From contig OX638351.1 in NCBI GenBank assembly GCA_951813565.1, positions 2,592,001 to 2,656,000 of the forward strand: a DNA stretch of 64,000 nucleotides. Reading direction: 5' to 3'. Positions 1 through 64,000 of the stretch are shown here, one piece after another. Position numbers and translations under genes: made by a program. The notes below the pieces were generated by a model. It saw only the letters and a list, made by a program, of their open reading frames with translations. It ran no database searches and was not told the origin of the DNA. The DNA is from an uncultured Poribacteria bacterium (GTDB lineage: Bacteria > Poribacteria > WGA-4E > WGA-3G). Within the stretch, counting starts at the first letter, position 1. The number at the start of each line of letters is the position of its first letter.

Positions 1-155
1 TTAAAGTCTTCAATGGCGCGGTCAATCTCATCTTTATTACCATAAGCGATGCCTCTATAGTTATAACCTTGGGCAAAAGTGGGTCTCCGTTCAATTGCTT
101 TGTTAAAGCGCTCAATGGTGATATCGTAAGGTGTCTGTTCTGCTTGTGTCTGCAT
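1..155 (-). CDS. TPR-repeat protein, N-terminal part (runs off window start)
   Basis: Manual translation from ATG at 155: MQTQAEQTPYDITIERFNKAIERRPTFAQGYNYRGIAYGNKDEIDRAIEDF, a typical TPR (Y-N-RG-AY...AI-DF). Lies directly downstream of the FRG gene. Confidence 0.8.
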   Translation of the reverse strand, partial: MQTQAEQTPYDITIERFNKAIERRPTFAQGYNYRGIAYGNKDEIDRAIEDF

Positions 156-158
156 GCT

Positions 159-920
159 TTATGACTCCCTTTTTTTACTGGGTTGAGAATCCGTAATTTG
201 TAAGACATCTTCTATCGGTTGCGTTTCGCTTATGTAAACTTCTATGCCTTCTTTCAGGTGGGTGTCTTGGTTTCTAATATACCCGTGGAGGTCGTTGTAG
301 ACAGTTTGGATTGAGATACCATGATGTTTTTGCAAATGGACTAATATAGGTTTTTTAAGCAATCCAGGAATATCAATTACAGTATATTGTTTTCGTTCAA
401 GAAAACCCATCGGAGGTCGAACGAAGACACTTTTTTGCGCTATGATACGATTTTGAGGATTCTGAGGTCTTTTTATTTGATATTTTTTGTCTATATCTTC
501 CGTTCTTTCTAACAAGATCATCCTGCCTGGCTTGTCAAGGGAACTCTCACATGCGAAGAATAAGGCAACGTGGCTATCAGTCGTAAAATCTATAAGATTG
601 GTATAACCACCGAAGTGTTGAAGTTCGGTTAAAATTTCAAAAGTGTCTTCTTCGTGAGTATAGTCTTTAGCCACTTTTAACATCTGCTCTTGTATGACTT
701 CAATATTGAAGTCCTCTGATCCGATTTCTTCTGTGCATTCACGCCACAGACTTGAAGATACTTTCTCATAGTGTTCGGGTTCGCCTCGATAGATGAAGTC
801 ACCACCAATTGATTCTTCAGCTATCTCTTGGATTATTTCAAAAACATCACTTATACCAAATTCATTTGATTCATCGTCTTTACATACCGCTCCGCTGGAG
901 CGGAAGACAGAAAACTTCAC
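159..920 (-). CDS. FRG domain protein (start uncertain)
   Basis: Motifs YRGE, SSLWR, LQHFGGYTNLIDFT, ALFFAC, RIIAQKSVF. Confidence 0.85.
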   Translation of the reverse strand: MKFSVFRSSGAVCKDDESNEFGISDVFEIIQEIAEESIGGDFIYRGEPEHYEKVSSSLWRECTEEIGSEDFNIEVIQEQMLKVAKDYTHEEDTFEILTELQHFGGYTNLIDFTTDSHVALFFACESSLDKPGRMILLERTEDIDKKYQIKRPQNPQNRIIAQKSVFVRPPMGFLERKQYTVIDIPGLLKKPILVHLQKHHGISIQTVYNDLHGYIRNQDTHLKEGIEVYISETQPIEDVLQITDSQPSKKRES

Positions 921-955
921 GTGCTATAAACATACCGCTCCGCTGGAGCGGAAGA
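882..955. repeat. Two tandem REP-like palindromes ACATACCGCTCCGCTGGAGCGGAAGA
   Basis: Copies at 882-907 and 930-955 (48 bp period). The same family occurs four times within 11520-11690. Confidence 0.85.
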
Positions 956-1390
956 GTAGAAAAAACACTGGAAAAACAAGACGAATTCCGTTAATTTGGT
1001 ATTAGACTATTTGGAAACTCCAATTCGTTTGGTGTATTCATTCTGTTTTCCACAATGAAATTCTTCAAGAATTACGTCGTATTATGAGTATACCAGGAGA
1101 CAATTTCATTTTCAAGAAAATTGGTATTGACTGTGTGTTAAGGTAAGGGTTAGTCTTGTGTTTGATTCATTTCAGAATGGCAGTTTTGATTATATCTCGA
1201 ATTTTCACAGGGACACAGATGGGAAAACCTCAAAATTCGAGATGCTGCCAAGAGGAATTTCGTAAAACTCACATAATTCGAGATTCTGAAAATATGCCGA
1301 ACCCACTATCGCTAGAATCGCGAATGATCATGGATATTCTCCACGACCATTCTGCGATTCTGACATTCTTTACAGTGTATGAGGTGAGCG

Positions 1391-2428
1391 TTACTCCACA
1401 ACCCACGTATTGCCAGCATTGAGGAGTGCTTCAAGGTCACCTTCACCTCGCTGTTGTTTTGCAGAGGTTATCTGGTCAGCCATCATATCCTCGTAGCAGG
1501 TATGCTGAACGCTTCGGAAGATACCGATAGGGTGGGGCATTTCAGGCATATCACTCATACGGGCAAGGAAGTTCGCTAAGGTAGTATTCTCGGCATATTG
1601 ATCATGCACGATAAGATCATCTGTGCCGTTTGTCACTGTGGTGACTTCGGGTTGGAATCCGTTCAAACGAATCCCTTTTTCGCGTTCTTTGCCAAAGAGA
1701 AGAGGTTCGCCATGTTGAAGAGAGACGGTGTTATCGGCTTTGGTCTCTTTTTCTGTGTATAGAAAAAAAGCTTCATCATTGAACTCGTTACAGTTTTGAT
1801 AGATTTCAATAAAAGAAGTGCCTTTATGTTCAAACGCAGCTTTAATAATGGATCGTAAGTGTTCGGGGTCTCTGTCAAGTGATCGTGCCGCAAAGGTCGA
1901 ACCCGCAGCCAGAGCAAGACTAATCGGATTAAAAGGAGACTCAAGCGAACCGAACGGACTTGATTTCGTGTCTTTTCCCTGCTCCGAAGTGGGTGAATAT
2001 TGCCCTTTGGTAAGTCCGTAGATACGATTGTTAAAGAGCAAAACGTTGATGTCAAAATTACGGCGCAGGAGATGGATGAAATGGTTTCCACCAATGGACA
2101 GCGCGTCTCCATCGCCGGTGATAACCCAAACAGAGAGATCAGGATTTGCCATTTTCACTCCAGATGCGATAGTCGGCGCTCTACCGTGAATCGTATGAAA
2201 CCCGTAGGTATTCATATAGTAAGGAAAACGACTTGAACACCCAATTCCAGAGATAAAGACGATATTCTCTCTGGGGACACCCAATTCAGGCATAATCCGT
2301 CGCGTTTGTGCAAGAATGGAGTAATCACCGCAACCAGGACACCATCGCTCATCTTGATCAGACTTAAAATCTTTAGAAGTAAGAGTAGGCACCCCAAGCG
2401 GAATGCCTGAAGATTTTTTATTTTTCAT
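1391..2428 (-). CDS. korB: 2-oxoacid:ferredoxin oxidoreductase beta subunit
   Basis: WCPGCGD, SGIGCSSR, IHGRA and the ThDP motif GDGD...NN..YGLTKGQ.SPT. Start placed at the ATG at 2428. Confidence 0.92.
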   Translation of the reverse strand: MKNKKSSGIPLGVPTLTSKDFKSDQDERWCPGCGDYSILAQTRRIMPELGVPRENIVFISGIGCSSRFPYYMNTYGFHTIHGRAPTIASGVKMANPDLSVWVITGDGDALSIGGNHFIHLLRRNFDINVLLFNNRIYGLTKGQYSPTSEQGKDTKSSPFGSLESPFNPISLALAAGSTFAARSLDRDPEHLRSIIKAAFEHKGTSFIEIYQNCNEFNDEAFFLYTEKETKADNTVSLQHGEPLLFGKEREKGIRLNGFQPEVTTVTNGTDDLIVHDQYAENTTLANFLARMSDMPEMPHPIGIFRSVQHTCYEDMMADQITSAKQQRGEGDLEALLNAGNTWVVE

Positions 2429-2517
2429 ACGTGTGCCTGCCTTTTTGTACATTATCCGGGATATCTTCGGCGAAGTTTGAAAATTTATTTTTATGTCAAT
2501 CCCGGCATATTTATGTG

Positions 2518-4347
2518 TTAGATGTAATTTTCAATTTTAGATTCCAGTTCAAAAACTTGGAAAGGTTGTCCCTGGACCTTGTTGAATCCGACAGCATCAA
2601 TAAGATATTCACTTCGAATCAATTGACGGAGATGACCGGTATTTAACTCAGGAATTAACACGGTTTTGAATCGGTTGAGGATTTCGCCTAAATCGCTCGG
2701 AAACGGATTGAGGTGACGCAAATGAACATGACCAATTGCGCAACTGTCTTCAAGTTTATTTTCAACCACAGTCCTAATTGTTCCAAAAGTGCCACCCCAT
2801 CCAAGCACAAGCAGGTCACCCTCCTGTGCACCAAAGATTTCCGTGGGAGGAATTTCATCTGCGATACGTTTAACTTTTTCTGCTCTAATACTCACCATTT
2901 TCTGATGATTTTCAGCATCATAACTCACATTCCCTGTTATGTCCGACTTTTCCAAACCACCGATGCGATGCTCAAGTCCGGGGGTACCAGGCTTTGCCCA
3001 GGGTCTTGCGAGCGTATCAATGTCTCTTGTGTAAGGTTCAAAACCATTCACATCGGTTCGGAAATTGGGTTCAATTTTTCGGAGATCCGCAACATCGGGA
3101 ATCTGCCAAGGTTCCGCACCAAGCGCGATATAAAGTTCCGAAAGGAAGATAACAGGAGTTCGATATTTTACTGCGATTCGGCATGCTTCATAAACTGTGT
3201 CAAAACAGTCAGTGGGACGACATGCTGCAAGAATAGGAATAGGGGATTCTCCGTTTCTACCGTAAAACATCTGCAATAGGTCTGCCTGTTCTGTTTTTGT
3301 CGGCATTCCTGTTGAGGGACCAGCTCTTTGGATATTGCAAACAACAAGCGGTAATTCTGTAATCATAGCAAGGTTAATTGCTTCAGATTTGAGGGCAAGC
3401 CCTGGACCACTACTGCCGGTCACACCAAGTGCACCACTAAAAGCGGCACCGATAGCAACCCCAACAGCAGCAATTTCGTCCTCCATCTGCATTGTCACAA
3501 TGCCAAAGTTTCGATAATTTGCTAAACCATGAAGGATATCACTTGCAGGTGTAATCGGATAACTTCCGTAAACCAGCTGTAATCCAGATTGATGTGCAGC
3601 AGCCACAAGCCCCAAAACAGTGGACGTATTACCTGCAATATTACGATATTTTCCAGGGGCAAATTTTGCTGGCTTCACTTCATAGGAAGTCGCAAATTGT
3701 TCTGTTGCTTCGCAATAGGTATTGCCAGCTCGGAGTGCTAAGATATTCGGTTCTATGAATTGCGGATATTTGGCGGCAAACCTGCTCTTAATCCATCTTA
3801 TAGTGTGATCCATCGGGCGGCTGTATAACCATAAGATCATACCAAGTGCAAAAAAGTTTTTACACCGATCCATTTCTTTAGTACCAAGGTCTGTCGATTC
3901 AAGTGTGTTTCGAGTGAGTTTAGTCAAATCAACAGGGAAAACCTGATATTTTGTCAGCGAGTCGTCCTCTAACGGATTTTCAGTATAACCAGCAAGACGT
4001 AAGTTTTTACGTGCAAAATTATCGGAATTGACAATCAATATACCGTTAGCCTTCAATTTATGGAGATTGACTTTTAACGCGGCGGGATTCATCGCTACGA
4101 GGACATCACAAGTATCACCAGGGGTATGTATGGTTTCACTGGAGAAGTGTAATTGGAAGCCTGAGACCCCAGCGAGCGAACCTGCGGGGGCTCTAATTTC
4201 AGCAGGGTAATCGGGCAACGTGGCGACATCGTTCCCGATAATAGCGGAGGTTTCTGTCATCTGCGTTCCGATTGTTTGGGAACCATCGCCAGAGTCCCCT
4301 GCAAACAGAACTGTTGCCGCTTGAATTTGCTCTACTTGCTTACGCAT
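2518..4347 (-). CDS. korA: 2-oxoacid:ferredoxin oxidoreductase alpha subunit (gamma-alpha fusion)
   Basis: AGDSGDG, YPAEIRAP, YPITPAS, EDEIAA, QRAGPSTGMPT. Confidence 0.93.
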   Translation of the reverse strand: MRKQVEQIQAATVLFAGDSGDGSQTIGTQMTETSAIIGNDVATLPDYPAEIRAPAGSLAGVSGFQLHFSSETIHTPGDTCDVLVAMNPAALKVNLHKLKANGILIVNSDNFARKNLRLAGYTENPLEDDSLTKYQVFPVDLTKLTRNTLESTDLGTKEMDRCKNFFALGMILWLYSRPMDHTIRWIKSRFAAKYPQFIEPNILALRAGNTYCEATEQFATSYEVKPAKFAPGKYRNIAGNTSTVLGLVAAAHQSGLQLVYGSYPITPASDILHGLANYRNFGIVTMQMEDEIAAVGVAIGAAFSGALGVTGSSGPGLALKSEAINLAMITELPLVVCNIQRAGPSTGMPTKTEQADLLQMFYGRNGESPIPILAACRPTDCFDTVYEACRIAVKYRTPVIFLSELYIALGAEPWQIPDVADLRKIEPNFRTDVNGFEPYTRDIDTLARPWAKPGTPGLEHRIGGLEKSDITGNVSYDAENHQKMVSIRAEKVKRIADEIPPTEIFGAQEGDLLVLGWGGTFGTIRTVVENKLEDSCAIGHVHLRHLNPFPSDLGEILNRFKTVLIPELNTGHLRQLIRSEYLIDAVGFNKVQGQPFQVFELESKIENYI

Positions 4348-4421
4348 CAGTGTTTAGCCTTTTTATATGCAATTTATAAGGGTGGTCCACAAAGTCCACC
4401 TGTAAAAGACTTCGTCCATTG

Positions 4422-4961
4422 TCATGCTCCTTCTCGTGCTTTCAAAGCATCACGCACCGGATTGGAGGGCAGTGTTAATACCTCCTGTGGAAAATACTCA
4501 ACGAGATAAGAGATAACATCGCGAATTGATACCATGCCGATAGGGTGTTGGTGTTCATTAACAATCGGCAAGTGTCGAAAACCGCCTCGTGCCATATACA
4601 ACACAGCTGTATCCAACATATCTTCTGGGTTTGCTGTTTGCGGATCCGCCTTCATGAATTGCGTAACAGGAATTTGCGTTAGATCACCTATCTGTTTGTT
4701 TAAAACTTTTCGCAATACGTCGCGTTCACCAAAAATACCACGAAGAACACCATCTTCCACAACGGATGCAGCGCCAATATGGTGTTCAATTAGCAAATCA
4801 ATTGCGTCCTGCATGCTTGTAGTAATGTCAATCGTCACACAAGACCGCATCAAGTGTCGGAGTGGCACCTGAATCTCACTTACTTTTAACGCTTTAAGAG
4901 GCGCCTCCGCATCTTTATCCATCTGTGCTAATTCTTCATCAATTGCATGGTCATAAAGCAT
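4422..4961 (-). CDS. CBS domain pair protein
   Basis: Two CBS repeats (GIFGERDV; FRHLPIV...GMVSIRD). Confidence 0.88.
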   Translation of the reverse strand: MLYDHAIDEELAQMDKDAEAPLKALKVSEIQVPLRHLMRSCVTIDITTSMQDAIDLLIEHHIGAASVVEDGVLRGIFGERDVLRKVLNKQIGDLTQIPVTQFMKADPQTANPEDMLDTAVLYMARGGFRHLPIVNEHQHPIGMVSIRDVISYLVEYFPQEVLTLPSNPVRDALKAREGA

Positions 4962-4963
4962 AG

Positions 4964-5401
4964 TTATGCGCCTCCTTCCTGATTCTCAATAAATATAGCG
5001 ACGTGGTCTAAAATATCCCGTGTTGAAATCAATCCAACTGGAAATTCTTGATTTTGGTCATCCCAAATACAAAGGGGGACATGCCTGAAATGTCCGAGAT
5101 GCATTAGATTTAAAGCAAAGGCAATCGGGTCGCTGGCACGTAACGATTCGGGGTTTGCTGTCATGATTTCTTCAACCTTGACACCTGCAGGTTCTAACCG
5201 TTTACCACACACATGAACGAGCAGGTCACGATCAGTGAGAATCCCGACAAGTCGTTGTTCCGCATCAACAACAAGGATGCATCCGAATCCCTGTACTTGC
5301 ATGATGTCAATGGCATCTGATACTGGAGAACCAACTTGGACGGTGGCAGGTTGCTTGTAACCAAGCGTGCTAATCGGTAACGATAATGTTCTCGCGTCCA
5401 T
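4964..5401 (-). CDS. CBS domain pair protein
   Basis: GILTDRD; FRHVP...GLISTRD. Confidence 0.88.
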   Translation of the reverse strand: MDARTLSLPISTLGYKQPATVQVGSPVSDAIDIMQVQGFGCILVVDAEQRLVGILTDRDLLVHVCGKRLEPAGVKVEEIMTANPESLRASDPIAFALNLMHLGHFRHVPLCIWDDQNQEFPVGLISTRDILDHVAIFIENQEGGA

Positions 5402-5540
5402 CGTATAGACTCCTTGATGTTAACGTCAAAAAATAGGGTTGGGTTTCCTACTGTCCCTTATTTAAAGGATACTATATTTACTACGAATTTGCAAGAATAT
5501 TTTGGTGCAGCACTATTGGGTGTAAAACTGCAAATACAGA

Positions 5541-6488
5541 TTAATTTTTTAACACTGTCGTAACTGCACGCGAAGAAGGAGACCCCCACCCTGGAACAAC
5601 CATACTCCATCTTCCTGCCGGCCCGCCAGCCACCATCAGAAGCAGGTCATCTTCCGAATATCGCTTTGTTGTCTCAGCGATGTAGCGTCGCACCTCTTCT
5701 TTGCTAAAGCCGTTTGCTGAAATCGTTTTCGCGTGTTCAATTCCGATAACGATAAGTGTTTCACCGCTGCTGTTGCCGGGAGCAGAAATGTTCTGACAGA
5801 TCGTATTGAGAATTCCTTCCGCTGTGTTACTGCCGTGATCGTTTATACTCTGCGGGCCTGCACCTGCAAAAACGGTCACAGTGCTCTCATCTGCCTCAAA
5901 ACCACGCTCAACATGGAATGGATTCCATGGGTTTTCCTCTTCTTTTTCAGCTATACAGCAGGTATATTTGCCAACATGTCCAAAGGCAGCGCGGTCTAAT
6001 TCTCCGGGTAGTGCCCCACCAATGTTTGTACAGATGAGACGGACTGCTCTGCCGATAGTTGCGTTTGCACGCCATCCCTGCCCGAAAAGATTGAAGCCAT
6101 CATTAATGTCTAATGCTTTCCTGACAGGACCGTTTACTACCAACATAGGAGCAACATGCGATGTCGTAACCTGTACGCCGTGTAGATTAAATTCCTCGGA
6201 GGCCATCGCTTCTACAGCAGCCAGAACAACCGGTAGATACGTTGGTAGACAACCTGCCATAACTGCGTTAATTGCTATTCTTTCAATCGTCGCCCTGCCC
6301 CATTTTGGTGGGACCGATGTGATTAATTCCTCTGGTGAGCGCTCAGTACCACCAAGCATTCTCTCAACACGTTCAGGTGTTGGTGGAACAACGGGAAGAC
6401 CATCAGTCCATTCGTTTTCATAGCAAGCCTCAATTGGGTCAACCTTCTCGTCAATAGAAACCTGCCTGGCGTGCCATTCTTGTGCCAT
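5541..6488 (-). CDS. Conserved hypothetical protein (WTDGLPVVPPT family)
   Basis: 315 aa ORF with RBS AGGAGG. Motifs WTDGLPVVPPT, AINAVMAGC, RANATIGRA. Confidence 0.75.
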   Translation of the reverse strand: MAQEWHARQVSIDEKVDPIEACYENEWTDGLPVVPPTPERVERMLGGTERSPEELITSVPPKWGRATIERIAINAVMAGCLPTYLPVVLAAVEAMASEEFNLHGVQVTTSHVAPMLVVNGPVRKALDINDGFNLFGQGWRANATIGRAVRLICTNIGGALPGELDRAAFGHVGKYTCCIAEKEEENPWNPFHVERGFEADESTVTVFAGAGPQSINDHGSNTAEGILNTICQNISAPGNSSGETLIVIGIEHAKTISANGFSKEEVRRYIAETTKRYSEDDLLLMVAGGPAGRWSMVVPGWGSPSSRAVTTVLKN

Positions 6489-6681
6489 GTCTGCCTCCTT
6501 GCAGATGAGATTGATATGTTCTCTTGGAACATGTTATTATGTTAGCATAGACTTTATGGTTTGGCAAGAGACAATCTGCCACAGAACAACGCGTAGATAA
6601 GGTTTACTGTTGATTAAAAGCCATTCTGTAATAACAACTAATATCCAATTGAATCGAAATCGCATCGTTGATTGGAAAAAT

Positions 6682-7554
6682 ATGTCAGAACAAAGCAATA
6701 CATCGCTACAAAATAATAGCGAATCTACATTAGCAACGACACCTCTTAAACCGATGGGATTTGGGGAAATTCTGGACACAACATTTAGTCTCTATCGGAA
6801 ACATCTTACGCTATTTTTGGGACTTGTCGCATTTTCGGTCTTTGGGGAGCTCGCAGTACATCTTTTTACGGATTTTTCTGATTTCTTCTTTTCCCGTTAT
6901 CTTCTATTGGGAATAGGAATGGTCATATTTTCAGTCACTTTCTCCATAATAGGTATAGGTGGAATAGTAATTGGAACTGGTGCAACTTATCTGAATGAGG
7001 ATATAACAATCCGTTCAGTCTTGCAGCAAACAATTCAAAGGTTTTGGCAATTGCTGGGTTGTTTTTTCGTTTGGTCGTTAGTTGTAGGTAGTTTAGCAGT
7101 TACGATCATCGGTATACCGTTTGCAATCTTTTTTGCTGTCCGATGGGGATTTTTCATTGGAACAGTGATGTTGGAAAAGCCTGTGGTTAGCACACCTTTT
7201 AGGCGGAGTGGTCAACTTGTTAGTGAGATGTGGTGGCAGATGTTTGGAATGTTACTTGCGATCTTTTTGTTTAGCACACTTGTTCACGCAATATTTGAAA
7301 TTTCTATCGGATTCATCCTTATTTTATCAAACCTTGGTGGTGAAATCGACTTCATTGATATTCTTGAATGGGGGCTTTTCGGAGAATCTTTTGAGAACAA
7401 CACATCACTTTTTTACGCGATTTCGCTCGTTATACATCTACTTGTCTATGTAATATCGTTTCCAATTTGGATCATCGGTATCACCCTTCTTTACTATAAC
7501 CAACGTATTCGTAAAGAGGGTTTTGATATTGAAATGCAGGCACGGGATACCTAA
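6682..7554 (+). CDS. Integral membrane protein (GDPD-membrane-domain-like)
   Basis: LKPMGFGEILD N-terminal motif, several hydrophobic segments, C-terminal LLYYNQRIRKEGFD. Confidence 0.75.
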   Translation: MSEQSNTSLQNNSESTLATTPLKPMGFGEILDTTFSLYRKHLTLFLGLVAFSVFGELAVHLFTDFSDFFFSRYLLLGIGMVIFSVTFSIIGIGGIVIGTGATYLNEDITIRSVLQQTIQRFWQLLGCFFVWSLVVGSLAVTIIGIPFAIFFAVRWGFFIGTVMLEKPVVSTPFRRSGQLVSEMWWQMFGMLLAIFLFSTLVHAIFEISIGFILILSNLGGEIDFIDILEWGLFGESFENNTSLFYAISLVIHLLVYVISFPIWIIGITLLYYNQRIRKEGFDIEMQARDT

Positions 7555-7747
7555 TACTGTTGAACGTATTGTGTTTGATTCGTTGGCAACATTTTACACA
7601 TAAACACATTTGAAATTCCATAGACGTAAATAACAGACATTACACTGCTAAGCCTAAAAGAATCAAGAAAATAGAGATACGATTCTGTAAACATTACACG
7701 AAAAACTAAGTTAAAACATAAATTCTAAAGATTCATAGGAGAAAAAA

Positions 7748-8710
7748 TTGAGATATGTTACGTTTCACGGAATTATCGCTGCCAGAAAAGTAGTGTCCCG
7801 TTTCTTAAAATCAACACCTTTAACTCACTACCCTGAATTATCAGAAAAACTCGGATTTCAGGCAAACATAAAACATGAAAACCATCTGCCGACAGGCAGC
7901 TTTAAGGTGCGCGGCGGCATTAATTTCATGTCTAATTTACCCACAGAACAGAAAAAACAGGGTGTCGTTACGGCAACACGTGGCAACCACGGACAATCTA
8001 TTGCTTATGCTGCGGCACAGTTCGGCGTAAAAGCGACTATCGTGGTACCGCACGGGAATAACCGAGAGAAAAACAGCGCGATGCATGCATTTGGCGCTGA
8101 ACTGATTGAACACGGTAATGATTTTGATGAAGCACGCGAATTGTGTGACACGCTTCAAGCAGAACGCGGTCTCTATTACGTTCATCCGTGTATGGAACCA
8201 GCGCTCATCCACGGCGTCGGCACCTATTCGCTTGAGATATTTGAAAGTCTTCCTGATGTACACACAATTATTGTGCCGATTGGGGGCGGTAGCGGTGTTT
8301 GCGGCGCGATCACCGTTGCTAAGGCAATTAATCCGAATGTAAAGATCATCGGAGTGCAAGCGGAAAACGCTCCAGCCATATACCGTTCATGGAAAGCAGG
8401 AGAGCATATAGAGACTGATTCTTGCAATACAATCGCAGATGGTTTGGCGACGCGTGTCCCGTTCAAACTTCCATTTTCTATCATTAAAGAAGGTATTCAC
8501 GATATTGTTACGGTCAGCGAGGAAGAAATAAGAGCGGGGATCCGATCAGCGTTGCGACATACGCACAATTTAGCCGAAGGAGCAGGTGTAGCAGCACTCG
8601 CAGCTGCGAAGAAACTTAAGGATAAGTTGGCAGGACAGAATGTTGCTATGATTATGAGTGGTGGGAACTTGGATATGGATACACTCAAAGAAGTATTAAC
8701 CGATTCCTAA
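7748..8710 (+). CDS. PLP-dependent threonine/serine dehydratase family protein
   Basis: KHEN..PTGSFKVRGG, TRGNHG, PIGGGSG, SGGN. Confidence 0.9.
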   Translation: MRYVTFHGIIAARKVVSRFLKSTPLTHYPELSEKLGFQANIKHENHLPTGSFKVRGGINFMSNLPTEQKKQGVVTATRGNHGQSIAYAAAQFGVKATIVVPHGNNREKNSAMHAFGAELIEHGNDFDEARELCDTLQAERGLYYVHPCMEPALIHGVGTYSLEIFESLPDVHTIIVPIGGGSGVCGAITVAKAINPNVKIIGVQAENAPAIYRSWKAGEHIETDSCNTIADGLATRVPFKLPFSIIKEGIHDIVTVSEEEIRAGIRSALRHTHNLAEGAGVAALAAAKKLKDKLAGQNVAMIMSGGNLDMDTLKEVLTDS

Positions 8711-9429
8711 TCGTACCAATTATGAATCACGTAAACGGGGGCGGAGTTTTCAGTCAGTTGAATCTCCGCCCATTCTACACCCTCTACAAATTCGTTTCGG
8801 AGCGCATTTGTTAAGTCAGGATCAATATGTAAAGATGTCAAGTCCCAACGCAAATTTTGACTGCTTTCTACAACGACATCGGCTTCCTCTGCGAAGAGCG
8901 AAACACGCTGCAAACCGCTGTTTTTCCGTTTTAACCGCAATTCTGATAACACATAGTGAATAGTTTGCTGTGGATCACGCATTTCGGCTTTGAAGTCGGC
9001 AAGTTTATAATTAGTGAGGTAATGCCCAAAACGCATTAGTTTCAGGTTTCCAAGAAAATGATCTGTCTCATACTCTTCAGGACGAGGCAAACCACCGTAA
9101 AGAATAATATGTTGAGAGTTATACATATCCAGCGCGTACTTAACTGCTAACTGTCCATCGGTATAATCCTTATCCGTTTGTCCTACCCACTTTTTAACGG
9201 TCTGCTGCGCTTTAGTCACTATGTCGTTTATGGAATCAAGGTCACCGATTAGAATATCCGGTAAGAGGTGGATGTCATCTATTTTATTCAATTCATCAAA
9301 GATGCGTAATCCACCGTCAGCACAAATAATAGTAGCACCATTCCCAATTCCTGTCTCAATCTCCTGTTGATAAAAATCGAGATTTCTAAAATCGTAGTAA
9401 CCGTTAAGAAAAATAAGTGCAGGTTTCAT
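8707..9429 (-). CDS. Thiamine pyrophosphokinase-like protein
   Basis: ICADGG, IGDLDS, DKDYTD and DH..GN motifs of the ThiN/TPK family. Confidence 0.8.
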   Translation of the reverse strand: MKPALIFLNGYYDFRNLDFYQQEIETGIGNGATIICADGGLRIFDELNKIDDIHLLPDILIGDLDSINDIVTKAQQTVKKWVGQTDKDYTDGQLAVKYALDMYNSQHIILYGGLPRPEEYETDHFLGNLKLMRFGHYLTNYKLADFKAEMRDPQQTIHYVLSELRLKRKNSGLQRVSLFAEEADVVVESSQNLRWDLTSLHIDPDLTNALRNEFVEGVEWAEIQLTENSAPVYVIHNWYD

Positions 9430-9430
9430 C

Positions 9431-10342
9431 TCATTTTATTACCAAATTGTATGACGGCATCAAATGTGTAGGGTGATAGGCAAGTTTCACCCGTTTCAGA
9501 TTCTCTAATCCAGAATCATCCATTGCGTTTATCCACTTGTAAGTGCCCATCAATTCTTTGCAAAATTCCCTATAGATAAACTGCGCGAGTCCCTTTATGT
9601 TGAGATCTGAAATTTCAAACAGCACACAGAACGTCTCACTGTTCAATTCATATCCGAAGGTATACGCTCGTAACTCACCATCAATGCGAACAACCCTGCC
9701 AACCAGTCCCAATTCCTTTGCATGTGTTATCCCAATCCGATGTGCAGATTGCGAATCGTCAAGCATTGCTTGATAGATTGGGTCATCATATTTTTCTGCG
9801 CGCGACCTTCGCCATGTCTTATAGAGATTCAAACACGCATCCCGATCAGTTGAAAGATACGGTTCACATTTTACCAACGGATATCGTGATACAAAAGCAT
9901 TGTAAGCATTCCGTTGTTGTTTGTAGCGATCTCCTCGTAACTCACTTAAATCTTCTGCTCTATAGACATATTCAGTTTCTTTTTGGATAGCGTGAAAACC
10001 TTCATTTTTGAAAACAGGGAGTAGTTCTTCTGGGACATTTTCAATGCGTGCAATCTGAGGATTCCGATTGGATTCCAGCATGAATTGATACGTTTCACAA
10101 ACTGTCTTTAAATAGGAACGGTTGCCGACAGTATAAGGTATCGGTAGAATCGGCATAAAGTAGTCATCTCCTTGCTTGGCAAAGATACAAAAGTGGTCAT
10201 GTAGATGTGTCCAATAGAACTGAAAGTGATTTCGCCACACATAAAGTGATGCGAAGGCATAGTTGGACAGACACATGCAGGTCCTACGTATATATTCGTC
10301 AAAAATCGGTTTATCGTCGAGGGTTAATGGTCGGAGTTGCAT
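9431..10342 (-). CDS. DUF2156 / aminoacyl-phosphatidylglycerol synthase C-terminal-like protein
   Basis: EYVY..EDLSELRG, IN..DDSGLENLKRVKLAYHP. Confidence 0.8.
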   Translation of the reverse strand: MQLRPLTLDDKPIFDEYIRRTCMCLSNYAFASLYVWRNHFQFYWTHLHDHFCIFAKQGDDYFMPILPIPYTVGNRSYLKTVCETYQFMLESNRNPQIARIENVPEELLPVFKNEGFHAIQKETEYVYRAEDLSELRGDRYKQQRNAYNAFVSRYPLVKCEPYLSTDRDACLNLYKTWRRSRAEKYDDPIYQAMLDDSQSAHRIGITHAKELGLVGRVVRIDGELRAYTFGYELNSETFCVLFEISDLNIKGLAQFIYREFCKELMGTYKWINAMDDSGLENLKRVKLAYHPTHLMPSYNLVIK

Positions 10343-10871
10343 GTGTCAATTTTTGATTGAGCGTATGAAAAACCTTCACCGTGTCTTGATATTCCCCAAT
10401 GAGACTCCAATTTGCAGCAATCTGTTCCATCACTGTCTCTGATTCTACATAACTAATAACATGCTGAAGATGTTGCTGAAAGGCTTCTGTTTCCAGATGC
10501 GCCTCACCAAACGGGCAGAGCATATCCACTCCCAGCACGACACTGTTCCTGTCCTCATTGAACATCAAAGCAAAGGGATAAAGTTGACAATCAAATGGAC
10601 GATTCGCATAGATACTACATCTACTCGTTTCCGGTTCAAAGAAGGGACAGATGTAAAAATCTTTATGTAGTTTTAACTTAATCTGTGAACTTTTTCCGTC
10701 TGCCTGCGGTTGAAATAAAATTGGGTCTGCACCTTGAGAAATTACATGCTGTTTTTCCGCTTCAGTAAAGATTGGCGCGAGCGGACTATCAGCCTCTAAA
10801 AACCGACAACAAACGTCACAGGAAAAGCATACTTCACTGGGAATGATTTGGTAGAGTTTTGAAGTAGACAT
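10311..10871 (-). CDS. YkgJ-family cysteine cluster protein
   Basis: CxxCxxCC, CPFF, CSIY..RP..CQLYPF. Confidence 0.85.
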   Translation of the reverse strand: MSTSKLYQIIPSEVCFSCDVCCRFLEADSPLAPIFTEAEKQHVISQGADPILFQPQADGKSSQIKLKLHKDFYICPFFEPETSRCSIYANRPFDCQLYPFALMFNEDRNSVVLGVDMLCPFGEAHLETEAFQQHLQHVISYVESETVMEQIAANWSLIGEYQDTVKVFHTLNQKLTHATPTINPRR

Positions 10872-10949
10872 ACGGTTTTTCCAAAAATTATGACTCAAAT
10901 GATGTAATTTTCAGCAGAATTCAGAGTCCTCAGCGCGTTTACAAAACGC

Positions 10950-10985
10950 CAAATCAACGGTATGAATGCCATTTAGGCATTCCCC
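10950..10985 (+). repeat. 36 bp AATCAA-hairpin micro-element (class A)
   Basis: CAAATCAACGGTAT-GAATGCC-ATTTA-GGCATTC-CCC. Removing it restores the palindrome GCGCGTTT-ACA-AAACGCGC. Confidence 0.8.
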
Positions 10986-10997
10986 GCCTACCGTTTA

Positions 10998-11010
10998 TGC
11001 GTAAGTCCTG
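10998..11010. mobile_element. Solo IS701-type terminal repeat TGCGTAAGTCCTG
   Basis: Identical to the right end of the IS701 remnant at 13032-13044. Confidence 0.75.
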
Positions 11011-11012
11011 AT

Positions 11013-11249
11013 GGTATTGAAGCTGAACCATGGGCAGCACAACCGTTTGCAACCCTAAATATTCTCGCCAATGCAATTGCGAAAGCACAATCAACAGATT
11101 CAGATGCAATTCGGGGTGCCTTGGCACAAACCAGCCATTTTCCAACGATTTTAGGTCCTTTCTCTTTTGATCCCTACGAAGAGGCAATCTATGAAAATAT
11201 AGAAACAATTGTTCTCACCGTCAAGGGCGGAGTCCTGCAAAACTTTTAG
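11013..11249 (+). pseudogene. C-terminal fragment of a LivJ-like ABC substrate-binding protein
   Basis: Startless frame GIEAEPWAAQPFATLNILANAIAKAQSTDSDAIRGALAQT..FPTILGPFSFDP..., truncated at the IS end. Confidence 0.7.
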
Positions 11250-11251
11250 TT

Positions 11252-11419
11252 TATAGTGAAATCCATAATTATTTACACACTACGAATCAACGCCAAATGC
11301 GCGTAAGGCATTTAGCGGGTTCGGTTTCCTAACCGAACTGGTGTTTATTCAGTCTCATAGATGCGGTTAGGAAACCGCATCTACCGGGGCGTGTGCACAT
11401 ATTTTTAGGTTTTACTATA
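11252..11419. mobile_element. MITE with TATAGT(G/A)AA ends (IS630-like) carrying REP palindromes
   Basis: TATAGTGAAATCCATAAT...ATTTTTAGGTTTTACTATA. Internal hairpins GTTCGGTTTCCTAACCGAAC and AGATGCGGTTAGGAAACCGCATCT; a micro-element at 11283-11316. Confidence 0.7.
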
Positions 11420-11425
11420 AGTATA

Positions 11426-11779
11426 CTAAAGTTTGGACAATTTTTGTTCAGTGATAGTTGAGTTTTCGACGGAGAATCTATTTTTCTGCAAGTTTCTCAT
11501 ATCATTGGAACCCCGCGAAAATGTTGCACTCCAGCGGAGTGCTATGTCTATAGAAAACATTATGCACACATTCTCACACTCCAGCGGAGTGCTATGTGTC
11601 AGTTCACTACATACCGCTCTGCTGGAGCGGGAGATGACGGTAAATACTGTTGCTATAAACATATTGCTCTGCTGGAGCAAAGAGGGTTTCTGTTTTGTGT
11701 GTTGCGTCAGAATTGTTAACAGATGTATAAACCGATCTCTTATATTCAACTCACGTATGAAAAATTGTCCAAACTATAG
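11426..11779. mobile_element. MITE with 20 bp TIR carrying four GCTCC/GGAGC REP-like palindromes
   Basis: TIR CTAAAGTTTGGACAATTTTT / AAAAATTGTCCAAACTATAG (1 mismatch). Flanked by the direct repeat TATAAGTATA (11416-11425, 11780-11789). Confidence 0.8.
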
Positions 11780-11789
11780 TATAAGTATA

Positions 11790-12167
11790 GCAAGCGTTCC
11801 AATCATAAACTACATCAACGGGCATTTGGCAAAATAACCGAGTTGATAACCTACAAAGCGAAATCTTTAGGCATCAAAGTTGTATCAATAGACGAGGCAT
11901 AAACCTCACAAACTTGTCCGAAGTGTGGCACCCGAAAGAAACCTGCCAACCGAAACTACACTTGCAAATGCGGTTTTCAGTATCACAAGGATGGTGTAGG
12001 TGCGATAAATATTCGGCAAAAGTATCTGGGCATTTCGGTGTCCCTGTAGTGGCGGACATGACACCGCCCGTCGGATTTAGTTTTGAAGTCCGATGTTGCT
12101 TCGTCTGATCGGAGAATGTTCCTAAAAGGAACAAAAGAACCCACTCCTTTAGGGTGAGAGTATGTCA
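11790..12167 (+). pseudogene. tnpB: IS200/IS605-family TnpB C-terminal remnant with transposon right end
   Basis: KLHQRAFGKITELITYKAKSLGIKVVSIDEA*TSQTCPKCG...CKCG..HKDGVGAINI (zinc finger + RuvC-III), with an in-frame stop and a frameshift. Followed by the right-end motif AGAACCCACTCCTTTAGGGTGAGAGTATGTCA. Confidence 0.88.
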
Positions 12168-12355
12168 GATATACGCTTCCAAAGAATCAACCCTAGAGCA
12201 AAAGTAGGGATTGCGATAGCAAATAAATACAAGATAAGAAAAAAAACAACCGTAGATTGTTTAGGAGATTCCGCGACCCGATCGCAAACGATTTCAAACG
12301 CACTATATAACAGAAATAACATTACCAAAAACACAAGAATTAAGAAGATTGTCAT
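12149..12355 (-). CDS. Small hydrophobic protein with two predicted TM segments
   Basis: 68 aa with two hydrophobic stretches, AAGGTG upstream. The stop codon lies inside the TnpB element end. Confidence 0.45.
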   Translation of the reverse strand: MTIFLILVFLVMLFLLYSAFEIVCDRVAESPKQSTVVFFLILYLFAIAIPTFALGLILWKRISDILSP

Positions 12356-12445
12356 TATTCACCTTTGACTTCCGCCAGTCCCGCACTCAAGTTTCAAGAA
12401 ATGCACCGACCAAAACGCATCATGCCAGTATTTGTTACACTCAAT

Positions 12446-13044
12446 CAGGACTTACGCATTATTATAAAATTATGTTATACTCTTCTATTATGACTACATT
12501 TACACACTCTCAAAAGAAGCATAACTTATATTCCGATTATTGTCAGTTTTTGATAGCAAGTTTCACTAATTGGACACAAACCTACTTTGCTGAACGGACA
12601 GAAAAATGGAGCCACGATCAACTCAATCGTTTTTTGAGAGAAACACGACAAGGAAAACGGGTGCACATCAATTAGTTTCCAAAAGGACATCAAGTGAAGT
12701 TGTTCCGGATAGCGTCCTCTAACGGACACACGGTATATATCGCCACAAACGATTTATCTCAATCAGATGCGGATGCCACAATCCAAGAATGTCCAGTGCG
12801 TTGGAAGATTGAGCAATTTCATCGTGAGATCAAACAAGTCACTGGTATTGGTAAATGTCAATGTCGCAAGTTGCGTGCGCAAAGAAATCATACTGCGTGT
12901 TGTTTTCAAGTATGGGTCTGTTTGGCGCGCACTGCCCGGGCAGTTGGTAGAACAATTTATGATCTTAAAGATAGCTTATTGGATGATTATTTACGACATC
13001 AACTCTCAAATCCTTCAATAATCTTCAAGACTGCGTAAGTCCTG
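12446..13044 (+). mobile_element. IS701-family element, internally deleted, with transposase pseudogene
   Basis: Perfect 13 bp TIR CAGGACTTACGCA / TGCGTAAGTCCTG. N-terminal YCQFL...SHDQLNRFL is joined directly to C-terminal RWKIEQFHREIKQ.TG..KCQCR..RAQRNH. Confidence 0.88.
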
Positions 13045-13065
13045 ATAATAATAGGACATTATTTC

Positions 13066-13231
13066 GTCCGTCGGGTAGAAGCGGTAGCGAAACCCGACTT
13101 TTTATAGTGTCATGTCCAAATCAACACCAAATGCGCCAAATCAAGAAATCAACGCTACAAATCATGGCGAATGCCAAAAGCGCATTCGTCTTTAGGCATT
13201 TGTCGGGTTTCGCAAGCTCTACCCGACGGAC
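13066..13231. repeat. REP-like dyad interrupted by nested micro-elements (13117-13204)
   Basis: GTCCGTCGGGTAGAAGCGGTAGCGAAACCCGAC ... GTC^GGGTTTCGCAAGCTCTACCCGACGGAC. Confidence 0.8.
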
Positions 13232-13285
13232 AATATGCTATGACAATTTGTCAATTAGAAATGGTATAACATACCGATCAGGGCG

Positions 13286-14431
13286 TTATGATGTCAGAAC
13301 TTGACCGATAGCGTCAACTACACAATGTACGCCCGATTCAGTTAACCCTGGATGGAGCGGTAGGCTCACAACACGTTCAAAAGCTTCTTCTGCACACGGA
13401 AAATCACCAACACTGTAGCTATATTGCTTCTGATAAAATTCAAAAAGATGTAATGGAATATAGTGGACACTACATTCAATGTTTTCTTCACGCAAGGATT
13501 CAACAAATTCATCACGGTTGCCAGTATGGAGTTGAATAATGTAAAGATGCCACGCGTGTTCTGTAGGATTATCTGGCACAAACGGAGTGCTAATCTGTGA
13601 AATTTTCTCCAATTCTGATTGATATATTTGTGCGAAATTCTGACGACGTTCATGCTGTTTATTGAGTTTCATGAGTTGGCATAACCCCATCGCCGCCTGA
13701 ATATCGGTCATGTTGTATTTATAGCCTTCGGTGGTGATGTCGTATCGCCAAATGCTGCGTTTTGACTGCCGTGCCCATGCGTCTTTGTCAATACCGTGAA
13801 GCCGCATCGTTCGGAGTGGTTCCGCAAGCGCATCGTTATTGGTGGTAATCATACCACCTTCTCCCGTGGTCATATTTTTATTCGCATAAAAACTAAAAGC
13901 AGAAAGGTCACCGAGAGTTCCGATATATTGCCCGTTATATTCAGTAGGAATAGCGTGTGCAGCATCGTCAATAAGCACGAGATTGTGTGCTTGACATATC
14001 TCTTGTAATGCATCCATGTCACACGGAAGCCCAGCGATATGGACAGGCATTATCGCTTTGGTGCGTGAGGTAATCGCTGGTGCAATTTTCGTAATATCAA
14101 TGTTCAATGTTTCGGGATCAATGTCTACGAAGACAGGTTTTGCCCCGACATATCGGATGGCTTCGGCAGTGGCAGTAAAGGTATAGGGTGTCGTAATAAC
14201 TTCGTCTCCTACACCGATACCAGTAACAACAAGGCTAAGATGTAATGCTGCTGTGCAAGAACTCACAGCGATTGCATGTTTGACACCAAGGTATTCGGCA
14301 AAAGCACGTTCAAACTCACGCACTCTTGCACCAGTACTTATCCATTTAGAAGCAAGCACTTCGCTAACTGCTTCGATTTCAGTGTCATCAATCCACGGAC
14401 GACTAAAAGGTATAAACGGCTTTTGTTCCAC
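13286..14431 (-). CDS. DegT/DnrJ/EryC1/StrS family aminotransferase
   Basis: SSCTAALH, DDAAHA, FSFYANKNMTTGEGG. Confidence 0.93.
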   Translation of the reverse strand: MEQKPFIPFSRPWIDDTEIEAVSEVLASKWISTGARVREFERAFAEYLGVKHAIAVSSCTAALHLSLVVTGIGVGDEVITTPYTFTATAEAIRYVGAKPVFVDIDPETLNIDITKIAPAITSRTKAIMPVHIAGLPCDMDALQEICQAHNLVLIDDAAHAIPTEYNGQYIGTLGDLSAFSFYANKNMTTGEGGMITTNNDALAEPLRTMRLHGIDKDAWARQSKRSIWRYDITTEGYKYNMTDIQAAMGLCQLMKLNKQHERRQNFAQIYQSELEKISQISTPFVPDNPTEHAWHLYIIQLHTGNRDEFVESLREENIECSVHYIPLHLFEFYQKQYSYSVGDFPCAEEAFERVVSLPLHPGLTESGVHCVVDAIGQVLTS

Positions 14432-14447
14432 AAATAATTCCCTTCAA

Positions 14448-14912
14448 TTATTCATCTAAATTATCGGTTGAATTCGGACCCAAAATATGAATCATCGCTT
14501 CAAGAGCAAGAATGTAACTATACGCACCGAAACCACCGACGACTCCTACCGCAACGCCTGATATATACGAATGATGCCGAAATTTCTCACGAGCGTAGAT
14601 GTTAGAGAGGTGAATTTCAATGACAGGGACTCCGACAGTCGTGAGTGCATCTCGGATAGCAATGCTGGTATGTGTATAAGCAGCAGGATTAATGAGAATA
14701 CCATCTGCCCAGTCAATGTGGTCACCGATGATGGATACAATCTCGCCTTCATGGTTGGATTGTAAGATTTTTAGTACAACATTATGAGGCGATGCCGCTA
14801 CAAACTGATCAAGCGCACCATTGATGTCATTCAATGTTTGGTGTCCGTAAATCTCCGGTTGTCGTTTTCCTAAAAGATGCAGATTCGGTCCGTGGAGGAC
14901 GAGGATATTCAT
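14448..14912 (-). CDS. aroQ: Type II 3-dehydroquinate dehydratase
   Basis: HGPNLHLLGKRQPEIYG, QSNHEG, NPAAYTHTS, EIHLSN..ARE.FRH.S. Confidence 0.96.
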   Translation of the reverse strand: MNILVLHGPNLHLLGKRQPEIYGHQTLNDINGALDQFVAASPHNVVLKILQSNHEGEIVSIIGDHIDWADGILINPAAYTHTSIAIRDALTTVGVPVIEIHLSNIYAREKFRHHSYISGVAVGVVGGFGAYSYILALEAMIHILGPNSTDNLDE

Positions 14913-15044
14913 ATTACTGCTTCCTTATATATTGTTGATCTTCAGATAATCGTATTGATTTATCAGCAAGTGAGAAATCTGTGTTGCATTTTATTAGAAA
15001 TACGTTTTGAAATCAATAAGAAATATTGTTTTTGAAAATCGCTT

Positions 15045-15205
15045 AATCATCAACCCATTTAAACCTTGTTATAGTAAGGCATGAAAGCATAATCATTAAC
15101 TAAAAATTGAAAAAATCATCAACCGAATCATCAACCGCTGCAAACATTGATATAGTATGGGTTCATAGCGTAATCATCAACAAAAATCGTTAGAAATCAT
15201 CAACC
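15045..15205. repeat. Two 81 bp tandem units with six AATCATCAAC boxes
   Basis: Boxes at 15045, 15091, 15114, 15126, 15172, 15195; spacing 46/23 repeated in both units. Confidence 0.8.
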
Positions 15206-15225
15206 AATACATATCTCCTATTAAT

Positions 15226-16080
15226 CTAGTCTATTTGCGGGTCAAGCGCGTCTCTAAGAGCATCTCCAAGGAGATTGAAACCTAAAACAATAAGAAAAAT
15301 TGCTACACCGGGAGCAGTGACAGCCAGTGGTGCTTTGCGAATATACTTTGTATTTTCATTCAACATTGCCCCCCATTCAGGCACACCCACCTCAGCACCG
15401 AGTCCAAGAAAACTGAGTCCCGCCGCATCTAAAATAGCAGCACCGATACCTAAAGTAGCTTGAACAATCAACGGTGCAAGACAGTTTGGTAGAACGGTAG
15501 TAACCAGAATTCGAATGTCACTTGCGCCAATCACTTTCGCTGCGGTGACGTAATCTAACTCGCGCACTTTGAGAACAGAGGCACGTAAAATCCGCGCATA
15601 TTGCGGAATATAGACAATGGAAACAGCGATAATTGCATTTGTAAGACTCTGACCCAAAATGGTGACAATGACCATCGCAAGCAGAATGCTCGGCATCGCA
15701 AGCAACATATCCATCACGCGCATAATCAGGTTGTCTAACCATCCACCAAAATAGCCCGCGATTGCACCGAACAAGGTGCCGAGTCCAAGCGAAAAGGTTA
15801 TCGCGATAAATCCTACCTTCAGAGAGATACGGGAACCGTAAACAATTCGGCTAAAAACATCACGTCCAGTGCCATCCGTGCCAAGATAATGTTCCCCAGA
15901 CCGCCCTTCAAGACGTTTTGCGATCTCAGCTCGCATTGGATCGTGCGTTGCAATAAGCGGTGCAAAGATTGCTACAATGATGAAAAAGAGGATTATTGAC
16001 GCACCAATAGTTGCAGATGGATGCCGCAGGAGTTTCCGAAAGACAAGGTGTTGACCTGTTAGTATTGGGGTGTCGTTCAT
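15226..16080 (-). CDS. dppC: Peptide/nickel ABC transporter permease (DppC/OppC-like)
   Basis: HYLGTDGTGRDVFSR, EAA-like loop, LSFLGLG, PEWGAML. Confidence 0.88.
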   Translation of the reverse strand: MNDTPILTGQHLVFRKLLRHPSATIGASIILFFIIVAIFAPLIATHDPMRAEIAKRLEGRSGEHYLGTDGTGRDVFSRIVYGSRISLKVGFIAITFSLGLGTLFGAIAGYFGGWLDNLIMRVMDMLLAMPSILLAMVIVTILGQSLTNAIIAVSIVYIPQYARILRASVLKVRELDYVTAAKVIGASDIRILVTTVLPNCLAPLIVQATLGIGAAILDAAGLSFLGLGAEVGVPEWGAMLNENTKYIRKAPLAVTAPGVAIFLIVLGFNLLGDALRDALDPQID

Positions 16081-17099
16081 TTGGCTTCATCTCCCACTCG
16101 GATGCGTGGATCAAAATAAGCATACAACAGGTCAACGATTAGGTTGACAAACATAAAAAGTGCAGAAACGAAAAGCACACCGCCTTGGACAGCGCGAACA
16201 TCACGTGCTTCAACAGCGGCACGCAACCATGAACCGAGTCCGGGCCATGAGAAAATATGTTCAGTTAGAATTGCCCCTCCCATCAGATAACCAAATTCAA
16301 GACCAATAACTGTCAAAACAGGAACCATGCTATTTTTCAATGCATGTTTAATAATAACTGCCCATTTCGACAAACCTTTTGCATAAGCGGTAGTTATGTA
16401 TGGTTGATTTAACACTTCAAGCAGACTTGAACGGGTCATTCGCGCAATAATAGCCAACGGGATTGTGCCTAAAGTAATTGCGGGAAGTATGAGGTGTGCA
16501 ATTGCATCTTTAAATGCAGCAAAGTTCTTGGCAAGAAGTGTATCAATTAAGTAAAAACCTGTCCGGGATTCAATATCCAAACTCAAAATAGTATCTAAAC
16601 GTCCCGTGGCAGGCAATATCTTCAAATAGTAGGAAAAAAGTAGAATCAGCATCAACCCAAGCCAGAAGATCGGCATTGAGATACCTGCAAGCGATGTGGA
16701 CATTGAAAAATAATCCCAAAATTTACCGCGATAAACAGCCGCAATGATGCCTGCCGCTATACCAAAAAAGATGGAAAATGCCATCGCTGCAAGCGTTAAT
16801 TCGGCAGTCGCAGGAAAATATCTTTTGATTTCTTCTAAAACAGGTTGCTTGGTTTTAAAGGAGTGTCCTAAGTCAAGTCGCACGAGGTCCCACAGGAATT
16901 TCGCGTATTGGTGATAAAGCGGTTTGTCAAGTCCCATATCTTCTCGGAGTTGGGTGAGTACTTCCTCAGTAGCGCGTTCACCCGCAATGGTAAGGGCTGC
17001 ATCACCAGGAATCAGATGGACCATCAAAAATACAAGGAGGGAAACTCCAAGAAGTGACAAGCCGATGGAGAGAAAACGTTGGACTAAATACGAGAGCAA
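16077..17099 (-). CDS. dppB: Peptide/nickel ABC transporter permease (DppB/OppB-like)
   Basis: IPGD, GLDKPL..QY, FPATAEL, SMPIFWLG, E.IFSWPGLG. Confidence 0.88.
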   Translation of the reverse strand: MLSYLVQRFLSIGLSLLGVSLLVFLMVHLIPGDAALTIAGERATEEVLTQLREDMGLDKPLYHQYAKFLWDLVRLDLGHSFKTKQPVLEEIKRYFPATAELTLAAMAFSIFFGIAAGIIAAVYRGKFWDYFSMSTSLAGISMPIFWLGLMLILLFSYYLKILPATGRLDTILSLDIESRTGFYLIDTLLAKNFAAFKDAIAHLILPAITLGTIPLAIIARMTRSSLLEVLNQPYITTAYAKGLSKWAVIIKHALKNSMVPVLTVIGLEFGYLMGGAILTEHIFSWPGLGSWLRAAVEARDVRAVQGGVLFVSALFMFVNLIVDLLYAYFDPRIRVGDEAK

Positions 17100-17158
17100 T
17101 ACTCAAGCCTCACACGGCACAGATAAGCAAACATAAGCGTCTTGACAGCGACGTGAAC

Positions 17159-17986
17159 TTAGAAAAATGGATTGTGTAACTTCTCTTCGCCGACGGTTGT
17201 TGCGGGACCGTGACCGGGGAAAAGTCGGACATCATCCGGAAGCGATAGCAGATTATCGCGGACACTATCAATTTCATCTCGATAAGAGATATTCGGTCCG
17301 CCAACCGAACCCGCAAAAATCGCATCACCGACGAAAGCTGCCGTTTGTGTTAGAAAACTACAACCACCAGGGGTATGTCCAGGCGTATCAAGCACTGTGA
17401 CCATAAGCGCGCCAATTTCTACAACATCCGAATGGACAAGTTCCCGCAATTTGCCTGCACTCCGAGGTTTCGGTTCACTTTTATGGATATATGCTTGGCA
17501 TCCGGTAGCGTTTTCGAGTTGGGGTAACCCATCGGTATGGTCTTTGTGTGAGTGGGTCAAAAGGATAGCAGTCGGGTTAACTTTATGTGCATCAAGTTGT
17601 TCTAAAATCAGGTCGGGATGTGCTGCGGTATCAATGATTGCGGCTTCGTCTGTGGCTTTGCAGATTAAGAGGTAGGCGTTGACCGGCCATCCGCCAACAG
17701 GCGCGCTTACCGTTATCACATCAAGGTTTGCATCGCCAGATTGCTGAGCAGGATCAGGTTCCCACTGTTCTGTTGCAATTGCAAGGAGTTTTGCTCCGTC
17801 TAAGTTAAGGACTTCAGCAAGTTTATAGACTTGCGCTTCTGTCGGTTTTAAGGTATACTGTTCCATACGTGACAAATCTGATTCTGTGATTCCGGCGGCT
17901 GCGGCTGTTTCATTTTGCGACATGTTTTGTCCACGTCGGGCTTTACCGATAATGTCACCAAATTCGTCTTCAAGTGCGTATGCCAT
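17159..17986 (-). CDS. XRE-HTH fused to an MBL-fold metallo-hydrolase
   Basis: N-terminal HTH (ARRGQNMSQ.E.A..AGI....LSRME); THSHKDH, TPGHTPG, PGHG...T.G.E...NPF. Confidence 0.88.
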   Translation of the reverse strand: MAYALEDEFGDIIGKARRGQNMSQNETAAAAGITESDLSRMEQYTLKPTEAQVYKLAEVLNLDGAKLLAIATEQWEPDPAQQSGDANLDVITVSAPVGGWPVNAYLLICKATDEAAIIDTAAHPDLILEQLDAHKVNPTAILLTHSHKDHTDGLPQLENATGCQAYIHKSEPKPRSAGKLRELVHSDVVEIGALMVTVLDTPGHTPGGCSFLTQTAAFVGDAIFAGSVGGPNISYRDEIDSVRDNLLSLPDDVRLFPGHGPATTVGEEKLHNPFF

Positions 17987-18082
17987 GAATGTGTTCTCCT
18001 TTATTGTAGAGTTAGAGGAATTATAGCAAAAAAATCGGTATTTAGCAATTCAAAAGAGGAAAACAGAAGAAGGAGAAATCTT

Positions 18083-18655
18083 GTGAACGTTCCAAAAAAC
18101 GGGTATGAACAGGCTGAGATCTCCCTTGCTCCAATAAAAACCGATATGACATTGGAAGAATTCCTTCAAAATGACATAGAGGGATATGAATACGTTAAAG
18201 GAGAATTAGTGCCGATGCCAGATGCATCAATTTTACATGGAGGAATTAGTGTTAGAGTTATTCGGTATTTAGACTCACACGTGCATCAAAATCAGTTAGG
18301 AGAGGTATATACTGCAGAAACGTCCTTTCGGGTAGGTGAACGCGTAATCAAACCGGATGTTGCTTTTGTTTCCACAACGCGTATACCTGAAGACAAAACT
18401 AAGGGTTTCCCAATACCACCTGACCTCGCTGTTGAAGTCATTTCTCCTACGGATATATTATGGAATGTTTCGGAAAAAGTACAAGCATACCTTGAGGCTG
18501 GTACTCGAATGGTTTGGGTGATTGATCCGGTCATGAAAACCGTATCAGTTTTTTACCCTGACAAAGCTTTTAAAATATACAAGCGGGATGACACGCTCAC
18601 AGGAGAGGATGTCGTTGAAGGGTTTTCTTGTCCGGTAGCACAACTATTTGAATAG
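18083..18655 (+). CDS. Uma2-family endonuclease 1
   Basis: YEYVKGEL, PDVAFV, PDLAVEVISP, Y..AG...VWVIDP. GTG start after AAGGAG. Confidence 0.9.
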   Translation: MNVPKNGYEQAEISLAPIKTDMTLEEFLQNDIEGYEYVKGELVPMPDASILHGGISVRVIRYLDSHVHQNQLGEVYTAETSFRVGERVIKPDVAFVSTTRIPEDKTKGFPIPPDLAVEVISPTDILWNVSEKVQAYLEAGTRMVWVIDPVMKTVSVFYPDKAFKIYKRDDTLTGEDVVEGFSCPVAQLFE

Positions 18656-18693
18656 ATTCTGAAATTGCAAAATTATGTATGGAGGAATTAAAA

Positions 18694-19263
18694 ATGCATC
18701 CGCAAGACATCAACGAATTTGCACATGAAACTCTGCCACCAGAAAACGTTTCAATGACTTTAGAAGAGTTTCTTGAGAGCGATTTAGAAAGATTTGAATA
18801 TATCAAAGGAGAATTGATACCGATGCCGCCAACCTCTATTGAACATGGCAATATTAGTTCTAATGTCCAGTGGTATTTGCAATCGCATGTTCGTACAAAT
18901 CAACTTGGTCGTGTCTATACTTCAGACACCGGTTTCCGTGTTGGTGAACGGATACTGATGCCTGATGTCGCTTTCATTTCAACATCTAAATTTCCTGATG
19001 ATCAAAGATCAATATTTTTAATCCCACCAGAACTCGCGATTGAAGTGATTTCACCAACAGATTCCCTGACTAAGGTTGTTGAAAAGGCTCTTGCTTATCT
19101 GGAAGCAGGAACACTTCTTGTCTGGATCATTGAACCTACTGGAAAAACAGTAACAGTGTTTCGTTCGGAAACAGATATAAAAACACTCACACGCAAAGAC
19201 ACGTTCACAGGAGAGGATGTCGTTGAAGGGTTTTCCTGTCCAGTAGCACAACTTTTTGAATAG
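18694..19263 (+). CDS. Uma2-family endonuclease 2
   Basis: Same motifs (PDVAF, PELAIEVISP); RBS GGAGG. Confidence 0.9.
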   Translation: MHPQDINEFAHETLPPENVSMTLEEFLESDLERFEYIKGELIPMPPTSIEHGNISSNVQWYLQSHVRTNQLGRVYTSDTGFRVGERILMPDVAFISTSKFPDDQRSIFLIPPELAIEVISPTDSLTKVVEKALAYLEAGTLLVWIIEPTGKTVTVFRSETDIKTLTRKDTFTGEDVVEGFSCPVAQLFE

Positions 19264-19304
19264 ATAGATTCTAAAACACAGCAAATTAACTGCGGAGGAA
19301 TAAA

Positions 19305-19874
19305 ATGCATCCACAAAACATTAACGAATATGCACAAGAATCTCATTCACCAGAAAACTTTTCAATGACTTTGGAGGAATTTCTTGAAAGCGATTTAGAG
19401 GGATATGAGTACGTTAAAGGAGAAATAATACTGATGCCAGCTGCATCTGCGGAACATGGAATAATTTGTGCAAGGTTTTTTCTGTGCTTGGGTTTGTATG
19501 TGCGTGAGAATCAATTCGGCGAGGTCGTTACCCCAGACACAGGTTTTCAGGTAGGGGAGCGCGTCCTGAAACCGGACATTGCTTTTATTTCTTCAGCACA
19601 ATTGCCAGACGATCTGAGCAAAGCATTTCCAGTGCCGCCAGACCTTGCTGTTGAGGTTATTTCACCATCAGATGCTTTCCAGCGTGTGATTGACAAAGCA
19701 TTCGCTTATCTGGAAGCTGGGACACAAATAGTGTGGGTGATCGAACCCAAATCGCAAACAGTAACGGTGTTTCGCTCAGAAACAGATATTACAACACTCA
19801 CACGCAAAGACACGCTCACAGGAGAGGATGTCGTTGAAGGATTTTCTTGTCCAGTAGCACAACTTTTTGAATAA
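19305..19874 (+). CDS. Uma2-family endonuclease 3
   Basis: PDIAF, PDLAVEVISP; RBS GGAGG. Confidence 0.9.
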   Translation: MHPQNINEYAQESHSPENFSMTLEEFLESDLEGYEYVKGEIILMPAASAEHGIICARFFLCLGLYVRENQFGEVVTPDTGFQVGERVLKPDIAFISSAQLPDDLSKAFPVPPDLAVEVISPSDAFQRVIDKAFAYLEAGTQIVWVIEPKSQTVTVFRSETDITTLTRKDTLTGEDVVEGFSCPVAQLFE

Positions 19875-19883
19875 GGAGAATTT

Positions 19884-20642
19884 ATGAAACTTGGCTTAGT
19901 AACCTATAATATGGCAAAAGATTGGGATATTCCGACAATCATTGAACGGTGTTCGGAAACAGGATTTTCTGGTGTGGAGTTAAGGACAACTCACGCGCAT
20001 GGCGTTGAAGTCAACCTCTCTGCAAGTGAACGGGCAGCCGTAAAACAGCAGTTTGAAGATTCACCTATTGAGATTGCAGGCTTGGGTTCCGCTTTTGACT
20101 ACCATTCAACTGATCAAGATGCAGTTCGGCAGAATATAGATGGTACGAAAGAATACTCTCAGTTAGCAGCAGATGTCGGCGCGCCGGGTGTAAAGGTGCG
20201 TCCAAATGGTCTCCCCAGTGAAGTTCCAGTGGAAAAGACGTTAGAACAGATTGGATTAGCATTGCGGGAATGTGGAGAATTCGCTGCAGACCTCGGCGTG
20301 CAGATTCGACTGGAAGTGCACGGTGGCGGCACCTCCGAACTCCGACATATACGAACTATTATTGATGTTGCCGACCATGAGAACGTATACGTGTGCTGGA
20401 ATTCCAACTTCGGCGAAGTGGAAAACGGTTCTATTCAGAATAACTTCAACTACGTAAAAGGGAAAATCGGTTTAGTGCATATTACGGAACTGCATCGGCG
20501 TGAATATCCGTGGCGAGAACTGTTCACCTCGTTGAAAGAGTCTGGATATTCTGGCTATACTTTGGCAGAAATTGCAGGCAGTTCTGATCCTGTCCGAGTC
20601 ATGAATTTCTATCGGGCGTTATGGGAAGAATTAAATAGGTGA
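19884..20642 (+). CDS. Sugar phosphate isomerase/epimerase (xylose isomerase-like TIM barrel)
   Basis: GFSGVELR, LEVHG, VHI, GYSGY..AE. Confidence 0.85.
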   Translation: MKLGLVTYNMAKDWDIPTIIERCSETGFSGVELRTTHAHGVEVNLSASERAAVKQQFEDSPIEIAGLGSAFDYHSTDQDAVRQNIDGTKEYSQLAADVGAPGVKVRPNGLPSEVPVEKTLEQIGLALRECGEFAADLGVQIRLEVHGGGTSELRHIRTIIDVADHENVYVCWNSNFGEVENGSIQNNFNYVKGKIGLVHITELHRREYPWRELFTSLKESGYSGYTLAEIAGSSDPVRVMNFYRALWEELNR

Positions 20643-20705
20643 ATACATCTGAAGAACAAGGCAGGATTTGATTAATTCTGGCAAAATTCAGTACTCAGGG
20701 GAATT

Positions 20706-21095
20706 ATGAATCAACGTGAATTTTATCAAGCAAAATTAGCTTATGAGACCGATTCCTGGGATCTCAGCGAGGCACTCAATAACGGAGAAGATATCATCGT
20801 TATAGATGCCCGATCTCCAGAGGCATACACACTTGAACATATTCCTACATCAATAAATACCCCGCACAGATCGATGTGTGAGGCGACCACAAGTGATCTT
20901 GACAAATCAAAGTTGTATGTTACTTATTGTGATGGTATCGGTTGCAACGCTTCTACTAAAGGTGCTTTGAACATGGCGAAATTAGGGTTTAATGTCAAAG
21001 AATTGCTTGGCGGTTTGGATTGGTGGAAGCGTGATGGTTATGAGACCAAGGGCAAAAAGGGTGTTCAGGGTAAGGAAGTTAAGTGTGGGTGTTAA
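20706..21095 (+). CDS. Rhodanese-like domain protein
   Basis: IDARS..AY..EHIP, YCDGIGCNAS, GGLDWW. Confidence 0.9.
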   Translation: MNQREFYQAKLAYETDSWDLSEALNNGEDIIVIDARSPEAYTLEHIPTSINTPHRSMCEATTSDLDKSKLYVTYCDGIGCNASTKGALNMAKLGFNVKELLGGLDWWKRDGYETKGKKGVQGKEVKCGC

Positions 21096-21119
21096 AATCT
21101 GTAAAAAGTACACTTTAAC

Positions 21120-21148
21120 TTGCAATTGGGTATATGATGGTGTATAAT
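21120..21148 (+). promoter_or_regulatory. Sigma70-like promoter of the tRNA
   Basis: TTGCAA-17-TATAAT about 20 nt upstream of the tRNA. Confidence 0.6.
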
Positions 21149-21167
21149 TAAAATGTTAATTTTATAT

Positions 21168-21240
21168 TCCCCCATAGCTCAGTCGGTAGAGCAGATGGCT
21201 GTTAACCATCGTGTCGGCGGTTCGAGTCCGTCTGGGGGAG
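21168..21240 (+). tRNA. tRNA-Asn (GTT)
   Basis: Acceptor TCCCCCA/TGGGGGA, anticodon arm GATGG-CTGTTAA-CCATC, T-loop TTCGAGT. CCA is not encoded. Confidence 0.97.
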
Positions 21241-21246
21241 TTTTAA

Positions 21247-21293
21247 TTTTGCTGGCGGGCTTGACGTTCAAGGTTCGTCAGCAAAATTTTTTT
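21247..21293 (+). terminator. Intrinsic terminator after the tRNA
   Basis: TTTTGCTGGCGGGCTTGA...TCAAGGTTCGTCAGCAAAA followed by a T run. Confidence 0.7.
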
Positions 21294-21339
21294 AACGTGT
21301 TCTTGTTCAGATTTTCCCGCTTTTCCAGTGGAGGGTAAC

Positions 21340-22164
21340 ATGCCCATAAAACTTACCGATGTCCATCTTGACGAGTTCGCTGCAAAAGGCTATCTAATCG
21401 TGCCGGACTACTATTCGGGGGAACAGCTCGCTGAGATGCAAGCTGCCCAACGTCGTGTGCTACCGACGTGGGAAGAGGTCAAAGACGATCCACCCTCAGG
21501 CAGAGCGATTTTGACTGAATTTCCATCGTCTGAGATGGCACTGTTGCGTGGGATTGTGGACTACGAAGCATGGGGTTTCGCGCGTAAGTGGTTCAAGACA
21601 GAACACATCCACTTCCGTGCTGGATGTATGATTGCACGCTATCCCGGATTCAAAGGTGGCGGTGTCGGCAGCGATGCAAGCGGTTTGCATATTGATAACG
21701 GTAATAACTCATTGCTACCGCAGTCACAGTCCGCCCCCGAATTCGGACAACTTGTTTTCTGGGTACACCTTGAAGATGTTGACGAAGATCAAGCACCACT
21801 CAGATTGCTCGCTACCGAGTACGGACGGGATATGTCTAAATGTCAACCGCTTGTTTGCAAAGGCGGAACCCTCTGTATCTTCAACAACTATACATTGCAT
21901 TCGGCAAGCGATTATCTGCGGGAAGATGGACAACGTTTCACATGGGGATTCGGTTTAGGACGGGCAGACCACTATTGGGAAGGCTTTCGGCACTACACAG
22001 ATAAAGGACGACACGCGACGTTCTCGAAATTCATCGGCACGCTAACGGCAGCGGAGCGTGAGGTCTTTCGGTTTCCACCTGCTGGTCATTCATACTACAC
22101 ACCACAAACGCTGCATGCGTTGGAAGAGCAGTACCCTGGTTGGAACGCACGCAGCGAGTATTAA
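21340..22164 (+). CDS. Phytanoyl-CoA dioxygenase (PhyH) family protein
   Basis: GY..VP, HID...H facial triad, APLRLL. Confidence 0.8.
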   Translation: MPIKLTDVHLDEFAAKGYLIVPDYYSGEQLAEMQAAQRRVLPTWEEVKDDPPSGRAILTEFPSSEMALLRGIVDYEAWGFARKWFKTEHIHFRAGCMIARYPGFKGGGVGSDASGLHIDNGNNSLLPQSQSAPEFGQLVFWVHLEDVDEDQAPLRLLATEYGRDMSKCQPLVCKGGTLCIFNNYTLHSASDYLREDGQRFTWGFGLGRADHYWEGFRHYTDKGRHATFSKFIGTLTAAEREVFRFPPAGHSYYTPQTLHALEEQYPGWNARSEY

Positions 22165-22192
22165 AAATATATAATTACTGGCAAGCAAGCTG

Positions 22193-23827
22193 TTAAAAAG
22201 GGGTTTTCCTGAGAGCATCAGCTTTCAACCAACCAATAGAATCGATAATTTCGTCTTGATGTTCCCGCATCATCACTTCAATGAGTGCCGGTTTTTCGGC
22301 AGCGAGCGCGTCCCTTAGAATCGGCTTAAAGTCCTCTAAATTTTCGACTTTCCTTGCATAAGCGCCAAAAGACTGCGCAAATTCGACAAAATCGGGATTA
22401 TGCAGGTCCGTGTCAATAGTCCGTCCGTCAAAACCCTTCAATTGAGACCCCTTAATCGCTGACAACGCATCATCATTCACCACAATTGCTACGACGTTGA
22501 TGCCATATTTCATCGCTGTTGCCATTTCCATTGCGCCCATTAGAAAACCGCCATCGCCGCTAAAGCAGACAACTGGACGCTCAGGATACGCTACCTTAGC
22601 ACCGATCGCCGCTGGATAAGCATACCCTAACGCCACACCGATATTCGGATAGAGGAAAGTCCGCGGATCGTAAATAGGAAACTCAGCAAAAGAAGCATAG
22701 CCGAGGGAATGAACATCAATTGAATAGATGGTATCTCTTGGCAGAACATCTTGAAGTTCATGAATAACCGGCAGAGGTGGTTGTGTATCAAACTTTGCGC
22801 GAAGTTGCGGTAATACGTTATCCCAACCGTTTTGATCTGTGGATATATCCTCAATAAATGCCTGTAAGGTAAGTTTTAAATCACCCACAACGCCTATTTC
22901 ACACGGATATTCACGTCCAATTTCGTTTTCATCTTCGTCAATTTGGATGAAAGGCTGCGGCAGTTTCATACTCCAGCTACGGGTGTCAATAGATGTAAAC
23001 CTGGGTCCAATACCGATTAAACAGTCAGCGTGTTTGAGTGCTTCCTGCCCCAAAAAGCCGTAGCAAATCTGCAACGCCAACGGATGGTCTTCCGACAAAG
23101 CACCTTTTGCACAACGGGAAACAATAACAGGTGCTTTCAATTTCTCAACAAGCAGTCTTAACTCATTTCTGGCATTCGCATGAATCACGGCGGAACCTGC
23201 AAAAATCAGCGGCAATTTTGCGTTGCGAATCGTATCAACTGCTTGACTTAGCGCGGAATTGTCAGGCGGAGGTAAATCTTCACGTTCAACCCGGGACGGA
23301 ATTCTAACTTCACCATCTCCAGTGGTAACATCCATTGGAAATTCTAACACCGTTGGTCCCGGTCTACCGTTACGCATCGCTTTAAAGGCGTTTTCAACTA
23401 CAATCGGAATTTCTGAGACAGTATGCGCAATAGCACAATACTTGGTTATCGGTTCAAAAAACCGCATCTGATCCAAACCGTGGAACATCTTACTCGGATG
23501 CCTGCTGTAGGAATCTGAATGACTCTGTCCGGTAATCAATAAAACAGGAACACAGTCGGTGAAAGCCTCCAAAATCCCTGTAGAAGCATTGCTTGCGCCC
23601 GGGCCTGGCACAGTGATAGCAACACCGACATCGCCTGTTGCGCGAGCGAATCCATCTGCCATTTGTGTTGCAGCGTACTCATGTCTGACAAGAAAATGAT
23701 TTATTGACCCGGATCCTCTGCGAAGCAGTGAATCGTAAATATGAACGTTTTGCGTGCCGGGCATTCCAAAAACTGCAGAAACACCTTGCGCTTTTAAACA
23801 TTCAATCAGAATATCGCCTCCGTTCAC
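22193..23827 (-). CDS. ThDP-binding protein (acetolactate synthase large subunit-like)
   Basis: FGMPG, RHE..A..MADGFAR, PGPG..N, GDGGF. Confidence 0.9.
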   Translation of the reverse strand: MNGGDILIECLKAQGVSAVFGMPGTQNVHIYDSLLRRGSGSINHFLVRHEYAATQMADGFARATGDVGVAITVPGPGASNASTGILEAFTDCVPVLLITGQSHSDSYSRHPSKMFHGLDQMRFFEPITKYCAIAHTVSEIPIVVENAFKAMRNGRPGPTVLEFPMDVTTGDGEVRIPSRVEREDLPPPDNSALSQAVDTIRNAKLPLIFAGSAVIHANARNELRLLVEKLKAPVIVSRCAKGALSEDHPLALQICYGFLGQEALKHADCLIGIGPRFTSIDTRSWSMKLPQPFIQIDEDENEIGREYPCEIGVVGDLKLTLQAFIEDISTDQNGWDNVLPQLRAKFDTQPPLPVIHELQDVLPRDTIYSIDVHSLGYASFAEFPIYDPRTFLYPNIGVALGYAYPAAIGAKVAYPERPVVCFSGDGGFLMGAMEMATAMKYGINVVAIVVNDDALSAIKGSQLKGFDGRTIDTDLHNPDFVEFAQSFGAYARKVENLEDFKPILRDALAAEKPALIEVMMREHQDEIIDSIGWLKADALRKTPF

Positions 23828-23990
23828 GCGCTACTCTCCTTTGTGTTTTTTCAGGAAATTATCCAACCAGGCATCCGGATCACGTCCAAGTTTCCGCAAA
23901 AACTGACATCCTATTTTCTTGACAAAATTGGGAAGTAGGTTGAAAAGTCTTAGCTGCCAACTCATAATAGTATAGTGTAGGTAATTCAAG

Positions 23991-25121
23991 TTAGGTCAGT
24001 AATGCTTCGCCTGTAACCTTGTCGAAAAGATGAATACGTTCAGGCACGAAAGAAACATAGAGATGTTGCCCTATCTCTGCTTCAAAGTTCGGGGCAGTGC
24101 GTGATTTGATGATCGTCCGAGAACCGTCAGCATCGGTTCCAAGCGTTAACTCAACTATTGTTTCTGCGCCAAGGGGTTCAACGCTATAGACTTCAACCTG
24201 AAAAGCGTTGGGAACAAGTTGGTGACTGACGAGGACATCTTCTGGGTGAGCACCGAATACCAAATCCCTTTCTGTATTGATCTCACTTACCGTTTTAGCA
24301 ATACGGTCATCCTGAATTGCAAACGTATTATCTTCATTTTCACCTCCAGACAAGGTTAACTGAAGATTGCCGTTATTGCTGCAGATTTCACACGGAATAC
24401 AATTCATGCTTGGACTACCGATGAAACCCGCAACAAACAAATTCGCGGGATGGTTGTAAATTTCGGAGGGTGTTCCCAACTGCTGAATCTTTCCGGTATT
24501 AAGCACTGCGATACGGTCTGCCATTGACATCGCTTCCACCTGATCGTGTGTTACATAAAATGTAGTGGTTCCAAGTTCGCGTTGCCGCCACCTAATTTCA
24601 ACACGCATTTCGGCACGCAGTTTGGCATCTAAATTAGAAATCGGTTCATCCATAAGGAATACTTGTGGGCGGCGCACCATAGCTCTACCGAGTCCAACCC
24701 GCTGCGTTTCACCACCACTTAACTGATTCGGTTTACGCATAAGTAGATGCTCGATATGTAACATCTCCGCAATGTCTTTAACACGTCGGTCAATCTCTTC
24801 AGTAGAAAGTTTCCGGGGATGTAGAGGAAACGCCATATTCTCGTAAACGGTGAGGTGCGGATAGAGAATATGGGATTGAAAGACAAAAGCAACATCGCGT
24901 TCAGCGGGTGTTTTATCGTTGACGCGAATATCATCTAAGTAGATACTGCCTTCTTCGGGTTTGTCTAATCCGGCGATACAGCGGAGCGTTGTCGTTTTTC
25001 CCGCCCCGGTCTGACCGAGTAACACAAAGAATTCTTCATCTTTCACATCAAGTGTGATGTCGTCCAGAGCGGTAAGGTCGCCGAACCGTTTTGTAACGTT
25101 TTCCAGTTTTACTGTTGCCAT
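23991..25121 (-). CDS. Sugar ABC transporter ATP-binding protein (MalK-like)
   Basis: GQTGAGKTT, LSGGE, MDEP.SNLDA, VTHDQ.EA; C-terminal TOBE-like region. Confidence 0.92.
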   Translation of the reverse strand: MATVKLENVTKRFGDLTALDDITLDVKDEEFFVLLGQTGAGKTTTLRCIAGLDKPEEGSIYLDDIRVNDKTPAERDVAFVFQSHILYPHLTVYENMAFPLHPRKLSTEEIDRRVKDIAEMLHIEHLLMRKPNQLSGGETQRVGLGRAMVRRPQVFLMDEPISNLDAKLRAEMRVEIRWRQRELGTTTFYVTHDQVEAMSMADRIAVLNTGKIQQLGTPSEIYNHPANLFVAGFIGSPSMNCIPCEICSNNGNLQLTLSGGENEDNTFAIQDDRIAKTVSEINTERDLVFGAHPEDVLVSHQLVPNAFQVEVYSVEPLGAETIVELTLGTDADGSRTIIKSRTAPNFEAEIGQHLYVSFVPERIHLFDKVTGEALLT

Positions 25122-25349
25122 ATTCGTATTAACTTTGATTCAAATATTGTTTTATTATCTCATGATTGCAATTGGATGTCAACAGAAAGATGTTGAACTC
25201 AGGACACAAAAAAGTTGACCATAACTTTAAAATCTGATATTCTAATTGATAGACTCAACTTTTCAATGAAAGACGTCACTTTAAAAAGAAACATTAGCGT
25301 ATTACATTGGAGTTCGACCAGATATTTACGGATGCGATTGGAGAGATAA

Positions 25350-26975
25350 ATGCCAACGAATGCAGAACTGATTGCAGACTGGCGTGAGGCACCTGCGCCA
25401 TTGCTCGGCATATTAAACGCGTTCCATGACAGAGACGGGTTTATATCGGAGGCAGCTCTCCGAGACATTGCAGTCGGATTTCGAATTCCACTCGCAGAAC
25501 TTTTCGGCACCTTAACTTTTTACCATCACTTTGCACGTGAAGCGCCAGGGCAAAACGCGCCGCGCGTTTGTACGGGTCCCGTTTGTCGGTTGCAAGGAGG
25601 ATTAGAAATCCTTGAGGCGCTTAAATCTGAAGGGGCTACCCCAATGCCGTGTGCCGGAAGATGTGACGATTGTGTCCCCGTCCTAAAAGGGCATCAAGTA
25701 CTCACGGGAAAACAAGCAAACACGCTTTCTATTCAACCCACCCCTTTGCCACCATATCCAGGGGATAGCGAAGAATGTATCTTCGCAGAGATTCGCGAAC
25801 CGAACCACAGTACGCTTGCAGGCTACCAACGCACCGGTGGCTATGAAGGTCTAAAACGCGCGGTAACATCCCTTACCTCTGAAGAAGTGATTGATACACT
25901 CAAAGACAGTCAACTTGCTGGTAGAGGCGGTGCAGGATTTCCCACAGGCATGAAGTGGGAATCGGTGTTGAATGCGCCAGGTGAACCGAAAACAATCGTC
26001 TGCAATGCAGATGAGGGTGAACCGGGTTGTTTTAAGGATCGGGTTATTTTGGATTATGCGCCGCATGCAATAATTGAAGGGATGACACTCGCCGCTTACG
26101 CAACGGGAGCGACGCGAGGCTTTATCTATCTTCGATATGAATATCCAGAAACCTTAAAAATACTTGAACGGGCACTCACTGAAGCTGAAGCAGAAGGGTT
26201 AATTGGTGATGAGATTCTCGGAAAACAATTTAATTTTCATATCTATATTAGGCGCGGTGCTGGGGCTTATGTCTGTGGTGAAGAAGGCTCATTGTTGAAC
26301 AGTTTGGAAGGAAAACATCCTTTTCCGAGAAATCGACCACCTTATCCTGTAACGCACGGTTTTGAAAACTTACCTACCGTGGTAAACAATGTGGAGACAC
26401 TTGCCGCCGCAACACAGATTCTACGACACGGTGCAGGGTGGTATAAAAGTTTAAGCTACGACAAGAATTTGGCGGGTACAAAAATTATAAGCCTCTCTGG
26501 TGACATACAAAGACCTGGAAATTACGAGGTGCCGTTCGGACTTCCACTGAAAATATTACTTTACGAGTGGGCAGGCGGACCTTTAGTAGGACGTTCAATC
26601 CAAGCAATTACATCTGCGGGGTTATCGGGTGGGTTTATCGGTGAAAAAGACTTTGACATCACTATTGATGAACCGAGTTTCCAAAAGGTTGGGGCAATGC
26701 TCGGTGCAGCTGGTATCATGGTGTTTGATGACACACGAGACATGCTTGATGTCGCGCACAACGCAATGGAATTTTTCGCTGAAGAATCTTGTGGAAAGTG
26801 TTTCCCGTGCCGTATCGGAACATATCGGCTCACAGAACTATTGTCTGAACCGCTGAACCAGAAATCAAAAGATCTGATTGCGGAAATTGGAGCAGTGATG
26901 AAAGCAACAAGTGCTTGCGGTCTCGGAACTGCTGCACCAAATATTACAGAGACTTTGATGCGAATAAATCCGTAA
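25350..26975 (+). CDS. NuoE-NuoF-like fusion (NADH diaphorase module)
   Basis: N-terminal [2Fe-2S] CTGPVC...CAGRC; GRGGAGFPTG.KW, NADEGEPG, GAGAYVCGEE, ESCGKCFPCR...CGLG. Confidence 0.9.
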   Translation: MPTNAELIADWREAPAPLLGILNAFHDRDGFISEAALRDIAVGFRIPLAELFGTLTFYHHFAREAPGQNAPRVCTGPVCRLQGGLEILEALKSEGATPMPCAGRCDDCVPVLKGHQVLTGKQANTLSIQPTPLPPYPGDSEECIFAEIREPNHSTLAGYQRTGGYEGLKRAVTSLTSEEVIDTLKDSQLAGRGGAGFPTGMKWESVLNAPGEPKTIVCNADEGEPGCFKDRVILDYAPHAIIEGMTLAAYATGATRGFIYLRYEYPETLKILERALTEAEAEGLIGDEILGKQFNFHIYIRRGAGAYVCGEEGSLLNSLEGKHPFPRNRPPYPVTHGFENLPTVVNNVETLAAATQILRHGAGWYKSLSYDKNLAGTKIISLSGDIQRPGNYEVPFGLPLKILLYEWAGGPLVGRSIQAITSAGLSGGFIGEKDFDITIDEPSFQKVGAMLGAAGIMVFDDTRDMLDVAHNAMEFFAEESCGKCFPCRIGTYRLTELLSEPLNQKSKDLIAEIGAVMKATSACGLGTAAPNITETLMRINP

Positions 26976-27041
26976 ATTGAAGCCGATATTGAGACGGATT
27001 AGGCAGGTTTTATATATGACCACATTTTCTGGTGTGTTCTG

Positions 27042-28268
27042 ATGTGGACAAGAGGATTTATTTCGCTCTGCCTCATCGTGTTTGTGATCGGTTTGATTAC
27101 TGGCCCAGTACACTGGTTCTTTCCAGTATATGCCGAAAAAGTTTTGGGAGAAAAAGCGCTTTTCGCGGGGTTATTGCGTGCCATACCTATCGGTCTCGGT
27201 GGGATCACAGCACTCATCGGTGGAACGCTTAGCGACCGATTCGGACGAAAACCGACACTGCTAATTGGGATGACCGGAGCAGTTGTAATAGGAGGACTTT
27301 TTACCACACAATTACCGTTGTTTATATGGGGTATTCTCTGCTATGAAGGCATTGCTTCAGGCTTTAAAACTGCTGGTGGACAATCATATCTCATCAGTTC
27401 AGTGTCACCAAAGCAATTAGGGTTGGCAACGGGGCTATACTTTATTAGTAGTACTGTCGGAAGCGCTGTTGGGAGTGCTATCGCTGGGGAGATTATTGGT
27501 CGGATCAACGACAAAGGCGAGATTATCCCCCTGATCAACTACAATGTTTTTGGAACTGGCGCGGTGTTTCTGTCCGGTATACTGTTTGTTGGCGCATGCT
27601 TCTTTTTACCGCGTCTTAGACAGCAGGGTCGCAACAACGCACAGAAACAGGACGGAATTTGGAAATCAACCCTAAACATCGGAAAATATACCAACTTATG
27701 TCGTAGATCGGAAATCAAAATGTTAATCGGTTTGCGCGTTTTCCCAACGTACTATTGGGGTTCGGTAAACCTGCTCATGCCAATTTTGGTTAATCGTATC
27801 GCAGGCGACAAGGCAACTGGATATTATGGCGCGATCAGTTTACTGTTTGCTTTTGCATGCCAATTTGTTACCGGAAGAATATGCGATGCAGTAGGTCACC
27901 GCATTCCGGCATTGATCGCAAATATAATCGTTACATTTCTCGCTTTTGGATTGGCATTTTTTCACAACTCGTTAGTTGGTCTGGAAATCTTCGGGATACT
28001 CGGTGCAGGCGCTGCATGGGCGCTATCAACTACTATCCCACGGTTTATCAATGAATTCACTAACCCCGATGAGAAGGGACACGGTGTTGGCATAACACAT
28101 TTAGCTTGGAGCACCGGATTTCTTCTCGGGTTTGTCGCAAGTGGATTATTAATTAATATATCTGTTCATGTACCATTTATTGTCTCAGGAATTTTCCTGA
28201 TTTGTTCAACAAGTATAGCCTATAAACTTTGGCACACTCAATCAAAACTAAGGAAGGAACACTTATGA
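27042..28268 (+). CDS. MFS transporter
   Basis: Motif A G.LSDRFGRK; about 12 hydrophobic segments. Confidence 0.9.
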   Translation: MWTRGFISLCLIVFVIGLITGPVHWFFPVYAEKVLGEKALFAGLLRAIPIGLGGITALIGGTLSDRFGRKPTLLIGMTGAVVIGGLFTTQLPLFIWGILCYEGIASGFKTAGGQSYLISSVSPKQLGLATGLYFISSTVGSAVGSAIAGEIIGRINDKGEIIPLINYNVFGTGAVFLSGILFVGACFFLPRLRQQGRNNAQKQDGIWKSTLNIGKYTNLCRRSEIKMLIGLRVFPTYYWGSVNLLMPILVNRIAGDKATGYYGAISLLFAFACQFVTGRICDAVGHRIPALIANIIVTFLAFGLAFFHNSLVGLEIFGILGAGAAWALSTTIPRFINEFTNPDEKGHGVGITHLAWSTGFLLGFVASGLLINISVHVPFIVSGIFLICSTSIAYKLWHTQSKLRKEHL

Positions 28269-28792
28269 TTATTGCTGAACTTGATTTAGAAAATGCTGAA
28301 CACCTTGAACTCACAAATGCCCAATGGCGTTTTGCCGCGGGACTCGTCCCCGGTGAGCCAAATGGCGGTTTAGTTGATCAGATGCCAGAATCGCCAGCGC
28401 GTAATGCTGATTATGACGATTCCGATTGGGGAATTTGTGAAAATATTCAAGAAATCGTCTTAACAGGTCTCTGTTTCGGTTGGTATCGGATTACTGTCAC
28501 TATTCCTGAAGAAGTAGATGGAAAGTCCGTTGCCGGTTCAAAAGTATGGTTTCACACTTGTATTGATGACTACGGTGAAGTTTGGGTCAATGGTGAAATT
28601 GACTTGGCTTTCGGTGAGTCAGGTCGTGGTGCTGCATCTGGTTTCAATACGCCACAACGCGTTGTTGTATCCGAAAGTGCTGAACCGGGAACTAAACATG
28701 TCATCGCATGTTTGGCTATCAACGGTCCTCTTGCCAGACCGGGTGGCGGTATTTTCCTCCGTTTTGCAAAACTTGAGTTTGAAAACGAATAA
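28265..28792 (+). CDS. Hypothetical protein with GH2-like sugar-binding jelly-roll
   Basis: YDDSDW, GWYR..VTIP, IDDYGEVWVNG. ATGA overlap with the MFS stop. Confidence 0.65.
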   Translation: MIIAELDLENAEHLELTNAQWRFAAGLVPGEPNGGLVDQMPESPARNADYDDSDWGICENIQEIVLTGLCFGWYRITVTIPEEVDGKSVAGSKVWFHTCIDDYGEVWVNGEIDLAFGESGRGAASGFNTPQRVVVSESAEPGTKHVIACLAINGPLARPGGGIFLRFAKLEFENE

Positions 28793-28848
28793 CCCGTATA
28801 ATCTTTGTTGGGACGGCTATATGCCGTCCCTTATAATACAGGTAGAAT

Positions 28849-29571
28849 TTGTCTACAAAAACAACACCTCTCAACAATTCTCAAGATACACCAAAAGCAA
28901 TCGTTCTCCTGAGCGGTGGCTTAGATTCAACCACTACCTTAGCAATAGCGCGCGACGAGGACTATGATTGCTATGTGATGAGTTTTCGGTATGGGCAACG
29001 GAATAAGGCAGAACTTCAATGTGCAGAAAACGTGGCAAAGTCGCTTGGCGCAAAACAACATACTATCATTGATATAGATCTGCGTATCTTCGGCGCATCT
29101 GCCTTGACAGCGGATATTGAAGTGCCTAAAGGTAGATTAGAAACTGAGATGGGTGGCAGCATACCGATTACTTATGTCCCTGCCCGGAACACTATCTTTC
29201 TCTCCTATGCACTTGCATGGGCGGAGGTGCTTGCTGCCGATACCATTTTTATTGGTGCGAATGTTATTGACTACAGTGGATATCCGGATTGTCGTCCAGA
29301 GTATATTAGCGCCTACCAAACGATGGCAAACCTCGCAACACAAGCTGGTGTAGAAGGAAAAACAAAACTAACAATCTGTACCCCACTTATTAATAAAACA
29401 AAAGCAGAGATAATCCAAATTGGAACAGCACTTGGGGTTGATTATAGTCTCACACTGAGTTGTTACGATCCAGATATGGATTCCAGAGCGTGTGGTGAAT
29501 GCGATAGTTGTGTACTCCGCAAAAAAGGTTTTGAAGACGCAGGTATCTCTGATCCAACGCGTTATCGCTGA
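28849..29571 (+). CDS. queC: 7-cyano-7-deazaguanine synthase
   Basis: [29 protein letters not shown]...CGECDSC..R. Confidence 0.96.
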
Positions 29572-29663
29572 ATGTAGTGCTATGATACCTTTGTAGATGC
29601 GATTGATGTCTGATAATTTCTTTATCCTTGATATTTCCTAACAACCTATCATATAATATTTGT

Positions 29664-30158
29664 ATGGCACAACAATATGATACAATAGGAAAAAATATCC
29701 TGAATGAACGTATCAATGAAATTGCACAGTTTGTTCTGAACGTACCTGATGTTGAAGTGATCGCAGACCTTGATACTGAGCAATGGGTACAAAGATACAT
29801 CGACGCAACATTAGTTACAAATGTTGATCTGCCGACTAAAGCAAATTTACTTTATGGACTCTCCCTCTTTGGAGGGCTCGTGCATAACCCTGACTTGTTT
29901 GAACAAATACCGGAGGAACTTATGCAAGAATCTTCTGTTTTTCAACACCAACGCGAAAAGCTTATTACACAAGGGGCAAAAGAGACTACCCTCAAAAACC
30001 TTCTGACAGTCCTCAACGCGAAATTCGATACAGAGGAAGTACGGACCCTAGTGCCTGCACTTGAAAACATAGACGATTTACAACGTCTTGAACAGCTGCA
30101 TCTCGCTGCCGTTAAGGCGAAAAGTCTTGAAGCCTTCGCCGAAACTCTTTTTGAATAG
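29664..30158 (+). CDS. Rpn/YhgA-like protein with internal deletion of the nuclease core
   Basis: N-terminal YDTIGK...DLDTEQ is joined directly to the C-terminal half (MQES..FQ...G...LL.VL..KF...IDDL..L.QL..AA...SLEAF). Confidence 0.7.
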   Translation: MAQQYDTIGKNILNERINEIAQFVLNVPDVEVIADLDTEQWVQRYIDATLVTNVDLPTKANLLYGLSLFGGLVHNPDLFEQIPEELMQESSVFQHQREKLITQGAKETTLKNLLTVLNAKFDTEEVRTLVPALENIDDLQRLEQLHLAAVKAKSLEAFAETLFE

Positions 30159-30237
30159 GAGCATAGGATAGGATCAGCCGTCAGTTCTACTTTATAGGAC
30201 ACATATCTGAAAAGCGCAGGACGTTCACAAGAAATTT

Positions 30238-30942
30238 ATGATAAAAGCAGTATTTTTTGATTTTTATTACACTTTATGTGTTTGGGGACGACCCCTTGAG
30301 GAAAGTCTGCAAATAATTGCAGAACGATACCAATTTGAAATTGACAGGGGACGTTACGCTGCAGCAGTCGAGAATCTGTTTGCGGATGCGTCAGATTCCG
30401 ATCCTACGACACACTCTCTACTTGGAACAATGCAAAAAATCGTGGACAGTTACTGCGAGTTTGTCCGAGAACTTGGTGTTCAGGCACATGCAGAACAGAT
30501 GGCATGGGAATTGTTGCAAGCTGGACACTCGCTTTTTGCAGCGAACGTAGCATCGCTCTACAACGATACTGTTCCAACACTCCAACGTTTGCGTGATGAT
30601 GGATACAAGTTAGCGATTGTCTCAAATTGGGATACACCGTTGGATCCGCTAACAGAAAGGTTAGGAATCGCCAAGTATTTTGATGTAATCACTGCCTCGC
30701 ATGATACGCGCGTTAGGTCTGCCAAACCAGACCCATACATATTCGAATACACGCTAAAAGCAGTTGAGGTGTCTGCGGAAGAAACAGTGCATGTCGGGGA
30801 TACTTATGAAGCTGACATCATCGGAGCACAAGGGGTAGGTATTCGTCCAATACTGATTGATAGGGAAGGTTCACAACAAGGCAGATGGCATGAAACGATT
30901 CGGAGTCTTGCTGAGTTGCCGGAACTGCTTGATGCTACTTAA
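30238..30942 (+). CDS. HAD-family hydrolase
   Basis: FFDFYYTL, IVSNWD, KPDP.IF, HVGDTYEADI.GA. Confidence 0.9.
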   Translation: MIKAVFFDFYYTLCVWGRPLEESLQIIAERYQFEIDRGRYAAAVENLFADASDSDPTTHSLLGTMQKIVDSYCEFVRELGVQAHAEQMAWELLQAGHSLFAANVASLYNDTVPTLQRLRDDGYKLAIVSNWDTPLDPLTERLGIAKYFDVITASHDTRVRSAKPDPYIFEYTLKAVEVSAEETVHVGDTYEADIIGAQGVGIRPILIDREGSQQGRWHETIRSLAELPELLDAT

Positions 30943-30981
30943 ACCGCGCTCATAATGCCCATAACTTTCCTTTATATAAAT

Positions 30982-31221
30982 TTATATTAACCTATAAGCT
31001 TCCAAAAAAGTGTTTCTGGGAATTTCTGCCTGAGTACATATTCGGCGCAAAGTTGAACCTTTTATGCGACGATGATTCGGTAGTACCAATACACTTCGAC
31101 TCCCATCTGGGTTTTCACGTGCCATACAGATATGATTTCCTTCACGAATTATACGAAATTCTAATCGTTCTAACGCACGGACAACTCTGTTTTTGGGTGC
31201 ATCTACTGGAAAACGAGGCAT
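30982..31221 (-). CDS. hicA: Type II TA toxin HicA
   Basis: L...F...REGNH, LPNH..IKGSTL..I..QA. Confidence 0.88.
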   Translation of the reverse strand: MPRFPVDAPKNRVVRALERLEFRIIREGNHICMARENPDGSRSVLVLPNHRRIKGSTLRRICTQAEIPRNTFLEAYRLI

Positions 31222-31439
31222 TAGATATTCACTTCGGTAACAAAAACGTCTAAGGCAGGTTCTTCAACTTCAAGTTCTTCTTTTCCAAAAGTTTCAATAT
31301 AAAACCGAATCGCAGAAGTTACGTCCGCAACACTTTCCTCATAGGTATCGCCTTGCCCTATAACAACACCCTTCAATCCCAGTGGATAGGCGACATAACC
31401 ATCAATATGTTTTTCAACAATCACTTTAAACGGTTGCAT
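31221..31439 (-). CDS. hicB: Type II TA antitoxin HicB (short form)
   Basis: GYVAY..GL.GVV.GQGDT.EE....V..AI; overlaps the toxin start. Confidence 0.88.
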   Translation of the reverse strand: MQPFKVIVEKHIDGYVAYPLGLKGVVIGQGDTYEESVADVTSAIRFYIETFGKEELEVEEPALDVFVTEVNI

Positions 31440-31465
31440 TTTTGTTCTCCTTTTTGGCAATTCAT

Positions 31466-32743
31466 CTACTCAATAAATTGCGAGCGCAATGCCCACAAAC
31501 CCTGCCCTGGTTCACTTATATAGAAAAAGCCATCGTCGTTAAACCCATCAACAAGCGTTTCTGGATTGTATTTAGCAATAACTTCGTCTAAAGGTGCCCA
31601 TTCGTAGCCAACTGATTCAATCTCTGTTTGCGTAAGATGTTCAGTCGCATAAACAACCTTGAAACGTCCCTCGGTACTGCCGTGAATCAGGTGTGCTGCT
31701 GCGGAGAGATTTTTTTGTAGCTCGGTGTTTTCTTCAACCGCTTTGAGTGTTGCAGGCGTGTCACGATACCCATATTTTCGAATGAGTCTGTCGATTTCAG
31801 CATCCTCACCGAATTCGCGTAACCCTGGTGCGATAATGATTAACTCGCCATCGTCTGCCATTGCCATCCGTGTGCGATAGATAGCCTTATTCCCAAGCCA
31901 TGTACTTTTAAACTCCCTCGGATCCAAGTAGACAACTACCTTCTCTAACGGTTCATCTAAAAATGTCATATTAACGTTTCTACTTAGCTCCGCGGCAGTC
32001 TCAAAAGTGCGTGCGTCATCACCGATGTAAAGACCGCGCATCACACGATCTCCATTTTCATCAACATCCATCACACTCATCACATAAACAATACCGAGTT
32101 GTTTCAGGTAATGTGTATGCGCATAATTCAGCACCCGCCTAACAGACGTATCCGTGCGTCCCATTAAACTTTCCATACCATCTACTGCACCAAGGAAATG
32201 AGATTTGTTAATCATCTCAACCCCGCCTGCTCCGACAAGCACATTCTTGAATCCATTAGCGATTCCGATAACTTCGTGAGGAATTACCTGTCCAACAGAG
32301 ATAATGAGTTCATAGTCTCCTTCTACAAGTTTTTGATTGACAGCCACAGGAATACTATAATCAAGTTTGCCACCAGATACCTCACGGATAAACTCGGATG
32401 GCACTTCCCCAAAGTGGTCCAGTCCTGTCCGCCAGTGATGGATATGATATTTTGCCTTGGGCAGCTCGCCATACATATCGGCAATTTGTGCATCGGTCAT
32501 AGGTGCATGTGTGCCGATAGCAGGCAATATATCAAAAGTTGTTCCGTTTGCGGTATCCCAGAGTTCATAGAGAAGACGCGTAAGTTCTCCTGCATTTGAG
32601 TGAAGGCGCGTTATATCTGGTGGAATCACTAAAATCTTTTTTGGGATACCACCCAACTTGAGCAGTGCTTCTTGAAGTAATGCGCGTTTTCCTTTGGTTG
32701 TAATGACAGTGTCTTTTCCACCGTGGGCAATGTAGGTTGACAT
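31466..32743 (-). CDS. Lactate racemase (LarA-like) domain protein, possible sugar-acid epimerase
   Basis: PPDITR, AIGTH.PM, PHEV.G.ANG.K. Confidence 0.82.
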   Translation of the reverse strand: MSTYIAHGGKDTVITTKGKRALLQEALLKLGGIPKKILVIPPDITRLHSNAGELTRLLYELWDTANGTTFDILPAIGTHAPMTDAQIADMYGELPKAKYHIHHWRTGLDHFGEVPSEFIREVSGGKLDYSIPVAVNQKLVEGDYELIISVGQVIPHEVIGIANGFKNVLVGAGGVEMINKSHFLGAVDGMESLMGRTDTSVRRVLNYAHTHYLKQLGIVYVMSVMDVDENGDRVMRGLYIGDDARTFETAAELSRNVNMTFLDEPLEKVVVYLDPREFKSTWLGNKAIYRTRMAMADDGELIIIAPGLREFGEDAEIDRLIRKYGYRDTPATLKAVEENTELQKNLSAAAHLIHGSTEGRFKVVYATEHLTQTEIESVGYEWAPLDEVIAKYNPETLVDGFNDDGFFYISEPGQGLWALRSQFIE

Positions 32744-32956
32744 AATGTTAATCTCGTAATTTATTTATACTGAATTATAGAAATAAGTGAACATAATTTT
32801 ATGATTGGCGGTGTTTGTAGTCGCGCAATTCATTGCGCCTCTTACATACACTGGTAGGCACGCTTTATAAGCGCGCCGATCAACGACATATCCATATCTT
32901 AATCTTAAAATCCGTTAAGAAAAAAGGTCCGGATGCCTCGCCCTCAACGTTTGCAA

Positions 32957-33697
32957 TTAATACGAGGTTTTAATAGTCCCCCAAGTTGTGCTTAACTTAT
33001 CCTGTGGTTCCACAGGCAAAACCAAATCATCAACAGAATCACCGATAAAGAGATTATCAATATAGACAAGACCGTAGTTGCCAAACTTACCTGTTTTATA
33101 ATCCCCATCTTTAGCCTCTGTGGCTATCGCGACATCTTCAAAAGATGTTTTATCATCTCGTTCTTTGAGCTTAAAAGTGAATGAATCGCCATCTAACGTG
33201 AGTTGTGCGCGATACCAAACCTGCGGCTTGTTTTCCACCATCCCGTCCGCTATAAGCGTCCAACCACCATGCTGTTTCCAAAATTGATACGGTTTATTAC
33301 CTTGCCGACGGTCGCTCAAATAGAACTTCGCGCCATCTTGAAAGCGAAAGACGACACCCATATAAAAATCATCGGGAAACATCATATCCCATTCAGCGAC
33401 ATAATCAGTCCAATCGCCATCTCCACAAACATAGATGGAGCCACCAGGACCATCGTGTCGTGACTTATCAGATGCTTTGTCAGAAGTTTTAAGCACCTTA
33501 TTTCCAGCATCTTTAGGGTCGGCAACAACTTCTGCTTTTGTGTTACCAGCGAACCCGATCTCCCATTTCTTAGGTTCTTGATCGATACTATCTTTCTCAA
33601 AATTGTCATGAAACAACAACTCTGCGGATGCCTCCATTGAAGCGAAAAGAGTTAACATCAACACGGCACATAGAATTAATAGCTTTGTAAAATACAT
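32957..33697 (-). CDS. Secreted concanavalin/DUF1080-like protein with C-terminal KLxTTW motif
   Basis: Signal peptide, DNFE, W.DY, beta-rich; ends PVEPQDKLSTTWGTIKTSY. Confidence 0.7.
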   Translation of the reverse strand: MYFTKLLILCAVLMLTLFASMEASAELLFHDNFEKDSIDQEPKKWEIGFAGNTKAEVVADPKDAGNKVLKTSDKASDKSRHDGPGGSIYVCGDGDWTDYVAEWDMMFPDDFYMGVVFRFQDGAKFYLSDRRQGNKPYQFWKQHGGWTLIADGMVENKPQVWYRAQLTLDGDSFTFKLKERDDKTSFEDVAIATEAKDGDYKTGKFGNYGLVYIDNLFIGDSVDDLVLPVEPQDKLSTTWGTIKTSY

Positions 33698-33717
33698 TTT
33701 TCCTCCTTAGATTTGGA

Positions 33718-33840
33718 CTAGGGTTTTTAGTTTTAGGGTTTTTGCACATTTTCGTCAAAAAGTCGCGAGCTGGAGCTCGCTCCTACAGTAAGAGGGTCAT
33801 TCAAGAATAACCGAAAATATGGAGAACTAAATAATCCTGG
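33718..33840. mobile_element. Small MITE carrying one REP palindrome
   Basis: Imperfect TIR CTAGGGTTTTTAGTT / AACTAAATAATCCTGG, flanked by ATTTGGA on both sides. Internal GCGAGCTGGAGCTCGC. Confidence 0.6.
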
Positions 33841-33920
33841 ATTTGGACAAATTTCACTTGAAAATTTTCCTTAACAATTATATCATAAAAATTACAAATA
33901 GTGTAAAAAAAGAGGTATGC

Positions 33921-35093
33921 ATGCACATATTGCACACTGCCGATTGGCATATCGGGCAAAAACTCCACGAACGCCAACGGCTTGATGAACATAAAGAATT
34001 GCTAAATTGGCTTCTACACACAATCCAAGAACATAAAGCTGAACTTCTCCTCGTTTCAGGTGATATTTTTGACACCTCCCTCCCGTCAGCAGAAGCAACA
34101 AATCTCTATTATGAGTTTCTTTTTAACCTCTATGAAGAAACCGATGCATACGCGGTAATTATTGCTGGCAATCACGATTCTGCACGACACTTGGAAGCCC
34201 CCAGGGAATTCCTCAAAATGGGTAGGATCCACGTCGTTGGACTGGTAAGAGAACCGACTGAATGTGTCTTAAATATTCCAGACGAAAACCCTCGCGTCTC
34301 TGTTGCAGCTGTGCCGTATCTTTCTGAAAACGAACTCCCACACGTCTCCTATGAATCCGATATAGAAAAGAACGAACGGTATCGAGAACGACTCAAAACG
34401 TTCTATGCGGATTGTGTGTCGCACATGCCAGCGGATCTCCCGAAGATTTTGATGGGACACCTCTTTGTCCAAGGTGGAAATGTAAGCGATTCTGAACGAA
34501 ATATCCAAATTGGTGGTGCTACTGCTATTCACGCGGACGACTTTCCTGACGGTGTGAATTATGTTGCGCTTGGTCATCTCCACAGACCCCAGACGATAGA
34601 AGGCAGCGCTTATCCGATCCGATATTCAGGATCACCTATTTCCCTAAGATTCAACGAAACAAATTATCGCAAAAAGGTGTATCTGTTGGAACTGTCTGAC
34701 GATGGAACATTGATACTTGATGAAGAAATTGAGATTCCCATTTTCAAGCGATTATGTACCGTCGCGGGTGACGAAAACACCGTTTTATTTCAAGCAGCGG
34801 CTGAAAATTGGGATGGGAAATACATTCAAGTCAAATTAAAATTAGAGGCTGTAGAAACCGGTATCAACGACAAAATTCGGCAAGCGTTTGCAGGACGTGG
34901 TGGTGATGTTCTGAGTGTAGAAATTGAGATGCCAGAAGCAAAACGCGATATTAATATCTCTGTTGAAGACATGAAACGTCCCGAGGAAATCTTTGAACAA
35001 TTCCATAAGGCAAAACATGATGGCAAACCACCCGATGAAACATTAGTACAAACGTTTAACGAATTACTTCAGATGGTTGAGAAATCTCAATGA
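33921..35093 (+). CDS. sbcD: Exonuclease SbcCD subunit D
   Basis: HTADWHIG, GDIFD, AGNHDS, ALGHLH, YSGSP. Confidence 0.95.
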   Translation: MHILHTADWHIGQKLHERQRLDEHKELLNWLLHTIQEHKAELLLVSGDIFDTSLPSAEATNLYYEFLFNLYEETDAYAVIIAGNHDSARHLEAPREFLKMGRIHVVGLVREPTECVLNIPDENPRVSVAAVPYLSENELPHVSYESDIEKNERYRERLKTFYADCVSHMPADLPKILMGHLFVQGGNVSDSERNIQIGGATAIHADDFPDGVNYVALGHLHRPQTIEGSAYPIRYSGSPISLRFNETNYRKKVYLLELSDDGTLILDEEIEIPIFKRLCTVAGDENTVLFQAAAENWDGKYIQVKLKLEAVETGINDKIRQAFAGRGGDVLSVEIEMPEAKRDINISVEDMKRPEEIFEQFHKAKHDGKPPDETLVQTFNELLQMVEKSQ

Positions 35094-38000
35094 AATTGTG
35101 TAAACTGAAACTAAAAAACCTAAATAGTTTTCGTGACGAGGTTGAACTTGATTTTGATGAACCTCCGTTAGACGAGGCATCACTTGTAGCAATTACCGGT
35201 CCTACGGGGGCAGGAAAAACAACGTTGTTAGATGCGATTTGTGTTGCACTTTACGGTAAAACACCGCGTTTGAGTGGAACTGGCAGCCAAAATCCGAACT
35301 ATCTCATCAGTCACGGAGAAAAAGAAGGTTTCGCTGAGGTTCATTTTGTCGCAAACGGTACGCGCTACATTGCTGCGTGGTCGGGTAAACTCAAAGCGTC
35401 TCCTAAAGGGAGTTTGTTAAATGCCGATTCTGACAAACTAATTAGCGATAGACTATCTGCACGCGGTAAATCTCTTGGCTCCAGTGAAAACACGGTAAGC
35501 GAAGAGGTGACTGCCATTTTAGGGCTTGATTTTGATGCGTTTAAGCGATCCGTTATGTTGGCACAAGGTGAATTTGCTGCGTTTTTGAAAGCAAAGGACG
35601 AAGAACGGCGCACAATTTTGGAAGCTGCTGCAAATGTTGATATCTACGATGAACTGAAAAGGACATTAAACGATAAGGTGACAACTGTTGAAACTGAATA
35701 TCAGAGTGTTTTACAAAAACTTGAAGCAGTTCCTGAAGCCTCACTTGAACAACTTACGGAAGCAGAAACAGAGCTTGCCAGATTGCAAGCAGAAGCAGAA
35801 AAATTAGGTGGAAAAAATCAGCAAATTCAAACGGAAAAAGAACATGAAACAAAACGTAAAGAGGATTATGAAAAACTACAATCTTCTGAAGAAAATCAAA
35901 AAGAACTTATCAATCAGCAACCGATGATTGACAAACTAAAATCGGAACTTGAGGACGCTGAACGTGCAAACCAACTTCGTGCAGAGAAACAGGTGTATGA
36001 TACCGCAAAATCGAATCATGAAAAAGCAGCAGATGACCTACAAAAGGCTGAAATCGAGTTTACGGATACACAAAAGCAAGTGGAGACTAACCAAGCCAAT
36101 TTTGATAAGAAAGACGAGACTTATCAAACAGCTTTATCCGAGCGTGAACGGAAAATTGACATTTTTAACACTGCAAAATTAGAAGTAAGCCAGGCAGAAA
36201 ACCAATTTGAACAAGCGAATAACCGAATAACTGATAAGAAAAAAATAGACGACCAAATTGAGACAACGTTAAACAAGTTAACTGAGAAGGAAACTCGTCA
36301 AACTGAATTGCAAGAACAAATTGCGGAAGCGCAGACCTTTTTAGATGAAAACCCTCTCCCATCAGATCGGCAGTCACGTCTGAACCGAACAAGTGTTCTT
36401 CTATCAGAACTCAACTCAAAATGCCAACTGCAAAAGGAAAAAGAAAAGGACCAGTCGGAGTCCGAGTTACAAATAGGAAAGTTAAAAGAAAAGTTAAAAG
36501 AATTAACTGAGAATAGGAAAGAACTACTCTTGAAAGAAAAAACTGTAAAGAATTCTCTTAAACAAGCAGAAGCAGAATTCAAAGAACTTCAAGAAAATGG
36601 CACACTTGAGGATTGGCAAAGCCGAAGAGATAATGCAAGAAAAGCGCAACCGATAGCGCAACAGTATGAAAATTTGGTCGATCAACTCGGTGATAAGAGG
36701 GACGATCTCGCGGAATCAAAGGAAAAAATCATTGGACTTGATGAATCCCTTGATAGTCTTAATAAAAAACTTGAGGTTCAATCTCAACTCTGCAAGCGAG
36801 CAGATGCAGAAGTTGAGAAATTAGAAGCAGAAAAAGAATTAGCACTTTTAACAGAACCCGTTAATGCGCTTCGACAGCAGTTAGAGGAAGGGAAACCTTG
36901 CCGCGTGTGTGGTGCTACAGATCATCCCTACGCTGATAAAGTTGAAAGTGAGAAACTACTTGAAAGTATTCTGAAAGCATTAGACGATGCCGAAACAGAG
37001 GCGAAAAAGGCACAGAAGCAGAAGCAAAAATTAGAACGGGATCAAGCACGTCTCCAACAAGATAAATCCCACACCGTTGAACAAGTCGATGAATGTGTTG
37101 CAGAAATAGAAAACCTAAATACCGAAACCGAAGACCTTTGTGCAAAGTGGAAAGAACTCTATGAATCTGCAGACATCTCATTCGAATGGGTTGATGAAAG
37201 GTTTGATGAAGCAGACACTGCGATTGAGAATCTCAACACTACCCAAGAAACTTACAATGAAGTATCCAGCAAATTGAATGAAGTTTCTCATAAACTTGAA
37301 ACCTGTCAAAATAATCTCAATCGAGAAAATGAACTATTGAACGATACAAAACAGGAATTGGAATCTATAACAGATGAGATTGAGGTCTTGAAATTGGACA
37401 TTTCTGATACCGAGAAAGATTTTTGGACTTCAATGCCCGAAGTTTTTCACGGTGTTACGCCAGATAAAGCCGTCAAACAATTTGACGATAAGATCAAGGT
37501 AGTCGATTTACGTGAGCAGGAACTTACCACTAAAAACAGCCGACTTAATGTGCTTAACACCGAAATTCAGAACGACCAACGCGAACTTCAAGACTTACAA
37601 GAACGCCAAAAAGAACTTGAAGCAGAAATTGAACGCTATCAAAACGAAGGCGAAACGTTTATAGATGCTGTTCGAGATAAAACGGGTGGATTGGAATTGG
37701 AAGACGATATCAACGCTGCTATTGATGAGTTAAATGGTGAACTACAGGCGAAAAAGGCTGAACGCGATGAAGCTAAACAACAGTTAGAAAAAAGCCGAAC
37801 ACTATTAACTCAAAAAGAAACGACTCAGAAATTTTGCGAAGAGCAGTTGAAGGAGAATTGCGAAAAGTTTGAGACAGCAGGCGATGCTTACTTGGATAAA
37901 TTGAACAAAGCAGGATTTGAGTCACCTGAAGCACATGACGTGGCATTCCGAGATGAAGCGCAGATACAAGCACTAACCGAAAAAACAGACGCTCATGAGA

Positions 38001-38728
38001 ACGAAAAGCAGCAGCTTGATGTAGAAATTGTAGCGTTGCGGACGCAGTTTGTAGAAGTGCCATTTTCCCCTGAGGTATTAAAACTGATTATATCCCAAGC
38101 AGAAGAAATTGCAGCAGAGATACAAAGCGCACAGGAAAAAATTGGCAGACAAAATGAGAAAATTGACAATCTGAAAGACGATCTTCAAAAACGTGAAAAA
38201 CTTGATAGCGAAGTGCATGCGGCAAAGCAAGAATGGGAACGTTGGAAAAAGTTGCAGGAGATAATTCCTCGAAACGAACTTCGGGATTTTGCATTGGATA
38301 TTATGTTTCAACAGGTCAGCCGTATTGCCAATGTTCAGTTGGCATATTTAACCTCAGAACGTTACCAACTTGATGTAGAAACCATCGGTAAGTTAACCGT
38401 TATTGATCGGTGGAATGCAAATGAAAAACGTCCTGTTGAAACACTCTCTGGTGGCGAATCATTTTTAACGAGCCTGGCACTTGCATTAGCATTATCTGAA
38501 CTCAGCCAAGGTCGCGCACAACTCAATTCACTATTCCTTGACGAAGGATTCGGAACGCTTGATACAGAAACACTTGATATAGCAATCTCAGCTTTGGAAG
38601 GACTTCGCATGCAGGGACGCAGTATCTATCTTATTAGTCATATACAGGAATTGACGAGACGTTTGCCTGTTAAAATCAATGTTAAGAAACGGGGAAACGG
38701 CAGTTCATATATTGAAATTCGAGATTAA
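35090..38728 (+). CDS. sbcC: Exonuclease SbcCD subunit C (SMC-like ATPase)
   Basis: GPTGAGKT, LAQGEF, long coiled coil with zinc hook CRVCG, LSGGE, FLDEGFGTLD. Confidence 0.95.
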   Translation: MKLCKLKLKNLNSFRDEVELDFDEPPLDEASLVAITGPTGAGKTTLLDAICVALYGKTPRLSGTGSQNPNYLISHGEKEGFAEVHFVANGTRYIAAWSGKLKASPKGSLLNADSDKLISDRLSARGKSLGSSENTVSEEVTAILGLDFDAFKRSVMLAQGEFAAFLKAKDEERRTILEAAANVDIYDELKRTLNDKVTTVETEYQSVLQKLEAVPEASLEQLTEAETELARLQAEAEKLGGKNQQIQTEKEHETKRKEDYEKLQSSEENQKELINQQPMIDKLKSELEDAERANQLRAEKQVYDTAKSNHEKAADDLQKAEIEFTDTQKQVETNQANFDKKDETYQTALSERERKIDIFNTAKLEVSQAENQFEQANNRITDKKKIDDQIETTLNKLTEKETRQTELQEQIAEAQTFLDENPLPSDRQSRLNRTSVLLSELNSKCQLQKEKEKDQSESELQIGKLKEKLKELTENRKELLLKEKTVKNSLKQAEAEFKELQENGTLEDWQSRRDNARKAQPIAQQYENLVDQLGDKRDDLAESKEKIIGLDESLDSLNKKLEVQSQLCKRADAEVEKLEAEKELALLTEPVNALRQQLEEGKPCRVCGATDHPYADKVESEKLLESILKALDDAETEAKKAQKQKQKLERDQARLQQDKSHTVEQVDECVAEIENLNTETEDLCAKWKELYESADISFEWVDERFDEADTAIENLNTTQETYNEVSSKLNEVSHKLETCQNNLNRENELLNDTKQELESITDEIEVLKLDISDTEKDFWTSMPEVFHGVTPDKAVKQFDDKIKVVDLREQELTTKNSRLNVLNTEIQNDQRELQDLQERQKELEAEIERYQNEGETFIDAVRDKTGGLELEDDINAAIDELNGELQAKKAERDEAKQQLEKSRTLLTQKETTQKFCEEQLKENCEKFETAGDAYLDKLNKAGFESPEAHDVAFRDEAQIQALTEKTDAHENEKQQLDVEIVALRTQFVEVPFSPEVLKLIISQAEEIAAEIQSAQEKIGRQNEKIDNLKDDLQKREKLDSEVHAAKQEWERWKKLQEIIPRNELRDFALDIMFQQVSRIANVQLAYLTSERYQLDVETIGKLTVIDRWNANEKRPVETLSGGESFLTSLALALALSELSQGRAQLNSLFLDEGFGTLDTETLDIAISALEGLRMQGRSIYLISHIQELTRRLPVKINVKKRGNGSSYIEIRD

Positions 38729-38817
38729 CGCAAATCATTGTGAAATATACGCATCTACAGGTAGGCGCGCTTTGTAAGCGCGCCAAGAAATAACTTAAAA
38801 CAAATTGGAGGCTATGT

Positions 38818-39576
38818 ATGCAATTTGGTTTCATGTCGTCTGTCTGTCCGCCATTAACGCTGGCAGAACTCATTGACAAAGCAAAACACTATAACTATGA
38901 ACACTTAGAACTCCGTGTAGAATGGGACCACGGACACGGTGTTGAATTGGATTCTACACCACAACAACTCAACGATGCAAAGGCTCGCTTAGCAGATAGT
39001 GGAATAGCTCTATCTTGTATTGCAACTGGGGTGAGATTCGTTAATCCTGACGCGCAAAAACGCGCAGAACAAGTTGATCTGCTGAAGCGGTATATTGAAC
39101 TTTCTGAAAAGATGGATGCTAAGAACATCCGTATCTTCGGTGATCCGGTCCCGAAAACACCGGCTGAAGTGGATCAAACACTTGATTGGGAAGCGGATGG
39201 TATCCGTGATTGTGACGCGTTAGCAGGTGAGGCAGGAGTTGCGCTCTGTTTGGAAACACACGGGAATCTTATCGCGAGTTACGTGGCTGAAGCGCTATAC
39301 CGGTCAGAAGCACAGAATACCTTTGTGAATTGGCATGCAGGACACCATGTTCGACACGGGCAACCTGTGGATGTCGCTTATGTTCATCTACGAGGTAAAG
39401 TGCGACATGCACATGTCAATTTTGGTGATGAAGGGCCAATGCCTGACACAGAAAAAGATTCCCTCTCACTTCTCAAACAAGATGGGTATACTGGTTTTAT
39501 CTCAATAGAAGTTATCAATCCAAAGGATTCGGATGCTGTGCTGCAACGACATGCCGAACTATACAAAACACTGTAA
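38818..39576 (+). CDS. Sugar phosphate isomerase/epimerase (TIM barrel)
   Basis: ELR, LETHG, HAHV, GYTGFISIE. Confidence 0.85.
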   Translation: MQFGFMSSVCPPLTLAELIDKAKHYNYEHLELRVEWDHGHGVELDSTPQQLNDAKARLADSGIALSCIATGVRFVNPDAQKRAEQVDLLKRYIELSEKMDAKNIRIFGDPVPKTPAEVDQTLDWEADGIRDCDALAGEAGVALCLETHGNLIASYVAEALYRSEAQNTFVNWHAGHHVRHGQPVDVAYVHLRGKVRHAHVNFGDEGPMPDTEKDSLSLLKQDGYTGFISIEVINPKDSDAVLQRHAELYKTL

Positions 39577-39625
39577 ACCACGAATCTTCAAGGACTGATA
39601 GTTAATCAGAGATTGAATTAAACGT

Positions 39626-39659
39626 TCCGGTAGACATGCTTGAGAGTGCGTCTACCGGA
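39626..39659. terminator. Hairpin between convergent genes (REP-like or bidirectional terminator)
   Basis: TCCGGTAGAC...GTCTACCGGA inverted repeat. Confidence 0.55.
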
Positions 39660-39665
39660 TTTATT

Positions 39666-39995
39666 TTAAACGCTAAACGATTCGCCGCAGCCGCATGTGT
39701 TTTTGGCGTTTGGATTGGTAATCTTAAAACCTGATTCCATTAAGCCGTCATTGTAATCCAGCACCGAACCTGCGAGATATAGGGAACTGCGTGGATCAAT
39801 GAACACTTTCAAACCGTGAAATTCAAAGACCCTATCGGCGCCCTTCGCTTCGCCAAACTCAAGGTTATATTGGAATCCTGAGCAACCGCCGCCGATAACC
39901 TGCATGCGCAAACCGAGTTCTGCTTCTGCGCTATTTTCGTTGCTGTTTATGAGTGTAATCGCTTTTTGTGCCGCAGATTCCGTTACATTAATCAT
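39666..39995 (-). CDS. iscA: Iron-sulfur cluster assembly accessory protein (IscA/HesB)
   Basis: GGCSGFQY, NPNAK.TCGCGESF. Confidence 0.93.
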   Translation of the reverse strand: MINVTESAAQKAITLINSNENSAEAELGLRMQVIGGGCSGFQYNLEFGEAKGADRVFEFHGLKVFIDPRSSLYLAGSVLDYNDGLMESGFKITNPNAKNTCGCGESFSV

Positions 39996-40369
39996 TGGTA
40001 CGTCTCCTGTTTTGAAAGCGAGTTCTCAATCGCTGTTTTTAGTGCCTCTTCGGCATAGGTGGCATAACGTTGCTTATCCGCTGGTAGTCCGCCTAAAGCA
40101 TTTGAGATATGTGATGCTGTGATCTCCAGCGCATCTGAAATTCGGCTACCGGTGACCAATTCCGTTAGCACAGAACCGCTGGCAATTGCTGTTGGACACC
40201 CAAAAGCCCTAAACTTCGCTGCAATAACTGCACCATCTGCAATTTTAAGCGTAAGTTTTAGCATCTCTCCGCTTGCAGCGGAGCCGATAGTTGCTGTGCC
40301 ATCCGCATCGGCAATTGTTCCGACATTGCGAGGATTCTCAAAATGCTCCGTCACCTGCGGGGTATGCAT
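39992..40369 (-). CDS. IscU/NifU-N-like protein, degenerate (one Cys)
   Basis: EHFENPRNVG and FRAFGCPTAIAS; the other two scaffold Cys are absent. Confidence 0.85.
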   Translation of the reverse strand: MHTPQVTEHFENPRNVGTIADADGTATIGSAASGEMLKLTLKIADGAVIAAKFRAFGCPTAIASGSVLTELVTGSRISDALEITASHISNALGGLPADKQRYATYAEEALKTAIENSLSKQETYQ

Positions 40370-40423
40370 AACAGCTATCTATCCGAAACGGACAACGTAT
40401 CGCCATGATATATTTTATTACAT

Positions 40424-40452
40424 ATTATACACTATCATCATACAATTGTCAA
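40424..40452 (-). promoter_or_regulatory. Consensus sigma70 promoter for the iscU-like/iscA pair
   Basis: Minus strand TTGACA-17-TATAAT. Confidence 0.75.
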
Positions 40453-40468
40453 ATCCTACTTTAAGCCA

Positions 40469-40968
40469 GGGTGTGTAAAGTTTTTGTAGAAATCCGCACA
40501 ACTCCTATTGTAGGGCGGGTCTCCGGGGAATGCCAAGAGGCATTCGGACCGTTGATTTGGTGCCTGCCCGCTGCATGGCACGTCCTGCACAGTGGCGGTG
40601 CACAGGGACCCCGCCCATAGGCGTCAATTTAAGCACACAATTACCAGATTGCCTCTTGTGGGAGGGCTTTATAAGCCCGATTTATATGTATTTATCGGGG
40701 TTGAAAACCCGACAAATGCCAAAAAGCAGAATCAACGCCGAGCGCGCGTATGGCACTCGTCGCATTTGGCGTTGATTTGGCAGCATGCCAAACGCGCATG
40801 CTGCGTTGATTCGCTCCCACAAGAGGGTATATCCTTAAATTGACGGCTATGGGGCACCAAATCAACGCTATGAATGCCTGTTGGCATTCCCCGGGACCCC
40901 GCTCTACAGTGGAAAACGCCGCGTAATCATTGCAAATTGAACCTATGTAACCAAAACTTTACACACCC
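40469..40968. mobile_element. 500 bp composite MITE with IS256-like ends
   Basis: Perfect 16 bp TIR GGGTGTGTAAAGTTTT; 9 bp target duplication TTTAAGCCA (40460-40468, 40969-40977). Contains REPs, a nested MITE and five micro-elements. Confidence 0.9.
40616..40851. mobile_element. Nested MITE with IS4-like ends
   Basis: TIR CATAGGCGTCAATTTAAG / CTTAAATTGACGGCTATG (1 mismatch). A second copy is at 42431-42666 and a solo end at 42321-42336. Confidence 0.8.
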
Positions 40969-41067
40969 TTTAAGCCAATTTATAGACATTTATAACATTT
41001 TCAGTTAAATTCTGATATAATGCCATTGCAACTTACACATTAAGAACGAATGGAGGAAAATATAGCA

Positions 41068-42096
41068 ATGTATAGGACTGCAATTGTGGGAGGCAGACGT
41101 GGTGTTCACCATGCTCGATGCTACGCTGGCATTGAAAACATGCAGGTAATAGCACTTTGCGAAATTGATGCCAACCGACTCAAAGATGCTGTAGCAGAAT
41201 TGAATGTCACAGGGCACACAGACTACGCAGAGATGTTAAGAACCGAAAAACCCGATATTGTACATGCAGTTACCCAACCGACAGTGCCACGGCATATATG
41301 GATAGAACCTGCCGCCGAAGCAGGCGTAAAAGCATTAGTGATAGAAAAACCGATCGCCCTTAGACCCAGCGAAGCAGAAGCACTTGCTGCTGCACACGAG
41401 AAAACAGGATTAAAGATTATTGTCAATCATCAACGAAGATATCTTCCATTTGCTGAAAAACTACTGGAGTTTTTTGCTGAAGACAGTCTTGGCGACATAC
41501 ACTTCATTCGAGCCTCCACACAAGGCGAGATAACTGATATGGACACGCATTTGATGGATGTTGTACTTTTTGCGCTTAAGGATATTCCTATCACACATGT
41601 GTGGGGTGCTGTTGAAGGTGATGAAATTTACGACGTTCCAAATCTTCAGTGTCCTGAAGATTTGATGGCGATTTATACATTTGAAAACGGTGCCCGTGTG
41701 TTTTTTGAATCCGCTCGAAATGCTTTTGGAACAATAGATTTTCCCGGTAGTAATCCACGCTGTAATCTTGATTTTTGGGGAACAAAAGGACGTATGTGGT
41801 GGCGTGAAAACGGTTCATGGGGATACCAACTTGATGGCCTGGCACACCCATTCGTTGAAAAAACCCATTTTGGAATAGATGACAGATTCGGACAACGCGC
41901 CTTTACACAAGCTATCGCGACATGGCTTGATGACGAGAATCAACCGCATCGCAATAGGTTAGAATTCGCTCTGCTTGGCTTCGATTTGATTATGGCGGCA
42001 TACCGCTCAGCACTGATTGGTGAACGGATTGCATGGCCCCCAAAACTTTCCGATGATGAATGGGTAGAACTTAAGAATCGGGTAGTCGGAAAGTAA
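41068..42096 (+). CDS. Gfo/Idh/MocA oxidoreductase
   Basis: Rossmann N-terminus, EKP motif, NHQRR, D..TH..D. Confidence 0.88.
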   Translation: MYRTAIVGGRRGVHHARCYAGIENMQVIALCEIDANRLKDAVAELNVTGHTDYAEMLRTEKPDIVHAVTQPTVPRHIWIEPAAEAGVKALVIEKPIALRPSEAEALAAAHEKTGLKIIVNHQRRYLPFAEKLLEFFAEDSLGDIHFIRASTQGEITDMDTHLMDVVLFALKDIPITHVWGAVEGDEIYDVPNLQCPEDLMAIYTFENGARVFFESARNAFGTIDFPGSNPRCNLDFWGTKGRMWWRENGSWGYQLDGLAHPFVEKTHFGIDDRFGQRAFTQAIATWLDDENQPHRNRLEFALLGFDLIMAAYRSALIGERIAWPPKLSDDEWVELKNRVVGK

Positions 42097-42101
42097 CGTA
42101 G

Positions 42102-42254
42102 CAGAGCCATTCAGTTTTCGTGTTTTTCTCAACATTTTGGACACGGTCGCGAGCTGGAGCTCGCTCCCGCTAAATACCATAAGTGTATTTGGCGTTGATT
42201 CACAAGAAGAGACCTTTGGTAACAGAGCAATTGCTGAAAAATTGAATGGCTCTG
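42102..42254. mobile_element. MITE with CAGAGCCATTCA ends carrying a REP palindrome
   Basis: TIR CAGAGCCATTCAGTTTT / AAAATTGAATGGCTCTG. Internal GCGAGCTGGAGCTCGC; a third end-like copy at 42268. Confidence 0.75.
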
Positions 42255-42414
42255 ATAACACTGGAAACAGAGGCATTCAATTTTCGTCTAATTATCCATT
42301 TTAGTCGAAAAGTTGGGGACTAAATTGACGCCTATGGGACCTAAAAATCGTTCCCAGATGCACGAATTAATTGTATTTTCTTTTCATTTCATTTGGAACA
42401 TCAGTTAAGGCGAG

Positions 42415-42783
42415 GCACAGGGACCCCGCCCATAGGCGTCAATTTAAGCACACAATTACCAGATTGCCTCTTGTGGGAGGGCTTTATAAGCCCGATTTAT
42501 ATGTATTTATCGGGGTTGAAAACCCGACAAATGCCAAAAAGCAGAATCAACGCCGAGCGCGCGTATGGCACTCGTCGCATTTGGCGTTGATTTGGCAGCA
42601 TGCCGGACGCGCATGCTGCGTTGATTCACTCCCACAAGAGGGTATATCCTTAAATTGACGGCTATGGGGCACCAAATCAACGGTATGAATGCCTTATGGC
42701 ATTCCCCGGGACCCCGCTCTACAGTGGAAAACGCCGCGTAATCATTGCAAATTGAACCTATGTAACCAAATATTTACACACCC
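42415..42783. repeat. 369 bp near-identical copy of 40600-40968
   Basis: Colinear, about 8 substitutions by manual comparison. Includes the right IS256-like end. Confidence 0.92.
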
Positions 42784-42799
42784 CACGCAGGTTAACCAA

Positions 42800-42828
42800 T
42801 TGACACAAAGATATTAAAATGCTATAAT
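42800..42828 (+). promoter_or_regulatory. Consensus sigma70 promoter
   Basis: TTGACA-17-TATAAT with extended -10 TG, upstream of the PhyH gene. Confidence 0.8.
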
Positions 42829-42858
42829 GCCGTAGACAAAATCCCATAGGAGACAAAT

Positions 42859-43671
42859 ATGCTTACCCAAACCCAGGTTGACACGTTCCGTGAGAAAGGC
42901 TTTCTGCTCGGAAATCGTGTCCTAACTGACGAACAGGTCGAAGAATTGCGGTCAGAATTGGCTCGAGTGATTGACGATTACGAAAAAAACGATGTCCCGC
43001 AGCCTGTACGAATTGCTAACCTTGGCGGACGCGAAGAAAGTCCTGTCTGGCAAATCGTTAATATCTGGGAGGCGAGTCCTGCCTACCACCGACTTATTTA
43101 CAATCCAGTAATTGTAGAGGAAATTGGACAACTGACATCGGCTACAGAATTGCGCGTTTGGCACGACCAGATTCAATACAAACCCCCTCAGATTGGCGGT
43201 GTCAATAAATGGCATCAGGATTCACCGTTATGGGGAATACTTATGCCGAAAACGAGTCAGGTAACTGCTTGGGTCGCATTGGACGATGCTAATGAAAGCA
43301 ACGGATGTATGCGTATGGTCCCCGGTTCTTATCACTGGGGCAGTCAGATGGAGTTCTTGCGCACTATCGGAGACATCCACACAATGCATGACAACTTTGA
43401 AGAAAATAAACTATCCGTAGAACTCTGTCCTGTGCCAAAAGGACATGTGCATTATCATCATTCATTGACATGGCACGGATCACATGACAACGCCAGTGAC
43501 GCTGCACGACGTGCTATTGCGGTGCATTATATGACAAGCGAAACGGTTTACCATGAAAGTGGAAATCATCTCATGAAACCTTTTGTTACTGTTAATGGGG
43601 ATGAAAAATTGGCGGGTGATCATTTTCCACTTGTGATGGAGAATGGAACACCGACAAACTCGATGGCATGA
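42859..43671 (+). CDS. PhyH-family dioxygenase (paralog 1)
   Basis: WHQD, WVALDD..ESNGCM..VPGS, HGS..N.S...RRA. Confidence 0.92.
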   Translation: MLTQTQVDTFREKGFLLGNRVLTDEQVEELRSELARVIDDYEKNDVPQPVRIANLGGREESPVWQIVNIWEASPAYHRLIYNPVIVEEIGQLTSATELRVWHDQIQYKPPQIGGVNKWHQDSPLWGILMPKTSQVTAWVALDDANESNGCMRMVPGSYHWGSQMEFLRTIGDIHTMHDNFEENKLSVELCPVPKGHVHYHHSLTWHGSHDNASDAARRAIAVHYMTSETVYHESGNHLMKPFVTVNGDEKLAGDHFPLVMENGTPTNSMA

Positions 43672-43702
43672 TCACTGAGTGTCAAAACACTGCATAATTA
43701 TA

Positions 43703-43947
43703 ACGTGAGTTTGATAAATCCCGTAGGGAATCAACACCGAATGCGCCTACGGCATTCGGTGGGGTAGAACGGAAATGGACAATAAAAACAGACCCTAAAG
43801 AGAGGTTGTTGACCCATTTGAGGACGATATTTCCGAAAAAATAAGTGAAACCCAACTCTTTAGGACTCTCAAGACGGTTGAATTGTTGGGTTTCGCTTCG
43901 CTCTACCCAACGGACATCTATATTCATTTTAATTATCAAGTTCACGT
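43703..43947. mobile_element. MITE with IS982-like ends carrying a REP dyad
   Basis: TIR ACGTGAGTTTGATAA / TTATCAAGTTCACGT; 8 bp duplication TAATTATA; micro-element at 43727-43760. Confidence 0.8.
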
Positions 43948-43997
43948 TAATTATAAATACTTTATCAATAAAAAAGCACATGTTATAGGAGACAAAT

Positions 43998-44804
43998 ATG
44001 CTTAACCAAGCCCAAATCTATGCATTTCGTGAGAAGGGCTTTCTCCTCGGAAGTCGTGTTTTAAACGATGAACAAGTTGAGGAATTGCGGTCAGAATTGG
44101 CTCGCGTTATTGATGACTACAAAAAGGACGATATTCCACAACCGGTTCATATTGTGAATCTCGGAGGCAGGGAAGAAACACCTGTCTGGCAAATTGTAAA
44201 TATATGGGAGGCGAGTTCCGCCTATCATAGACTTGTTCACAATCCTATCATCGTCGAAGAAATTGGACAACTCACATCAGCGACAGAGGTGCGCGTCTGG
44301 CATGATCAAATCCAATACAAACCGGCACAAGTCGGTGGTGTAAACATGTGGCATCAGGATTCACCTTATTGGCCAATTCTTACGCCAAAGACGAGTCAGG
44401 TTACCGGATGGGTCGCGTTAGACGATGTTGATGAAAGCAATGGATGTATGCGAATGGTGCCTGGATCATACCATTGGGGTAATCAGATTTCCTTTCTGCA
44501 TTCTGTCAAAGACATCCATTCAATGCCAAACCACTTTGAAGATCACGAATTGGAAGTAGAACTTTGTCCTGTACCTAAAGGTTATGTACATTATCATCAT
44601 TCCTTAACGTGGCACGGATCACATGATAACACAAGTAAACAACCCCGACGCGCAATTGCAGTGCATTATATGACAAGTGAAACGCTTTATGATGAAAGCG
44701 GAAACCATGTTATGAAACCCTTTGTCACAGTCAATGATGGTGAAAAATTAGCTGGCAACCATTTTCCACTTGTGATGGCATCTGGAAGTCCAATCAGTCC
44801 ATAG
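43998..44804 (+). CDS. PhyH-family dioxygenase (paralog 2)
   Basis: Same motifs; tandem duplicate that includes the RBS ATAGGAGACAAATATGCTTA. Confidence 0.92.
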   Translation: MLNQAQIYAFREKGFLLGSRVLNDEQVEELRSELARVIDDYKKDDIPQPVHIVNLGGREETPVWQIVNIWEASSAYHRLVHNPIIVEEIGQLTSATEVRVWHDQIQYKPAQVGGVNMWHQDSPYWPILTPKTSQVTGWVALDDVDESNGCMRMVPGSYHWGNQISFLHSVKDIHSMPNHFEDHELEVELCPVPKGYVHYHHSLTWHGSHDNTSKQPRRAIAVHYMTSETLYDESGNHVMKPFVTVNDGEKLAGNHFPLVMASGSPISP

Positions 44805-44826
44805 TTTGATCTTATAGGAGATTTTT

Positions 44827-46461
44827 ATGAAAGTTGTTGATGCGGTTGCAAAAGTCCTAAAGACAGAGGGTGTGGAATACTTATTCGCATATCCCGTTAA
44901 CCCGATTATAGAGGCAGCCGCGAAATTGGATATCCGCACCATCATTGTTCGTCAAGAACGCATTGGACTTCACATGGCAGACGCAATGAGTCGAATGACC
45001 TCCGGACAACAGATCGGTGTGTTCTGTATGCAAAGCGGTCCTGGTTCTGAAAATGCATTCGGTGGGGTCGCGCAAGCCTACGGTGATTCTGCCCCTATAG
45101 TTGTTTTACCGATGGGATATTCACGACCATTGTCCCAAATTCAACCTAACTTCAATTCTGCATTAAACTATCGGCACGTTACAAAGTCTTGTGAACAACT
45201 CACAGTGCCAGAAGCACTGCCAGAGGTGATGCGGCGCGCCTTTACACAAGTGCGGAACGGCAGACCGAGACCTGCACTTGTAGAAATTCCCGGTGATTTA
45301 ATGTCGCAGGAAGTGCCAGAACCGTTTGAACCGACACCTGTTCCCACTGTCCGTTATGGTCCCGACAGTGCTGAGATTGAAGCGGTTGCAGATGCCTTGA
45401 TAAATGCAGAATGTCCTGTTATTTACGCTGGGCAAGGGGTTCACTACGCGCAAGCATGGGATGCCTTGAAGGAACTCGCTGAACTCCTTTCTGCACCAGT
45501 TACAACGAGCTTGGGCGGAAAAAGTGCTTTTCCAGAAGATCATCCGTTGGCACTGGGTTCCGGTGGACGTTCTATTCCAAAACCGGTGCATCATTTCCTC
45601 CAAAAGACAGATCTCCTTTTCGGTATCGGATGCAGTTTCAGCAGAACAAACTTCGGTGTAACAATACCGGAAGGCAAACGCGTCATTCATGCGACGTTAG
45701 ATCCAGCAGACATCAATAAAGATGTGCCAGTTGAGGCAGCACTTGTCGGCGATGCACGCTTGATTTTAGAGGGATTGGTAGAGGCTGTTCGCGATCATTC
45801 TGATAACGCATCCGAAAGCCGCACGGCTGCAGTTACAGAAGAAATCAGTAATGTCAAAGCCGAATGGTTGGAAGAGTGGATGCCAAAACTCACCTCCGAC
45901 GAAGTGCCGATGACACCTTATCGCGTAATTTGGGATCTGATGCACACCGTTGATGTCAAAAACACAATCATCACGCATGATGCAGGCAGCCCACGCGATC
46001 AATTATCCCCGTTTTGGCAATGTGAAAATCCCCTCTCCTACATCGGTTGGGGCAAAACGACCCAGCTCGGCTACGGTCTCGGTCTGGCAATGGGGGCAAA
46101 ACTCGCAAAACCGGATGCACTCTGCATCAACGTTTGGGGAGATGCAGCTATCGGATTTACCGGCATGGATTTTGAAACTGCAGTGCGTGAACGAATTCCG
46201 ATTTTATCTGTCTTATTTAACAATTTCTCTATGGCAATTGAAATACCGATTATGCCTGTATCTACCGAGAAATATCGGTCTACAGACATTTCGGGCAACT
46301 ACGCAGATATGGCAAAGGCGTTCGGTGGTTACGGCGAACGCGTTGAAACACCGGACCAAATTATACCCGCTATCCAGCGCGGTATCCAAAAAACACAGGA
46401 GGGTATTCCCGCGCTGCTTGAATTTATCACAGCGAAAGAAATTCAGATTTCTAAGTTCTAA
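44827..46461 (+). CDS. ThDP-requiring enzyme (acetolactate synthase-like)
   Basis: RQER...HMADA, GPG.EN, HDAGSPR, WGDAA.G...NN. Confidence 0.9.
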   Translation: MKVVDAVAKVLKTEGVEYLFAYPVNPIIEAAAKLDIRTIIVRQERIGLHMADAMSRMTSGQQIGVFCMQSGPGSENAFGGVAQAYGDSAPIVVLPMGYSRPLSQIQPNFNSALNYRHVTKSCEQLTVPEALPEVMRRAFTQVRNGRPRPALVEIPGDLMSQEVPEPFEPTPVPTVRYGPDSAEIEAVADALINAECPVIYAGQGVHYAQAWDALKELAELLSAPVTTSLGGKSAFPEDHPLALGSGGRSIPKPVHHFLQKTDLLFGIGCSFSRTNFGVTIPEGKRVIHATLDPADINKDVPVEAALVGDARLILEGLVEAVRDHSDNASESRTAAVTEEISNVKAEWLEEWMPKLTSDEVPMTPYRVIWDLMHTVDVKNTIITHDAGSPRDQLSPFWQCENPLSYIGWGKTTQLGYGLGLAMGAKLAKPDALCINVWGDAAIGFTGMDFETAVRERIPILSVLFNNFSMAIEIPIMPVSTEKYRSTDISGNYADMAKAFGGYGERVETPDQIIPAIQRGIQKTQEGIPALLEFITAKEIQISKF

Positions 46462-46507
46462 CATGTCCGATCAGAGAAACCTCATGGTCGTGACAAAGGA
46501 GTTTGAA

Positions 46508-47278
46508 ATGAAACTTATTACTACTGTTCTTCTCATTGCCCTAAGTCTTAGTGTCAATGCTTGGGCATTAAACGATGATAAGGCACTCATGATGTATCTT
46601 CCTTTTGATGAAGGTACGGGTGAGAAAGCCAAGGATGCGAGTGGAAATAACCTTGAAGCTACTTTGAATGGCGCAACCTGGTCGAAGGATGGCAAAATTG
46701 GTGCATGCATCCAATTGGCAAATACAGAGCAATTTGTTGAGGTTGACGCTGTTCCCGAACTTGATATTACTGATGAACTAACGATTCAAGCTTGGTTTTT
46801 CCCAGAACAAGACCAAGGTGATTCTAACCTGATGGGACGTAGGACAGCAAACAACATTGGCGGATATTGTCTTCAGTGGAGTTCGAATCCTACTGGTGCA
46901 CCGCAAATTGAAACGTGGATGAACGTGGGAGGCGGGTGGCAAGGGTCTCGTAATAAACAGACTATCAAACCCGAGTTGAACGAATGGCATCACGTATCTT
47001 CTACTTTTGACGGTGATATGATCCGCCAATATATTGATGGTGAGTTAGATGTTGAATGGAAACCACCCGGTAATGAGATTTTCAGTGTAGATGTAGTTTT
47101 CCGTATCGGCAAATCCCAGACAGGACTCTCAGGTACAGTATGTCTTGTTGACGAAGTAGCCATTTATAGCCGCGCCCTCTCCGAAGATGAAATCAATCAG
47201 GATATGAACAACGGTGTGTTCTTTGCAGTTGATCCAGGTGGCAAACTCGCCACAACCTGGGCAAACCTAAAGAAGTAA
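46508..47278 (+). CDS. Secreted LamG domain protein with C-terminal KLxTTW motif
   Basis: RBS AAGGAG, signal peptide, FDEG.G...DASGN, WHHV..TFDG...YIDG, DEVAIYSRALS; ends AVDPGGKLATTWANLKK. Confidence 0.88.
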   Translation: MKLITTVLLIALSLSVNAWALNDDKALMMYLPFDEGTGEKAKDASGNNLEATLNGATWSKDGKIGACIQLANTEQFVEVDAVPELDITDELTIQAWFFPEQDQGDSNLMGRRTANNIGGYCLQWSSNPTGAPQIETWMNVGGGWQGSRNKQTIKPELNEWHHVSSTFDGDMIRQYIDGELDVEWKPPGNEIFSVDVVFRIGKSQTGLSGTVCLVDEVAIYSRALSEDEINQDMNNGVFFAVDPGGKLATTWANLKK

Positions 47279-47624
47279 GCCAGACGCATCACTGTTGTTT
47301 ATAGTGAAACCCATAATAATTATTACGTTTTGATCTTTGTGTGAATATCAAATACTGTTTAATTTATAGTGAACTTCGAAAATAAAGATACACATTTTCT
47401 GTAGGAGCGATCTCCGAATCGCGACGAACCTCACTGATAGTCGGGAATCGGAATTCCCTCCTACGTCTGAAAATGTCCCGTTAATTCTAAAGTTTACTAT
47501 AAATGTAAGAGGCGCAATAAATTGCGCGACTACAAACGCTGCTAACCTAAAGAAAATGTAAAAGTATTCGCAATAAGTAGTTTTGGACTTTCAAAAAGCC
47601 CTTAAGCGTTATGGAAATTTATAC

Positions 47625-47861
47625 TTAATAGGGTATGAGAATTCGGAAAAGCACTAAACGGCGAAGACTAATTTCTAACTCTAATCTGCGAGAACTTCTG
47701 CCCCTCCACCTCACATCGGTATAAAAGTTGAGCGCGCTTGATAGATACTTTGCAACGGCAGACAATTCTTCTAATCGTTTTGCCGTTGTGATATGAGTGT
47801 GGTCCAGCTTGTCAAGACCTTATTCTCTAAGTTCTTCTGCCATCGTTGAGTGAGTCTTCAT
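47625..47861 (-). pseudogene. Possible passenger ORF in IS1595 with one internal stop
   Basis: ATG overlaps the transposase TGA; 79 codons with TAA at codon 14. Confidence 0.35.
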
Positions 47862-48736
47862 CTCATACTCTCATTGACAAACTTATCAAAAATGCTCTCA
47901 ATGTTCCTATAGTTGTATTTATAGCACGCCTCTGCGACATATAGGGGCGTGTATTCAGTCCAATAGTGGTGATGACTTCCATACCAAGCACGTTTGAGAA
48001 GTGACCAGAAGCCTTCAATCGTATTGGTATGGACATCACCGTCAACAAATTGTTCTTGATGATCAATGATATGGTGCTTCATCTCTTTACCGAGTGTGAG
48101 ATAAGCCTTATACTCATCAGTCATCAACTGCGATTTATCTACTTTAACAACTTCGCGAATAAAATTTAAGATAGTCCGTCCCGTCAAATCTTTTGCGAGT
48201 CTTGCCACAACTTTCCCACCGCGTTCAATCGCTCCGATGATAGCATCTTTATCAGTGCCACGCCCACGCTTAGCAGGATCCCTGTCCTCTTTTTTGTTCG
48301 CTTTGCGAGGTTTACCCCCGACATAAGTTTCGTCAGCCTCTATGATACCTTGTAAGAGGATATTATCTTTAGCCATTTCAGCACGGATGCATGTTCCCAT
48401 ACGCCACGCAGTCTTTTGATTCAAGTCCAAATCTCTTGCCAACTGATGACTTGAAAGACTCTTTTTAGCATTCGTCATCAACGAGATAGCCAAAAACCAC
48501 TTCTGAAGTGCTATCTTTGTCCCGTGAAACACCGTGCCACAAGTAACCTTGAAAGTAGCAGTGCAATCGTGGCATTGCCAGCGCCCGATGCGTCCCAATT
48601 CCGTTTCTGTTCGTCTTGCAACGTTTGGGCAATCACAATGTGGACACTTCGGTTTACCCTTCCACCGAATACTCTCTAAATGTTCAATACAACTCTCTTG
48701 ATCAGGGAATCGTTCCATCACTTTCAACAAATCCAT
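47858..48736 (-). CDS. IS1595-family transposase
   Basis: Zinc ribbon CPHC...CHDC, EADETYVGG, TDEY..Y, NTIEGFW. Confidence 0.96.
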   Translation of the reverse strand: MDLLKVMERFPDQESCIEHLESIRWKGKPKCPHCDCPNVARRTETELGRIGRWQCHDCTATFKVTCGTVFHGTKIALQKWFLAISLMTNAKKSLSSHQLARDLDLNQKTAWRMGTCIRAEMAKDNILLQGIIEADETYVGGKPRKANKKEDRDPAKRGRGTDKDAIIGAIERGGKVVARLAKDLTGRTILNFIREVVKVDKSQLMTDEYKAYLTLGKEMKHHIIDHQEQFVDGDVHTNTIEGFWSLLKRAWYGSHHHYWTEYTPLYVAEACYKYNYRNIESIFDKFVNESMR

Positions 48737-49120
48737 CAGAAAACTCCTTTTTAGGAGTTGCTTTTTCTGACAGGTTTCTGATACAATAATTAGATAAGAC
48801 AGAATGCCAGAAAAGCAACTCGCTTTTTTGTGTTCAATTAGGGGGTTAGCAGCCCTCTAATTTCTTATCTAAATTGTATCATATTTTCACAATTAAAACA
48901 AGCGAAAAATGTAGTCTACACAAGGATTTAGAGCGATTTTTAAAATTTTGTTGAAAGTCCAAAACTACTTATTGCGAAAGTATTTATAGATTTACTATAA
49001 TATTTTCAATTCTGTTTGTGGCGGGTCCCAACACCCGCCTCTATTATATTTCCAATTTGTGCTAACCATCGTAGTTTCCAACCTTCCAAATTTTGAAATA
49101 CCCTTCAAGGAGGAATCAAC

Positions 49121-49909
49121 ATGAAAACTCAGAAAGTTATCTTCCTAAGCATTTTCCTAAGCCTACTCCTCTGCCAAGTTGGATTTGCTGCTGGTGGAAA
49201 AGGCAACGTGGCACAACTCGGCAAGAAGTTGTATGTCTGGCATCTTGACGAAGGCAGTGGAAAAGAGACAAAAGATGCGACTGCAGGTTTAGTCGGAAAA
49301 TTTAACGGTGATGTCAAGTGGACTGACGGTATCCTCGGCAAAGCCGTGCAGATGGCGGGAAAAGTCGGAGAACCGGATTTCATTGAGGTCGCACATTCTG
49401 ATGAGGTAGACATAGACCAAGCCATTACGATGATGGCATGGATTTATCCCGACGAACTTCCGGCAGGTGGGCAGGAGAACAAATTCACGATTTTCTACAA
49501 AAACACTTATTATCTGCAAATTGAACCTGGGGCAGGTCAATTCGCTTACTATTTCTACGATACCGATAACCCCGGTTACCATATTTCTGATGGTAAGGTG
49601 AAGGCGAAAGAATGGTCACATGTCGCGCTTGTATGGAACGGAACAGAAGCGCGTTTCTATATCAATGGCGAGCACGATGGCAAGGTCATTCCACAAAAAG
49701 GAACTGGCAGAAGCTCACCTGATAAGGTGTTGCGATTTGGTGGTGAGAGTAACGCTTGCTGTCCACGTTTCTTTCAAGGTCGCATGGACGAACTGATGTT
49801 AGCTAACTATCCACTTTCTGAAGCGGACATCCAGAAAGTCATCAATGATACACTTGATGTTTTCGCTCGCGGCAAATTGGCTACAACATGGGCAAATCTG
49901 AAAAGGTGA
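49121..49909 (+). CDS. Secreted LamG domain protein with C-terminal KLxTTW motif
   Basis: Signal peptide, LDEGSG, WSHVALVWNG...YING, MDEL; ends DVFARGKLATTWANLKR. Confidence 0.88.
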   Translation: MKTQKVIFLSIFLSLLLCQVGFAAGGKGNVAQLGKKLYVWHLDEGSGKETKDATAGLVGKFNGDVKWTDGILGKAVQMAGKVGEPDFIEVAHSDEVDIDQAITMMAWIYPDELPAGGQENKFTIFYKNTYYLQIEPGAGQFAYYFYDTDNPGYHISDGKVKAKEWSHVALVWNGTEARFYINGEHDGKVIPQKGTGRSSPDKVLRFGGESNACCPRFFQGRMDELMLANYPLSEADIQKVINDTLDVFARGKLATTWANLKR

Positions 49910-50053
49910 GATGAACGTCTATTGCTTCCTATTTCATGTAGGGGTGGGTACTTGTGCCCACCCATTTCTGGATCCTCCGAGTTGCGATTCCTTGCAATTG
50001 GCAGTAAACAAGCGTATAATTGGTTTAAATCCATCCCCGTAGGAGAACGAATA

Positions 50054-51490
50054 ATGCGCGAAAATAAAGATACACAATCACTTAACGTCCACATTGCCGT
50101 AGAAAATTTTGGACCGATAGAGAAGGCAGAGATAGATTTGCGTCCGCTTACTGTGTTTGTCGGTGAAAGCAATACTGGTAAGACATATCTCGCGACGCTC
50201 GTCTATGTATTATTTAACACCTTTGAGGGGTTTTCCCGAGTGCCTTTGCCACATAGTATAATTTCGCTTTTAAAACACTCAAGATTCATATCTCAGAAGG
50301 AATTAGATGAAGAGACTCTGGAGACGCTAAAAAAACTAAACATCTGTGGACAACCATTCAAGTTTTCAGACTTGCCGCAGTGGTTATGTAAGCATATATT
50401 GCGCGGCTTTAACAATTCCGAACACTTTGCAGGCGAACTCAAAAGGTGTTTTGATCCGGCCTCTGTCTCAGAGTTGATTCGATTCACTGGTAACAAGGGA
50501 AACAAACTGAAGGTTTCACTAAAAGTAAGTGAGAAAAATCAACCTCTTTGGAACTTTGGAATGAAAAATTCTGGGTCGGACATCGCTGTAGATGGAAATG
50601 TCAATGAGGATATGACTCTTCACATCAAGGATGAAAGGATATCACAAGAAATATTGGGACTTGAAGATCTTACGCTACTTTTACAGGCCAACAGAAGCGA
50701 AACACCAGATTTCTATTACTTGCCTGCTGCTCGGGGCGGTATCATGGAAACCCGCGGGATAATTTCCAATTCACTTATAGATATCGCCACTCCTGGTGGA
50801 TCGGAGCACTTCACTAAAGATTCTACGTTCTCGGGAATGATAGCAGACTTCCTTAAGCAAATAATAAATTATAAAGAAGTTCGTATGCCTTCAAGGGAAA
50901 TAGCTGAGATTGCCAATCTTCTTGAAAAAGAGGTACTGTGTGGAGAGGTTGAAGTCAAGAGTCCAGCTGGAGGATTTCCAGAATTCCTCTACCATCCACG
51001 GGGAGCAGAACAAGGGCTACGTATGAGTCAATCATCATCAATGGTATCAGAACTTGCACCCTTAGTGTTGTTTTTGCGCGGTGTTGTAAAACCGAGAGAT
51101 ACACTCATTATTGAAGAACCAGAAGCTCACCTACATCCCAGGGCGCAAACCAAAATTGCCATTACCCTTGCCCGTTTAGTTCGCGCTGGTGTGCGTGTGA
51201 TTATAACAACCCATAGCGATTGGCTTCTACAACAAATCGGAAATCTGATTCGAGAGGGTGAACTGAATAAGCAGGAGCAAGATACTTCGGAATTACCGCA
51301 CTGGCTATCAAAAGAGGAGGTTGGTGCGTGGTGGTTTCACACTGATAAACCCGTCAAGGAAATTCCGTACGATCGCATTGAAGGTATAGAGCCAAGAGAC
51401 TACGAAGAAGTTGCGGATGGTCTCTACAATAATTTTGTTGAACTTGAGCGACAGTTCCTTAACGAGAAAGCAGAGAGTGAAAATGAATGA
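50054..51490 (+). CDS. AAA_15/AAA_21-type (ABC-like) ATPase
   Basis: NFGPI, Walker A GESNTGKT, Walker B IIEEPEAHLHP, H-loop TTHS; RBS AGGAG. Confidence 0.9.
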   Translation: MRENKDTQSLNVHIAVENFGPIEKAEIDLRPLTVFVGESNTGKTYLATLVYVLFNTFEGFSRVPLPHSIISLLKHSRFISQKELDEETLETLKKLNICGQPFKFSDLPQWLCKHILRGFNNSEHFAGELKRCFDPASVSELIRFTGNKGNKLKVSLKVSEKNQPLWNFGMKNSGSDIAVDGNVNEDMTLHIKDERISQEILGLEDLTLLLQANRSETPDFYYLPAARGGIMETRGIISNSLIDIATPGGSEHFTKDSTFSGMIADFLKQIINYKEVRMPSREIAEIANLLEKEVLCGEVEVKSPAGGFPEFLYHPRGAEQGLRMSQSSSMVSELAPLVLFLRGVVKPRDTLIIEEPEAHLHPRAQTKIAITLARLVRAGVRVIITTHSDWLLQQIGNLIREGELNKQEQDTSELPHWLSKEEVGAWWFHTDKPVKEIPYDRIEGIEPRDYEEVADGLYNNFVELERQFLNEKAESENE

Positions 51491-51977
51491 AACTCTCAAC
51501 GAGATTCGTAATAGGATGGGTGAAGAAAATCTAACAAATTCGTGCGGTAGTAGCAACTGTCGGACTGACACGGATAATGTGCCAAGAGAGCGAGTTGTGG
51601 TAAATGTTGACCTTGCATTCAAAGCGCACGGAGAAACTGGCAAACATTGTGACAGGATACTTTTCTACATTAGCCCAACTGAAAACTACCTTGTTGTAGC
51701 TTTAATTGAACTCAAAAGCGGTACTTTCAAGGCAAGCGATGTTGGTGACCAATTGCGAAATAGTGCTAAATTTGTCCATAATTTTGTGCCACAAAATTGT
51801 GAAATAATCTGTGTTCCGATTCTATTCCATGGTCCAGGAAATCACAAATCACAATTCAATAAACTACGACGTGAGAAAATCAACTTCAGCGGCAAACCAA
51901 TTCCTATTAGCAAAAATAAATGTGGTGCACCTAAGAATTTAGCAAGTGTACTGATGCAAGCAAGTGAGCTATCCTAA
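51483..51977 (+). CDS. Hypothetical protein with PD-(D/E)XK-like motif
   Basis: CD.ILF...IELKSG...DQL; overlaps the ATPase stop. Confidence 0.7.
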   Translation: MNETLNEIRNRMGEENLTNSCGSSNCRTDTDNVPRERVVVNVDLAFKAHGETGKHCDRILFYISPTENYLVVALIELKSGTFKASDVGDQLRNSAKFVHNFVPQNCEIICVPILFHGPGNHKSQFNKLRREKINFSGKPIPISKNKCGAPKNLASVLMQASELS

Positions 51978-51984
51978 TCCAACC

Positions 51985-53244
51985 CTAACTCCACAACCTA
52001 TCATGCGAACGTTCCGCATCCCATTCAGTCGTGGGAACGAAATATCCTGTCTCCTCCGCATGCAGATGTTCTCGGATCACTTCCTCATTGAGTTCAATGC
52101 CTAAACCCGGCGTTTCTGGCACTGCAATATAGCCATCTTGAATAATCGGATTTGGCAATCCAGTTACCATTTCGTCCCACCACGGATTATCCACAGAGTG
52201 ATTTTCCAACACCATAAAGTTTGATGTAGCCGCAGCGCAGTGAACGCTCGCCATTGCACAAACAGGCGTGCCTGCCATGTGCAGTGCCATTGCAATGCCG
52301 TGTTCTTCAGCAAGATCCCCAATCTTCTTCGTTTCCAAAATGCCACCCGATGTCGCAATATCGGGATGGCAGATCGCAATCGCCCGATTCTCGAACAACG
52401 GCATAAAATCTTCTTTGCAGTAAATATCCTCGCCCGTGCAAATAGGTGTTGCACACGAATTGGAAAGGCGAACATATTGGTCGGTATATTGCCACGGCAC
52501 CATATCCTCTAACCACGCGAGGTTATACTCCTCCAATGCTCTTGCAAGACGAATACAATCCTCAATACCGATATGCCCGAAATGATCTACCGCGAGCGGC
52601 ACCTCATAACCGATAATGTTCCGCACCGTTTCTACATATTCACACAATATACTGATGCCTTTTTCCGTCAGGCGAATGCCTGTGAACGGATGCATCAGAT
52701 TGTTTGTGTCTAAATGTCCATCGGGTGCCGAGAGGGTGCCAGACGTACCACGAAGCAGTCCGACACCAATGTCCATCTTCAGAAACGTAAAACCTCTATC
52801 TATGCGTTCTTGAAGTTTATTGCCCATCGCTTCAGCGTCTTTGAGCGAAGGCGTATCGCTATAACATCGAATTTTGTCTCGAAATTTCCCGCCTGCAAGT
52901 TGATAACACGGCACACCGTAAGCTTTCCCCGCAAGGTCCATCAATGCCATCTCAATTCCACAGACTCCGCCACCTTGCCTTGCATGATGACCAAATTGTT
53001 TTATCTGCCGAAAGATTTTATCAACGTTACAAGGGTTCTCCCCCAAAATTCTGCTTTTGAGCATCAATGCATAAGTTGGACTCGCGCCATCGCGAACCTC
53101 CCCAAGTCCATGTATACCCTGATTTGTATCAAGTTTCAAGATAGGTCCACCCACTTGTGTTCGAACAATACGCATATCGTTGATTTTGAGTTCTGAGGGA
53201 CGAGAAGCAGTATTGACATTCGATAATATGGACTGTGTTTCCAT
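51985..53244 (-). CDS. Mandelate racemase/muconate lactonizing enzyme family protein
   Basis: G.GE, EMALMDLAGK, KMD, VDH, WLED, TGED, P..PGLG. Confidence 0.92.
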   Translation of the reverse strand: METQSILSNVNTASRPSELKINDMRIVRTQVGGPILKLDTNQGIHGLGEVRDGASPTYALMLKSRILGENPCNVDKIFRQIKQFGHHARQGGGVCGIEMALMDLAGKAYGVPCYQLAGGKFRDKIRCYSDTPSLKDAEAMGNKLQERIDRGFTFLKMDIGVGLLRGTSGTLSAPDGHLDTNNLMHPFTGIRLTEKGISILCEYVETVRNIIGYEVPLAVDHFGHIGIEDCIRLARALEEYNLAWLEDMVPWQYTDQYVRLSNSCATPICTGEDIYCKEDFMPLFENRAIAICHPDIATSGGILETKKIGDLAEEHGIAMALHMAGTPVCAMASVHCAAATSNFMVLENHSVDNPWWDEMVTGLPNPIIQDGYIAVPETPGLGIELNEEVIREHLHAEETGYFVPTTEWDAERSHDRLWS

Positions 53245-53270
53245 CTGTATCTCCTTTACTCCTTTAAAAT

Positions 53271-53298
53271 GTAGAGGCGGGTCTCCGTGCCCGCCTAC
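53271..53298. repeat. Uninterrupted REP-like palindrome (empty-site reference)
   Basis: GTAGAGGCGGGTCTCCGTGCCCGCCTAC; the same REP is interrupted at 40510-40569. Confidence 0.75.
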
Positions 53299-53327
53299 GC
53301 TCCTGCATACAAAAAACTGAATTTGGT

Positions 53328-54038
53328 TTAGTGAAATAATAACGCGGCATCTAACACACCCAAATGGAGTGAAGCGCGTTGTTCAAGTGGCCAAACGGTC
53401 GGTGTTTCGGTGATGATGACATGCTTGCTGTGGAAATGTAATAGGTAGGGAGCTAAACCTTGCGTGCCCCATTCTGAGGCAACCTTGTAAACGCCTTGGG
53501 CGATGTCAGGCGCATCTTCACCCGAATCTTCGGTATCTATCGGACCTATGGATTTGACAGTGTTAGCGATTTCGGGACCGATATACTGTTCATCCTGTTT
53601 TCCTTCGTAGAGGTAGAATCCTGTTGTCTCATAGTCTTCATGAAAGTCTATCGCTAATGAAAATTGTGTTTGACCAAATGCTTTTTTGACGATTGCCACC
53701 TCAGAAATTTTCTCGGTCTCAAAAGAACGGTTAATATCAACACCATCGCTATTCTCTCGTGTATCGTGGACATAACCATAAGGATTGACACACGGAATTA
53801 CCACAAACGTAAACTTTTTCAGGAGTTCGGTATTATCGCGTTCTAAGAACTGTAGGACTGCTTCTATACCTGCGGGTTCATCACCGTGTACGCCACCCGT
53901 GATTAGGATGTTCTTGGACGTGTTTGTTGATGATTCAAGACGAAGTAGATGTATTGGATAGTCGGAAACTTTACCGATTATTTTCATCGGTATTTCTATT
54001 TTGTTCAGACGATCAACTATCATACTATAATCGCGCAA
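53328..54038 (-). CDS. M14-family metallocarboxypeptidase/deacylase
   Basis: GVHGDEPAG, NP.G, DINRSF, DFHED, ETP. Confidence 0.88.
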   Translation of the reverse strand: MRDYSMIVDRLNKIEIPMKIIGKVSDYPIHLLRLESSTNTSKNILITGGVHGDEPAGIEAVLQFLERDNTELLKKFTFVVIPCVNPYGYVHDTRENSDGVDINRSFETEKISEVAIVKKAFGQTQFSLAIDFHEDYETTGFYLYEGKQDEQYIGPEIANTVKSIGPIDTEDSGEDAPDIAQGVYKVASEWGTQGLAPYLLHFHSKHVIITETPTVWPLEQRASLHLGVLDAALLFH

Positions 54039-54077
54039 TATGAGAATCCTTTATTGAGGAGCAATCTGCAATAAAAC

Positions 54078-54884
54078 CTATTCTTGTGTATTTCGCCACT
54101 CAGCGAAATCCTTTTCAATCTCTTCCGACCATTTCCGATCAATTTCGCCGGGGGTGTAGACGCCTTCTCGCAAACGTTGGTGTCCAAATCGGTCGCGAAG
54201 TTGAACCTCCTCACCTTGTTCAACGACCTGCTGTGCAAAGTGCGGTGGAATAAAGATTACCCCGCCCCGTCTACCTAAAACCACATCTCCAGGTAAAACG
54301 GTCGCTTCAGCGATGCGGATAGGAATGTTAATACCGGTGAGTGTGACGTTTGCAATCCCAGTCGGGTCTACACCACGCACAAATGTAGCAAAATCTGGCA
54401 ATTCATAAATACCATCCAAATCTCTGATACCACCGTCAATTACCATGCCTGTCCTTGTTTTCGCGTAGATAGAATTGCCGAGGTTATCACCAGCAAAAGT
54501 GCCTTCTTTAACTTTTCCAAAAAGGTCTACGACGATAACATCATCTTGGACAAGCGTATCAATCACCCATGAGTTTTGACCACCAACACGACCTTCTTTT
54601 TCACCTTGTGTTGAAACGGCATCGCTAAAGTCAGGACGGACCGGGACAAAAGCGCAAGTTACTGCCCTGCCAACGAGAACACGGTCCGGATGCAGATTCA
54701 TCCAATCGCCTGCAAACTGAAACCTATAACCGTTCCCGTTGAGCACACCCCATGCTTGTTCTATAGAGATTGCTTTCATCCGTTGAAGAATATCATCAGA
54801 AACGCGCGGTCGTCCATCAGGGAATCGGTCACCTTCCCATAAATGCGTCATTGCAAGGATGTTTTCTTTATTGATAAGTTGCAC
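54078..54884 (-). CDS. RraA/HMG aldolase family protein
   Basis: GRAVT, GDNL, VIDGGIRD, V.PGDVV.G...GV.FIP. Confidence 0.88.
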   Translation of the reverse strand: MQLINKENILAMTHLWEGDRFPDGRPRVSDDILQRMKAISIEQAWGVLNGNGYRFQFAGDWMNLHPDRVLVGRAVTCAFVPVRPDFSDAVSTQGEKEGRVGGQNSWVIDTLVQDDVIVVDLFGKVKEGTFAGDNLGNSIYAKTRTGMVIDGGIRDLDGIYELPDFATFVRGVDPTGIANVTLTGINIPIRIAEATVLPGDVVLGRRGGVIFIPPHFAQQVVEQGEEVQLRDRFGHQRLREGVYTPGEIDRKWSEEIEKDFAEWRNTQE

Positions 54885-54914
54885 GTTTTGTCCCTTCCGC
54901 GAGTAGTATTAGCG

Positions 54915-55769
54915 TTAAAGTCCTGCGTTCTGCCACACCTGATTAAGTGATTCCGCGGTGGCTTTCGCGGCATCAGCGGGTTCCATTTCATTCACCTTTT
55001 TACTGAAAGGTTCTGGAGTCACAGGACCATCATAACCGATGTTGGATAGGATTTGCATCAATTCGGTAAGTGGAATAACACCCGTTTCAGCAGGCAAACA
55101 ACGGATGTTGTCAATCTGTTCATCTGGATCAATACCTGCAGGCGCGTCATTGATATGGACATAAACAACGTCCGATGCGGAAAGTTTTCTAACATCGTCA
55201 ACGGTAGAACGACAGGTGTACCAGTGCCACGTATCAAAGAGCAACCCAACGTTACCAGTGTCAACCGCCGCAGCCAATCCTAACATAGCGTCCATTGAAT
55301 ATGCAAAAAGGTGTTTTGCAGATTTCCGACTTGTCGCCGGTCCAATAAACTCAAGACCGATAGAATGACCATGCGCTTTGAGGATTTCGGCAACAGAACG
55401 GAGTCGTTTGACTGAGAAATCCCAATTTTCCTGAAACGGCATATCGTTTGAAGCAGGTCCGACAACAGTAGTCGTGCGGAAACAACCAAGTTCAGCTGCA
55501 AGCTCTGCACGGGCAGGTAATTGTGCTAATCCAGCATAATAATCAGCATCAGAGCCACGCCAATTAACACCGAATCCCCAACCGCCCATCGCGATGCCAG
55601 CGTCCGTCCACAAGTCTTTTACATATTGGACAGAGTGTTCTTCAGCAAGTTGACTCGCTTCACCGATATTTAGGTCAAGCCCTTCAAATCCGGCTTCTTT
55701 TGCTAATGCTAAACCCTTTTTCATATCTGCATGGATACCAATTGCACCAGTATTTAGATTTTTAAACAT
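54915..55769 (-). CDS. Sugar phosphate isomerase/epimerase (TIM barrel)
   Basis: GFEGLD, LEF, FDTWH, VHIND, GYDGPV..E. Confidence 0.88.
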   Translation of the reverse strand: MFKNLNTGAIGIHADMKKGLALAKEAGFEGLDLNIGEASQLAEEHSVQYVKDLWTDAGIAMGGWGFGVNWRGSDADYYAGLAQLPARAELAAELGCFRTTTVVGPASNDMPFQENWDFSVKRLRSVAEILKAHGHSIGLEFIGPATSRKSAKHLFAYSMDAMLGLAAAVDTGNVGLLFDTWHWYTCRSTVDDVRKLSASDVVYVHINDAPAGIDPDEQIDNIRCLPAETGVIPLTELMQILSNIGYDGPVTPEPFSKKVNEMEPADAAKATAESLNQVWQNAGL

Positions 55770-55824
55770 AATTTCTCCTTTCCATTTATTGTCTCAATTT
55801 TGTCGGAGGACGCCTACAAAATTA

Positions 55825-56529
55825 TTACTGCTTTTCGCCTCGCAAAACTTTCGCAGCAACAGCCCAAGGATAGTCATTGTCTTCCGCCTTTGCATCACGA
55901 TAGGTAGGAATCCACACCCAGCGTTCCTCACCTGAGCGGTTAGGATGACTTGAGTGAAGCGTCAGATCATGAAAAAAGACTGCACCGCCTGCTTCCAACT
56001 CTGCTGTAACAGCAAGACTTTCATCAACAGCATCGGGACGCAAACGATTTCCAAACCCGTGCCCATCACTTGCATCGCCATCATGCACAATCGCGGATTT
56101 ATGTGAACCCGGAAATAATTTGAGACATCCGTTTTCAACAGTAACATCATCAAGCGCAACCCAAATTGAATACTTGTGCGCGCCATGCCAATAGTGCCAA
56201 TCTTGATGCCACGGACTTGCAAAGGTCATTGACTCACTCTTAAAAACAACCTTATCGCTCAGAAATTCAATATCAGGTGCAAGTATTTCCGCCAATACAT
56301 CAAGAATTCGTTCATCGCCGACTGCTTCCTGAAAGACAGGACTTCGTGCCGCTAAACCAACATAAACACCGTGTCCAGCAACCGAACCCGTCTCTTTCTT
56401 AACTGCCTCCAGAATGTCAATACATTCCAATTTTAGCCGTTGCACCTCATCCCGCGTAAACAGATTAGGAACGATAGCAAACCCTGTCCGAGCAAAATCG
56501 TCGCATAGGGTTGACATTTCAACATTCAT
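55825..56529 (-). CDS. PhyH-family dioxygenase
   Basis: WHQD, WVALDD...NGCL..FPGSH, LHSS..N.S. Confidence 0.92.
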   Translation of the reverse strand: MNVEMSTLCDDFARTGFAIVPNLFTRDEVQRLKLECIDILEAVKKETGSVAGHGVYVGLAARSPVFQEAVGDERILDVLAEILAPDIEFLSDKVVFKSESMTFASPWHQDWHYWHGAHKYSIWVALDDVTVENGCLKLFPGSHKSAIVHDGDASDGHGFGNRLRPDAVDESLAVTAELEAGGAVFFHDLTLHSSHPNRSGEERWVWIPTYRDAKAEDNDYPWAVAAKVLRGEKQ

Positions 56530-56531
56530 AT

Positions 56532-57596
56532 TTATTCTACCTCAATGTGAACCTCGCGTCCCGTCTCACCACTTTTGAGCAAACCTTCCATCATCTGCTG
56601 AACGATCAGTCCGTGCCGAAGCGGTGCTTTGCACTGGACACCATCTAAGATACATTCAATGAAATGATCAGCAATCGCATCCCATGCTTCATTGTATTTA
56701 CTCTTAGGCAAGGTTATATCTATATCTTCAAATTCGCCTTTTTTATCTGTTCTATATGCTTTCAAGGGGCTAAGTGTCGCACCAGCTTCCGTTCCGAACA
56801 GTTCTATCTGAAATTCGCCTGGTTGATGGGATGCCCAGAAACTTTCCACTTGTAATCCTATTCCGTTTTCAAAGGTAATAAATCCGCCAGCATAATCGTC
56901 AGAGTCATATTTCTCGTACGTCTCCTTCGGCGGTTTTGTACGGTTCCAATAGCCGAGTCCGCGCGGTCCAAACTTTGCACCCGCAGCACCAAGAACAGCA
57001 ACAGGTTTCGGCATACCTATAATCCACCAGACAGAATCAAGCACATGCACCCCCATATCACGGAATGCGCCGCCACCTTTCTGTATGAAACCGAGATTCC
57101 ATGCGGGGATTCCACTTCTGCGAACACTTCGCGCACGGGCATAATATAGTTCACCGAAATAGTTGTCACGAGCAAGATTACCAAGGTGTTGGCAGCTATG
57201 ACCAAAACGAGTTGAAAGAGACATCATATTGACGACTCCTGCAGTCTCGGCTTCTTGGACTAACTTTTCCGCTGCTTCTTCGCAATCTGCCAGCGGCTTT
57301 GTTACCATGACATGCTTACCATTCCGCACTGCTTCTAACGCTATCGGCACATGCCACTGATTCGGTGTCCCAACAAACACTGCGTCAATATCCGACGCTT
57401 TGCACATCTCCTTGTAATCTGTGTAGAGTTTGACTTTACCCGGTAAATCTTTGGCAAAACCTTTCATGCGTTCTTCATCAAGATCGCAAAGCGCTACAAC
57501 TTTTCCTCTTGCATTCCTTGAGAGTGCTGCCCCATTCGGTCTACCAATACCCATGCCGACAACAGCAACGCGGACCTGTTTTTTCTTAGATGCCAT
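56532..57596 (-). CDS. Gfo/Idh/MocA oxidoreductase
   Basis: VVGMG.G, TPN..H, GKHV..TKP, GGGA..DMGVH..D. Start placed after GGAG. Confidence 0.9.
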   Translation of the reverse strand: MASKKKQVRVAVVGMGIGRPNGAALSRNARGKVVALCDLDEERMKGFAKDLPGKVKLYTDYKEMCKASDIDAVFVGTPNQWHVPIALEAVRNGKHVMVTKPLADCEEAAEKLVQEAETAGVVNMMSLSTRFGHSCQHLGNLARDNYFGELYYARARSVRRSGIPAWNLGFIQKGGGAFRDMGVHVLDSVWWIIGMPKPVAVLGAAGAKFGPRGLGYWNRTKPPKETYEKYDSDDYAGGFITFENGIGLQVESFWASHQPGEFQIELFGTEAGATLSPLKAYRTDKKGEFEDIDITLPKSKYNEAWDAIADHFIECILDGVQCKAPLRHGLIVQQMMEGLLKSGETGREVHIEVE

Positions 57597-57672
57597 TATA
57601 ATAGTGTCTCCAATTTTGATAGTTACGGCACACCAAATGCACTTATAGTATTCGGCGGCATGTGCCTCTATT

Positions 57673-58245
57673 TTAAAATGGTCTGCCAAATCTATTCAAT
57701 ATCGGACTGACTTCGTTTTTGACAGGTTTAATTGATTTCAGGTACGCCCAAATTGCCTTCAAGTCAGTATCACTCATTTGGGCATAATGCTTTGTTGTCA
57801 GCGTCTGCATCGGCGGAAAAATCTTTCGATTGTCTTTAGTGCCCTGATGATGTCCGGTACGTATAGCATCAATGAACATCTTCTCTGTCCATTCACCTAA
57901 TCCTGTTTCTTTGTCTGGAGTCAAATTAGATGCAAAACTTGTTCCGAACGGACCTGAAAAAGCACTCAATTTAGGTGAAGTCAATAGAAAAATGCTCTGT
58001 CGCATCATGTTAAAATTATAACGCGGAGAAGATTCAGTTGCAGGATGTCCCGCGAGATACATGTCCATATTGTATTCAGCACCCGCACGCGGTGTATGGC
58101 AATATCCGCACGCAGCAACTGCATCAACAAGATATTTCCCGCGTTCCACCATATCATTCTGGCTTTCGACTGACTGGATACTTATCGCTATTATGACACC
58201 GATGAAAAGTATCGTTAAACCAAATATTAAAAGTTTTTGGCGCAT
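57673..58245 (-). CDS. c-type cytochrome
   Basis: N-terminal signal/TM, RGKYL, CGYCHTP, ASNLTPD.ETG.G.W. Confidence 0.88.
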   Translation of the reverse strand: MRQKLLIFGLTILFIGVIIAISIQSVESQNDMVERGKYLVDAVAACGYCHTPRAGAEYNMDMYLAGHPATESSPRYNFNMMRQSIFLLTSPKLSAFSGPFGTSFASNLTPDKETGLGEWTEKMFIDAIRTGHHQGTKDNRKIFPPMQTLTTKHYAQMSDTDLKAIWAYLKSIKPVKNEVSPILNRFGRPF

Positions 58246-58374
58246 TTCATTTCTCCTATAAAATTCAAATCTTGTGTAAATCTCACGTTAATTTAGCACT
58301 TTGTGCAAATAGATGCAATAGAAAAAGGCGCGGTTTAGACCGCGCCTAAAATTCGTAGTAGCTATAAAACGATC

Positions 58375-61152
58375 CTAAAAACTATAGGACAACTTCGCGT
58401 AGTAAAGTCCACCGTTGAAACCGAACGGTGCGGACCTCCGAGAATACGTGAACACACCAGGGGAGTCAACAATGACCTGTCCAGCACCATCCACTAATGT
58501 TCCACCGCGCGACTGTCCAATCTCGTTTTCATCAGGGACTTGATCCAACAGATTGTTCGCACCGATGGTCAGTGAAAGTCCTTCATTCAGTTGATAATTG
58601 CCTTGGATATCGGTAAGCCATTTACCACCGTAGGTTTGACGTGCTGGATCGTCACCGCTACCTTCCTGAACAGTATATTCGCCAAAGTAGCGTAACGCTC
58701 CACCGATAGTAAGATCGCCGACGATGTAATCTGCACTAAAGTTAATACGCGTGTTCGGCTGCCACTCTTCAATCATGGAACGTTCCTGTGATGGGAAGAG
58801 TGTATCTTCAAGACCGACAAGAATTTCGGGTGCTTCCACATCGCCGATCACTTCAGTATCCGCATAAGTCAACGCAACTTTCAGATTGAGAAGTGATTCG
58901 TTGTCGAAAGCGTGAAGATAACCGGCGGCAACATCAACCCCTTGTGTACGTGTTTGTGCGACGTTCGTGAAGACCTGCGCGCTGTTAGCACCTGCTTCAG
59001 CTAAACCTTCAACATTATCAGCACTAAAACTACCACTCAGCACAATACGGTCGTCAATCTGAATGAGGAATCCATCGACTGTGAACCATAATTTCTCTAC
59101 TGGTTTCAGGACGACACCACCAGAGACGTTGAACGCTATCTCCTCTTTCAGTTCAGGAATACCGAGCGCACGTGCGGCGTCACTGTCATTGCGGAACGTA
59201 CCAACTTCAAGCGGTATAAGTTCCTCTGTGTTACCGTCACCATCAAGGTCATCAGCATCTACTTTGAATTGTGTACTGATGTTATTGAAGTAGAGTTGTT
59301 GTAGTGAAGGTGCACGGAAACCGGTGCTACCAGCAGCGCGTACTGCAACCTGTTTTGTAAGGTCGTAACGTGCTGTTGCTTTTCCTGTAACGGTTGTTCC
59401 AAAGTCGCTATACTGTTCACCGCGCACGGCTGCGCCGACAAGAAGTCCACTCATATACGATTCAAAGTCAGCATAACCGGCAATGTTGGTTCGACTTTCG
59501 TCTGTCTCTCGGTTCGGACTGAACCCAGGAAAGACTTGGATACCTGCAACGGCACCATCAGCACCGAGTCCAGCGTTTATCCATGAAGCAGGTTCACCTG
59601 CATGGATACCGTAGCCTTCACGCCGGAATTCTATACCGCCTGCCAAATTGATGAGAGAGGATTGATATTCCAGCGGATAGGTAACGTCCAAATTAAACGC
59701 TGTCTGTGAGAGTTCAAATCCACCTGCATCAGCAGAGGTAGGACTTGCTGCGCCGTAAGACGCATTCATAGAATTGGAGATGAAAAAGTCAAACGTATTC
59801 AACCCATGATTGACACTGGCATCAACATTCAGGTCAGTCGCTTCGTGTGTCCACGCTGCACCAAATGCAAGAGAGACATCTTCAATACCCGTGTTAATTT
59901 CAGGCAGGAAACCGTCAGGATAAATATCAGTTACTGTTCGTTCTGCTTGGTTTGCCCTACGATAAAAACCAGCACTATTGTTCTGACGTGTGGAATACCC
60001 ACCGAATGAATACAGTTCCATGCCACCAACAATCGGTAGACCGAAGTTGTAAAATCCGACTTTTTGTGTAGAATCGGCATCACCAATACGGAAGTTTTGA
60101 CGATCAAATGTGTATTCACGTGAATCAAACCATACCGGTTTTTCTGTTACCGTTCCATCATCATTTTCAATTTCAAGCATGTGGTCAGCAGGTCTGCCCT
60201 GATCTTCTTCTACCCAATCATATTGACGTGTGCCTGTGAGACCCGCGCGGTTCGTGCGGTATCTGTCGCGCCATTCTGCTGTCAGGTTAATAAAACCAGA
60301 TTCACCCACTTTCATACCGTAATTGGCGTTTCCGATCCATGTATCGCCATCACCTTCGTAGGTTTGTCCCCAATAAAAGTTGGCGTCGCCCGTATCAACA
60401 TCGTCTTTCAGCACAATGTTGATTACACCGGCAATAGCATCAGAACCGTATTGTGCAGCGGCACCATCACGTAGTACCTCAATCCGTTTGATAGCGGAAG
60501 ACGGTATCGCGTTGAAATCTGTGCCAGCAGTACCACGACCTACCGAAGTGTTGATGTGTAACAACGCACTTTTGTGACGACGTTTGCCGTTAACAAGCAC
60601 CAATGTTTGGTCTGGTCCCAAACCTCGTAAAGTAGCAGGACGTAACGCATCCGTTCCATCACTAATTGAGGAACTTGAAAAGTTAAAGGATGGCACTAAC
60701 ATCTGTAGTATACGTCCAGTCTCAGATTGTCCTGTGAGACTAAGCTGTTCTCTCTCAACCACATCAATCGGCGCGGGTGCCTGCAATGCACGCCGTCCAA
60801 TACTCCGTGTACCTACTACAACGACCGATTCTATAGTTTGGATAGGGGCAAGTACCACCGTTAATTCTTCCTGTCCTGCGGTAACATTAACCCGCCTATC
60901 AGCGAAACCGAGTGCCGTTATTTGCACTGCCTGCACACCTGCCACATCACTAAACATGGCTGTGCCGTTATCATCTGTTGTCTGTTCTTCGCTACCAATC
61001 AGCACCTTTGCTGATGGAATTGCGCTCCCATCTTGGTCTTGAACGACCACTTTAAGAGCTTCTGCATTTGCTGTCAACGGTATTACTGAGACGATGCCGA
61101 ATAAAATTGCGACAACATACCAAAAACACCTATTATTCTCTGAAATTAGCAT
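58375..61152 (-). CDS. TonB-dependent receptor
   Basis: Signal peptide, plug LRGLG..QTLVLVNGKR, IKRIEVLRDGA...YGSDAIAGVINI, GFRAPSL, terminal F. Confidence 0.95.
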   Translation of the reverse strand: MLISENNRCFWYVVAILFGIVSVIPLTANAEALKVVVQDQDGSAIPSAKVLIGSEEQTTDDNGTAMFSDVAGVQAVQITALGFADRRVNVTAGQEELTVVLAPIQTIESVVVVGTRSIGRRALQAPAPIDVVEREQLSLTGQSETGRILQMLVPSFNFSSSSISDGTDALRPATLRGLGPDQTLVLVNGKRRHKSALLHINTSVGRGTAGTDFNAIPSSAIKRIEVLRDGAAAQYGSDAIAGVINIVLKDDVDTGDANFYWGQTYEGDGDTWIGNANYGMKVGESGFINLTAEWRDRYRTNRAGLTGTRQYDWVEEDQGRPADHMLEIENDDGTVTEKPVWFDSREYTFDRQNFRIGDADSTQKVGFYNFGLPIVGGMELYSFGGYSTRQNNSAGFYRRANQAERTVTDIYPDGFLPEINTGIEDVSLAFGAAWTHEATDLNVDASVNHGLNTFDFFISNSMNASYGAASPTSADAGGFELSQTAFNLDVTYPLEYQSSLINLAGGIEFRREGYGIHAGEPASWINAGLGADGAVAGIQVFPGFSPNRETDESRTNIAGYADFESYMSGLLVGAAVRGEQYSDFGTTVTGKATARYDLTKQVAVRAAGSTGFRAPSLQQLYFNNISTQFKVDADDLDGDGNTEELIPLEVGTFRNDSDAARALGIPELKEEIAFNVSGGVVLKPVEKLWFTVDGFLIQIDDRIVLSGSFSADNVEGLAEAGANSAQVFTNVAQTRTQGVDVAAGYLHAFDNESLLNLKVALTYADTEVIGDVEAPEILVGLEDTLFPSQERSMIEEWQPNTRINFSADYIVGDLTIGGALRYFGEYTVQEGSGDDPARQTYGGKWLTDIQGNYQLNEGLSLTIGANNLLDQVPDENEIGQSRGGTLVDGAGQVIVDSPGVFTYSRRSAPFGFNGGLYYAKLSYSF

Positions 61153-61478
61153 ACTTTTACTCCTTAGGTTTTAGTTTTAAATAGTATCTGTAATTTTATA
61201 GATTATGAAGTGGAACCACAAAAACCCCTGATGTTTATCTGTGTTTCCACTCAACACACTATAATTATGACCTATTCTGTTGTAAAATGCAAATGAAATT
61301 GTTTTCTTATGATTTTCCCTCTATTTCATAGAAAAGAAAATTGCGATCCAAACGCATTGATTTTTTAACAATAAACTCAAATTTTATGCTAAACTTAAAT
61401 GTGTTATTATCATCTTTGACAATTTTCCACAGACACTATTGTCTGTTCTGAATTTATTGCTGGTAGAAAGAGAACAAC

Positions 61479-63107
61479 ATGCTTGGCACAATGATGAACT
61501 ATCCCTTAACACTCGCGCAGATTTTAGAGCATGCGCACTGTATCCATGGAGATAAGCAGGTTCACTCACTGTTGCCAAATGGAAGATTGCATACCTATAA
61601 CTACGATACGTTATACCTTCGTGTCAAGCAATTAGCAAACGCTATCACCACATTGGGTGGACGACCAGGTGATAGAGTCGCAACTTTCGCATCTAACACG
61701 TATCAACACTTAGAACTCTGCTGTGCAGTTCCTTATGCTGGCGCAACCATTCACCCGCTCAATGTGCGGCTCGCACCAGCACAACTCGCAAAAATTGTGG
61801 CGGAAGCAGATGATAAACTCATTTTTGTTGATGGAGCTTGTGCCGAACAGTTTTCTCAACTACAACATAAGATTGACTGCAAGCATGTTATTTTTTTTAA
61901 TATAGATACTAGACAGAATCAAAACCTCGGCAACCTTTCTATTGAATATGAACAGTTTCTTTCCGAAGCAGATGATGATTATACATCGGATATTCAGGAC
62001 GAAAATTGGGCAATGGCATTATGCTACACAAGCGGAACAGATGGTGAACCGAAGGGAGTTCTCTACACACATCGTTCTATGTTTCTGCACACGCTGGCAG
62101 TCAATCAAGCAGATGTGTTCGGACTAACCGAATCGGATGTAGTCATGCCGCTTGTTCCGATGTTCCACGCGATGGGATGGGGTTTACCCTACGCGTCCAT
62201 GTTTGTCGGTGCGGATATTGTATTTGCTGATGCTAACCATAAGCACATCGTTGACCTCATCGCTGAAACTGGTGTTACCGTTGCTGCCGGCGTACCGACA
62301 GTCTGGACGAAACTTCTTCCTGAATTGCGAGAAAGAAAACAAGACATATCTTCATTACAGCGACTGATTGTCGGTGGTGAACCGATGCCATCTACACTTA
62401 TTGAGGTTTATGAGGAGGAACTTGGGGTTGAGGTGCGCCACGCTTGGGGCATGACAGAGATGTCACCGACAGGAACTTTCTGTACGCTGCGAAAAGCACA
62501 TCAAAAATATTCTGACGCTGAAAAATGGAAAATTAAAGCGATGCAGGGTAGACCTATACCCGGAGTTCAGATCCGCCTCGCAAATGAAAACCGAACCGAA
62601 CTCCCTTGGAACGGAGTGACAATCGGAGAATTACAGGTAAAAAGTCCTTGGACAGCGCGCAGCTACTACAAAAATGAACCGACACCCGAACATTTCACTG
62701 CTGACGGATGGTTGCGAACAGGTGATCTTGCGACTATCGACGCTGAAGGTTACATGCAGATTGTTGACCGCGCGAAGGCAATAATCCGCAGTGGTGGGGA
62801 ATCTATCTCGCCTGTCGCATTAGAGAATGTCCTGTTAAAACATCCGTCCATAAAAGACGCAGCGGTTATCGGCATCTCAGATGAAAAGTGGGGTGAACGA
62901 CCACTTGCTATTGTTGTCCTCTCACCACAGAAAACTGAAAATATCTCGGAGATACTAAAACAACATCTCGCTACGGAATTTCCAAAATTCTGGATTCCTG
63001 ACAAGTTTGTTGTTGTTGATGAGATACCGAAAACAGGTGTTGGCAAAACCGATAAGCATGCTATTATGGAACTGATCACAGCAAGCCAAAAAGGAGAATT
63101 GCTATGA
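61479..63107 (+). CDS. Long-chain fatty acid-CoA ligase (AlkK/DmdB-like adenylate-forming enzyme)
   Basis: YTSGT.G.PKGV, WGMTE, GWLRTGD, DRAK..I.SGGE, PKT..GK. Confidence 0.92.
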   Translation: MLGTMMNYPLTLAQILEHAHCIHGDKQVHSLLPNGRLHTYNYDTLYLRVKQLANAITTLGGRPGDRVATFASNTYQHLELCCAVPYAGATIHPLNVRLAPAQLAKIVAEADDKLIFVDGACAEQFSQLQHKIDCKHVIFFNIDTRQNQNLGNLSIEYEQFLSEADDDYTSDIQDENWAMALCYTSGTDGEPKGVLYTHRSMFLHTLAVNQADVFGLTESDVVMPLVPMFHAMGWGLPYASMFVGADIVFADANHKHIVDLIAETGVTVAAGVPTVWTKLLPELRERKQDISSLQRLIVGGEPMPSTLIEVYEEELGVEVRHAWGMTEMSPTGTFCTLRKAHQKYSDAEKWKIKAMQGRPIPGVQIRLANENRTELPWNGVTIGELQVKSPWTARSYYKNEPTPEHFTADGWLRTGDLATIDAEGYMQIVDRAKAIIRSGGESISPVALENVLLKHPSIKDAAVIGISDEKWGERPLAIVVLSPQKTENISEILKQHLATEFPKFWIPDKFVVVDEIPKTGVGKTDKHAIMELITASQKGELL

Positions 63108-64000
63108 AAATGAAAGCTGCTATCTATTCAGGTATTGAACAAATTGCGATCCAAGAGGTAGAACTTAACGAACCACCACCCGGTTTTGTCCTTGTTGATA
63201 CGAAGCAGACAGGTATCTGCGGCAGTGATCTCCACAGCTACTTCGGACATTGGGGACAATCTCATGAACACGCCGCGGGTCATGAAACATGTGGGACAGT
63301 TACTGCGCTCGGCGATGGCGTAACAGGATTTGAGATTGGAGACAAGGTTGCAGTGGAATGTTTTTCTCACTGCGGCACATGCAAATATTGTGAAACAGGT
63401 CAATACAATCTTTGTTTCAATAGAGCCTGGATCTCTCCGAATATGCACGGTGGATTTTCAGAATACACTGCAACACACCAGTCAGGTCTGTTCAAACTAC
63501 CACAAGACATGACATTTGAACAAGGCGCACTTGTGGAACCGCTTGCTGTCTCGCATCGTGCTGTGGCGCGTTCAGGTGCGAATTCGCGTGACAGGATGGC
63601 AATTATAGGTGGCGGCACCATCGGTCAATTCTGTTTAGCAGATGCTGTTGCTGCGGGTGTGAAAGAGACGCTGATTACCGTCAAGTATCAACAACAAGCA
63701 GAACTCGCAAAATCCCTCGGTGCTGACCATATCGTCAACATTGGCGACACCGATGTGAGAGAATACGTCAACGACATTACTAATGGCATCGGTTTTGATG
63801 CTGTTATTGAAACGGTAGGTGGTGCAGAAAACTTCAACACTGCCACAACTATCGTTCGCAAACAGGGCACTGTCGTCCTCGTTGCTGGATACTACAAACC
63901 GCTTGAGGTAAACTTATCAACTATCGTCTGGTCGGAGGCTTCTATTACAGGTTCTAACTGCTACGGATACAGCGGTATGGAAACCGACTTTGAAGCGGCA
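63104..64000 (+). CDS. Zinc-dependent alcohol dehydrogenase (MDR), runs off window end
   Basis: Manual translation: MKMKAAIY...GICGSDLH...GHE..G, CGTCKYCETG..NLC, GGGTIG. Confidence 0.92.
   Translation, partial: MKMKAAIYSGIEQIAIQEVELNEPPPGFVLVDTKQTGICGSDLHSYFGHWGQSHEHAAGHETCGTVTALGDGVTGFEIGDKVAVECFSHCGTCKYCETGQYNLCFNRAWISPNMHGGFSEYTATHQSGLFKLPQDMTFEQGALVEPLAVSHRAVARSGANSRDRMAIIGGGTIGQFCLADAVAAGVKETLITVKYQQQAELAKSLGADHIVNIGDTDVREYVNDITNGIGFDAVIETVGGAENFNTATTIVRKQGTVVLVAGYYKPLEVNLSTIVWSEASITGSNCYGYSGMETDFEAA

Follow-up and report, generated by a model that had tools for sequence, protein, structure and literature searches.

Copies of the Unit in the Window

The window analyzed here is a stretch of 64 kb from G000, a Poribacteria genome of 5.43 Mb that is 95% complete; other G-numbers denote comparison genomes. 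It carries repeated copies of a tagged hairpin, hereafter the unit, together with several larger elements that hold them (Table 1). A pattern describing tag and hairpin matched 11 times in the window, with 0.11 matches expected and a maximum of 1 over 100 shuffles. All of the copies listed in a first-pass annotation of the window were present where it had placed them and as it had described them. One decayed copy, at 42168-42201 on the minus strand, had been missed; the orthologous site of G006 also holds a copy.

Neither G084 nor G002 has, at the orthologous site, the MITE in which the copies of the focal interval lie. In G012 the same site is occupied by a cassette with the same ends, different content, and no units. 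Genome-wide, MITE-like cassettes have the ends of a 24-copy ISKra4 IS and contain REP stacks of widely differing content.

The copy at 13117 had been described as carrying a 54-bp nested insert, which turned out to be a chimera of several units with a CATG-headed sister hairpin among them. Such sister hairpins, 28 nt in length, have a class B loop, and ~4 bases are replaced where they are joined after GAAT.

The stretch from 11000 to 13040, in which gene fragments are stacked with a broken DDE transposase and a right end of IS605 type, is absent beside the orthologous gene in five relatives. Genes resembling sbcD and sbcC, of the hairpin nuclease family, are found at 33843-38728, although the sbcC matches score below curated cut-offs; their position 2 kb from the focal cluster is probably a coincidence. 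A tRNA gene (Rfam RF00005) is located at 21168-21240, a tandem pair of 81 nt at 15045-15206, and three diverged gene repeats of ~610 bp at 18471-19884.

Table 1. Units, carriers, and related features. Coordinates are window positions unless a contig is named.
Feature	Position	Strand	Remarks
Class A copy, CA head, bulged stem, terminal G	10950..10986	+	Within REP-like hairpin; looks clean at C^G
Carrier repeat of ~170 bp, multi-copy, MITE-like	11250..11420	.	Approximate limits; holds 11284 copy; many matches in 5 relatives
Class B copy, G head	11284..11317	+	Inside 170-bp repeat
Composite: class B 5' half, repeated tag, class C 5' half, CATG-headed hairpin, shared 3' arm	13117..13205	+	
CATG-headed sister hairpin, 28 nt	13163..13190	+	Joined after GAAT/AAAT
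9-bp target duplication of carrier MITE (CTTTAAGCC), left copy	40459..40467	+	
500-bp MITE	40468..40967	.	Terminal inverted repeats are those of the ISKra4-family IS of G000; encloses every copy of the focal interval
Class A copy	40524..40559	-	Common empty allele has A at position of terminal G
Inner inverted-repeat cassette	40620..40847	.	Two GTGG-REP-like hairpins plus trio of copies
Class B copy, CA head	40710..40779	-	Loop interrupted
Class B copy, AG head	40728..40762	+	In loop of 40710-40779 copy; clean at C^G; 83 exact empty alleles
Class B copy, CG head	40780..40813	-	First of tandem pair
Class A copy	40858..40893	+	One target A missing versus common empty allele
9-bp target duplication, right copy	40968..40976	+	
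Decayed class B copy, G head	42168..42201	-	At GTA^GG bond of GTAG-REP
Second trio plus class A unit	42525..42708	.	Block duplication, shift of 1815 bp
Class B variant, A-T closing pair, G head	43728..43761	+	Host TT replaced
REP allele without element, G at site	53271..53298	-	Minority form
Lipoyl-ligase-family gene	L058:429-1247 = G000:C1:4511528-4512346	-	Carries class A insert

Structure of the Unit

The unit is 33-36 nt long and consists of an AATCAAC tag, a small imperfect hairpin, and a terminal G. The tag, an imperfect stem of 9-10 bp, and the terminal G form an invariant core, and a head of 0-3 nt in front of the tag varies (G, A, CA, and others). The two ends are asymmetric and have no terminal inverted repeats, those seen at 40468-40967 belonging to the carrier. 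The length of 34-36 nt first proposed applies to 606 of the 619 un-nested copies of G000 when these are counted in the frame of the first-pass annotation. Of the 8-nt tag proposed there, the AATCAA portion belongs to the nearly fixed AATCAAC, but the first base often belongs to the target, and the head is variable. In class B hairpins collected without using the tag, each tag position was kept in 138-145 of 147 contexts. The base preceding the tag was A or G in 71 of these contexts each, and the base one further upstream was C, T, or G.

The class B stems covary, as had been noted from the window copies. In 38 distinct copies, both partners vary at 7 of the 11 pairs. Two-sided changes filled 45 cells compared with 13.2 +/- 3.3 in shuffled sets and 1-6 in slid controls, a difference that is inflated by kinship among the copies and by the collecting pattern, in which the tag and some of the stem are held constant. 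G000 contains 14 different fully paired stems. In 33 of the 38 copies the terminal G and the final C of the tag form a pair, which is also present in the predicted folds of both class A and class B. Stem mismatches reading G.T are more frequent on the anti-tag strand (46 versus 14 in G000 and 13 versus 3 in other genomes); as this asymmetry comes from few positions in copies that are not independent, it is a weak hint that the folding strand is the anti-tag strand.

Distribution in the Genome and in Relatives

In total, 909 heads in eight sequence classes were found in G000, and a stricter pattern gave 807 heads in 444 loci. Well-formed copies number 576 and occupy 343 contexts. A fold below -6 kcal/mol follows 558 of the 6935 AATCAA sites of the genome. 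Five control hexamers with 2772-6973 sites gave 11-40 folded sites, and a sixth control, which overlaps the tag, gave 402. ORFs of at least 80 amino acids, nearly all of them short, hold 78 of the 576 copies, with one true in-frame case.

The pattern is present in 94 of 99 genomes of the same family. Two large genera carry it in 37 of 37 (G000 included) and 55 of 57 members, and a third genus in neither of its two. Outside the family 7 of 51 genomes match, with 1-2 matches each. In G150, from another family, one perfect class A copy stands alone (G150:C13:7958-7987) and is put down to transfer or mis-binning. In a GTDB-wide pattern scan, 77 of the 80 loci among the matches listed are from Poribacteria, 2 are from entries named "uncultured bacterium," and 1 is a chance match that is not a hairpin. 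Viral contigs searched for class A gave no matches.

The unit has no match in Rfam, where tRNA alone reached gathering level and positions 40400-41000 gave sub-threshold generic hairpins. No published description of the unit family was found in a search that covered few subscription papers; the supplements of REP surveys could hold related repeats. The family is apparently undescribed so far.

Evidence for Insertion

A gene of the lipoyl-ligase (lipoate-ligase) family contains a 36-nt class A copy, which adds 12 residues, in frame, near the C terminus. The insert is present in G000, G006, and G084; in G053, G002, and G012 the orthologous gene is shorter by exactly these 36 nt. Presence and absence at orthologous sites, on which the first-pass annotation had made its claim depend, are thus observed. 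There is no target duplication here or at the window copies, as that annotation had stated. The flanking codons differ between filled and empty orthologues and so do not reveal the ancestral bases at this site. The copy is a bare insertion in unique DNA and predates the three species that carry it. Two further unique-looking sites gave no clean pair of filled and empty alleles, one being without coverage and the other having shared decayed copies.

The proposal of a minimal structured element that is mobile in trans is supported by these filled and empty orthologues, by the occurrence of the unit in 144 context clusters, and by the lack of an Rfam match. We regard it as very probable that the unit is real and inserts independently. 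Much of the copy number, on the other hand, derives from larger carriers. Units are carried by the ISKra4-type MITE, by the block copy at +1815, and by the 170-bp repeat, so that copy number exceeds the number of insertion events.

Junctions and Target Choice

According to the first-pass annotation, the base 3' of the element is almost always G, often at C^G. CA-headed copies do lie mostly at C^G, with C before the unit in 50 and G after it in 49 of 55 clusters of G000, and in 54 and 53 of 57, respectively, in other genomes. C precedes the unit in only 34 of 51 metagenome class A contexts. G-headed copies are followed by GGG (39, 38, and 34 of 42). The G, although common, is the element's own, and empty alleles have a base other than G at 19 of 35 flanks. 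These are the flanks with a clear majority empty allele among 128 distinct right flanks; 16 have G and 19 have A, T, or C. By eye the 19 fall into approximately nine related host families.

Counts in six host families illustrate the replacement. Their empty alleles carry A or G in ratios of 271/26, 45/0, 19/0, 134/6, 33/0, and 75/0, and in the same order 13, 10, 2, 17, 2, and 7 filled copies end in G; one copy overall keeps the right-hand A. Larger target losses are TT, CT, TA, and GTA. The empty alleles used as reference are paralogous and not ancestral. An automated tally gave a single empty match for 60 of 122 clusters and none for 13, and because this cluster-by-cluster tally is noisy, we used only the family counts and the flank filter. 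Clean insertion at C^G is therefore one outcome, and replacement of target bases, seen at many insertions, is the other. An explanation by clean insertion into rare G-variant targets is disfavored by the occurrence of 0 G variants in four of the families and by the losses of 2-4 bases.

Read on the opposite strand, all 19 replaced-base flanks of G000 take the form C|N (C|T at 14, C|G at 3, and C|A at 2), and several of the C|T junctions fall at a CC|TAC bond. In three hosts in other genomes the fixed junction follows G instead of C. Judged by paralogous empty alleles, one junction is fixed and the other loose. Five different heads are found at one host site.

Clean removal had been said to restore the host sequence at the window copies. 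It gives the commonest empty allele at 10950 (7 empty alleles in G000), at 40728, and for the trio at 40711-40813, but not at 40525, 40858, 42168, 43727, or 11283 (positions as numbered in that annotation). At the 11284 copy, empty alleles read GGTA before the right flank, i.e. approximately 3 target bases have been replaced. The empty allele cited at 53271-53298 does exist but is the rare G form (6 G versus 134 A), which is either a mutation or an excision scar.

A preference for palindromes, also proposed, was not borne out. Site-spanning flank hairpins were found in 19 of 104 clusters and at 16-19% of control sites, so that there is no enrichment in this test, which left out 40 clusters with neighboring tags. 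Flanks are repeats in 62 of 89 cases versus 42-50% in controls. Target preference is limited to a bias of 1-3 nt, with no fixed motif of 4-5 nt. Many of the host repeats belong to the REPs found beside RAYT genes of this genus, some are simple tandem repeats and not REPs, and dozens of unrelated hosts share one common fixed 3' boundary. At loci L006, L007, and L257 short hairpins border a Y1 subfamily; they have loops of 3 nt and a leader of ACAT type, not GTAG, and also serve as unit hosts. Two candidate rules were rejected. One of them, pairing of the final tag bases with the cut site as a guide, accounts for C^G but only repeats the closing pairs of the stem; for the other, self-priming by fold-back, complementary heads occur in just 3 of 14 double-tagged hairpins.

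Search for a Mobilizing Enzyme

The first-pass annotation suggested looking for a Y1/RAYT transposase, IS110 recombinase, or reverse transcriptase (RT) gene flanked by copies. None was found at the loci examined. G000 contains 10 Y1 matches, including IS605 TnpA and RAYTs, as well as two RTs, two cas1 genes, and one tyrosine recombinase match; IS110 (PF02371 and PF01548) gave 0 matches in this 95% complete genome. RAYTs lie at G000:C1:242041-242448, 5070845-5071243, and 3098010-3098354, and an IS605 TnpA at 228440-228796. No autonomous partner flanked by the unit is present among the 10 Y1 loci of G000 or among the 32 genes with unit copies on both sides. Neither the 30 RAYT loci nor the 49 Y1 loci of the genus (2 of them translated out of frame, 1 non-Y1, and 1 cut at a contig end) include one that is regularly flanked. 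RAYT loci across the genus have their own REPs as flanks, with the unit sporadic within those.

In phylogenetic profiles, neither RAYT nor Y1 nor RT tracks the element. RAYTs are present in element-free families (7 of 10 and 18 of 26). RVT_1 is found in 16 of 37 genus members and is absent from the matches in G055, G006, and G017, which have 501, 452, and 368 unit matches. No Y1_Tnp, REP_Tyr_transpos, or RVT_1 match was obtained in G001 (97% complete, 4 contigs) or G023 (92% complete, 1 contig), in which class A is present in 52 and 21 letter-perfect copies, respectively; these copies may be relics.

The likeness of the tag to the TCAA and TTGAT motifs of IS200/IS605 looks coincidental, as had been allowed from the outset, because IS605 left ends follow TTAG or TTAA and carry other hairpins. 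In G000 these ends have a matching AAAC or AAAT before the hairpin, with the boundary set by the extent of shared sequence.

Several other loci of G000 were noted. A Drt4 antiviral reverse transcriptase is encoded at L014 (G000:C1:811749-813284) and scores above the NCBIfam cut-off. At G000:C1:3988991-3996435 an RT gene lies beside cas1 and a 54-repeat array, and units flank cas1 on both sides. A CRISPR-like array of 26 repeats at G000:C1:2830673-2832363 has no nearby cas1 match; the ORF beside it has a start that we take to resemble IscB/HNH. A TnpB-like ORF is present in 30 copies (e.g. 107245-108372) versus 5 copies of IS605 TnpA.

Possible Mechanisms of Movement

The strand, chemistry, and enzyme of movement are what we infer here. 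We tentatively favor a single-strand, HUH-type cut-and-join reaction in trans, carried out by a RAYT/Y1 enzyme or an unrecognized relative. The unit would move as single-stranded DNA, with the enzyme supplied in trans. On the anti-tag strand, a target 3'-OH after C would be joined to the foot of the element hairpin, giving the fixed junction. The tag end would be joined loosely, with a loss of 0-4 target bases and variable heads, and an insertion would look clean where the lost base is G. Every insertion would regenerate a C^G or G^G site, leading to tandem stacks and nesting, and MITEs, REP units, and gene conversion would afterwards copy the stacks as blocks. This reading is favored by the C|N form of all 19 replaced-base flanks, by the many hosts that are REPs of RAYT genes, and by the G.T excess on the anti-tag strand. 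Plain HUH strand transfer is not known to delete target bases, which counts against it, and it is weakened further because no Y1 gene is regularly flanked and because G001 and G023 are without a Y1, RAYT, or RT match. RAYTs in element-free families, the three hosts with a junction after G, and the hosts that are simple tandem repeats also speak against it. E. coli TnpA-REP is described as cutting at C|T, including a CC|TAC site within the complement of GTAG (PMC3333891), and one group-3 enzyme as also cutting CA, or CC with a GTGG guide (PMC8266576).

Possible, if on the unlikely side, is a family-wide host replication or repair activity that patches the tag-hairpin into nicks or stalled forks with no transposase involved. 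An unrecognized nicking enzyme, a primase, a topoisomerase, or template switching could be responsible. Such an activity would suit an element that is near-universal in two genera (37/37 and 55/57) where Y1, RAYT, and RT are patchy, and that is carried by G001 and G023, where none of the three was found. The loose junction, the base loss, and the five heads at one host site would fit as well, as would insertion into non-REP hosts and one coding site. However, no candidate gene was found, the C|T bias at REP feet would be left unexplained, and REPs persist without RAYT, so that genomes lacking the enzyme may hold relics.

Carriers that are well assembled and hold dozens of letter-perfect copies have no Y1, RAYT, or RT match, so the unit could instead be a 33-nt single-hairpin replicon that overwrites target bases at one fixed junction. 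It would then be moved by an enzyme common to the family and distinct from all known classes of transposase, recombinase, and RT. We rate this as unlikely.

It is improbable that the units are passengers only, i.e. that MITEs and REP units spread one or a few old hairpins, which gene conversion then shuffled. The focal interval does lie within an ISKra4-type MITE that is absent from orthologous sites, two inverted-repeat cassettes (crudely paired) hold 68 and 121 of 882 heads, the 576 copies collapse to 144 clusters, and different unit bodies are found at one same host site. Against this, a single-copy gene holds a bare 36-nt unit with no carrier, dozens of unrelated hosts show one fixed 3' boundary, and the tag is conserved while the stem covaries.

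Target-primed copying of a small hairpin RNA into a nick by a reverse transcriptase would make one junction exact and leave the other ragged. The observed junctions, of which one is fixed and one variable, fit this, as do small deletions and heads made of purines, and G000 has the RT beside Cas1 and the Drt4 RT. Such copying is nonetheless quite improbable given that RVT_1 was found in 16 of 37 genus members and in none of the unit-rich G055, G006, and G017, and that a conserved promoter context was not seen.

We are very doubtful of exchange of a small single-stranded circle by a site-specific recombinase (IS110/IS1111 or an integron-like tyrosine recombinase) over a core of 1-2 nt. There is no duplication, the common C or G is readable as a core at clean sites, and IS621 and IS1397 are listed among IS that target REPs (PMC3184786). 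However, G000 has no IS110 match and a single tyrosine recombinase match, core exchange should not lose 2-4 bases, and the tag lies wholly within the unit and is not split over the junctions.

Derivation from a CRISPR repeat, or off-target integration by Cas1-Cas2, is highly improbable: the unit has a length like that of spacers (35-40 nt), presumably resembles one CRISPR repeat type, and has the RT-linked cas1 among the 32 genes with copies on both sides, but the repeats in the three arrays of G000 are unrelated to it, the 151 genomes searched contained no array with the proto-motif (at most 3 matches each), the best Rfam CRISPR hit has an E value of 5.4, and there is no long duplication at the sites. 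Identity with a CRISPR repeat was rejected on finding no regular array that contains the unit and no Rfam CRISPR family match.

Comparison with Known Small Repeats

As far as sequence features tell, the unit would behave like SDRs, SMR-A, and PATEs, is built like a tagged REP, and appears to fall outside each of the families that can be tested. Like the SDRs (small dispersed repeats), it is a very short dispersed unit with presence and absence between relatives. Elhai et al. in 2008 reportedly described precise insertion of SDR5 at a fixed bond of its host motif. The unit is set apart from SDRs in that it is found in another phylum and its target is not HIP1. A fixed 7-nt tag, a covarying stem, and base replacement are demonstrated for the Poribacteria unit. 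The SDRs of Nostocaceae are characterized as very small (~20 bp) and possibly mobile (PMC4390886, PMC2884548).

Tagged REPs (GTAG or CGTC; BIMEs and REPtrons), as outlined in PMC3733652, PMC6006769, and PMC3184786, share with the unit a tag and hairpin of 20-40 nt, an intergenic location, and hundreds of copies. Many junctions of the unit in G000 would also match the C|T bonds, CC|TAC among them, of TnpA-REP/RAYT systems (PMC3333891, PMC8266576), but the three hosts in other genomes depart from them. The tag at the foot of the unit is, however, AATCAAC, not GT[AG]G or CGTC. Unlike REPtrons, the units flank no RAYT, and they interrupt the REPs of several RAYT subfamilies. Unlike the REPIN doublets presented in PMC3116915, they insert singly.

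The PATEs of IS200/IS605 have, like the unit, no terminal inverted repeats, no target duplication, a hairpin near the end, and no coding capacity (PMC3119063). The unit differs in having one hairpin instead of two subterminal ones, no target motif of 4-5 nt, and a loss of target bases, and no similarity was seen to the IS605 ends of G000 (left ends, compared by eye). The same source gives SMR-A of Haloquadratum as an element that makes no duplication, inserts in palindromes of other mobile elements, and has an unknown mobilizer, in all of which it is like the unit; SMR-A is ~110 bp with terminal inverted repeats (PMC3119063), whereas the unit is 33-36 nt and asymmetric.

The means by which SDRs, REP singlets, SMRs, and other tiny bacterial repeats move can be tested with oligonucleotides and a few enzymes in the present case, because there are hundreds of copies, ~100 carrier genomes, a covarying structure, and two junction rules. 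A 52-bp PATE is described as possibly mobile (PMC3119063), and the 33-nt unit is smaller still. Insertion with overwriting of the target would be an unusual signature and, if the enzyme is found, could serve as a compact tool for programmable insertion. Genes also gain in-frame peptides from the units, and short-read assemblies are interrupted by them.
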